From: Caldisericaceae bacterium
Lineage (GTDB): Bacteria > Caldisericota > Caldisericia > Caldisericales > Caldisericaceae
DNA: 30,643 nt
Assembly: GCA_049967855.1 (NCBI GenBank)
Contig: JBMFRX010000014.1
Location: 1-30,643, forward strand
Reading direction: 5' to 3'
In this document: positions 1 to 30,643 of the stretch, in pieces
How positions within the stretch are numbered: the stretch's first letter is position 1
How the letters are laid out: every line of letters begins with the position of its first letter
The notes under the pieces: generated by a model
Seen by the model: only the letters and a program-made list of their open reading frames with translations
What the model was told of the DNA's origin: nothing
Database searches by the model: none
Made by a program: the position numbers and the translations under genes

Positions 1-91
1 ACTTGACATAAATATCCCTGCACCTCCATAGTTATCAATAAAGTGGGGATTTTGGGATCTAAGGCAATTATTTAGGAATTTTACATCGCTT

Positions 92-119
92 AGAGGGAGA
101 CTCAGTCTCCCTCTTTTTT
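92..119 (+). terminator. Rho-independent terminator of an upstream transcript
   Basis: Perfect stem AGAGGGAGAC-tca-GTCTCCCTCT followed by TTTTT. Confidence 0.85.
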
Positions 120-161
120 AGACTAATCAACAGATAATTCATCGAAAATTCATACACCATG

Positions 162-189
162 TTGACTAAAAGGAATATTCCCTTATAAT
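162..189 (+). promoter_or_regulatory. Sigma70-type promoter of the rrf2-mrp-CDF operon
   Basis: TTGACT (162-167), 16-nt spacer, TATAAT (184-189); GGAGG RBS before the ATG at 227. Confidence 0.7.
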
Positions 190-209
190 ATTACGAGAGA
201 TGTAATATT
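187..209. promoter_or_regulatory. Candidate Rrf2 operator (8-7-8 inverted repeat)
   Basis: AATATTAC-gagagat-GTAATATT overlapping the -10 box and the likely start site. Confidence 0.45.
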
Positions 210-226
210 TTATGGAGGAAAATTAA

Positions 227-634
227 ATGATTGTAACAACCCTTGAAGGGTATGCAGTAAAAGCTCTTATATACATAGCTAACAGGAAGGATAGGCGTGC
301 AACCATCAAAGAGATTTCGGAACAAAACAGAATCTCATTCCCGTATATTTTGAGAATCTGCTCCATGCTCAGACAGAAAGGAATATTGGAGAGCATAAAA
401 GGAAGAAATGGTGGGTATGTTTTATCAAGAGACCCGTCTTCGATTTCGCTATTTGAAATAATTTCAGCGGTGCACAGGCAAACCGTTGAAATAAAATGTG
501 ATTACGGTGAAAGAGTTGGGCTTAATTGCTTCCAGACTGATTGCATTTCAATGGCTGCCTGGGAAAAGATAAAAGTTAAAATCGATGAACTTTTTTTAAA
601 AATAAAATTATCAGATTTACTGGAAAGGAGTTAG
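227..634 (+). CDS. Rrf2-family transcriptional regulator, probably Fe-S binding
   Basis: YAVKAL..., wHTH, GILESIKGRNGGYVL motif, three C-terminal Cys. Confidence 0.9.
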   Translation: MIVTTLEGYAVKALIYIANRKDRRATIKEISEQNRISFPYILRICSMLRQKGILESIKGRNGGYVLSRDPSSISLFEIISAVHRQTVEIKCDYGERVGLNCFQTDCISMAAWEKIKVKIDELFLKIKLSDLLERS

Positions 635-636
635 AA

Positions 637-1644
637 ATGCCGTTACTACAAACACAAGTAATTGATGTTCTTAAAACACTTTTCGTTCCAAATGAAAAGA
701 AAATGCTGCTTTCACTTGGCTCGCTAAATGAGGCGACAGTTGAAGGCAATGAGGTCCACATTTCAATAATGATGCCACAACTGCCTGAAGAAACGCTCTC
801 AGCAGTGAAGACATTGATTGAAAGAAAGTTAAAGGACTTAGGAGCTGAAACTGTCGATGTAGAATTTACCTTTAAAAGGCAGCAAAACATTAAATACATC
901 GTTGCAATAGGCTCAGGTAAGGGTGGGGTAGGTAAATCAACCGTTACAACAAATCTTGCTGTGGCGTTAGCAAAGAGTGGCAAGAAAGTCGGACTTCTCG
1001 ATGCCGACATTTATGGTCCAAACATTCCTTTGATGTTTGGTATTAATGAGCTTCCTAGAGTTAACGAAGAGCGTAGAATGATTCCAATAGAGAAATTTGG
1101 AGTAAAAATTATGTCAATTGGATTCCTTCTTGAGGGCTCTTCAACACCTGTTATATGGAGAGGGCCACTCGCCACAAAAGCACTTGAACAGTTCTACAAC
1201 GACGTTGAGTGGGGAGATCTTGACTTTCTTTTAATTGACCTCCCACCAGGAACAGGAGATGTTTCGCTTACAATAGCCCAATCTCTGCCTACAAAATATG
1301 GTATTATTGTAACAACTCCTCAGGATGTATCAGTGCTTGACGCTTCCAAAGCACTTTCAATGTTCCAAAAGATGAACATTAATGTAATAGGAGTTGTCGA
1401 GAATATGTCATACTTCATCTGTCCAAAGAGTGGAGAGGAAGTAGAAATCTTTGGCAAGGGCGGTGGAGACAGGTTATCTCTTGAGTTCAATGTTCATATG
1501 CTTGGCAAGGTCCCTATGGAAGTTAGTGTTCGAGAGGGAGGCGACTCAGGAGCGCCAGCTGTTTTGTTTGAAGGAGATTCAAAATCAAAAGCTGCTTTTG
1601 ATGAAATTGCACGAAACGTCACGGAATATCTGGAGGCAATGTAA
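637..1644 (+). CDS. mrp: Mrp/NBP35 (ApbC) Fe-S cluster carrier ATPase
   Basis: GKGGVGKS, DADIYGP, WRGP, DLPPGTGD and ENMS motifs. Confidence 0.95.
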   Translation: MPLLQTQVIDVLKTLFVPNEKKMLLSLGSLNEATVEGNEVHISIMMPQLPEETLSAVKTLIERKLKDLGAETVDVEFTFKRQQNIKYIVAIGSGKGGVGKSTVTTNLAVALAKSGKKVGLLDADIYGPNIPLMFGINELPRVNEERRMIPIEKFGVKIMSIGFLLEGSSTPVIWRGPLATKALEQFYNDVEWGDLDFLLIDLPPGTGDVSLTIAQSLPTKYGIIVTTPQDVSVLDASKALSMFQKMNINVIGVVENMSYFICPKSGEEVEIFGKGGGDRLSLEFNVHMLGKVPMEVSVREGGDSGAPAVLFEGDSKSKAAFDEIARNVTEYLEAM

Positions 1645-2538
1645 TTGAATAAAGAAGAATTCCAAAGCTCAGGGAGGCGAAGAGTCTTCTATTCGATTCT
1701 ATTAAACATACTTATTACCGTAGCTGAATTTGTCGGAGGGATTTTTTCGGGAAGTCTCGCCCTTATCTCTGATTCTTTGCACAATTTATCTGATACTGTT
1801 GCGGGCATACTTACCTTTTGGACACTTAAACTATCAACAAAAGCACGTAATGAGAAATACACCTTTGGCTACAAGCGTGCAGAAATAATTTCAGCTTTCG
1901 TAAATAGCTCTGTACTTATCGTGTTGGCTGTGCTGCTTCTGAGAGAAGCTGTTTTAAGATTTGCTCATCCTGAAACCGTAAGCGGCGGAATTATGTTGCC
2001 TGTTGCAATAATTGGCTTGCTTGCTAATAGCGCAAGTGCATTATTCCTGCACGGGCACGCCAAACACAACCTCAACATAAGAAGCGAGTACTTGCATCTT
2101 TTATCAGACGCTCTTTCTTCGGTCGCAGTTGTAATTGGTGGTATCATAATTGCAATATGGAAAATATCCTGGATTGACCCTGTGCTTACCGTTATAATAG
2201 CAATTTATATGTCCTATGAAAGCATCGAGATTCTAAAAGAAACGCTAAATATTCTGATGGAGAGCTGTCCATCATCCATTAGAATCCCCGACATAGAGCA
2301 AGATGTTCTTAAAATAGATGGCGTCAAGGATATTCACCACATTCACGTGTGGAAGCTTTCCGATGAAGACACTCTTTTTGAAGCACACGTAAATGTATCA
2401 AACGTTAACGTGGAAGATACCAAAACAATCAGAGAAGCTATTGAAAAAATGCTCAAAGAAAATTACGAGATAAACCATTCAACAATTCAATTTGAATTCA
2501 ACGAGCATTTAACTGATGGTTTGATAAAAGCAAATTAA
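1645..2538 (+). CDS. Cation diffusion facilitator (CzcD/ZitB-like Zn/Co/Cd exporter)
   Basis: SLALISDSLHNLSD, TFGYKRAE, HLLSD and C-terminal HIHVW; TTG start with GGAGG. Confidence 0.9.
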   Translation: MNKEEFQSSGRRRVFYSILLNILITVAEFVGGIFSGSLALISDSLHNLSDTVAGILTFWTLKLSTKARNEKYTFGYKRAEIISAFVNSSVLIVLAVLLLREAVLRFAHPETVSGGIMLPVAIIGLLANSASALFLHGHAKHNLNIRSEYLHLLSDALSSVAVVIGGIIIAIWKISWIDPVLTVIIAIYMSYESIEILKETLNILMESCPSSIRIPDIEQDVLKIDGVKDIHHIHVWKLSDEDTLFEAHVNVSNVNVEDTKTIREAIEKMLKENYEINHSTIQFEFNEHLTDGLIKAN

Positions 2539-2558
2539 AATCAGGCTAAAATAATTAG

Positions 2559-2592
2559 GGCGTGCTCATTTGATATAGTGGGCACGCCTTTT
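2559..2592 (+). terminator. Rho-independent terminator after the CDF gene
   Basis: GGCGTGCTCA...TGGGCACGCC stem followed by TTTT. Confidence 0.7.
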
Positions 2593-2860
2593 GCTTGCAG
2601 ACAACCTCCATATTACAAAAAGTCAATCCAGGGCTCATTAACTGAAATTCGTCAATCCTGTGCTGCATTAATGGAGCTTTACTGAACCAAAATATTGTGA
2701 TGGCAAGAAATTCTTCTTAAGCCTTATTTCACCGTGTTGCACCGATGAGGAGTACAAACTTTTGTCAACTATGCTTTTACATTAATGGGAGTTTGTTTCA
2801 TTTCTGTCTCACCCAATTAACCACAAATCAAAGCAAGACTGCGGCAAGAAATCCACAAAC

Positions 2861-2888
2861 TTGAAAATCTTGATAAAAATGTTATGAT
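2861..2888 (+). promoter_or_regulatory. Putative promoter of the 7TM-HD/ybeY operon
   Basis: TTGAAA, 16 nt, TATGAT with an extended TGn element. Confidence 0.45.
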
Positions 2889-2974
2889 ATATTATACGAT
2901 GGAAGATAATGCAGATAGTTCAAGTGAATGTAACACTTGTAGTATAGAGACAATCGGTAGAGGGAGACTTTCTT

Positions 2975-5059
2975 ATGTCTCAGGTTAAGAGTTTTTTTAC
3001 GGGTTTTCATTTCAAAACGCCAAGTTCCGATGGAATTAGGGAGTGGCTTGTAATTCTAATTTACGGTTTTGTGGTGTTTCTCACTGCGTATTTTCTTACG
3101 TTTTATTCTTATTCCACGACTCTGCCCAGGCTTGAAGTTGGAAGCGTTGCCCCTGAGAATATCACTGCACCAAAGACTATAACATACACCGACATTGACA
3201 AGACAAATCAATTAAGACAGGCTGTTTCAGACGCGACCCAGTCGATTTACAAGTTCTCTCCTCAGAAACAAACAGAGGTTCTAAATAACTTTGAGATTCT
3301 TTTCGGAAAAATTGAAAACACGCTTTCATCTAGCGCAAAGGAGCAGGAAAAACTTTCTCAGCTTACTTTGGATTTTAATGGAAATGAAGACCTTGCAAAG
3401 ACTCTTCTAAAGACACCCAAAGACGACATTGTTACAATGGAAAACCTTTTAAGCACAACTGCCTCAAGCTTATTTATTAATGGCGTAAGAAGCGATACTT
3501 TGAGCCAATCACTAAACGCAGGTATCGAAAAAATAAAACAATCAAAACTACCAACCGACGAGCAAGCAGTCACAATTTATATCTTCAAGCAGTTTATGCA
3601 ACCAAACCTTATATTTGATTCAGACGCTACAGAGAAGGCAAAACAAGATGCTATGAAAGCTGTTCCGCCCGTAAGAGTAACAATACAGCAGGGAACTATT
3701 GTTGTAGAGAAAGGAGACACAATAACTCAAGATGATATTGACCTTCTTAATACGCTTGGCATAATAAGAGGAAGTGACTTCTGGAGAAATATTCTCTTAT
3801 TTATGTTAGCAGTGTCGGGCTTTGTACTGATTTCGATTTCATCTCTGAGGAAATTCATTCACAACAGACCAATCTCATTTACCAAAAAAATTCTGGAACT
3901 TTTGATTGTTGTTCTTATAACTTATGTCACTCTTTACCTTACCAAGAATGTTTCTTATTATCTAATTCCTATACCGCTCTTTGCAATGATAATATTTGAA
4001 TTCACTGATTTTGCAACTATGCTTGTCCTTACGGTTGCTTTGTCTTTTGTTGTCTCATTTTCAATCGAAATGCCTTCGTTTGTCCTTGTTTCAATGTTAG
4101 CAGCACTTATTTTAAATATTTACGCCCTCAAGAAGACAAACAAGATTGTCTCTTTCATTTATGCAAGCATACTGGCAGCGCTATTTTTCGGTATTGCCTC
4201 TTTTGCTTACAGCATAATTACTAAAGAGGTTTTTTCAACTTGTGCGGTAAACTTCCTGTATAGTTTTGCAAACTTTTTTGTTTCCGCCATTGCTTCTATT
4301 GGCATCGTCTTTATAATGGAGCACCTTTTCAATGAAATCACAATTATGCGTTTGCTTGAACTGAGCGACACTAACAACCAACTTATGAAGGAATTACTTA
4401 TAAAGGCTCCTGGGACTTACCAGCATAGTATGCTTGTCGCAAATATTGCAAGCAATGCAGCTGAAGCGATAGGGGCTGACTCACTTCTCACAAAAGTTGG
4501 CGGCTACTACCATGATATTGGCAAAATGAATCATCCATACTTCTTTACCGAAAACCAGAGCGGCATACCAAACATACACAACACTTTGTCGCCAAATCTC
4601 AGCAAATCAGTCATAATAAACCATGTTAAAGATGGTGTCGCAATTGCAAAACAATTCAGATTGCCTAAAGAGATTATTGACTTCATAGAAACTCACCACG
4701 GAAAAACAGTCGTAACATATTTCTATCACAAAGCAAAGGAGGTTGACCCATCTGTCAGCAAAGATGATTATCGTTATCCTGGACCACTGCCTCAGACGAA
4801 AGAGACGGCGATCCTCTTTTTTGCAGATGCTGTTGAAGCAGCAGCTCACAGTCTTGAAGAAGTTGACTTCAGAAAGATAGAAGAACTTGTAAACACTATA
4901 GTGGACGAACGCGTTAATGACGGACAACTTGACGAATCAGCCATCACATTTAGCGAACTCAGGACTATAAAGGATTCGCTTGTGAAAAGCATTGTTTCTA
5001 TATACCACAGGAGAGAAAAATACCCAAATGAACAAGAGAGCGTTAACAATTCAAATTAG
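2975..5059 (+). CDS. pgpH: 7TM-HD membrane phosphohydrolase (PgpH/YqfF-like c-di-AMP phosphodiesterase)
   Basis: N-terminal TM, extracellular domain, 7 TM, then HD domain (HSMLVA, YHDIGK, THHGKT, ADAVEAA); directly upstream of ybeY as in Firmicutes. Confidence 0.85.
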   Translation: MSQVKSFFTGFHFKTPSSDGIREWLVILIYGFVVFLTAYFLTFYSYSTTLPRLEVGSVAPENITAPKTITYTDIDKTNQLRQAVSDATQSIYKFSPQKQTEVLNNFEILFGKIENTLSSSAKEQEKLSQLTLDFNGNEDLAKTLLKTPKDDIVTMENLLSTTASSLFINGVRSDTLSQSLNAGIEKIKQSKLPTDEQAVTIYIFKQFMQPNLIFDSDATEKAKQDAMKAVPPVRVTIQQGTIVVEKGDTITQDDIDLLNTLGIIRGSDFWRNILLFMLAVSGFVLISISSLRKFIHNRPISFTKKILELLIVVLITYVTLYLTKNVSYYLIPIPLFAMIIFEFTDFATMLVLTVALSFVVSFSIEMPSFVLVSMLAALILNIYALKKTNKIVSFIYASILAALFFGIASFAYSIITKEVFSTCAVNFLYSFANFFVSAIASIGIVFIMEHLFNEITIMRLLELSDTNNQLMKELLIKAPGTYQHSMLVANIASNAAEAIGADSLLTKVGGYYHDIGKMNHPYFFTENQSGIPNIHNTLSPNLSKSVIINHVKDGVAIAKQFRLPKEIIDFIETHHGKTVVTYFYHKAKEVDPSVSKDDYRYPGPLPQTKETAILFFADAVEAAAHSLEEVDFRKIEELVNTIVDERVNDGQLDESAITFSELRTIKDSLVKSIVSIYHRREKYPNEQESVNNSN

Positions 5060-5495
5060 AAACGCAACCCGCAAATTCAAAGTAAACAAGAAGGCGTTGA
5101 CTTACAACATATCAAACATAGTTTCAAGGCTCAAGATAGATTATGACCTAACCCTTGACGTATCCTTTGTTGGAAAGAAAAAAATAAGTGAGATGAATGC
5201 AAAATTCAGGCAAAAGAATCGCCCTACAAACGTTCTCTCCTTCAGCGACAGAATCGCAAACAACCCGAAAAAACGCATAGGCGAAATACTTCTCTGCCCG
5301 TTAGTTGCAGAGAATGAAGCAATAAGAGACGGAAACGGTTTCAACGATTACGTAGGCTTCTTGTTGATACACGGCATACTGCATATTGTGGGATTTGACC
5401 ATCAGACTGATAAAGAGCGAAAGCAAATGGAAGAACTGGAGGAGTCAATCTTCAGAAGCTTCGAAATGCGGCAGTTTATAAGGAAATGGAGTTAA
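5028..5495 (+). CDS. ybeY: rRNA maturation RNase YbeY
   Basis: PTNVLSF and HGILHIVGFDH zinc motif; start moved to ATG 5028. Confidence 0.92.
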   Translation: MNKRALTIQIRNATRKFKVNKKALTYNISNIVSRLKIDYDLTLDVSFVGKKKISEMNAKFRQKNRPTNVLSFSDRIANNPKKRIGEILLCPLVAENEAIRDGNGFNDYVGFLLIHGILHIVGFDHQTDKERKQMEELEESIFRSFEMRQFIRKWS

Positions 5496-5496
5496 A

Positions 5497-6756
5497 ATGG
5501 GTGTTGCCATTACAATAATAATTCTTGTGGCTCTGGTACTTTTTTCGGCACTTTTCACAGTGATTGAATCTGCTTTTTTCAATTCGTCTTTCTCGAGACT
5601 TGAACTCAAGACAAAGAGCAACCCCAATGCCGAGAAAATAGTCAATTTCAAGAAAAATCCTGATAGGTTTATAAGCACGGTGGTTCTGGGAAACAACTTT
5701 GTGAATATACTCTTCTCTGCTTTGCTTACATACTTTGCGCTTAAAATCTCCTCAACGTACTCCATAAATTCCTCAATTTCAATTACACTTTCCACCATAA
5801 TAGCAACTGTAATAATTGTCATTTTTGGCGAGACAATACCAAAGAATATTGGAGCTTTCAACGCAGAAGGCATTGCACTTGCACTGTACCCCTTTTTCAG
5901 GGTTTTCTGGTATATACTTTCGCCTTTTGTTTTTATTGTATCAGGTTTATCAAATGGGGTCTTAAAGCTGCTTAAAGTTGATACCTCATCAAAGAAGGTA
6001 TTTGACTCCCAGGAAGAGGTTATCTCGATGATTCAGATAGGAAAAGAGGAAGGCGTAATAGAAAAAGCAGAAGAAAAAATGATATACAGCATCTTTGAAT
6101 TTGGCGACACAATTGTTGCCGACGTAATGACACCAAGAGTAGATATAGTTGCGCTTCCCGTTACAGCAACCAAAGAAGATGTGCTTAAGACTATTACTGA
6201 AACTGGCCATTCGCGTATTCCTGTATACGAGGAGCAAATTGATGACATAAAGGGTATACTTTATATTAAGGATTTTATCAAGCTAATGGCAGATGGAACC
6301 AATTTTGACCTCTCAAGCATTGTAAGAAACGCCTACTTTGTACCAGAGACAAAAAGAGTTGATGAGCTCTTCACCGAGATGCAAAAAGGCAAGATTCAGA
6401 TTGCAATGGTATTTGATGAGTACGGAGGAATATCAGGGCTTATAACAATTGAAGACATCCTTGAAGAGATTGTAGGCGAAATATCAGATGAACATGAAAA
6501 AGAAGAGAAGGATATCGAAAAAATCGGTGAAAACGCTTTTCTCGTGTCTGGCGCAGTTACCATAGATGAATTCAACGAGGCTTTTCATAGCGATTTTTCT
6601 GACGAGGAAGCATCAACAATCGGTGGAATTATCCTTTCAAAACTTGGCAGGCTGCCAAACCCTGGAGAAGAAATAAACATCGACAAATTCAAATTTATAA
6701 TTAGCAAAATCAAGGACAGAAGAATTATTAAAATTAAAGTAATCATTATGAAATAG
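5497..6756 (+). CDS. HlyC/CorC (CNNM, CBS pair, CorC) Mg/Co transporter-family protein
   Basis: FGETIPK, VMTPRVDI, HSRIPVY, DEYGG..GLITIEDILEEIVGEI. Confidence 0.92.
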   Translation: MGVAITIIILVALVLFSALFTVIESAFFNSSFSRLELKTKSNPNAEKIVNFKKNPDRFISTVVLGNNFVNILFSALLTYFALKISSTYSINSSISITLSTIIATVIIVIFGETIPKNIGAFNAEGIALALYPFFRVFWYILSPFVFIVSGLSNGVLKLLKVDTSSKKVFDSQEEVISMIQIGKEEGVIEKAEEKMIYSIFEFGDTIVADVMTPRVDIVALPVTATKEDVLKTITETGHSRIPVYEEQIDDIKGILYIKDFIKLMADGTNFDLSSIVRNAYFVPETKRVDELFTEMQKGKIQIAMVFDEYGGISGLITIEDILEEIVGEISDEHEKEEKDIEKIGENAFLVSGAVTIDEFNEAFHSDFSDEEASTIGGIILSKLGRLPNPGEEINIDKFKFIISKIKDRRIIKIKVIIMK

Positions 6757-6770
6757 AAAAAGGAAGGATT

Positions 6771-7166
6771 ATGAAAGAAAAACTAATCGAAGAAGCAACA
6801 AAGGCAATGGAACATGCTTATGTGCCTTATTCTAATTTTAGAGTTGGTGCAGCAGTTCTGATGAAATCAGGCAAAATTTATACTGGGGCAAATATCGAAA
6901 ATTCCAGTTACGGTGCGACTGTTTGCGCAGAAAGAGTAGCAATTTTCAAAGCGATAAGTGAAGGAGAAACTGAAATTGAGGAAATCGCCGTTGTAACTGA
7001 AACGGAAACCCCTTCGTCACCGTGCGGGATATGCAGGCAAGTAATTGCAGAATTTTCAGATAATGCAAAGATTATCCTTGCGAACACAAAAGGCAAAGTC
7101 ATAGAAACATCTCTTTCAGAATTACTACCAATGGCTTTCACAAAAAAAGACCTACATAATAAATAG
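6771..7166 (+). CDS. cdd: Cytidine deaminase (homotetrameric type)
   Basis: PYSNFRVGAA, CAERVA, PCGICRQ. Confidence 0.96.
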   Translation: MKEKLIEEATKAMEHAYVPYSNFRVGAAVLMKSGKIYTGANIENSSYGATVCAERVAIFKAISEGETEIEEIAVVTETETPSSPCGICRQVIAEFSDNAKIILANTKGKVIETSLSELLPMAFTKKDLHNK

Positions 7167-7175
7167 GAGAAAGAA

Positions 7176-7937
7176 ATGAAAAAAACGATTCTTGCAGGGA
7201 ATTGGAAAATGAACAAGACAATTGAAGAAAGTATTGCTTTTGGTAAATGCATTACAAACTCATTAAAAGAAGGAGGCCCTCTCGTCATTATTTTTCCTCC
7301 CTTCACTAGCATCAGCTATTTGAATGAAGTCCTTAAAGGCTCAGGCATTTTACTTGGAGCTCAGAATATGCACTATGAAGAAAATGGTGCTTTTACTGGA
7401 GAAATATCTCCTTCTATGCTTAAAGATGCTGGAGCAAGCTACGTTTTGATAGGCCACTCAGAACGAAGGCACATTTTTGGGGAAGACGATGAACTCCTTT
7501 CTCTTAAAATGCAGACTGCTATAAAAGACGGGCTCGTTCCTGTCCTTTGCGTTGGAGAAACCTTGTACGAGCGCAAGAACAATCTGACCGAATCTGTTAT
7601 TTCAAGGCAACTCACAATAGGGCTGTCTCTGGTGAAAGACACAGAGAATTTTGTTATCGCTTACGAGCCTGTTTGGGCAATTGGAACTGGCATCAACGCA
7701 ACCCCAGTTGAAGCAGAAGAAGTACACAATAACATACGCCAAACTCTGGGTAAGATGTACGGAGAAAATGTTGCAAGCAATATCTCAATACTCTATGGAG
7801 GGAGCGTCAAACCAGACAATATTGAAAGCCTTGCAAAAATGGATGATATCGATGGAGCATTGGTTGGTGGAGCAAGCCTCGAATGCGAAACATTCCTGCT
7901 ACTTTTGGAAAAACTAAAAAGTGCTAAAATGTTATGA
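7176..7937 (+). CDS. tpiA: Triosephosphate isomerase
   Basis: AGNWKM, GHSERR, AYEPVWAIGTG, YGGSV. Confidence 0.98.
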   Translation: MKKTILAGNWKMNKTIEESIAFGKCITNSLKEGGPLVIIFPPFTSISYLNEVLKGSGILLGAQNMHYEENGAFTGEISPSMLKDAGASYVLIGHSERRHIFGEDDELLSLKMQTAIKDGLVPVLCVGETLYERKNNLTESVISRQLTIGLSLVKDTENFVIAYEPVWAIGTGINATPVEAEEVHNNIRQTLGKMYGENVASNISILYGGSVKPDNIESLAKMDDIDGALVGGASLECETFLLLLEKLKSAKML

Positions 7938-7957
7938 AATAAAACGGGGAGGGAAAA

Positions 7958-8329
7958 ATGGAAAAACAAGATTTAGAAAAAGCAGCAAAGTCAGTTTCTA
8001 AAGAAGCAGCAGAGACTGTTAAGAAAGCTGTTGCTGGAGCAAAGGAAACAGCAGAGCAAGCAGCAAAGACTGTGAAAACTGCAGCTGTTGAGGCAAAAGA
8101 TGTTGGAATCAAGGCTGCCGCAAAGACAAAAGAGGTGCTTGCAGAAACCGAAAAAAGCTCAGTAACCGTTGCCAAAGATGTTGCAGAAACTGGTAAGATT
8201 GCTGTAAGCGGAGCAGTTGAAACGGGAAAAAAGGCTGTTGAAGAGGCAAAGAAAGTTGCAGAGCAAGCAAAAAAGACTTTAGATTCAGCAGCGTCAGAAG
8301 CAAAGAAAGTGAAAAGACACTGCAAGTGA
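7958..8329 (+). CDS. Ala/Lys/Glu-rich helical-repeat hypothetical protein
   Basis: Strong GGGAGG RBS, co-oriented with neighbours, 11-residue periodicity. Confidence 0.7.
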   Translation: MEKQDLEKAAKSVSKEAAETVKKAVAGAKETAEQAAKTVKTAAVEAKDVGIKAAAKTKEVLAETEKSSVTVAKDVAETGKIAVSGAVETGKKAVEEAKKVAEQAKKTLDSAASEAKKVKRHCK

Positions 8330-8351
8330 GCTTTTAACTTAGGAGGTTAAA

Positions 8352-8735
8352 ATGAGCGATTTTTTTGACAAACTGAAGAAGGGAGCAAAAGAAACTGGTG
8401 AAAGAGCTTCAATTCTTGCAAAAATTGGTGGCATCAAAACACAAATTTCAAGTATCGGAATAAAGAAAAACGGCAAACTTGGAGACCTTGGGAGAAAAGT
8501 TTATGCACTGTTCACTGAGGGAAAACTGCCAGACGAGATTACAGCAGTACTTAAGGCAGAACTTGATGAGATAGTTGGCCTTGACAAGGAAGTGGAAAAA
8601 CTTAACGAAGAGACGGCAAAACTCAATGAAGATTTGAAAAAAGTTGGGGCAGCCGAACAGGAAACAGAGCCTCCAAGCCAACCTGAGGAGCCAAAGCAAG
8701 AGGAGCCAAAGCCTGAGGAGCCAAAGCAAGATTGA
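8352..8735 (+). CDS. Hypothetical coiled-coil protein with an EEPK-repeat tail
   Basis: AGGAGG RBS; amphipathic N-terminus MSDFFDKLKKG; coiled coil. Confidence 0.8.
   Translation: MSDFFDKLKKGAKETGERASILAKIGGIKTQISSIGIKKNGKLGDLGRKVYALFTEGKLPDEITAVLKAELDEIVGLDKEVEKLNEETAKLNEDLKKVGAAEQETEPPSQPEEPKQEEPKPEEPKQD
8682..8730 (+). repeat. Three in-frame 15-nt tandem units GAGGAGCCAAAGC(AA/CT)
   Basis: Units at 8685, 8700 and 8715 encode EEPKQ/EEPKP. Confidence 0.9.
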
Positions 8736-8741
8736 CCTGCT

Positions 8742-11000
8742 GTGTACAACCCTGTTATTGAAGATTTAAAGTCTGACGAGAACTATCACGGACAGTTTGT
8801 AAGGATTTTTGAATTGCCGGGAGAGACATACGAAAGTGTTGCTCTCCCTCAATTTATTTCAGAGCATCTGAGAACATCGCTCAAGAAGATTGGAATCAGT
8901 TCTCTGTACAGCCATCAGCTTGAAGTAATTGAACACATAAACAAAGGCGAGAATGTAATAATAACCACAAACACATCCTCAGGCAAAACGCTTGCCTTTA
9001 ACATCCCAATTGTGGACACATTAATCAAAAACCCTTTGAGTACTTCTCTGTATCTTTATCCCACTAAAGCCCTTACACAGGACCAATTGGAAAAATTCAA
9101 GGAGCTCAAAGGCGATTCAGGTATTGAAACAGGAGTCTACGATGGGGATACTCCCCGTGAAGAGCGAACACATCTTCGAAAATACGGCAGGGTAATTTTC
9201 GGCAATCCTGACATACTGCACTTTGGCATTCTGCCAAATCATATGAACTGGAGTAGTTTTTTCTCACACTTGCAATTTATCGTAATTGACGAAGCTCACT
9301 ATTACAGTGGCGTGCTCGGATCTCATATGAGCGAAGTCATAAGGAGGCTCAGGAGAGTTTGCAACTACTATGGAGCCCACCCTCAATTCATACTTGCCTC
9401 AGCAACACTCAACAATCCAGAGGAATTTGCCTTCAATCTGGTTGGAGAAAGATTCGCGCTGATAAGCAAAGAGGCTTCGCATACAAACAAGAAAACATTT
9501 GTCCTTTTTAATCCAGAGTTGATTGAACCAGGGATGAACCTCAGAAAAAGTGCGTACAAAGAAGCCGTGTGGGTAATTAAAAGGCTTATGAAGAATAATT
9601 TGAAGTCAATTGTGTTTGTGAAATCAAGAAAGGGAGTTGAACTTCTCACAAGGATGCTCAAAAACAACCTCGATGAAAACGAAAAGCCTCTCGTTTCATC
9701 GTACAGAGCAGGGTACACGGTTGACAAACGAAGAGAAATAGAAAAAAACCTTAAAGACGGAAGCCTTCATACCGTTATCACAACAAACGCTCTTGAGCTT
9801 GGCATTGATATCGGGAGCCTTGACGCCACTGTCATTGTCGGTTATCCAGGTAGCATATCAAGTATAATGCAGCAATCCGGGCGGTCAGGCAGAAAAGGGG
9901 ACTCTCTTACCGTCTTTATTACAAGCTCAAATCCAATTGATCAGTACTTTGCAAAAGACCCAATGTACATCTTTGAAAACCACTACGAAAACTTGACAGT
10001 TAACCCTCACAACCCATACATCGAGTTGCCGCATCTTAAATGCGCAGCATACGAAATACCAATTGACCCAGAAGTTGATGATGAATATTTTGGTCAGGGC
10101 TTCAGAGAAGGAATTAATTTACTCAAATCAGAAGGATATCTGGAAAAGCGTCTTAATCACTACTTTTACGTATCAAAGGACGCCCCTCATCCTTCAATAA
10201 ACTTGAGGACAGAAGGAGAAGAGCAAATTGACTTGATTGATGATACAACAAATATCACTCTCGAACGTATTTCAAGGAGCAGAGCAATTGAAGAAGCATT
10301 TCCAGGAGCGGTGTATCTGCACTTAACAGACACCTACATAGTAAAGGAATTAAACCTCCTCAAGCATTTTGCCTTGCTCACAAAGGAAGATTCAGAATAC
10401 TACACCGACTCTCTTGCAATTGAATCTATCTGGATTGAGAAAACCCTCTCAGAAAAAAGATTCCATAACATTGATGTCTCCTACGGAGATGTTCTTGTTC
10501 AAGAGATTGTAAGGGGCTTTGTCAAGAAACAGTTCGAGACCGATAAGAAAATAGGCACGGAAATCTTGGAATTACCCGATATCAAATTTCACACTAAAGC
10601 ACTCTGGTTTACAATGGAGCAAAGCCTTTTCAAGAGAGTTTTGAAGGAAGGGGAAGATATTCCAGGGACAATACATGCTGTAGAACATTCTATGGTTGGC
10701 ATAATGCCTCTTATTGTTGTGTGTGATAGGAACGACCTTGGAGGAGTTTCGCATCCACTGCACCCTGACACAGGGCTTGCTACAATTTTTGTTTATGACG
10801 GGATTGAAGGCGGCGTTGGCTTAACAGAAAAGGGATACGAGCATATTGAGGAGTTGCTTACATCCTCACTCAAAAGCATTGCGTCCTGTCCATGTAAAGA
10901 CGGATGCCCATCCTGCATCTACTCACCAAAGTGCGGAAATGAAAATAGTCCGCTGAGCAAAAAAGGTGCAATTATACTTTTGGAGGATATTTTGAAATGA
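8742..11000 (+). CDS. SF2 DEAH helicase with C-terminal DUF1998 (MrfA/YprA/SftH/Hrq1 family)
   Basis: TSSGKT, YPTKAL, DEAH, SAT, LELGIDIG, QQSGRSGR, terminal CPCKDGCPSC. Confidence 0.92.
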   Translation: MYNPVIEDLKSDENYHGQFVRIFELPGETYESVALPQFISEHLRTSLKKIGISSLYSHQLEVIEHINKGENVIITTNTSSGKTLAFNIPIVDTLIKNPLSTSLYLYPTKALTQDQLEKFKELKGDSGIETGVYDGDTPREERTHLRKYGRVIFGNPDILHFGILPNHMNWSSFFSHLQFIVIDEAHYYSGVLGSHMSEVIRRLRRVCNYYGAHPQFILASATLNNPEEFAFNLVGERFALISKEASHTNKKTFVLFNPELIEPGMNLRKSAYKEAVWVIKRLMKNNLKSIVFVKSRKGVELLTRMLKNNLDENEKPLVSSYRAGYTVDKRREIEKNLKDGSLHTVITTNALELGIDIGSLDATVIVGYPGSISSIMQQSGRSGRKGDSLTVFITSSNPIDQYFAKDPMYIFENHYENLTVNPHNPYIELPHLKCAAYEIPIDPEVDDEYFGQGFREGINLLKSEGYLEKRLNHYFYVSKDAPHPSINLRTEGEEQIDLIDDTTNITLERISRSRAIEEAFPGAVYLHLTDTYIVKELNLLKHFALLTKEDSEYYTDSLAIESIWIEKTLSEKRFHNIDVSYGDVLVQEIVRGFVKKQFETDKKIGTEILELPDIKFHTKALWFTMEQSLFKRVLKEGEDIPGTIHAVEHSMVGIMPLIVVCDRNDLGGVSHPLHPDTGLATIFVYDGIEGGVGLTEKGYEHIEELLTSSLKSIASCPCKDGCPSCIYSPKCGNENSPLSKKGAIILLEDILK

Positions 11001-11608
11001 AACCCATTTTAATAATTTCAATTGCAGTTCTAATAGCATTTCTGCCATTGGCTTTCTTTATGAACAATGCGTTTTTCTCTTACGAATACAACAAGCAAAA
11101 CATTGCTTACTCCTCTGGCTTCAGTCTGAGCGATTACCTGTTCTACAATAGCCAGGTCCTTGGATATTTTTTTAACGGAGCAAGAACAATCGTCATAACT
11201 GACAGGAACGGAAAAGTCCTTCCCTATTTTTTTACAAGTGAAGAAATCATTCATATGCGCGATGTAAAAAGGTTGATTGACTTTGTAGCCTTGATTGTTC
11301 TGCTTGCAGGCATTATTCTTTTTCTGTTTGGAAGAAAATCCAGAAGTTTGCTGGCTGCAGCAAAAAGTGCATCTGTAGCTGTAATGGTGTTATATGGAGC
11401 AATATTGACACTTGTATTATTCAATTTTGACAAAACTTTTTACAAATTTCACGAATTGCTTTTTACAAACTCTTTCTGGCTGCTTCCAGAAACAGATATG
11501 CTCATACGAATGTATCCTGAAAATCTATTCTATGACTATGCAAAGCTATGGTTTGCAACATCGTTCATCATAAGCATCGCAGTACTCTCAATCAGGAAAC
11601 GAACTTAG
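10997..11608 (+). CDS. TIGR01906/DUF1461 membrane protein (lipoprotein intramolecular transacylase Lit-like)
   Basis: 4 TM; E..HMRDVK and FHELLF.N..W His motifs; ATGA overlap with the helicase. Confidence 0.75.
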   Translation: MKPILIISIAVLIAFLPLAFFMNNAFFSYEYNKQNIAYSSGFSLSDYLFYNSQVLGYFFNGARTIVITDRNGKVLPYFFTSEEIIHMRDVKRLIDFVALIVLLAGIILFLFGRKSRSLLAAAKSASVAVMVLYGAILTLVLFNFDKTFYKFHELLFTNSFWLLPETDMLIRMYPENLFYDYAKLWFATSFIISIAVLSIRKRT

Positions 11609-12381
11609 AGATTTCTCCTGTCAAACTCAGTGAAGGCGTACGCATTATGATTGTGAATGCTTTCAAAATTCTTTGCTTCAACAGAATAGTAAGTAATCTT
11701 TTCATCTTTGGCAAGCTCAATTGACACGTCCCGCACGATATCCTCCACAAATTTAGGGTTCATATATGCCTTTTCGGTAACATACTTCTCATCTTCCCGC
11801 TTAAGCAGTGAGTAAAGCGGAGCGCTTGCAGACTTTTCTGCAACTTCCACTATTTCTTCAATCCAGATTAGCCTCTTCATTCTAACCTGTATCTTAACGT
11901 TGCCTCTCTGATTGTGTGCCCCAAAATCACTGATTTCCTTGGAGCATGGGCACAAACTGTGCACGGGCACATTTACCTCTAGCAAAAAATCGAACGTTTC
12001 GCCTTTGCTTCCAAAAAACACGCATTCATAATCCATAAAACTTGCTATCTTTGATACAGGAGCCTCCTTGAGTATGAAGTAGGGGAATCTTACCTCAATA
12101 TGTGCGGTTTGTGCATTCAGGGAAACCTTCATCTCATCAAGAATTGCTTCAAGGTTGCCCAGAGTCATATTTGTTCGGTGTCTGTTGAGCACTTCAACAA
12201 ACCTGCTCATATGCGTGCCTCTAAATTCATGTGGCAAATTAACAAACATACTTATCTTTGAAACAGTTGTCTGATAGCCGTCTGCCCTGTCCATAACCCT
12301 TATAGGGTACGTTATGTCACTTACTCCAACTTTTAGCAAAGGAATATTTCTCTCGTCTAACTCGCTTTGAACATCTCTCAT
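11605..12381 (-). CDS. folE2: GTP cyclohydrolase IB
   Basis: RDVQ, GTHMSRF, LCPCSKEIS, HNQR, FVEDIVR, ESIHNHNA. Confidence 0.96.
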   Translation of the reverse strand: MRDVQSELDERNIPLLKVGVSDITYPIRVMDRADGYQTTVSKISMFVNLPHEFRGTHMSRFVEVLNRHRTNMTLGNLEAILDEMKVSLNAQTAHIEVRFPYFILKEAPVSKIASFMDYECVFFGSKGETFDFLLEVNVPVHSLCPCSKEISDFGAHNQRGNVKIQVRMKRLIWIEEIVEVAEKSASAPLYSLLKREDEKYVTEKAYMNPKFVEDIVRDVSIELAKDEKITYYSVEAKNFESIHNHNAYAFTEFDRRNL

Positions 12382-12731
12382 TTCACTATAACCCGGTTGT
12401 TATGCCCTTCGAACAAAACAATTTCGCTTACGCTGCAATTGTAAGCTTTGAATTCGTGAGAGAGCCTATCAAAAATCCATTTGGCGACCAATTCTGTGGT
12501 AGGGTTATCAAAAATGTCGTTCAGGAACTTATGGTCAAGTTCAGCAATAACAGAATCCTCAACAACTCTCTTCAAGATTGCAAAATCCAAAACCATCCCG
12601 TCTGGTTTGAGCTCCCCAGTGACAGAAACCAGTAATTTGTAGGTGTGCCCGTGCAGATTTTCGCATTTGCCTGAATAGTCAACAACTCTGTGTGCTGCAT
12701 CAAAAAAGAATTCTCTCTCTATGCAAAACAT
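12378..12731 (-). CDS. queD: PTPS/QueD-family tetrahydropterin synthase
   Basis: FDAAH, CENLHGH, LDHKFLND, NPTTE. Confidence 0.9.
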   Translation of the reverse strand: MFCIEREFFFDAAHRVVDYSGKCENLHGHTYKLLVSVTGELKPDGMVLDFAILKRVVEDSVIAELDHKFLNDIFDNPTTELVAKWIFDRLSHEFKAYNCSVSEIVLFEGHNNRVIVK

Positions 12732-12845
12732 TTCAGCCTCCGCGATATTATAATATAATTATGAAAAATGCGTAAGATTGGGAGGCAAATGAAAAAGAAG
12801 TTTCTGCAATTAACCAATTTGATTATACTTTAGTGAGGCGCAATT

Positions 12846-14474
12846 ATGATTGAAAACCAAACGCACTATGCAAAAACGTTCAGAGAGCAATTCAACTTAA
12901 GAACGGTTGTACTGGCGGCTTGCGGGTCGGCTCTAATTTCAATGAGCTCTATGTACGTTGCTTTGAGATTAGGCGCTCTGCCCTGGCCTACAATCTTTGC
13001 AGCAATACTCTCTATGGCAATACTCAAGCTGCTTAAGAATACAAACGTAAACGAGATTAACGTTGCTCATACAGGTATGTCGGCTGGGGCTATGGTAGCA
13101 GGAGGCATTGCCTTTACCATACCTGGCATTTGGATAATACAACAGGATGCATACGTCAGCTTCTGGTACGTTTTGCTCGTTGCTGTTATGGGAGTAATAC
13201 TCGGAGTTATGTCGGTTATTCTCATAAGAAGCTATTTCATTGACCGTTCAAATCTACCTTATCCTGTCGGTGTAGCCAGCGCTCAGACAGTTACCACAGG
13301 CGATACAGGAGGACGCAAGGCAGTTGTACTGTTCTCCTCCCTTGGAATTGCCGCACTATTCACTGCCCTGAGAGACGGCTTCAACAAAATTCCGCAGGCA
13401 CTTGTTTCAAAATACCTTAACGCAAAGAATATTCCAATAGGTCTGTGGCTTTCTCCAATGGCACTTGGTATTGGTTATATAATAGGCCCCACTTATATGG
13501 GTTTGTGGCTTCTTGGAGCTATTCTCGGAAGTGTGCTCATAGTTCCAATTGGCCTCAATGTAAAATGGTTTCAAGATTTAGCCACTGCAAATGCGTTTAA
13601 ATCGAGCCTCGGGATTGGAATGATAATTGGAGGAGGAATTGGCATACTCATCAAAGATATTCTCCCAAAATCAAAAGAAATATTTCTTCCCATAACAAAG
13701 GAGGTTTCCTCTCGAAAGGCAATTAGAATTTTCCCGTTGATTGTAGTAGCCGCTGTGCTAGTTGCCACAATTTATTTCAAGATTGATGTGATTTCAAGCA
13801 TTATTCTGATTGCGGGAGTATGGATAACGGTAGGAATGGCGGCTTACATTGACGGAGCAACGGGAATAGACCCTCTTGAGATATTTGGCATTATCGTGCT
13901 TTTGTTTGTTCGCCTTGTTTCTTCATTCTACACTAACCTTACGATGATGACTCTATTTGCTGTTGCGGGGATTGTTGCAGTAGCGACAGGCCTTGCAGGC
14001 GATAACCTGCAGGATTTTAAATCGGGAAGCATACTTCACACTGATGTCTGGGCACAGGTTTTATCGGAGTTGGTCGGAGGCATCGTAGGTGCACTATTTG
14101 CAACTATCGCAATATTCGTTATGCACGCTACATACAAGCAATTTGGGCCAAATACTTTCCTGCCAGCGCCACAGGCTTATGCAGTTAGCAGCATGATTAG
14201 CGGGCTCCCACAGCCAAGAGCTTTCATACTTGGCCTCGTAATGGGAATTATAATCTATCTTTTTGGATTTCATTCCTCAATAATAGGGATTGGCATTTAC
14301 CTTCCTTTTATAATAACAGGGACAGCATTTATCGGTGCTCTTGCAAGAATGTTCATCAAGAAGTTTTTCCCTAAGTTCGATGAAAATGGCATCCTTATAA
14401 GCTCGGGACTGTTAGGAGGCGAAGGAGTCACTGGTGTTCTTATTGCAATTATTAGGTTCATAGGAGGTTTCTGA
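12846..14474 (+). CDS. OPT/YSL-family oligopeptide transporter
   Basis: Many TM helices; LPYPVG, QDFKSG, PAPQA and SGLLGGEG motifs. Confidence 0.8.
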   Translation: MIENQTHYAKTFREQFNLRTVVLAACGSALISMSSMYVALRLGALPWPTIFAAILSMAILKLLKNTNVNEINVAHTGMSAGAMVAGGIAFTIPGIWIIQQDAYVSFWYVLLVAVMGVILGVMSVILIRSYFIDRSNLPYPVGVASAQTVTTGDTGGRKAVVLFSSLGIAALFTALRDGFNKIPQALVSKYLNAKNIPIGLWLSPMALGIGYIIGPTYMGLWLLGAILGSVLIVPIGLNVKWFQDLATANAFKSSLGIGMIIGGGIGILIKDILPKSKEIFLPITKEVSSRKAIRIFPLIVVAAVLVATIYFKIDVISSIILIAGVWITVGMAAYIDGATGIDPLEIFGIIVLLFVRLVSSFYTNLTMMTLFAVAGIVAVATGLAGDNLQDFKSGSILHTDVWAQVLSELVGGIVGALFATIAIFVMHATYKQFGPNTFLPAPQAYAVSSMISGLPQPRAFILGLVMGIIIYLFGFHSSIIGIGIYLPFIITGTAFIGALARMFIKKFFPKFDENGILISSGLLGGEGVTGVLIAIIRFIGGF

Positions 14475-14475
14475 G

Positions 14476-15435
14476 ATGGGAAGCATTACAGACGTTCATG
14501 GAATCCAAATTGGACATTCCGCTCACGGCAAGTCTCTCACTGGCTGCACCGTAGTAATAGCTCGTAATGGCGTTACTGCTGGAATCGATGTAAGAGGCGG
14601 AGCTCCAGGTACCCATGAAACTGACTTGCTCAATCCTGTAAACCTTGTTGAGAAAATAAATGCAATTTACATTTCAGGCGGAAGCTCTTTCGGGTTAAGC
14701 GGAGTTAGCGGCGTGATGAAATACCTTGAAGAACAGGGAATTGGTTTTGACACAGGATACGCCAAAGTCCCAATTGTGCCTGCAGCAATAATATATGACC
14801 TCGATATAGGGAATCCTCACGTGAGGCCTGACGCTGATATGGGATATAAAGCCTGCCTAAACGCAAGCGAAAACAATGAATTGCAGGGAAATGTCGGCGC
14901 AGGAATCGGAGCAACCGTTGGCAAAGTGAGGGGAATTAAATTTGCAATGAAAGGTGGACTTGGAATGGCAAGCAAACACATTGGGCAACTCGTTGTTGCT
15001 GCACTTGTTGTAGTGAATGCTCTTGGGGATATCGTTGACCCGACAAGTGGTTCAATTATTGCAGGAAGTCTGCAGGATGACAGACAATCATTTGTAAACA
15101 GCGAACAATACATCATAAACGGCCCACAGGTCCAGCGCCAGTTTAAGAACACGACAATTGGAGTGGTTGCAACTAATGCGACGCTTTCAAAGGCATCTGC
15201 CACACGCATTGCAATAATGTCATCTGACGGTTTAGCGCGTGCAATAAGGCCATCACACACGCTGTTTGATGGCGACACAATGTTTGCAGTTTCCACAGAT
15301 GAAATCAAATCCGATATTACTCAAATTGGGACAATTGCACAGGAACTCGTTGCAGAGGCAATAATAAATGCAATAGTGAATGCAAAGAGTGTTTCAAATG
15401 TTATTTCATATCAAGAATTAAGGAGGCAGAAATGA
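14476..15435 (+). CDS. Peptidase S58/P1 (DmpA/NylC-like) self-cleaving amidohydrolase
   Basis: ITDVHGIQIGH, RGGAPGTHET, GGSSFGL, GNVGAG, NTTIGVVAT, DGDT. Confidence 0.9.
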   Translation: MGSITDVHGIQIGHSAHGKSLTGCTVVIARNGVTAGIDVRGGAPGTHETDLLNPVNLVEKINAIYISGGSSFGLSGVSGVMKYLEEQGIGFDTGYAKVPIVPAAIIYDLDIGNPHVRPDADMGYKACLNASENNELQGNVGAGIGATVGKVRGIKFAMKGGLGMASKHIGQLVVAALVVVNALGDIVDPTSGSIIAGSLQDDRQSFVNSEQYIINGPQVQRQFKNTTIGVVATNATLSKASATRIAIMSSDGLARAIRPSHTLFDGDTMFAVSTDEIKSDITQIGTIAQELVAEAIINAIVNAKSVSNVISYQELRRQK

Positions 15436-15905
15436 TTGATGAAGGCTCAAAGGCAGTTCCATTTGAACTAACAGATGCATACAGTAAAAAAGTGAAGATG
15501 GAGGATTTTGTTGGAAAATTCGTTGTTCTCTACTTCTATCCGAAGGCATTGACTTCGGGGTGCACTAAAGAAGCACAGGATTTCAGAGACAATTACAAAG
15601 CTTTCACAAAACTTGGAGCAGAAGTCATAGGAATAAGTGGCGACAAACAGGAAACTCTGAAGAAATTCATTGATAAGGAAAAACTGCCTTTTCTTCTGCT
15701 AAGTGACCTTGATTTTTCAGTGTGTAAAGAATACAATGTATATAAGGAAAAATCAATGTACGGAAGAAAGTATATGGGAATAGAGCGTTCAACATTCCTC
15801 ATTGACAAGAAGGGTATCGTGAGGCATATCTGGCGCAAAGTTAAAGTGGCTGGTCATATTCAAGAGGTCCTCAAACAACTTGAGACAATTGCAGGCAAGG
15901 TGTGA
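15432..15905 (+). CDS. bcp: Peroxiredoxin BCP/PrxQ
   Basis: LYFYPKALTSGCTKEA, ERSTFLID. Confidence 0.92.
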   Translation: MIDEGSKAVPFELTDAYSKKVKMEDFVGKFVVLYFYPKALTSGCTKEAQDFRDNYKAFTKLGAEVIGISGDKQETLKKFIDKEKLPFLLLSDLDFSVCKEYNVYKEKSMYGRKYMGIERSTFLIDKKGIVRHIWRKVKVAGHIQEVLKQLETIAGKV

Positions 15906-15906
15906 A

Positions 15907-16428
15907 ATGAAAAGAGCTCTTCTCATTGTAGATATGCTGAATGATTTCGTGGAAGATTGGGGGACGCTGAAAGTGGACGGAGCAAAAGAGATTATTCCTC
16001 AAATCCTCAAACAGAAAGAGGCATTTGTGGAGAGCGGAGAGCCCATAATTTATCTCTGCGATTCGCACACTGTAAACGATGATGAGTTCAAACTCTGGCC
16101 CCCTCACTGCGTAGAAGGCACCAAAGGAGCCGAGGTCGTAGACGAGCTCAAACCTGGAGACACTGATATAGTAATCAAAAAAACAACTTACTCAGGATTT
16201 TTTGGGACAAATCTCAACGAAACTCTCAGGGCATTGGCAGTGAAAGAACTTTACATAACTGGCGTTGCAATGAACATATGCGTGCATTATACAGCAGCGG
16301 ATGCAAGAATGCTTGGATACAGTGTCACTGTTCCGCTTGACTGCGTGAAGGGTCTTACAAAAGAGGACGAAGAATATATGAAGAAGCAATTCAAGAATGT
16401 TTTGAATGTAAATCTCATAGGAGGGTGA
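15907..16428 (+). CDS. Isochorismatase-family cysteine hydrolase (nicotinamidase-like)
   Basis: VDMLNDF, DSH, WPPHC, KKTTYS, NICV; start moved to ATG 15907. Confidence 0.88.
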   Translation: MKRALLIVDMLNDFVEDWGTLKVDGAKEIIPQILKQKEAFVESGEPIIYLCDSHTVNDDEFKLWPPHCVEGTKGAEVVDELKPGDTDIVIKKTTYSGFFGTNLNETLRALAVKELYITGVAMNICVHYTAADARMLGYSVTVPLDCVKGLTKEDEEYMKKQFKNVLNVNLIGG

Positions 16429-16432
16429 CAGG

Positions 16433-17095
16433 GTGATTACAAAGGATAGCATATACGAACAAATCGCCAAAGCAAAAGAAGCAGGGGCAACAAAAAGCGA
16501 TTTAGGATGGAGAAAGAAAGACGCAAAAGAAATTGTTGAGAGATTTCTTGCCGAACTTGAACAGGAAAGTAAAATCTTTCAGAAAGGAAACCGCTACTAC
16601 ATCTACGGAACCTCTGTGCAGGCCAAAAAAACAACAAGAACTGGAGCTCCATCGGACATAAAAGAAATTCTCAAAGATTATGTGAAGAGGGATGAGCTTG
16701 AAGTGATTCTTCAGGATGCGTATGAGAAAATTGCAAAACTCAAAGAAGAAATAGACAGGCTCTATGATTATTCAAATGATGTATTCATTGAGGTTAAAAA
16801 AAATATTTCAGGTAAAAGCTCTGCCGTTACAAGAGAGGAACTAAGAATAATCTACGACAACCTCAATTCATTTGGGCATTTTGGCGATTCTATACCGCTT
16901 CCTCTGTTCAAGGATGAGGTGATGAAAAAGTTTACAATAGATGAAGGTAAGTTGAACGAAATGCTCTTAGCCCTTGATGATGAGGGCGTAATTTACCTCC
17001 AGACCGCTGACAAACCAGACGAACTTAAAGACAAAGACAGGGGAATTAAATTCCAGGAGAGGCTCCTTTACTTTCTAACATGGATGAAGCGCTGA
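16433..17095 (+). CDS. Hypothetical protein, predicted wHTH, coiled coil, wHTH
   Basis: GTG start with GGAGGG RBS; two helix-plus-beta-hairpin segments flank a heptad region; fold is inferred. Confidence 0.7.
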   Translation: MITKDSIYEQIAKAKEAGATKSDLGWRKKDAKEIVERFLAELEQESKIFQKGNRYYIYGTSVQAKKTTRTGAPSDIKEILKDYVKRDELEVILQDAYEKIAKLKEEIDRLYDYSNDVFIEVKKNISGKSSAVTREELRIIYDNLNSFGHFGDSIPLPLFKDEVMKKFTIDEGKLNEMLLALDDEGVIYLQTADKPDELKDKDRGIKFQERLLYFLTWMKR

Positions 17096-19050
17096 TTGAA
17101 CGATTCAAAGCCTTAGAGCCGTTCAGCATTAGCATAATAAACAATCCCTGGCAAGAGGGCGTAATTGACGTCTTTGAAATCAACAAGACTTCTTTTGATT
17201 CTGTAATAGGACGATTGAAATCAATCAAGGAGAATGGCCGCTCTGAGATTTTTGTACTTCAGGGAGAACCTGGAAGCGGGAAGTCACATCTCTTGTGGAG
17301 GATAGCAAAGAACGCTGAGAAAGAGTTCTTCCTTTTTGCAAGTTTCAATCCTCTTGTGGTAAATAGAGAACTCACGTATGTTTCAATACTTCAATCTGTA
17401 GTTGAAAGCCTGTTGAAAAAACATTCTGAGCTCAAAACAAAACCAATCGACCACATCATCGGCGAAATCATTTACTCAGGTTTAGTCAATTTCGACAACT
17501 CCAAACTGAAAGTTAATCCAATCATCTTATCTGCCATACAGGAAAAAAAACACAAAAAACTTCCCTATGTCTATAAAGAAGAGTTTGCACATTTCCCTGA
17601 GCAGGATATAAACAAGCTCATTCCAGTAATCACAGAAAATGCTTTTTCCGAACTCCATTCCAACAACTACATTCCGAAAAGGTATCTCAGGGGAATTATC
17701 TCAGGCCTTATAAACCCAGCGACATTAGATTTAACAATTGACCTTTTGAATGGCGAAAAACTCTCAGAAGATGAGCTTAGCAAACTTAACCTGGCTAATG
17801 GTTTTATAGTGGATGATAACATAGCATTTGAATTGCTGAGAAGCTTTTTCATCCTTTCACCTTTTCCATTCCTTATTTCAATAGACCAGATAGAGCACAT
17901 TGACGTGAAACTGCCGAAAGAAGGAATAATAAAATTTTTTGAAGAGATAATTACTCTAAGCAATAGTTCTTCAAAGGTCCTTTTCTTGCTCACAGTGCAG
18001 ACTCAAACCTATCAAAAATGGGAGGCGTTTCTCCCAGAACATCTCAAAGCTCGGCTTGACAACAAGAGCACACTTTTCTCAATAAGCAGTGAAGAGGCAG
18101 CGGAGATAATCAAGCGCAGAATCAAAGCATCCTGGGATAAAATTGGAGTAACAAGCGACGATCATTTTTTCCCATTTGAAGAAGGGTTTGTGAAAGAGAA
18201 AATCAAATCAATGAAGCTAAAAGCACCAAGAATGGTTATTAATGCTTTCAATGCTTTTCTGAACGGAGAAGTTGGCGAACAAGACTCTTTAAAATCTGCA
18301 CTCAAAGATTACTTTGCAAAATCGTTATACAAAAGAGATGAGATGCAACGAGAAACAAGTGAGCTCATTTTGACTTTGCTACCTGCTTCGTGTCTCAAAA
18401 CAGCAAATACTTACACAATACTTTACTATGCAGGAAACGCCTATTCAATAAACAATTCAACACGCTCTTATTACTGGACAACAAAGAACCTTTTGAATTT
18501 CCTGAAAAAAAAGAAAATCCAGTCGGCACAGCTCATACGCGACGAAGTTCTAAAGATAAGTGAAAACACCGAGACAATGAAGCTTATCAAAAAAGCAGGA
18601 ATAAAACTTAAATACTATTCCAAAGACACAGGGAAAGAGTTTATTGCTTTGAGCAAAATGCTTAAAGATTGCGAATCTGGAGACCTTCTTATCGAACGAG
18701 ACAGATTGAATGCTCTTGCAATAGAGAAACTAAACAACCTGCTCGAGATTAACGAAGCCGAGAAAGAATACTACTCTGAGAAGACACCAAATAAACAAGT
18801 AGAAGAAGCTTCTTCTCACAGAAATATAGCTCACAAAGATGAGGAAAATGCAAAAGTGGAAAAAACAGTTGAAGCTATACTGAATTATATGAAGAGAGGC
18901 AAGAAAATAATAAATCTCAATACTTACCTTGAGGATAAGAGCGAGACACGCCTCATAAACGCTGTCACAGAAGAACTCCAAAAGATAGATACTGTTAAGG
19001 TAATGACAAGAGAAGATGGAATTGTCTGGCTTTCAGAAAGAGTATCTTAG
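17080..19050 (+). CDS. AAA+/P-loop ATPase of unknown function
   Basis: Walker A GEPGSGKS, Walker B-like FLISIDQIE, candidate Arg finger LKARL and sensor-2 APR. Confidence 0.85.
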   Translation: MDEALIERFKALEPFSISIINNPWQEGVIDVFEINKTSFDSVIGRLKSIKENGRSEIFVLQGEPGSGKSHLLWRIAKNAEKEFFLFASFNPLVVNRELTYVSILQSVVESLLKKHSELKTKPIDHIIGEIIYSGLVNFDNSKLKVNPIILSAIQEKKHKKLPYVYKEEFAHFPEQDINKLIPVITENAFSELHSNNYIPKRYLRGIISGLINPATLDLTIDLLNGEKLSEDELSKLNLANGFIVDDNIAFELLRSFFILSPFPFLISIDQIEHIDVKLPKEGIIKFFEEIITLSNSSSKVLFLLTVQTQTYQKWEAFLPEHLKARLDNKSTLFSISSEEAAEIIKRRIKASWDKIGVTSDDHFFPFEEGFVKEKIKSMKLKAPRMVINAFNAFLNGEVGEQDSLKSALKDYFAKSLYKRDEMQRETSELILTLLPASCLKTANTYTILYYAGNAYSINNSTRSYYWTTKNLLNFLKKKKIQSAQLIRDEVLKISENTETMKLIKKAGIKLKYYSKDTGKEFIALSKMLKDCESGDLLIERDRLNALAIEKLNNLLEINEAEKEYYSEKTPNKQVEEASSHRNIAHKDEENAKVEKTVEAILNYMKRGKKIINLNTYLEDKSETRLINAVTEELQKIDTVKVMTREDGIVWLSERVS

Positions 19051-19834
19051 CTTATCCGTATCAGACATTGTAACTATTTTCAAATGCCCGATGCAAGTCT
19101 ACCTCAAAAAGAAAGGCGTTAACGCACATTTCAGGTACTCTTTCAAATACAACATAGGAACACTTGTGCATGAGGTGCTTTCGCAGTTTGTAAGCGAAGT
19201 CAGAGCCCCAAACCTGTTTGGAGTAAATGTTGATTTTGGAAACGAGGATGAATTATACAAATTTATAGAAAAAAGTTTATATACAGCACTTATCTCAAAA
19301 ATGGAACAAAAGTCATACTCTAAATCTTATTTTGATATTGCCTGGGAACATTTAAAGGTTATGGCAAACTATTTTGCCAATCTCATAACCAATAACAATT
19401 CTTCCTTCAGCGAGATTTTCCTGTTTGCAGAAGAGCCTTTCTCATTCAATATAGACGAATCCATAATTATACAGGGAAGGTTTGACCTGCTTATTAGCGA
19501 TAATGACCAGCTTAAAATAATCGACTACAAGACAAAGAAAGAGGACTTTGAAAATGACATCGTGCAAGTTTCGCTCTACGCAAAAGGAATGGAGATTAAA
19601 ACAGGCAAATCAATAGAGCCAATGCTTCTTTACACAAGCAGAGACGGACTGAGAGAAATTAGATTCACAAAAGATGAAGTAGACCTCACTTACAGGCAAA
19701 TTGAGAAAGAATTAGCGGACTTTAAAAAGATGATTGAAGGTAAAAAAGAGCCACACAAAACCTATGATAGAAGCCTTTGCAGAAGATGTTCCGCAGCAAG
19801 TCTACCAATTTGCAAACAGGATTTGGAAGATTAA
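19016..19834 (+). CDS. RecB/Cas4/AddB-like PD-(D/E)XK nuclease with predicted 4Fe-4S ligands
   Basis: CPMQ, GTLVH, E...QGRFD...IIDYKT, QVSLY, C-terminal CRRC-x7-C. Confidence 0.88.
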   Translation: MELSGFQKEYLSLSVSDIVTIFKCPMQVYLKKKGVNAHFRYSFKYNIGTLVHEVLSQFVSEVRAPNLFGVNVDFGNEDELYKFIEKSLYTALISKMEQKSYSKSYFDIAWEHLKVMANYFANLITNNNSSFSEIFLFAEEPFSFNIDESIIIQGRFDLLISDNDQLKIIDYKTKKEDFENDIVQVSLYAKGMEIKTGKSIEPMLLYTSRDGLREIRFTKDEVDLTYRQIEKELADFKKMIEGKKEPHKTYDRSLCRRCSAASLPICKQDLED

Positions 19835-20412
19835 AAACTACTGCGCCACAAACCAATTACTTTGCCAACAATCTGAGTCTCTCTGGTTATGTATATTTCT
19901 CTGTAGACATCGTTCATTGGTACAAGATAAAAACCATCCCTTCTCTTTTCCAGTTTTTTAACCGTGGATTCATCGCCAATTATTGCAACGCAAATATCTC
20001 CGTCGCGTACCTGTGAGTCAGGGTCCACAACCACAAGATCGCCATTCTGAATGTGGCCATCGATCATACTATCCCCTTTAACGCGTAGCAAGAAAGCATG
20101 AGGATGGGCTTCTGGGTTTACAGGCAAAGGCAAGAATCCTTCAATTTCCTCAACCGCAACGGTTGGAGCACCTGCATGCACGGCGCCAAGAAGAGGGAAC
20201 TTATTGAGCCGCGGCGCAACTACTCTGAAAGACCGTGCTTTCCCTTCTTTCTTGAGAAATCCTTTTTTCTCTAGAGTGGCAATATGAGTGTACACCGTGG
20301 AAACGGAATGCAATCCAAAATGATCCCTTATTTCACGGTATGTGGGAAAGTGACCGTCCATTTCCTCCTGCGATATGTAATCGAGAATTTCTTTTTGCTT
20401 CACTGTCAACAT
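19831..20412 (-). CDS. lexA: SOS repressor LexA
   Basis: PTYREI wHTH, HAG cleavage site, GDSM Ser, TVKK Lys; ATG 20412 follows a GAGGTG RBS. Confidence 0.95.
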   Translation of the reverse strand: MLTVKQKEILDYISQEEMDGHFPTYREIRDHFGLHSVSTVYTHIATLEKKGFLKKEGKARSFRVVAPRLNKFPLLGAVHAGAPTVAVEEIEGFLPLPVNPEAHPHAFLLRVKGDSMIDGHIQNGDLVVVDPDSQVRDGDICVAIIGDESTVKKLEKRRDGFYLVPMNDVYREIYITRETQIVGKVIGLWRSSF

Positions 20413-20430
20413 TTTAATCACCTCTACACT

Positions 20431-20458
20431 ATTATACGAACATATGTTTATTATGCAA
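20431..20458 (-). promoter_or_regulatory. lexA promoter
   Basis: TTGCAT, 16 nt, TATAAT on the minus strand. Confidence 0.7.
20437..20450. promoter_or_regulatory. SOS box (GAAC-N4-GTTC type)
   Basis: CGAACATATGTTTA lies between the -35 and -10 boxes of lexA. Confidence 0.85.
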
Positions 20459-21326
20459 GTGGCTCTTTAAGATAACTTCCAATAAGCTTGTAACTGAAAT
20501 CCCACAAATCTTTTGAGAGCTGCTTATCATTTGACACTTCAAGAGGCACATCAACTTTTTCTTTTGCAAAGTACTCGCCTGAAATATTTAAGACTTCACT
20601 TGCTGTTGCAAGATACACTGTTGTTTTGGCACCTTCTTCAGGAGAAATTGCACCAAACATAAAAATAAACCTCTTAACAAATTGTGGCAATGCTCTGTAA
20701 ATATCCGTTCTAACAAGCCCTGGATGAACAACATTTGCGGTTACCGACGAGCCTTCCAATCGCCTTGCAAGCTCCTTAGTAAAAAGAACTATTGCAAGTT
20801 TTGAATCGTAATATGCCTGCATACCACTGTAATGCCGGGGGTTAGTAATGTCTTCGAAACTAATTTTGCCCTTTTTGTGTAGTGCCGAAGAAACATTTAT
20901 TATCCTGGCTGGGGCACTGCTTCTGAGTTTCGGCAGTAAGAGATTTGTCATCAAGAACTGAGCAAGATAATTTACTTGAAAGGTCATTTCAATGCCATCT
21001 TTCGACATTTTCTTTCTTGCTTCCCATAAGCCAGCATTGTTTATAAGAACGTGTAGGGCAGAATGTTTTGCGCTAAATTCATTAACGAACTCTGCAATTG
21101 ACGCAAAAGAAGACAAATCGCATTCAAAATACTCAACATTCTTGTTCTGTGATGCACTTATTATTTCCTCTTTGGTATGCTCAGCCTTTCCCATATTTCT
21201 TGCAGTAAAAACAATATTTGCTCCTCTTTTTGCAAGCTCCACTGCAGTGACTTTTCCAATCCCTGAGGTTGCCCCAGTGATGAGACATGTCTTCCCATCT
21301 AATGTCCACACTGAATTTTCATCCAT
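20451..21326 (-). CDS. Short-chain dehydrogenase/reductase (retinol dehydrogenase-like)
   Basis: TGATSGIG, NNAG, YYDSK, HPGLV; ATG 21326 with GGAGG; TATAAT at 21351-21356. Confidence 0.92.
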   Translation of the reverse strand: MDENSVWTLDGKTCLITGATSGIGKVTAVELAKRGANIVFTARNMGKAEHTKEEIISASQNKNVEYFECDLSSFASIAEFVNEFSAKHSALHVLINNAGLWEARKKMSKDGIEMTFQVNYLAQFLMTNLLLPKLRSSAPARIINVSSALHKKGKISFEDITNPRHYSGMQAYYDSKLAIVLFTKELARRLEGSSVTANVVHPGLVRTDIYRALPQFVKRFIFMFGAISPEEGAKTTVYLATASEVLNISGEYFAKEKVDVPLEVSNDKQLSKDLWDFSYKLIGSYLKEPLA

Positions 21327-21655
21327 AGTTCTGTCCTCCGCTATGCACATATTATAAGCTATTTCACCTTGTTCTGTTGCTTACGTTTAAAAAGCAGCAG
21401 CCTCAATTAGCAAAAACCCATTAACAATACGGCGAAGAAAGTTCTTGCAGTTTCATCCATATTGCATTCTGACGTGGCTCTTGAGGGCTCGTCTGCTGTG
21501 TATGGTACATCGAGACACTGATTTTCGAATTAAAGATGAAAATAATCCTATCAGGAAATAATCTACAATTTAAATATTTGCCTTAGAGCTTAGAACCAGA
21601 AAGAGTGTTGCTCCAGCAAAAGACCCGAGATGTCAAAATAAATCAAGTAGTATTT

Positions 21656-23275
21656 CTACAATCGCAATATGATCTCTTTCGCTTCTGGGATCTTTTGGGA
21701 GCTCATACTTAATTCATCCACTCCAAGCTCCACGAGCTTTGGAATCGCATTAGAGTCTCCTGCAAGTTCTCCGCATATACCTGTCCATTTACCCTTTGCG
21801 TGTGATGCATCAACTGTCATTTTGATAAGTTTAAGAACAGCAGGATGAAGAGGCTGATATAGATAGTTTAGGTTCTCATTTGTTCTGTCCGCTGCAAAAG
21901 TATACTGCGTCAAATCGTTAGTCCCAATACTAAAAAAATCAACAAGGCTAGCAAGCTCTTCCGCGTTAAGCGCAGCAGAGGGAATTTCTACCATAATGCC
22001 AACTTTAAGGCTCTCGTCGTACTCAATATTTTCATTTTTCAATTCTTCCTTTGCCTCATCTAAAATAGTATTTGCTTCTATAATTTCCTCTTTTAAAGCA
22101 ATCATTGGATACATTATGAGAGCCTTGCCATAAGTACTAGCCCTTAGAATGGCACGCAATTGTGTTTTAAATAGATCCTTCCTTATTAGGCACAACCTGA
22201 TTGCTCTTACGCCAAGAAAGGGATTTAGCTCTTTTTCAAGATGTAAATACGGAATTTGCTTATCCCCACCTATGTCAAGAGTTCTTATAATTATTGGTTT
22301 GCCTCTGAATCTTTCCAATACAACCCTGTATGCTTCAAATTGCTCGTCTTCTGTTGGAGGGGTTTGCCTATCAAGAAATAAAAATTCTGTTCTGTACAGC
22401 CCAACTCCATCTGCTCCCATTTCAATGGCTTTATCGATATCTTTTGGAGAGCCTATATTTGCAGCAACTTCAATCCTTTTGCCACTTTTTGTGATTGCAG
22501 AGCGCGTTGCCCCTTCTCTAAGTTTGAGGGCTTCTTTCTCAAGCTCTGACTTCTTTGTTAAGTAATCACTCTTCACATCATCTGTAGGCTCTACAATTAT
22601 TGTCCCATTGTTTCCGTCAATAATAAGCTCTTGTTTATTGCCTATATTAATTAGCGCATCCTTCACTCCAACTACCGCTGGTATACCAAGGGCTTCGGCT
22701 ATAATTGCAGTATGGGAGGTAACCCCTCCTTTTTCCGTTACAAACCCTGAAACATTTTTTCTATCAAGGCTTGCGGTATCAGAAGGGGTTAGGTCATTTG
22801 CTATAACAATAGAATGCTCTGGCAGAAGAGCAAGGCTGACTTTTTTTATACCAAGAACATTTCTTATTAATCTATTAGAAACGTCTCTTATATCCTGCGC
22901 TCTTTCTCTAAAGTATTCGCTAGACATTTGCTCCATGGTCCTGGCACTTTCCTCAAAAGCAACACTTATTGAGTACGGAAGATTAAAACCCTCCTTTAGT
23001 CTTGCCTTAACTATTTCAATGATGCTTGGGTCGTCAAGAAACAGCAAATGTGCTTGGAAGATTTCTGCTTCTTCAGGATTGCTCTCTTTTAAAGTATTGT
23101 AAAGGTAATTTATCTCGGCTTTTGTTTCTTCTATTGCCTTATTGAAAAGAGCTATTTTATCGTCATAAGACACTTCGTCCTTTTCCGCTTCAATTTTAAT
23201 TTCACTGCTCTCATAAATAAAAGCATTTCCCAAGGCAATCCCTTTCGATACGGCAATTCCTTCAAGTTTTTTCAT
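21656..23275 (-). CDS. ptsI: PTS enzyme I
   Basis: GGVTSHTAI, GLYRTEF, RTLDIGGDK, FSIGTNDL, GICGE. Confidence 0.97.
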   Translation of the reverse strand: MKKLEGIAVSKGIALGNAFIYESSEIKIEAEKDEVSYDDKIALFNKAIEETKAEINYLYNTLKESNPEEAEIFQAHLLFLDDPSIIEIVKARLKEGFNLPYSISVAFEESARTMEQMSSEYFRERAQDIRDVSNRLIRNVLGIKKVSLALLPEHSIVIANDLTPSDTASLDRKNVSGFVTEKGGVTSHTAIIAEALGIPAVVGVKDALINIGNKQELIIDGNNGTIIVEPTDDVKSDYLTKKSELEKEALKLREGATRSAITKSGKRIEVAANIGSPKDIDKAIEMGADGVGLYRTEFLFLDRQTPPTEDEQFEAYRVVLERFRGKPIIIRTLDIGGDKQIPYLHLEKELNPFLGVRAIRLCLIRKDLFKTQLRAILRASTYGKALIMYPMIALKEEIIEANTILDEAKEELKNENIEYDESLKVGIMVEIPSAALNAEELASLVDFFSIGTNDLTQYTFAADRTNENLNYLYQPLHPAVLKLIKMTVDASHAKGKWTGICGELAGDSNAIPKLVELGVDELSMSSQKIPEAKEIILRL

Positions 23276-23541
23276 TCTGCATCACCGAAATTCTCATTAA
23301 CAAGAGTTTCTATAGACTTCATTGCTTCTTGCTCATCAACGCCCTCTGTCTCAACCGTAATAACACAACCCTTTTCTGCTCCTAGGGAAAGAACGCCAAT
23401 AATACTCTTTGCAGAAACAACTCTTCCATCTTTTGCAATGGTTATATTTGACTTAAATCTATTTGCAGTTTGCACAAGCACGGCTGCAGGCCGTGCATGC
23501 AAACCAACTTTATTTTGAATGACAAATTCTCGTTGCTCCAT
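23272..23541 (-). CDS. ptsH: Phosphocarrier HPr
   Basis: GLHARPAA (His15), AKSIIGV (Ser46). Confidence 0.97.
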   Translation of the reverse strand: MEQREFVIQNKVGLHARPAAVLVQTANRFKSNITIAKDGRVVSAKSIIGVLSLGAEKGCVITVETEGVDEQEAMKSIETLVNENFGDAE

Positions 23542-23646
23542 AACTCACCTCACTATTTCAAAATTGACCCAAAGGATTTGTAACTTTAAACAAAGAGACT
23601 TGCAAGAACTTGGACTATTAGCTAAGAAAGAATTTTGCAACAACAA

Positions 23647-24108
23647 TTAACTCACTTTGCTCTCCAGAGAATTAAAAACATTCTTCTCTAAAAACAACTT
23701 AATCTTGCCCAAATCCTTATTCTTGATTAATTCCAAAAAATCAGCGTTTGCAAAATTTTCTGTAAGTTCTGATAAAAACTTAAGGTACTTTTGTGGATCC
23801 TTTATCACAAATAGGAAGATAAGATCCACGCTTATGCTTTTTGAAGTGTCGTCAATTCTAAAGAAGTCTATTTCATTCTTCGGGACTCCGATTACAAACA
23901 CATCGTCATTCGCAAATTCTGTGTCCGTATGTGGTATAGCAACGCTCACAGAATTTGAGAGCTCCAACCCAGTTGGATGGTTTCGTTCTCTTTCTAAAAG
24001 CGAATCTTTGTATAACTGCTTTACATATCCAAGTTCTTGCAATCTATCCGATAAGAAAGTCAAAGCCTCCTCTCTATCACCCTTCACCTCGAACGCTAGA
24101 AATTTCAC
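23647..24108 (-). CDS. PTS IIA component (galactitol/fructose-mannitol fold)
   Basis: ERERNHPTGL, VAIPHTD. Confidence 0.9.
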   Translation of the reverse strand: MKFLAFEVKGDREEALTFLSDRLQELGYVKQLYKDSLLERERNHPTGLELSNSVSVAIPHTDTEFANDDVFVIGVPKNEIDFFRIDDTSKSISVDLIFLFVIKDPQKYLKFLSELTENFANADFLELIKNKDLGKIKLFLEKNVFNSLESKVS

Positions 24109-24109
24109 C

Positions 24110-24421
24110 TTACTCTCCTATCTTTAAAGAATCCTTGACTTTCTGAACGAAGTCTTTAACTCCAATCATTGTCATAAGCGGCAAGCCCGACAAAACAGGC
24201 AAGTCGTCTGGCAAGCCCTCCTTCGAGAAGCCACCTGCAGTAATTATAACAAGTTCTGGTTTTCGGTTGCTTACATTGCCTGCAACCTCTGAAACTCTCA
24301 TCGTTACTATTTCTACGTCTATTTTTTCTTTTTCCAACAACTCGCCTAGTCTGTATTTTACAAGGTTCGCAGAAGCAGCAGCAGACCCACAAGCCACATA
24401 AATCAGGTGTTTGTTTGCCAT
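24110..24421 (-). CDS. PTS IIB component, galactitol-like
   Basis: IYVACGSAAAS phospho-Cys loop; ATG 24421 preferred over TTG 24433. Confidence 0.85.
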   Translation of the reverse strand: MANKHLIYVACGSAAASANLVKYRLGELLEKEKIDVEIVTMRVSEVAGNVSNRKPELVIITAGGFSKEGLPDDLPVLSGLPLMTMIGVKDFVQKVKDSLKIGE

Positions 24422-24444
24422 ATTATCTTTCAATCCTCCTAGTC

Positions 24445-25077
24445 TTACAGTTTTTTGACATATTTGTTTATTATATCCTGAGTTTGCTGAGCGGTAAACT
24501 CGGGCATTCCACCAAAATTCTTTCCTGCAACGACCATTTTCGAAGCCTCCTCAAGGACCTCAATCCTTGAAAACGCTTGCATAAGAGAATTTCCAATACT
24601 GAAAGCGCCATGATTCTTAAGCAGCGCGAGATTATGATTTGTTAAGGCATTTGCAAGAGCTTCAGCAGTCTTTGCTCCAGGCTCAGTAAAATCAACTACG
24701 GCAAGCTCTCCAATCATTACAACGAATTCAGGAGTTATTCCTCTTGGTACGAATCCTGCGGAGACAAGACCAACTGCAGTTGAAGGGTGAGCATGAACTA
24801 CAGCTGAGATATCATTTCGCCTGTTATAGAGACTTATGTGAACAATCGTCTCGCTTGACGGCACTCCATTGTCTAAAACTGTCCCGTCTAGTCCTACCTT
24901 GACGATGTCTTCAGGCTTCACGTTCATTTTATCAAGGCCTGTTGGCGTGATTAAGATATAATTTCCACTCCTTGAAATAACACTTACATTACCACCAACA
25001 CTTGAAACTAAGTCCCTCGTGTATAACCTATTTATCATTCCGCTTACTTCTTCACGAAGCAATGTTTCTTCTAACAT
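24445..25077 (-). CDS. Class II aldolase/adducin family (FucA-like)
   Basis: GGNVS, ITPTG, PSSE, VVHAHP, LKNHG; ATG 25077 with AAGGAGG. Confidence 0.9.
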   Translation of the reverse strand: MLEETLLREEVSGMINRLYTRDLVSSVGGNVSVISRSGNYILITPTGLDKMNVKPEDIVKVGLDGTVLDNGVPSSETIVHISLYNRRNDISAVVHAHPSTAVGLVSAGFVPRGITPEFVVMIGELAVVDFTEPGAKTAEALANALTNHNLALLKNHGAFSIGNSLMQAFSRIEVLEEASKMVVAGKNFGGMPEFTAQQTQDIINKYVKKL

Positions 25078-25103
25078 ACTAACCTCCTTATGAATTTTAG
25101 GGT

Positions 25104-25134
25104 CCCTCTCCCAAGGCAAATTCTCAGGAGAGGG
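25104..25134 (-). other. Intercistronic stem-loop in the PTS operon
   Basis: On the minus strand CCCTCTCCTGAG pairs with CTTGGGAGAGGG (12 bp, two G-U pairs); no U-tract on that strand. Confidence 0.55.
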
Positions 25135-25143
25135 TTTTAAACA

Positions 25144-25503
25144 TTACCTAAACCTTTCAACCTTCAGAGTATCAGCAGCAAGCTTACCCTGGATAACTTT
25201 TATTTCTGGCATAGCAGACTTTATAAGAACTCCTATGTTCGTGAGCCATGAGAAACAATAAGTCAACACAACTTCCCCTTTAGCACTGGAAATTTCAACG
25301 TTAACTTTTCTATAGAGCAGGCTCCAATTAACCAATCCAACATAAGTAAAAATCTTACTGCCTTTCTCAAATACAAGTTTCTCGTCATTCTGCGCAAGCA
25401 ATTTATAGCCCAAAGAGACAAAAGTTTCCTTAGCTATGCCACTTATATCATTACTTACTGGCTTATGCAAATTTAAGGATACTATGAAATTCCTACTTTG
25501 CAT
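25144..25503 (-). CDS. Hypothetical protein in the PTS operon
   Basis: Start overlaps the IIC stop codon by 1 nt (TAATG); co-oriented. Confidence 0.7.
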   Translation of the reverse strand: MQSRNFIVSLNLHKPVSNDISGIAKETFVSLGYKLLAQNDEKLVFEKGSKIFTYVGLVNWSLLYRKVNVEISSAKGEVVLTYCFSWLTNIGVLIKSAMPEIKVIQGKLAADTLKVERFR

Positions 25504-26897
25504 TAGCTCTTACGCTCTTCCTCTAATTTTGCTGCAATCTTTACTGGCTGATCCTTTGCATAGAACCATGCTAAGAAGTAGATTATTCCAATTACAATCG
25601 GAATAACAGCTAATCCAGGCTTTCCTGCCGCAAAAGAAACTATTGGAAGAATCAAGATGTAAGGCAAAATGTGTGAACCAGCATCAAGAGAAGAAACCAA
25701 AACTATTCCAGCTGGGATTGCATAACTGATTGTCTTTGCAGCCTCCGTAAGAGGAACGGCAAACGCGTTTGTTATATAGACTATGAGCACAACGCTTATG
25801 AGTCCGTTCAGAATTGTCTTAATAACGTTTCCTCTTGAAGCAGCTGCCGCGAACATAACAAAGACTGGGATAATTGCAAGATCTGCAAGAGGCAGTATTT
25901 TATTACCCGGGATAAATGCCAGTAACAATACCACAGGCAGTAAGAGATAACCAACGAAAATTGAGGTTGGGTTTGATAAACCTATTGGACCCGCATCTAT
26001 ACCAATATAGATTTCTCTATTAGAAAATCTTTTGTTGTTGGAGAAAAATTCGCCAATTCCATTCACAATAGGCATTAAGCCTTCCATTAATATTCCAATC
26101 ATTCTGCCCTGTAGTAGCATAAGAGCTGACAAATAAACACCTGTTTTAAAAACATCAATTACAGATTGTCTACCTAAAATGCCTAAGATTAAACCGACAT
26201 AAAAACCGAGCATAATGGGTTCACCAAAAACTCCAAACTTTTTTGTAAGCCCTTCTGGATCTGCTTTTATATTATCCAAACCCTTTATCCTAGAAAATAC
26301 AAGTTTCTCTGCAGCTAAGTTTATAGGGGCCCAGTTAACTGATTCCGTATGCGGCAGAGACGTTCCTGGTATACCAAAATATGTCTGAGTGAGAGGCGCA
26401 GTCCAATCAGCAAGCTTCAGAATAATAATCTCGGTAATTATGGAAAGCGCATAAGCTAAAACTAGGTTCTTTGTCCACATATACACCATGACAGCAACAA
26501 AAGCCCAGTGCCAGTAGTTCCAAACATCTGCATCAAAGGTTTTTGTCCAGTTCAACAATAACATTGCCAAATTCACCAGAAATGCAATTGGAATAATCGC
26601 AGCTGAAAGAGGAACACCCCAGGTTATTGCAGAAGTTAGGGGCCAACCCACATCCAGTCCTTCCAAGCTTAAACCAAAACTCTTAGCCATCGTGCTTACT
26701 ACTGGGCCAACAACACCAAAAACAGCCCCCAAAACAGCATTGATTCCAATGAAAGCTACTCCAACCGTCAAAGCAGCTCTTAAACTCGTACCAATCTTTT
26801 GCCTAAAGATGAGTGCAAGAACAAACAATATGATTGGCATCATAATCGCTGGACCCAAATTTAGAACTTGGTTTACTGCACTTTTAACAAATTCCAT
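25503..26897 (-). CDS. PTS IIC component, galactitol (GatC) family
   Basis: DVGWP, DVWNYWH, LKLADW, GEP, YIGID, PGNKILPLADL. Confidence 0.92.
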   Translation of the reverse strand: MEFVKSAVNQVLNLGPAIMMPIILFVLALIFRQKIGTSLRAALTVGVAFIGINAVLGAVFGVVGPVVSTMAKSFGLSLEGLDVGWPLTSAITWGVPLSAAIIPIAFLVNLAMLLLNWTKTFDADVWNYWHWAFVAVMVYMWTKNLVLAYALSIITEIIILKLADWTAPLTQTYFGIPGTSLPHTESVNWAPINLAAEKLVFSRIKGLDNIKADPEGLTKKFGVFGEPIMLGFYVGLILGILGRQSVIDVFKTGVYLSALMLLQGRMIGILMEGLMPIVNGIGEFFSNNKRFSNREIYIGIDAGPIGLSNPTSIFVGYLLLPVVLLLAFIPGNKILPLADLAIIPVFVMFAAAASRGNVIKTILNGLISVVLIVYITNAFAVPLTEAAKTISYAIPAGIVLVSSLDAGSHILPYILILPIVSFAAGKPGLAVIPIVIGIIYFLAWFYAKDQPVKIAAKLEEERKS

Positions 26898-27047
26898 GAC
26901 TAACCTCCTTTGGTTTTAATTTTTTTTGCAGCCTTTTCCAATTTTCAATGTTCCTTCACCACCTCTTTAGCCTTCGGCTAGAATCTCAGTTAAAACAAAA
27001 ACCTTACCTTACGCAAAATTCGATAGTCATAGAATCAATTTTTTAAT

Positions 27048-27076
27048 AGAATAATAGTAACTTCTTTCAATGTCAA
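27048..27076 (-). promoter_or_regulatory. Putative PTS operon promoter
   Basis: TTGACA, 17 nt, TATTCT on the minus strand. Confidence 0.55.
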
Positions 27077-27130
27077 TCAGTTATTTACTCTTAAAAAGAA
27101 TGAATTGTGGTATTTTTTTTACTTTTAGTT

Positions 27131-29104
27131 TTATGATTTCCCGAGTGCCTTCTCAATCTCTTGTGAGGAGCTAAATTCAAGCAATTCACTCGCTATTTTC
27201 TTGACTCTTATTTTCTCCAACAATCCGTATAGATCTTTGGAGTCTTCTTCTGCTCCTGTTAGGACAGGCATAATTATTATGTCCACGTCCAAGCTATTTT
27301 CTGGATTCCTCATTTCTTTGAAACTAACCGGGCTTTTTAGAGTTGCAAGTGCAAAGCCTTTTTTAACTGTAAATTCCGGCCCTGCGTGTGGTATCGCAAT
27401 TGGTATATCTGCGTTAATACCTGTAGGAAATTTGCTCTCTCTTGCCAAAACAGCTTCTACTAAACCATCTTTTGCAAACCCAGCTTTCACAAGAGCATCA
27501 GCTAGTATGCTAATTACTTCTCTTGATGAATTAACACTAATTTGCGGGAAAATTAGCCTCTCATCAAACATACCTTCTTCTGCTGTATCATTTATAAACG
27601 CTACTTTTCCTATTTTCAGTATCTCTTTAATTAATTTTTTATCTTCTGTTCTTAAAAATGGAGAAACAACAACATGAGGAATCTTTACCCCTGATAGCGG
27701 CATTGTGGAGATTATAAGATCTACTTTTTGAGTGAAATTTCCTTCTTCAAGCTCTTTAATCGACCCAACCTGGACAATTTCAATTTCAGGGATTTCATTG
27801 GTCAACTTATAATATAATAGTCTTGAGGTGGCAATGCCCATAGGGCAAATTACTGCAACTTTTTTCCTGACAGGCTGCTTCAGTGCTTCAAGCGATGCTG
27901 CAATATACATTGCGATATAGCCCTCCTCTTCATTGGGTACTTCTACCTGAAACTTCTCCCCAATTATTCTTGCAGCCCTTTCTGCGATTGTATAGGCAAT
28001 GGGATATTCTTTTCTAATCGTATCTATTGCGGGGTTGTCTATTTTAGCGCCCATTTTGATTTTTCCAATTGTAGATTCAAGATGATGGGCTAACATCGAA
28101 ATGAACTCACTCTCTTTGTTTACTGTTAAACCTAATAATTCATTGGATAGCTGCACTATTTCCTCTGCAACTTGTTTGAATTTCGGGGCTACTGTAAAAA
28201 CCTTTGTACCTTCTACTTCCTGAGTTTTTGCCCCTATAAATTTCAAGGCAAGATATGAAACCTCGCTATCAGTAAACTTCAATTGGAACACTTCTTCAAG
28301 TTTATTAATACCATTCTTTACTAAAAGAGATAACTTATTAGAGAAGACGTAATTTATATGCTTAGAATCTAAAGTTACTTTATGGTTATTAGCTATTCGC
28401 CTAACCGATATGGCAATAGCAAGGGCTATAATTAGTTTATCCTCATCTGTAAATTTTGTTTTAGCTTCCGTTTGAATTTCATTTATGAAGTTTTCGATTG
28501 TATGGAAATTTGTATCCTTGAAAATCCCAAGGAGGTTATGCTTTACAAGTCCTTTTGCAAATTCTGAAGCTACAATTTGAAACTCAAATCCTAGAAAATT
28601 TCTTATCGATTCAATTATGGCATCTCTTATATTTTCTTCTCTTCCTTCAATTCGGTACCCAGAGCCGGATTTGCCGTAAAGTCTTATTTCTCTTTTTGAG
28701 AGCCACTCTTTAACTTCATTGATATATTCAACTACAGTAGGTCTTGAGATATCAAGCAATTCGCAAATGTCTTCAATCGTTGGAATTTTTTCCTTCGAAA
28801 GGAAAATCTCTGTCGTGTACCAAATTTTTCCATTTCTGTCGAGAAGCTTGCTAGAAATAGAATTGAGTTTTTCCCTAAGGTTTTCCTTGCTCTGGGAGGA
28901 GCCTTGTAACATAATCCCTATTCTTGGCTTGGCAACAAGTGATAAACAATTGTCACGTGATAACTCCTTAAGTTGCGAAATATCTTTTCTGAATGTGTTA
29001 ACGTTAAGGTTCAGCTCATCACAGAGCTTACTCGCTGAAACAGGATAATTCAGTTCCAGAAGGTATAGCAAGATTTTAATGTGCCTCCCTCTAATTTCAA
29101 CCAT
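27131..29104 (-). CDS. MtlR/LicR-type PRD-containing transcriptional activator (HTH-Mga-PRD-PRD-EIIB-EIIA)
   Basis: Two HTH regions, PRD repeats, VICPMGIATS (EIIB), IAIPHA (EIIA). Confidence 0.9.
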   Translation of the reverse strand: MVEIRGRHIKILLYLLELNYPVSASKLCDELNLNVNTFRKDISQLKELSRDNCLSLVAKPRIGIMLQGSSQSKENLREKLNSISSKLLDRNGKIWYTTEIFLSKEKIPTIEDICELLDISRPTVVEYINEVKEWLSKREIRLYGKSGSGYRIEGREENIRDAIIESIRNFLGFEFQIVASEFAKGLVKHNLLGIFKDTNFHTIENFINEIQTEAKTKFTDEDKLIIALAIAISVRRIANNHKVTLDSKHINYVFSNKLSLLVKNGINKLEEVFQLKFTDSEVSYLALKFIGAKTQEVEGTKVFTVAPKFKQVAEEIVQLSNELLGLTVNKESEFISMLAHHLESTIGKIKMGAKIDNPAIDTIRKEYPIAYTIAERAARIIGEKFQVEVPNEEEGYIAMYIAASLEALKQPVRKKVAVICPMGIATSRLLYYKLTNEIPEIEIVQVGSIKELEEGNFTQKVDLIISTMPLSGVKIPHVVVSPFLRTEDKKLIKEILKIGKVAFINDTAEEGMFDERLIFPQISVNSSREVISILADALVKAGFAKDGLVEAVLARESKFPTGINADIPIAIPHAGPEFTVKKGFALATLKSPVSFKEMRNPENSLDVDIIIMPVLTGAEEDSKDLYGLLEKIRVKKIASELLEFSSSQEIEKALGKS

Positions 29105-29112
29105 CAAAAATA

Positions 29113-29121
29113 ATTATACCA
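29113..29121 (-). promoter_or_regulatory. Extended -10 promoter of the PRD regulator
   Basis: TGGTATAAT 8 nt upstream of the ATG; no SD sequence. Confidence 0.55.
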
Positions 29122-29304
29122 TATTTGATAAATTCTTCTATAAGTCTTATGAGTTAAAAATCTCTTTCCTTTTCGCGTCTTTTCCCTCCTGAAAAACTTT
29201 TTTTACATTTTCGCTTGCCTAGTTTGGATTTTCTTTCGCCCCCCTCTGCATATTTATATATAGGGGGAGCGCTCCCTAAAATTATAACACTTGGAGGTGT
29301 TAAG

Positions 29305-29505
29305 ATGACTGTAACAGAGAATCCAGGCAGGCTGCAAGTTATCTTCACAGTATCTGCCACGCAGAAAAGAACAGAGAGCATCACTAATGTGAAGCCCACT
29401 GCCACAGACCAGGACCTTTACGACATAGGTTCTGCGATTGCAAATTTGCTGAATGATACGCTTTCAGACATTAGACGCTCTTCTTCAAAGAGCTATGCTG
29501 CATAA
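29305..29505 (+). CDS. DUF1659-like small protein (66 aa)
   Basis: GGAGGTG RBS then ATG 29305; NVKPTATDQDLYDIGSAIANL resembles DUF1659; paired with a DUF2922-like gene. Confidence 0.75.
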   Translation: MTVTENPGRLQVIFTVSATQKRTESITNVKPTATDQDLYDIGSAIANLLNDTLSDIRRSSSKSYAA

Positions 29506-29518
29506 GGAGGTGTAAGAT

Positions 29519-29746
29519 ATGGCTACTACAACCACCAAAGTATTGAGGCTCGTATTCGGAGCTGCTGACGGGTCAACACACGCAATGGAGTTTTCCAACC
29601 CAAAGGACACCATTACAGAGACGCAGGTTCACGACCTTATGCAGATGTTTATCACAAAGAACATTGTTAGCACGAAGGGCGGAGACCTCACCACAATCAA
29701 AGACGGCGGAATAGTTGAGAGGACATTCACTGATTTAGTACCATAA
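29519..29746 (+). CDS. DUF2922-like small protein (75 aa)
   Basis: AAGGAGGTG RBS; LRLVF..ADG, NPKD, M..FI.KNI....GDL..I....IVERT pattern. Confidence 0.8.
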   Translation: MATTTTKVLRLVFGAADGSTHAMEFSNPKDTITETQVHDLMQMFITKNIVSTKGGDLTTIKDGGIVERTFTDLVP

Positions 29747-29774
29747 TTGTTGCCTCCTAAACTCTTCCATATAC

Positions 29775-29803
29775 GGGAGCCCTCAGAGGCTCCCACTCTC
29801 TTT
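29775..29803 (+). terminator. GC-rich hairpin with a weak pyrimidine tail (possible leaky terminator)
   Basis: GGGAGCC-ctcaga-GGCTCCC then ACTCTCTTT. Confidence 0.5.
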
Positions 29804-29820
29804 ATAAAGGATGGTGCAAA

Positions 29821-30189
29821 ATGAAAAAAGTTTATTTAATCATCATATTGTTTGCAGTTAGTTTTCTCATTACTGCGCCTGTTGTATGGGCAAATGCTGG
29901 CGATTCAACGATTGCACTTTCACCTGAATGGCTTGCGGGGCTTGTTGGAGTGATTGCGCCTCTCATAGTGCATTGGATTGTTGGGGCAAACCTTTCACGA
30001 AAATGGAAAAGCATATTTGCGATTCTTGTTTCTTCTGTTATTGGATTTGCTTCGGCGTTCCTTTCGGGACAATTCAATACAGTTTCGGTGCTTCAATCAA
30101 TTGCGGTGGCTTTCTCTATATCGCAGGTATTCTACGACCAGTTTTTCAAAGACTTATTCAATAAGGACAAAGAGGACTTCTTTGAATGA
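29821..30189 (+). CDS. Holin-like membrane protein with a signal-peptide-like N-terminus
   Basis: MKK, hydrophobic stretch, A-x-A; about 3 further TM segments; charged C-terminal tail; upstream of an amidase. Confidence 0.55.
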   Translation: MKKVYLIIILFAVSFLITAPVVWANAGDSTIALSPEWLAGLVGVIAPLIVHWIVGANLSRKWKSIFAILVSSVIGFASAFLSGQFNTVSVLQSIAVAFSISQVFYDQFFKDLFNKDKEDFFE

Positions 30190-30338
30190 GTATTGAGGAG
30201 ATATTCAAAAGCATTGCTGATTTTGGCTTTCCGATTGTTGTTGCAATATACCTCTTAATTGTATTCGGAGCAAAGATTGACAAGCTCGCTACTGCAGTTG
30301 ACAGGCTTTCTCATTTCATAGAGGGGTTAAAGCGATGA
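30186..30338 (+). CDS. YvrJ-family small membrane protein (50 aa; not in the ORF track)
   Basis: Manual translation MSIEEIFKSIADFGFPIVVAIYLLIVFGAKIDKLATAVDRLSHFIEGLKR; GFP..VA.YLL motif; ATGA overlaps at both ends. Confidence 0.8.
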   Translation: MSIEEIFKSIADFGFPIVVAIYLLIVFGAKIDKLATAVDRLSHFIEGLKR

Positions 30339-30643
30339 GAAAGATACAATACATTGTCCTGCACCACTCCGCAACGGATTATCAAGCAAACAAAGAGGAT
30401 ATTGACGGAGCAGTGATTGCAAATTCTATCTGTAAAAATCAATCCGAGAAGTGGATAAAACAGTATCCAGATTACAAATGCGATTACCATTTCATCATAG
30501 GACACACTGGCAAAGTATTCAACGGTCAACCAGTGGAGCAACCTTCTTGGCACTGCACGAACTACCAGGCAAACCTTGTAAGTGTGGGAGTTTGTTTCTT
30601 GGGAAACTTTGAGAATATTGAAATGCCCACCGGACAGTTTAAT
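30335..30643 (+). CDS. N-acetylmuramoyl-L-alanine amidase (Amidase_2/PGRP-like), cut off by the window end; not in the ORF track
   Basis: Manual translation MRKIQYIVLHHSAT...DYHFIIG..G...WHC...N..SVGVCFLGNF; no signal peptide. Confidence 0.85.
   Translation, partial: MRKIQYIVLHHSATDYQANKEDIDGAVIANSICKNQSEKWIKQYPDYKCDYHFIIGHTGKVFNGQPVEQPSWHCTNYQANLVSVGVCFLGNFENIEMPTGQFN

Follow-up and report, generated by a model that had tools for sequence, protein, structure and literature searches.

In our study, three genes (A, B and C) forming a conserved and co-inherited unit were found in a Caldisericaceae bacterium, in a stretch of 30,643 nucleotides called the window here. With a probability of roughly 55%, the unit is a variant, lacking FtsK, of the Orc/Cdc6 capture systems that are predicted to act against invaders. 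In this reading, A would bind DNA and seed an assembly of B that depends on ATP, and the putative Fe-S nuclease C would be recruited by B to degrade the bound DNA. The three genes and their two flanks were located as follows.

Gene A: 16433-17095, + strand; 220 aa; start codon GTG, with GGAGG some 8 nt before it.
Gene B: 17080-19050, + strand; ORF of 656 aa.
Gene C: 19016-19834, + strand; ORF of 272 aa.
pncA/isochorismatase-family gene: 15907-16428, + strand; assigned by Pfam, outside the system, constant neighbour 5' of A.
lexA: 19831-20421, - strand; assigned by Pfam, convergent flank outside the system, own SOS-type box at 20438.

The ORF coordinates agreed with the original prediction of three overlapping genes appended to a metabolic operon, the overlaps being 16 nt between A and B and 35 nt between B and C. 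Genes for an OPT transporter and a peptidase S58, bcp and pncA were found 5' of the triad on the same strand, with a gap of 4 nt between pncA and A, and lexA was convergent with the triad and overlapped it by 4 nt. No LexA box was present within 200 nt 5' of A in any of 13 loci, the box being found only 5' of lexA, and SOS control of the triad was rejected on this ground. The promoter and terminator scan at the triad gave results no better than chance.

Of the 25 Caldisericaceae genomes, 14 contained both B and C and 11 contained neither, and neither was found in the 67 other genomes of the phylum. The triad occupied one site after pncA in this family and its gene order was fixed in relatives, so that both the linkage and the patchy distribution expected of it were observed. 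The gene A was kept in 22/25 genomes, including nine of the 11 without B and C. pncA was found directly 5' of A in 11/13 B-positive relatives in which A was visible and in 9/9 B-negative genomes retaining A. The absence of B and C needed four changes on the pncA tree and likewise on the A tree; B and C underwent about four losses, A being retained. The protein listing gives the name Caldisericum exile for one member genome.

The expected enrichment in defence islands was not observed, the triad being vertical at one housekeeping site, not in a mobile gene neighbourhood as in capture systems. Around 16 distant loci, 80 neighbours gave 10 PADLOC matches, all to generic domains, and these loci also adjoined housekeeping genes such as polA, htpG, folP and aroA. 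Viral contigs contained no match to B; wide alignment gave two short matches in the P-loop region and no full-length relative. Plasmids contained no match to B or to the fused nuclease domain described below, and the distant ATPase gave two partial cyanobacterial matches there.

The median identity to this genome was 32–38% for A, B and C and 61–69% for bcp, lexA and pncA. Three genus pairs gave dN/dS values of 0.05–0.12 for A, B and C, a single C value being saturated, and the triad is under purifying selection. Conservation, purifying selection and the fixed order in relatives rule out chance. A decaying relic, that is, an old defence cassette which lost its FtsK motor, does not work and is being deleted piecemeal, would fit the independent losses of B and C and the truncation of A in G003 and in G009/G016, but the low dN/dS, the lack of stops in 16 B matches of relatives and the invariant catalytic and Cys residues make it highly improbable.

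The product of B (model pLDDT 83) contained an Orc/Cdc6-clade AAA+ region (aa 1–400), an alpha/beta middle domain (about aa 412–556) and a C-terminal wHTH (about aa 583–656). Its best fold matches were Cdc6/Orc1 (Z 15–16, rmsd 3.3, 239–247 aligned); against the sequences of solved structures, nothing was found for B at E < 0.26 and nothing credible for the middle domain. The prediction of intact Walker motifs was right for Walker A (GEPGSGKS), which was invariant in 17/17 family sequences, whereas Walker B was found as hhhhDQxE and not with DE. Since DQ was present in all 23 aligned rows of family and distant sequences, it is a family trait and not local decay. R325 and R384 were invariant in the family alignment and are presumably, by position and AAA+ anatomy, the Arg finger and sensor-II residues. 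The middle domain followed a helix-3 strands-helix-strand-helix-strand order, contained no D/(D/E)xK and was homologous to the same region of the distant ATPases (hhalign); neither Pfam nor PDB profiles yielded an REase match for it. We tentatively read it as an inactive REase from the secondary-structure order and the description in the main text of PMC10853773 only.

The product of C was found to be a free-standing PD-(D/E)XK nuclease of the RecB/AddB/Cas4 type with no FtsK part (Pfam PDDEXK_1, E 3e-16). The RecB-type catalytic motifs and the split 1+3 Cys pattern noticed earlier were confirmed: C24, H52, E139, D157, D170-Y-K172, Q184xxxY188, C255, C258 and C266 were invariant in 14/14 sequences. 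The 1+3 Cys are predicted to form a 4Fe-4S staple. With an HMM of the FtsK-fused nuclease domains, C was the best match among the 6011 genome ORFs (E 0.003), and the stand-alone paralogue was missed. The hhalign score of C against the fused domains was 46.9, the best of 30 column shuffles giving 15.1, and the nuclease tree placed C and the fused domains on one side of a branch (95/82). The C profile was nearer to the stand-alone Fe-S family (score 83–87) than to the fused domains (40–46), and the AU test did not reject a grouping of C with stand-alone nucleases (p 0.13). The 1+3 Cys were present in 13/15 other RecB-like nucleases of the tree versus 0/10 fused domains, the rows of which stop before the FtsK part.

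C is like Cas4, AddB and the stand-alone RecB-family Fe-S nucleases in its PD-(D/E)XK core, QxxxY and 1+3 Cys, and solved-structure sequences gave weak Cas4-like matches. Unlike Cas4 and AddB, it scored below the curated cut-offs (53.5 bits against TIGR00372 for Cas4, cut-off 65; also under those of AddA/AddB) and had no Cas1, array or helicase partner. The lack of a CRISPR array, cas1, methyltransferase and AddA stated in the original prediction was upheld: no regularly spaced array was present among the 20 largest direct-repeat families, no Cas1 was found in the genome (99.99% complete) and no methyltransferase among the 32 window ORFs. No AddAB/RecBCD-type fusion was found in the genome, where a single UvrD-family gene encoded 700 aa and both PF12705 genes stood alone. 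A role of C in CRISPR adaptation was rejected for the missing Cas1 and linked array and the sub-threshold TIGR00372 score, and an AddAB/RecBCD identity because no fusion to or pairing with an SF1 helicase subunit was found.

The product of A (AlphaFold model pLDDT 77) contained an N-terminal wHTH (aa 1–60), a long helix/coiled coil (aa 83–125) and a C-terminal wHTH with an extended wing (aa 130–220). Both ends matched wHTH folds at Z 7–8.8, values that may reflect a mere common arrangement, and Pfam gave a match to MCM_WH_arc (E 0.0013). A is predicted to be the DNA-binding partner of B. In the atlas it matched proteins of Nitrososphaerota (0.90), which we treat as no more than a lead. The wing was found to lose conserved residues in the nine genomes without B and C: at positions selected on the B/C-positive set, Q190, L179, G151 and G204 were invariant in 13/13 B/C-positive genomes and kept in 1/9, 1/9, 2/9 and 1/7 of the B/C-less ones, and P195 was present in 12/13 versus 1/8. 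W217, K219, R220, Y141 and K160 were kept in 9/9 B/C-less genomes. The residues lost after the loss of B and C are likely ATPase-contact residues.

In the proposed capture mechanism, A would dimerise through its coil and grip DNA with the wHTH domains, and the wing of its C-terminal wHTH would contact B. On duplex DNA, B may assemble into a ring or a filament, as is established for ATPases of the Cdc6/TnsC clade. B would then dock C, and the Fe-S staple of C would have a DNA end threaded through it in the manner of AddB/Cas4 nucleases. With no methylase present, the distinction of self from non-self would rely on the structure of the DNA, such as free ends or intermediates of replication or transfer, and not on a mark. 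Tn7 TnsC is a model of an adaptor-seeded ATPase that recruits a nuclease; it and archaeal Orc1-Cdc6 belong to the same AAA+ clade as B (Z 14–16). Unlike these, the triad is chromosomal and fixed, with no evident transposase, ends of an element or role at an origin. The modelled B-C complex scored 0.55 against 0.11 for the best control, with at least 82% of contacts agreeing between runs and a partner pLDDT of at least 79. The mark for complex scores was reached by 116/157 solved complexes and 2/215 mismatches, but with a score of 0.60 or under by 18/157 solved complexes and by both mismatches; the model gives weak support to a B-C complex.

Orc/Cdc6-coupled 'HerA/FtsK capture systems' were predicted computationally, with a HerA/FtsK motor central to the model and an anti-invader role predicted in the main text (Rakesh, Aravind, Krishnan 2024; PMC10853773). 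Among 11 non-Caldiserica loci first found for B, ten were rejected as short Walker A-region matches and L031 alone was a full homologue (hhalign probability 99.2, E 2e-19, 499 columns). B was homologous over its full length to the ATPases of wHTH-ATPase-[nuclease::FtsKalpha::FtsK] operons over these columns. Ten distant loci contained the nuclease::FtsK fusion, which matches the architecture in section 22 of PMC10853773. A showed a weak profile match to the upstream wHTH of the distant systems (score 25.6 versus 15.5, probability 15).

The triad shares with the capture systems, as described in the main text of PMC10853773, an Orc/Cdc6-family ATPase (B, by fold and homology) with a domain between the AAA+ and the C-terminal wHTH, a multi-wHTH gene upstream (two wHTH domains by fold in A) and an active-type nuclease downstream, which C would be on its invariant catalytic motifs. 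Unlike them, it contained no HerA/FtsK translocase in the locus and no FtsK (PF01580) in the genome, the nuclease was free-standing with the 1+3 Cys, and inheritance was vertical and not mobile. The missing motor and the weak link of A to the distant wHTH proteins count against the capture reading. The FtsK-independent variants in the same text (REase-ASCH with triple wHTH; a second Orc/Cdc6 with KAP) have architectures other than that of the triad, and 'Cas4', 'Fe-S' and 'RecB' are absent from that main text. The literature searched contained no description of the triad and no experiments on the parent class; the supplement of PMC10853773 may list the triad.

PADLOC, NCBIfam and PHROGs scans gave no system-level match, in agreement with the original prediction for PADLOC, in which only generic Cas4/DruK nuclease and Walker A matches appeared. 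The claim that the triad matches no named system was not supported, however, since it is a motor-less relative of the Orc/Cdc6 HerA/FtsK capture neighbourhoods in the main text of PMC10853773. It is likely a motor-less variant of the predicted class, which it differs from also in the free-standing Fe-S-type nuclease. Like BREX and the BREX-related capture systems described in parts of PMC12839542, it combines an Orc/Cdc6-clade ATPase with a wHTH DNA-binding partner, and B matched the BrxC fold (Z 11.4, rmsd 5.0, 296 aligned). Unlike them, the locus was devoid of PglZ, methyltransferase, BrxB, HerA and TGT; no BREX model matched, and the BREX set of PglZ and BrxC together with a methyltransferase or a PAPS reductase was absent from the window.

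The Caldisericaceae ATPases were found outside the clade of fused-type ATPases (SH-aLRT 96, in a quick tree with unresolved deep branches). This placement, together with the Cys staple in 13/15 other RecB-like nucleases versus 0/10 fused domains, leads us to suggest tentatively that the triad is a surviving pre-capture form: a minimal system of an Orc/Cdc6 ATPase that is seeded by a wHTH protein and loads an Fe-S exonuclease, vertical in an FtsK-less family, with the FtsK pump grafted later where the three C-terminal Cys stood.

At the Pseudomonadota ATPase loci, 12/13 were wHTH+ATPase pairs and 0/13 contained a nuclease match, two of the loci ending less than 200 nt from the ATPase. The A-B core therefore seems able to occur with no nuclease. 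No nuclease partner was found elsewhere in five wHTH+ATPase genomes, and 401 genomes sampled around a Chryseobacterium genome gave no match, both searches having no positive control. These pairs and the retention of A without B and C would suit a regulatory pair with an accessory nuclease, in which A is a transcription or nucleoid factor and B helps it onto DNA. RcaD and RcaG of the cyanobacterium Tolypothrix PCC 7601 are likewise encoded by two successive genes, the first for a DNA-binding protein and the second for a putative ATPase. RcaD is described as promoter-binding and RcaG as aiding its binding; they are likened here by the description in PMC2799420, and unlike the triad their reported role is phycobiliprotein gene regulation. 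Such a role of the triad is unlikely, as the catalytic residues of C are intact, C is always lost together with B, and A relaxes after this loss (dN/dS 0.26 versus 0.10 for pncA in one pair; long branches in the tree).

The fixed site in a housekeeping operon adjoining lexA, the housekeeping neighbours of the distant loci, the purifying selection and the lack of an AddA-type fusion and of FtsK (over the cut-off in 2/61 class genomes, one a phage-like nuclease fusion) also suit domesticated DNA processing. In it, A and B would load C where forks stall, at broken ends or at chromosome termini, the lineage having neither AddAB/RecBCD nor FtsK. Domesticated processing or regulation is the main rival to the capture reading; the processing role is rather doubtful, because B and C were absent from 11/25 family and 67/67 other phylum genomes, HerA (one copy, on another contig in an unrelated context) and NurA are already encoded, no LexA box precedes A and the divergence of the three genes exceeds that of the adjoining ones.

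The triad, three genes in 3.4 kb, indicates that the class can do without the pump named as its hallmark, the remaining parts still being under selection, and the roughly four losses of B and C are natural knock-outs for the ATPase contact of A. In a housekeeping role, the triad would be a conflict module domesticated in a lineage without FtsK and AddAB; in a defensive one, it would act as a nuclease system that senses structure and is free of methylation. If the pre-capture form is true, it would be the simplest member to show an ORC-like ATPase aiming a nuclease without a methylation mark.

The triad was found to be a real three-part DNA-acting module, encoded by three overlapping genes:

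16433..17095 (+), gene A, 220 aa, predicted DNA-binding wHTH-coil-wHTH protein, partner of B
17080..19050 (+), gene B, 656 aa, Orc/Cdc6-clade AAA+ ATPase
19016..19834 (+), gene C, 272 aa, Fe-S-type PD-(D/E)XK nuclease

The ORFs, overlaps and motifs of the original prediction were all reproduced when the window was read again. The Pfam-annotated ORFs upstream of the triad were, in order, an OPT transporter, peptidase S58, bcp and pncA, and convergent lexA was the downstream limit; the GC content of the triad (37–41%) resembled that of the remainder of the window. The ATPase had been described as having intact Walker motifs, which held overall, with Walker B corrected to hhhhDQxE. All 23 aligned family and distant ATPase rows shared this form, by which local decay of the DQ was ruled out. 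Elsewhere in the window, two small low-complexity ORFs without family (7958-8735) were present ahead of an MrfA/Hrq1-type DEAD-box helicase with a Zn-binding domain (8742-11000). An SOS-type box, GAAC-N4-GTTT (20438-20449), was present upstream of lexA and was matched at 7 of the 11 further lexA loci (one genome contributing two loci). Only two strict boxes were found upstream of ORFs in the genome carrying the window (G000), which suggests a very small LexA regulon.

The predicted fold of gene A contained a wHTH, a long helix and a second wHTH, with modest structure matches (Z 7–8.8). Against 48,161 chains, the best fold matches of gene B were Cdc6/Orc1 (Z 15–16, rmsd 3.3, about 240 aligned), followed by TnsC (Z 14) and BrxC (Z 11). 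Beyond the AAA+ module, the model of gene B contained an alpha/beta domain and then a wHTH. The secondary-structure order of the alpha/beta domain is compatible with a restriction-enzyme (REase) fold lacking catalytic residues; Pfam and PDB profile searches gave no confirmation, so the label is a putative one. In gene C, the PD-(D/E)XK, QxxxY and 1+3 Cys residues were invariant in 14 of 14 sequences. The B-C complex prediction scored 0.55 against 0.11 for the best control, with at least 82% of contacts in agreement between runs and a partner pLDDT of at least 79. Of 157 solved complexes, 116 passed the mark, as did 2 of 215 mismatches; 18 of the 157 and both of these mismatches did so at scores of 0.60 or below. 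The verdict was weak support.

Gene B was present in 14 of 25 family genomes, with a gene C orthologue in the same 14, and gene A in 22 of 25; neither A nor B was found in 67 other genomes of the phylum. The order A-B-C was contained on a single contig in 12 of the 14 genomes and interrupted by contig ends in the remaining two. In 9 of the 11 genomes devoid of B and C, gene A directly followed pncA, the other two genomes being 56% and 80% complete. Absence of B/C required four changes on both the pncA and the A trees, which took in 5 of these 9 genomes, and the A branches were longer there. In such genomes, some invariant residues of A (the GDS turn and the LQxAxxP...GI wing) were decayed and the core residues were kept. 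The wing also forms the part of A that could be aligned to the distant partners; this surface probably serves the ATPase. Identity to the G000 copies was 32–38% for A, B and C and 61–69% for the flanking housekeeping genes; dN/dS within genera was 0.05–0.12, with A reaching up to 0.26 in one B/C-less pair. On contig C17 of G017, gene A was found a second time, and the ATPase ORF behind it matched residues 1-137 only (L017/L030); this may be either a decaying paralogue or an assembly artefact. In one family branch an FRG-domain gene followed the triad or the remaining A (L009:4147-4683 in G011, Pfam E 3e-27); it was also found behind C or A in G003, G006, G013, G018, G014, G019, G021 and G025. 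The FRG domain has been linked to defence, and this gene may be an accessory effector. In G020, a second copy of the A C-terminal wHTH was fused behind MerR/excisionase-type HTHs (L166:2250-3038, contig C74); the genes immediately downstream encode a HinP1I-family restriction enzyme and a DNA methylase.

The triad had been thought to match no named system. PADLOC indeed gave no system hit, its matches being confined to generic nucleases and Walker A, yet the triad was found to be related to the Orc/Cdc6 HerA/FtsK capture architecture. The species-genome scan gave 24 loci, namely 13 close, 10 short (dropped, their matches being confined to the P-loop region) and one distant full homologue, L031. 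The latter contained a wHTH, an ATPase (499 columns aligned to the gene B family profile, probability 99.2) and a PD-(D/E)XK-FtsKalpha-FtsK fusion. After a metagenome scan covering 7 of 64 parts (30 loci), 10 loci carried the full nuclease-FtsK gene behind the ATPase, and two more were truncated at contig ends. This is the architecture of the Orc/Cdc6-coupled capture systems, comprising an ATPase, an inserted inactive REase, an active REase, HerA/FtsK and a wHTH, often accompanied by a multi-wHTH gene, whose function is a prediction (PMC10853773, section 22). In the literature covered, which did not extend to the supplement of that paper, no experimental test of the class and no mention of the triad were found. 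In Pseudomonadota, the ATPase was present in 14 of 400 sampled genomes besides the centre genome. The 13 loci read (L098-L109, L088) contained a wHTH partner in 12 and an ATPase-FtsK fusion in one (L101), with a nuclease in none; the L102 ATPase was interrupted by a stop. A related ATPase of a Nostoc plasmid (NZ_CP040289.1, L043:6554-8959), annotated with an exonuclease domain, adjoined DUF262/DUF1524 genes, which an ISL3 transposase interrupts, with a NACHT gene near; this distant member thus has defence-like surroundings.

An HMM of ten fused nuclease domains ranked gene C top of 6011 G000 ORFs (E 0.003) and missed the stand-alone RecB-like gene. The latter (G000:C5:64001-64771, 1+3 Cys) lies near polA and coaE-like genes and is kept in most of the family. 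The hhalign score of gene C against the fused domains was 46.9, 30 shuffles reaching at most 15.1, and a 35-row nuclease tree placed them on one side of a branch (95/82). The gene C profile scored 83–87 against the stand-alone family and 40–46 against the fused domains, which were nearer to gene C than to the stand-alone family (22–25). Grouping of gene C with stand-alone nucleases was not rejected by the AU test (p 0.13); orthology to the fused domains is therefore favoured, not proven. The C-terminal wHTH of gene A matched the distant partners weakly (25.6 against 15.5), the best HMM match (E 8e-6) being for a family member. A phage-like fusion of a PD-(D/E)XK nuclease to FtsK, with a replication-initiator-like ORF behind it (L046:118-2163, G049), was separate from gene C in the tree.

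By analogy, the triad would work like the HerA/FtsK capture systems, yet it falls outside them because the translocase which they possess is absent. FtsK was not found in G000 (99.99% complete). Of 61 class genomes (G000 and 60 relatives), only 2 had FtsK/SpoIIIE above the Pfam cut-off, and the class appears to lack canonical FtsK. The single HerA of G000 (C28:3989-5533) lies away from the triad, with NurA on a separate contig (C3). All 10 gene C rows carried the Cys staple, as did 13 of the 15 other nucleases; none of the 10 fused domains had it. A quick tree, in which the deep branches were not resolved, placed the family ATPases outside the clade of the fused type.

Against defence stand the fixed housekeeping site, the failure to find a full-length B copy in viral or plasmid searches, and the neighbours of 16 distant loci. 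There, the expected defence-island enrichment did not appear: 80 neighbours (heuristic gene calls) gave 10 PADLOC matches, all generic domains, five of which NCBIfam names ffh, polA, htpG or regulators. For defence stand the homology to a predicted conflict class, the repeated loss of the enzymatic pair B and C, the intact state of the nuclease, the lack of an SOS box before A at 13 of 13 loci and the HerA/NurA already on hand for resection; the fast divergence of the triad genes under selection also counts for defence. A regulatory role would be suggested by a putative likeness to RcaD/RcaG (PMC2799420). Defence was the most likely reading, at a probability of slightly above one half: A would seed, and ATPase B would load the Fe-S nuclease C, against invading DNA. 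From the absence of FtsK, the Cys staple pattern and the ATPase tree, the pump was either never captured in the Caldisericaceae line or lost long ago.

Follow-up and report, generated by a model that had tools for sequence, protein, structure and literature searches.

A stand-alone lysis module carrying the SroA/SroB-family protein pair, with apparent DNA-damage control, in Caldisericia and Bacillota

Why would a bacterium keep a lysis cassette behind two tiny paralogous proteins, with nothing recognizable as a phage head or tail in front of it? The window analyzed here, 30,643 nucleotides of a Caldisericaceae genome (G000; 1.3 Mb in 42 contigs), is the entire contig C14 (JBMFRX010000014.1), and it ends in such a module. 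The original prediction described five co-oriented genes, and profile matches bear out the families named there (for H, by a sub-threshold match to Hol118 only). On the forward strand, A (29305..29505; 66 aa), a DUF1659/SroA-family protein (Pfam E=4.8e-13), and its paralog B (29519..29746; 75 aa), a DUF2922/SroB-family protein (Pfam E=5.2e-19), are followed by H (29821..30189; 122 aa), a holin-like membrane protein with three hydrophobic segments (Hol118 E=0.036); Y (30186..30338; 50 aa), a YvrJ-family protein with a single TM segment (Pfam E=1.1e-10) that matches PHROG 4898, “holin” (E=1.3e-4); and an Amidase_2 endolysin (30335..30643; Pfam E=2.7e-12, also matched by PHROGs amidases). Because the window is a whole contig, the amidase stops at codon 103 and the DNA downstream is unreadable. 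Further details of that description stood up: ATGA overlaps join H, Y, and the amidase (30186-30189 and 30335-30338); strong ribosome-binding sites precede the first two genes (GGAGGTG before A, AGGAGGTG before B); the amidase lacks a signal, its N-terminus not being hydrophobic (maximum 19-residue hydropathy 0.92); and the unit diverges from a PRD/PTS-EIIA transcription regulator (27131..29107, reverse strand), a host flank outside the module. Two elements were not mentioned there: a GC-rich hairpin (29775..29794, forward strand) that separates the A/B bicistron from the lysis genes, either terminator-like or mRNA-stabilizing, and a conserved leader (29232..29267, forward strand), a T/C-rich block followed by a CATA-W-W block that is a putative split-sigma promoter. 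Also absent were the SOS wiring and the link to phage-type replication genes elsewhere in G000.

Is the module simply what is left of a decaying prophage or selfish element, with the rest hidden by the contig break? Contig C14 does end within the amidase; CI, cro-like, rep-O, and sigma genes sit beside tRNA genes on contig C1 of the same genome; a relative, G007, contains scattered rep-O copies and amidase fragments; and the module is multi-copy in some Clostridia, with plasmid copies lying beside integrases. Yet the genes that would define a tailed prophage, a PBSX-like element, a tailocin, or a head-type gene transfer agent (terminase, portal, capsid, and tape-measure) were not found: five families, Terminase_6N, TerL_ATPase, portal, capsid, and tape-measure (PF03237, PF03354, PF04860, PF05065, and PF10145), have no match in G000 (42 contigs), G007, the single-contig genome G008, or G027, and structural families are likewise absent from the 129 neighboring proteins (62 + 67) scanned with Pfam, a partial sample of flanks that in the Bacillota loci alone contain 300 unlabelled ORFs within 5 kb. 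A separate prophage is present in G002. A tblastn search of 50,697 phage records returned no match to the pair, nor did two insensitive pattern scans of IMG/VR; the A/B families are nonetheless present in some phage or prophage records, as PHROGs 21372 and 20302 match them. Against decay, all five genes show dN/dS of 0.02-0.31 in four genome pairs (a simple pairwise estimate, with one pair near saturation), as expected under purifying selection, and DUF2922 occurs, mostly in single copy, in 57/84 genomes of the class Caldisericia and 69/121 sampled Bacillota genomes. Judged by selection, distribution, and the absence of the five structural families, the module is not a decaying prophage; the remnant explanation is largely refuted and we regard it as very improbable.

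If it is not a remnant, what stays constant from genome to genome? In 20 class loci with wide flanks, the neighbors are host genes that vary by genus, and the claim that the module stands alone holds in relatives with readable flanks, including single-contig G008. Within the best 30 class loci, window included, A is found in 29, YvrJ in 15, an amidase in 14, and H in five; homologs of H thus occur in four further class loci, and also in locus L043. At the family level, 2/16 loci are cut by contig ends, and an amidase is linked in 13 of the 14 with readable downstream DNA; the sole exception, in G001, has a stop codon in B. For Bacillota, 40 loci with wide flanks were taken from 38 of the 69 genomes that have DUF2922, chosen for long contigs. 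A lies within 3 kb in all 40; YvrJ does so in 29, a ComK-like gene in 18, a sigma factor in six, and a lysin in 14, the last a lower bound, the seed profiles having overlooked an M15-type gene in L122. A GTDB contig scan with one protein recovered four loci only.

The pair is constant while holins, lysins, and regulators swap between lineages. The lysin slot holds Amidase_2, Amidase_3, or an M15 peptidase, three unrelated folds. Plasmids of Geobacillus, Parageobacillus, and Peribacillus combine a ComK-like gene, A, B, YvrJ, an M15 peptidase or Amidase_3, and an integrase; a Clostridium sporogenes plasmid has the order sigma, integrase, excisionase, A, B, Amidase_3; and Phage_holin_4_1 and Phage_holin_1 genes take the place of Y in L140 and L146. 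These plasmid cassettes and other phage holins show that three lysin folds and several holin types fill the same slots. In two phyla, holin and lysin genes stay linked to the pair even as non-orthologous ones replace each other. A-B without lysis genes also exists, in L041, L042, and L049-L052, and C. botulinum plasmid pTO08 carries A-B without a lysin.

What turns the module on? No LexA box lies directly before A in G000. The leader, instead of being unique, is 35/36 identical (blastn E=1e-9) to G000:C22:31-66, a copy at the start of contig C22 upstream of a Phage_rep_O gene and a DnaB-type helicase; in G000, these two sites outscore all others (31.0 each; next-best 25.7) under a position weight matrix built from nine further genomes. 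Across the family the motif is kept before A, and G007 and G028 have it before rep-O genes as well; it is degenerate across genera, the exact 25-nt pattern being present in G000 only among 21 genomes. Lower-scoring matrix matches in G000 were considered as regulon members and discarded, as most fall in or near host genes. A second rep-O gene is found on contig C1, beside tRNA genes, where an HTH+S24 repressor diverges from an operon of two small genes, rep-O, a 152-aa gene, and a pair encoding 81-aa sigma2-like and 74-aa sigma4-like proteins. The matches are weak: the sigma4-like protein scores Pfam E=1.2e-3 and TIGR02937 E=3.8e-6, the sigma2-like protein of G000 has no match of its own, and its orthologs match Sigma70_r2 at E=6e-4 and 1e-3; with that reservation, two small neighboring genes whose products resemble sigma2 and sigma4 make this a SigO-RsoA-type pair. 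Between the -35 and -10 elements of the C1 operon promoter lies a GAAC-N4-GTTY box, which corresponds to the Cheo-box LexA consensus given in the accessible part of PMC4234289. The same motif precedes DNA polymerase IV and the host lexA gene (19831..20412 of the window, reverse strand; TIGR00498 158.6 bits, cut-off 110.95), where the box (20437..20450) defines the SOS motif of G000; LexA would stand at the top of the cascade. A damage-sensing repressor, a replication initiator, a late activator, and lysis genes are thus all present in G000, spread over three contigs.

Does the split sigma travel with the module? A sigma2 gene is found in 15/19 further genomes of the family, mostly at one constant position in the chromosome; in L053 and L209, from two family f5 genomes, the split sigma lies immediately upstream of A. 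Intact B and sigma2 occur together in 14 genomes, neither in three, B only in one, and sigma2 only in two (broken), a co-loss with p=0.03 that is overstated because the genomes are related, as Fisher tests here generally are. That the split sigma reads the leader before A is suggested by its synteny and co-loss with the module and by the precedents of SigS and SigO-RsoA. A LexA box accompanies 5/15 split-sigma loci, as compared to 19/1198 G000 genes; within 200 nt, none is found in the other 10 of the 15. Control is not uniform: sigma2 has no match in family f3, where the module instead lies behind a divergent HTH+S24 repressor, an arrangement seen in L040, L048, and L054, and Peptidase_S24 has no match in G007. 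Replication genes are optional, since a rep-O query matches only 6/84 class genomes.

In Bacillota, LexA boxes precede 11/20 ComK-like genes and 5/43 A genes, as compared to 5/517 other genes, although “ComK-like” denotes a weak match (PF06338, E about 1e-5 to 0.02; 2/15 pass 1e-4). Phage-type partners reappear in new combinations: rep, a DnaC-like loader, amidase, an Hjc-like gene, H, A, B, and Y in L043; A, B, HTH, DnaD-like, G39P, and ComK-like in L122; A, B, Y, two sigmas, DnaD-like, and DnaB in L149. Judging from these boxes and gene orders, DNA damage appears to activate the module in a wide range of unrelated bacteria, and we have good confidence in the combination of a stand-alone architecture with SOS wiring.

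What, then, are A and B? In the original prediction, DUF1659, DUF2922, and YvrJ are said to co-occur in Firmicutes without a known function. The first two are the SroA and SroB families of Staphylococcus aureus, arranged as a tandem of DUF1659 then DUF2922 with strong ribosome-binding sites, and intracellular regulatory effects, overlooked there, have been published for them. The accessible text of one report describes sroAB as a bicistron that is induced 1000-fold by SigS and, in a SigS-dependent manner, by MMS; there, SroA and SroB interact in a two-hybrid assay and SroA stabilizes sigS mRNA (10.1101/2022.10.19.512975). According to the available part of another, SroA overexpression represses nitrate respiration and nucleotide synthesis (PMC13192611).

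In the window, A and B are paralogous (hhalign A vs B, E=1.2e-5), with a common predicted β-β-α-β topology (AF2 pLDDT 89.3 and 89.8). The multimer modeling that had been proposed for the pair favors A-B binding: the 2:2 complex scores 0.80 as compared to 0.00 for the best of three controls, a mark that 116/157 solved and 2/215 mismatched pairs meet; it is a rough guide here, the alignments being our own and the job 2:2. All contacts (100%) agree between runs, and partner pLDDT is 91. In this model, where A-B contacts were scored, the named contacts join only A1 to B1 and A2 to B2, through the helices and second strands, and the long C-terminal strands of both proteins lie outside the interface. 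A and B are thus predicted to form a heterodimer. Fold searches with the monomers gave no Foldseek match at E<=0.001 and no virion or fiber protein; the best matches, none significant, are T7 Gp2 (Z 5.3, rmsd 2.2, 51 aligned), p56 (Z 4.6), and phi29 p6 (Z 4.5). These top matches are all small intracellular phage proteins. Profiles of A and B have no sequence match among solved structures; in the ESM Atlas, B finds DUF2922 clusters only and A one unnamed low-score cluster; and a search for an A-B fusion or longer form, weak evidence in any case, found none. The B family comprises 1741 clusters at 50% identity, and both families are mildly acidic (mean net charge -1.7 and -2.3).

The expression signals set the pair apart from its neighbors. 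Within the loci, Shine-Dalgarno pairing is strongest for A and B (median energies of -16.1 and -14.7 kcal/mol, as compared to -11.3 for Y, -11.4 for the amidase, and -9.3 for other genes), and a hairpin (z<-2 and dG<=-15) separates B from the next holin-type gene in 29/32 loci vs 13/60 control gaps. Ribosome-binding-site strength and the hairpin together favor high A/B output and low lysis-gene output, suggesting that A/B would be made in bulk. As for the lysis genes, H has a 30-aa hydrophobic N-terminal extension that is absent from four close homologs. Y probably acts as a holin: a Bacillota YvrJ member matches the PHROG 4898 holin profile at E=1.3e-8. Full-length relatives of the amidase (198-218 aa) conserve HH, DYH, RH/KH, and CPG motifs, which presumably include the metal ligands, by analogy with T7 lysozyme; the C-terminal ligands are visible in these relatives only, the window copy being cut. 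A signal-less hydrolase with metal-binding motifs thus adjoins a small membrane protein of a holin family, as in a holin-endolysin pair. The L036 amidase carries a C-terminal SLH.

How might these parts work together? The reading we favor, at somewhat less than an even chance, is a domesticated, DNA-damage-induced make-and-release system: temperate-phage circuitry that lacks head and tail genes and has the heterodimer as its product. DNA damage would lift LexA, and probably a local CI-type repressor, from the C1 operon, in which boxes and genes are seen; the operon would supply a rep-O protein and the two-gene split sigma, which would then fire the leaders before A-B-H-Y-amidase and before the second rep-O/DnaB operon. 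A and B would be made in bulk as a heterodimer, with less holin and signal-less amidase, the putative openers of the envelope from what is known of their families, and the heterodimer would leave the cell as the product. The original prediction of a make-and-release system holds as far as the stand-alone unit, the conserved lysis linkage, the ribosome-binding sites and hairpin, and the predicted A-B binding go; the assembly into a particle or filament that it envisaged would be a further step, and the fold searches with monomers gave no match to a virion or fiber protein. Whether A/B is released at all, rather than acting as an internal regulator, we judge to be nearly evenly balanced. A soluble antagonistic or signaling factor is doubtful as the form of the product, a polymer or particle slightly more so. 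An elaborate version of the latter is unlikely: a virus-derived particle system without a capsid, common to Bacillota and Caldisericota, in which DNA damage would lead A/B heterodimers to polymerize along their unpaired edge strands into a filament or tube. In some lineages this would enclose DNA made by co-regulated rep-O/DnaB or DnaD/DnaC/G39P proteins; the holin-lysin pair would release it as a filamentous gene transfer agent or weapon, and A/B would be an unrecognized virion-protein fold in the morphogenesis slot of a phage-like circuit. Giant surface proteins that follow A-B in family f5 were rejected as cargo: their Cu_amine_oxidN1 domains are of host type, and they are restricted to a single lineage.

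Why should anything be delivered? The holin and amidase could instead kill damaged cells, as an SOS suicide or eDNA-release switch in which A/B is an internal regulator or shut-off pair, SroA being the active partner and SroB the antagonist, with RNA polymerase or mRNA decay as conceivable targets. This explanation is a strong rival: the S. aureus experiments described above point to effects inside the cell, the weak fold likeness to T7 Gp2 and p56 and the acidity of the proteins agree with such a role, and A/B is retained where lysis genes are missing, with the lysin found nearby in a minority of Bacillota loci, a count that is a lower bound. Yet the staphylococcal effects, in the accessible text, stem from overexpression; A/B have the strongest ribosome-binding sites in their loci; and the pair is kept under a split sigma, a one-chain sigma, a ComK-like protein, a CI-type repressor, or a direct LexA box, unrelated regulators that would be odd company for a dedicated feedback regulator. 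Non-lytic wall remodeling or export, tied to competence or repair, is a less probable alternative, in which the holin exports the amidase for local wall opening under a ComK-like or sigma activator and A/B is an accessory to DNA uptake or secretion. It draws on the ComK-like neighbors in Bacillota loci and Geobacillus-group plasmids and on the non-lytic holin export documented in clostridia (accessible part of PMC9527704), but the ComK match is weak, no competence genes are found among the scanned neighbors, and the rep-O, DnaD, DnaC, G39P, and DnaB neighbors indicate phage-type circuitry. Release by a damage-induced lysis circuit remains our preferred, if tentative, explanation. The evidence points to an inducing condition, a promoter, and a candidate product, so that the function can be tested directly.

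Of the genomes sampled, more than half in Bacillota and two thirds in Caldisericia carry DUF2922. DUF1659 and DUF2922 are nevertheless scarcely named in the full texts searched, and our search, which covered neither subscription journals nor supplements, found nothing linking them to lysis genes or LexA; relevant data could be present in the transcriptome tables of SOS or SigS studies. The parts have been named before, and the logic resembles known SOS make-and-lyse systems; DNA-damage control of the cassette is new here. It ties S. aureus SroA/SroB, B. subtilis YvrJ, and the SOS-boxed ComK-like genes of Clostridia into one damage-induced lysis-cassette system. A released polymer, if that is what the pair forms, would represent a phage-derived particle of a new kind; if it forms none, the circuit would still be a widespread one for programmed lysis or export, and would alter the reading of sroAB.

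Of the known systems, one of the closest is the S. aureus SigS-SroA/SroB system, with the same two families in the same order, strong ribosome-binding sites, an interaction (two-hybrid there, predicted here), and alternative-sigma and DNA-damage control, as far as its accessible descriptions go. These treat the pair as a staphylococcal regulator: YvrJ goes unmentioned in the available text of 10.1101/2022.10.19.512975, and lysis, phage, and structure in that of PMC13192611. Unlike sroAB, the pair described here is followed by holins and an amidase, and its sigma is split and LexA-boxed. B. subtilis SigO-RsoA, according to the accessible portions of the reports, has the same two-gene design with separate sigma2 and sigma4 parts (bioRxiv 10.64898/2026.10.01.756105) and yvrJ in its regulon (PMC8103513, PMC12370630), but it is acid-induced and drives oxdC. 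The split sigma of G000 lies behind LexA boxes, together with rep-O.

PBSX has replication, holin, and amidase genes as well. It is an SOS-dependent chromosomal element with an XRE repressor and a sigma-like late activator, but encodes a terminase, portal, head, and tail (accessible text of PMC8347963), for which the five families tried gave no counterpart here; two 7-8 kDa paralogs are the only conserved candidate product. The UviA-UviB-amidase-Bcn5 and TcdR-TcdE loci also combine a dedicated sigma, a small single-TM holin, and a signal-less amidase with cargo that likewise lacks a signal; the available part of the source describes that cargo as a large bacteriocin or toxin and the holins as BhlA or TcdE family (PMC9527704). 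Neither a Bcn5-type bacteriocin nor a BhlA-family holin is found among the module genes or scanned neighbors, and the candidate cargo here, a heterodimer, is small and non-hydrophobic and has no known fold. By analogy with both, the layout is like that of PBSX or of a sigma-holin-amidase-cargo locus, with A/B in the structural-gene or cargo position.

The 36-bp leader upstream of the DUF1659/SroA-type gene (A) links the A-B-holin-YvrJ-amidase module to replication genes. On contig C22 of the window's genome, G000, it is shared with an operon at the contig start that encodes a Phage_rep_O protein (rep-O) and a DnaB-type helicase (C22:78-2271; L004). In another genome, G007, near-identical leaders precede the A operon (L035, upstream of 14031) and two rep-O loci (L165:9420 and L164:9440), with the longest near-identity in the L035-L165 pair; an amidase C-terminal fragment (L165:7482-7754) follows one of the rep-O loci. 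This arrangement in G007 hints that the pieces once formed a single element.

Another rep-O gene lies on G000 contig C1 (78611-81383, equivalent to L163:6611-9383), in a region with two LexA boxes: two small genes, rep-O, a 152-aa gene and a split sigma pair (adjacent sigma2-like and sigma4-like genes) are arranged divergently from a CI-type repressor. The region adjoins tRNA-Leu/Cys/Gly, and no integrase was found in the 20 kb read around it. A near-perfect LexA box (C1:81466) precedes a 102-aa gene (L163:9495-9803) located directly 3' of the sigma pair; its product matches nothing in Pfam or PHROG. At the split-sigma loci L208, L212, L215, L216, L223 and L224, the promoter region upstream of sigma2 carries repeated short palindromes resembling ACTATAGT or GCTATAGT, possibly a second operator. 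Peptidase_S24 has zero matches in the 99%-complete G007 genome, and thus no LexA was found there; the module is nevertheless retained in G007, as are two pairs of split sigma genes.

The neighbors of A and B (the DUF2922/SroB-type gene) vary among genomes. In f5, a family-level group within the same class as G000, giant proteins of 1800-3000 aa are encoded immediately 3' of A-B (L041:6613-12024, L042:6724-15837 and L052:3981-13085), the L042 protein bearing Cu_amine_oxidN1 at its C-terminus, and tRNA-Pro lies upstream of A at these loci. Where genomes of the Desulfosporosinus type hold several A-B pairs, copies of the pair adjoin a ~290-aa gene, presumably DUF3102-like (L060, L061, L071, L075, L076, L142 and L143), an association that suggests a mobile unit. 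Among 14 control genomes, only Thermotoga maritima has a DUF2922 match. G003 carries an ordinary-looking prophage (L170; C88:15000-34505), with terminase, portal, capsid and tape-measure-like ORFs identified by eye, which is not linked to the A/B module of that genome.

Within the window, the holin-like protein begins with a 30-aa hydrophobic, signal-peptide-like extension (29821-29910), absent from four close homologs, which may be explained by a second start site or by an extra anchor. The PTS cluster at 21656-29107 (enzyme I, EIIA, EIIB-like, class II aldolase, galactitol-type EIIC and PRD regulator) consists of ordinary host genes.
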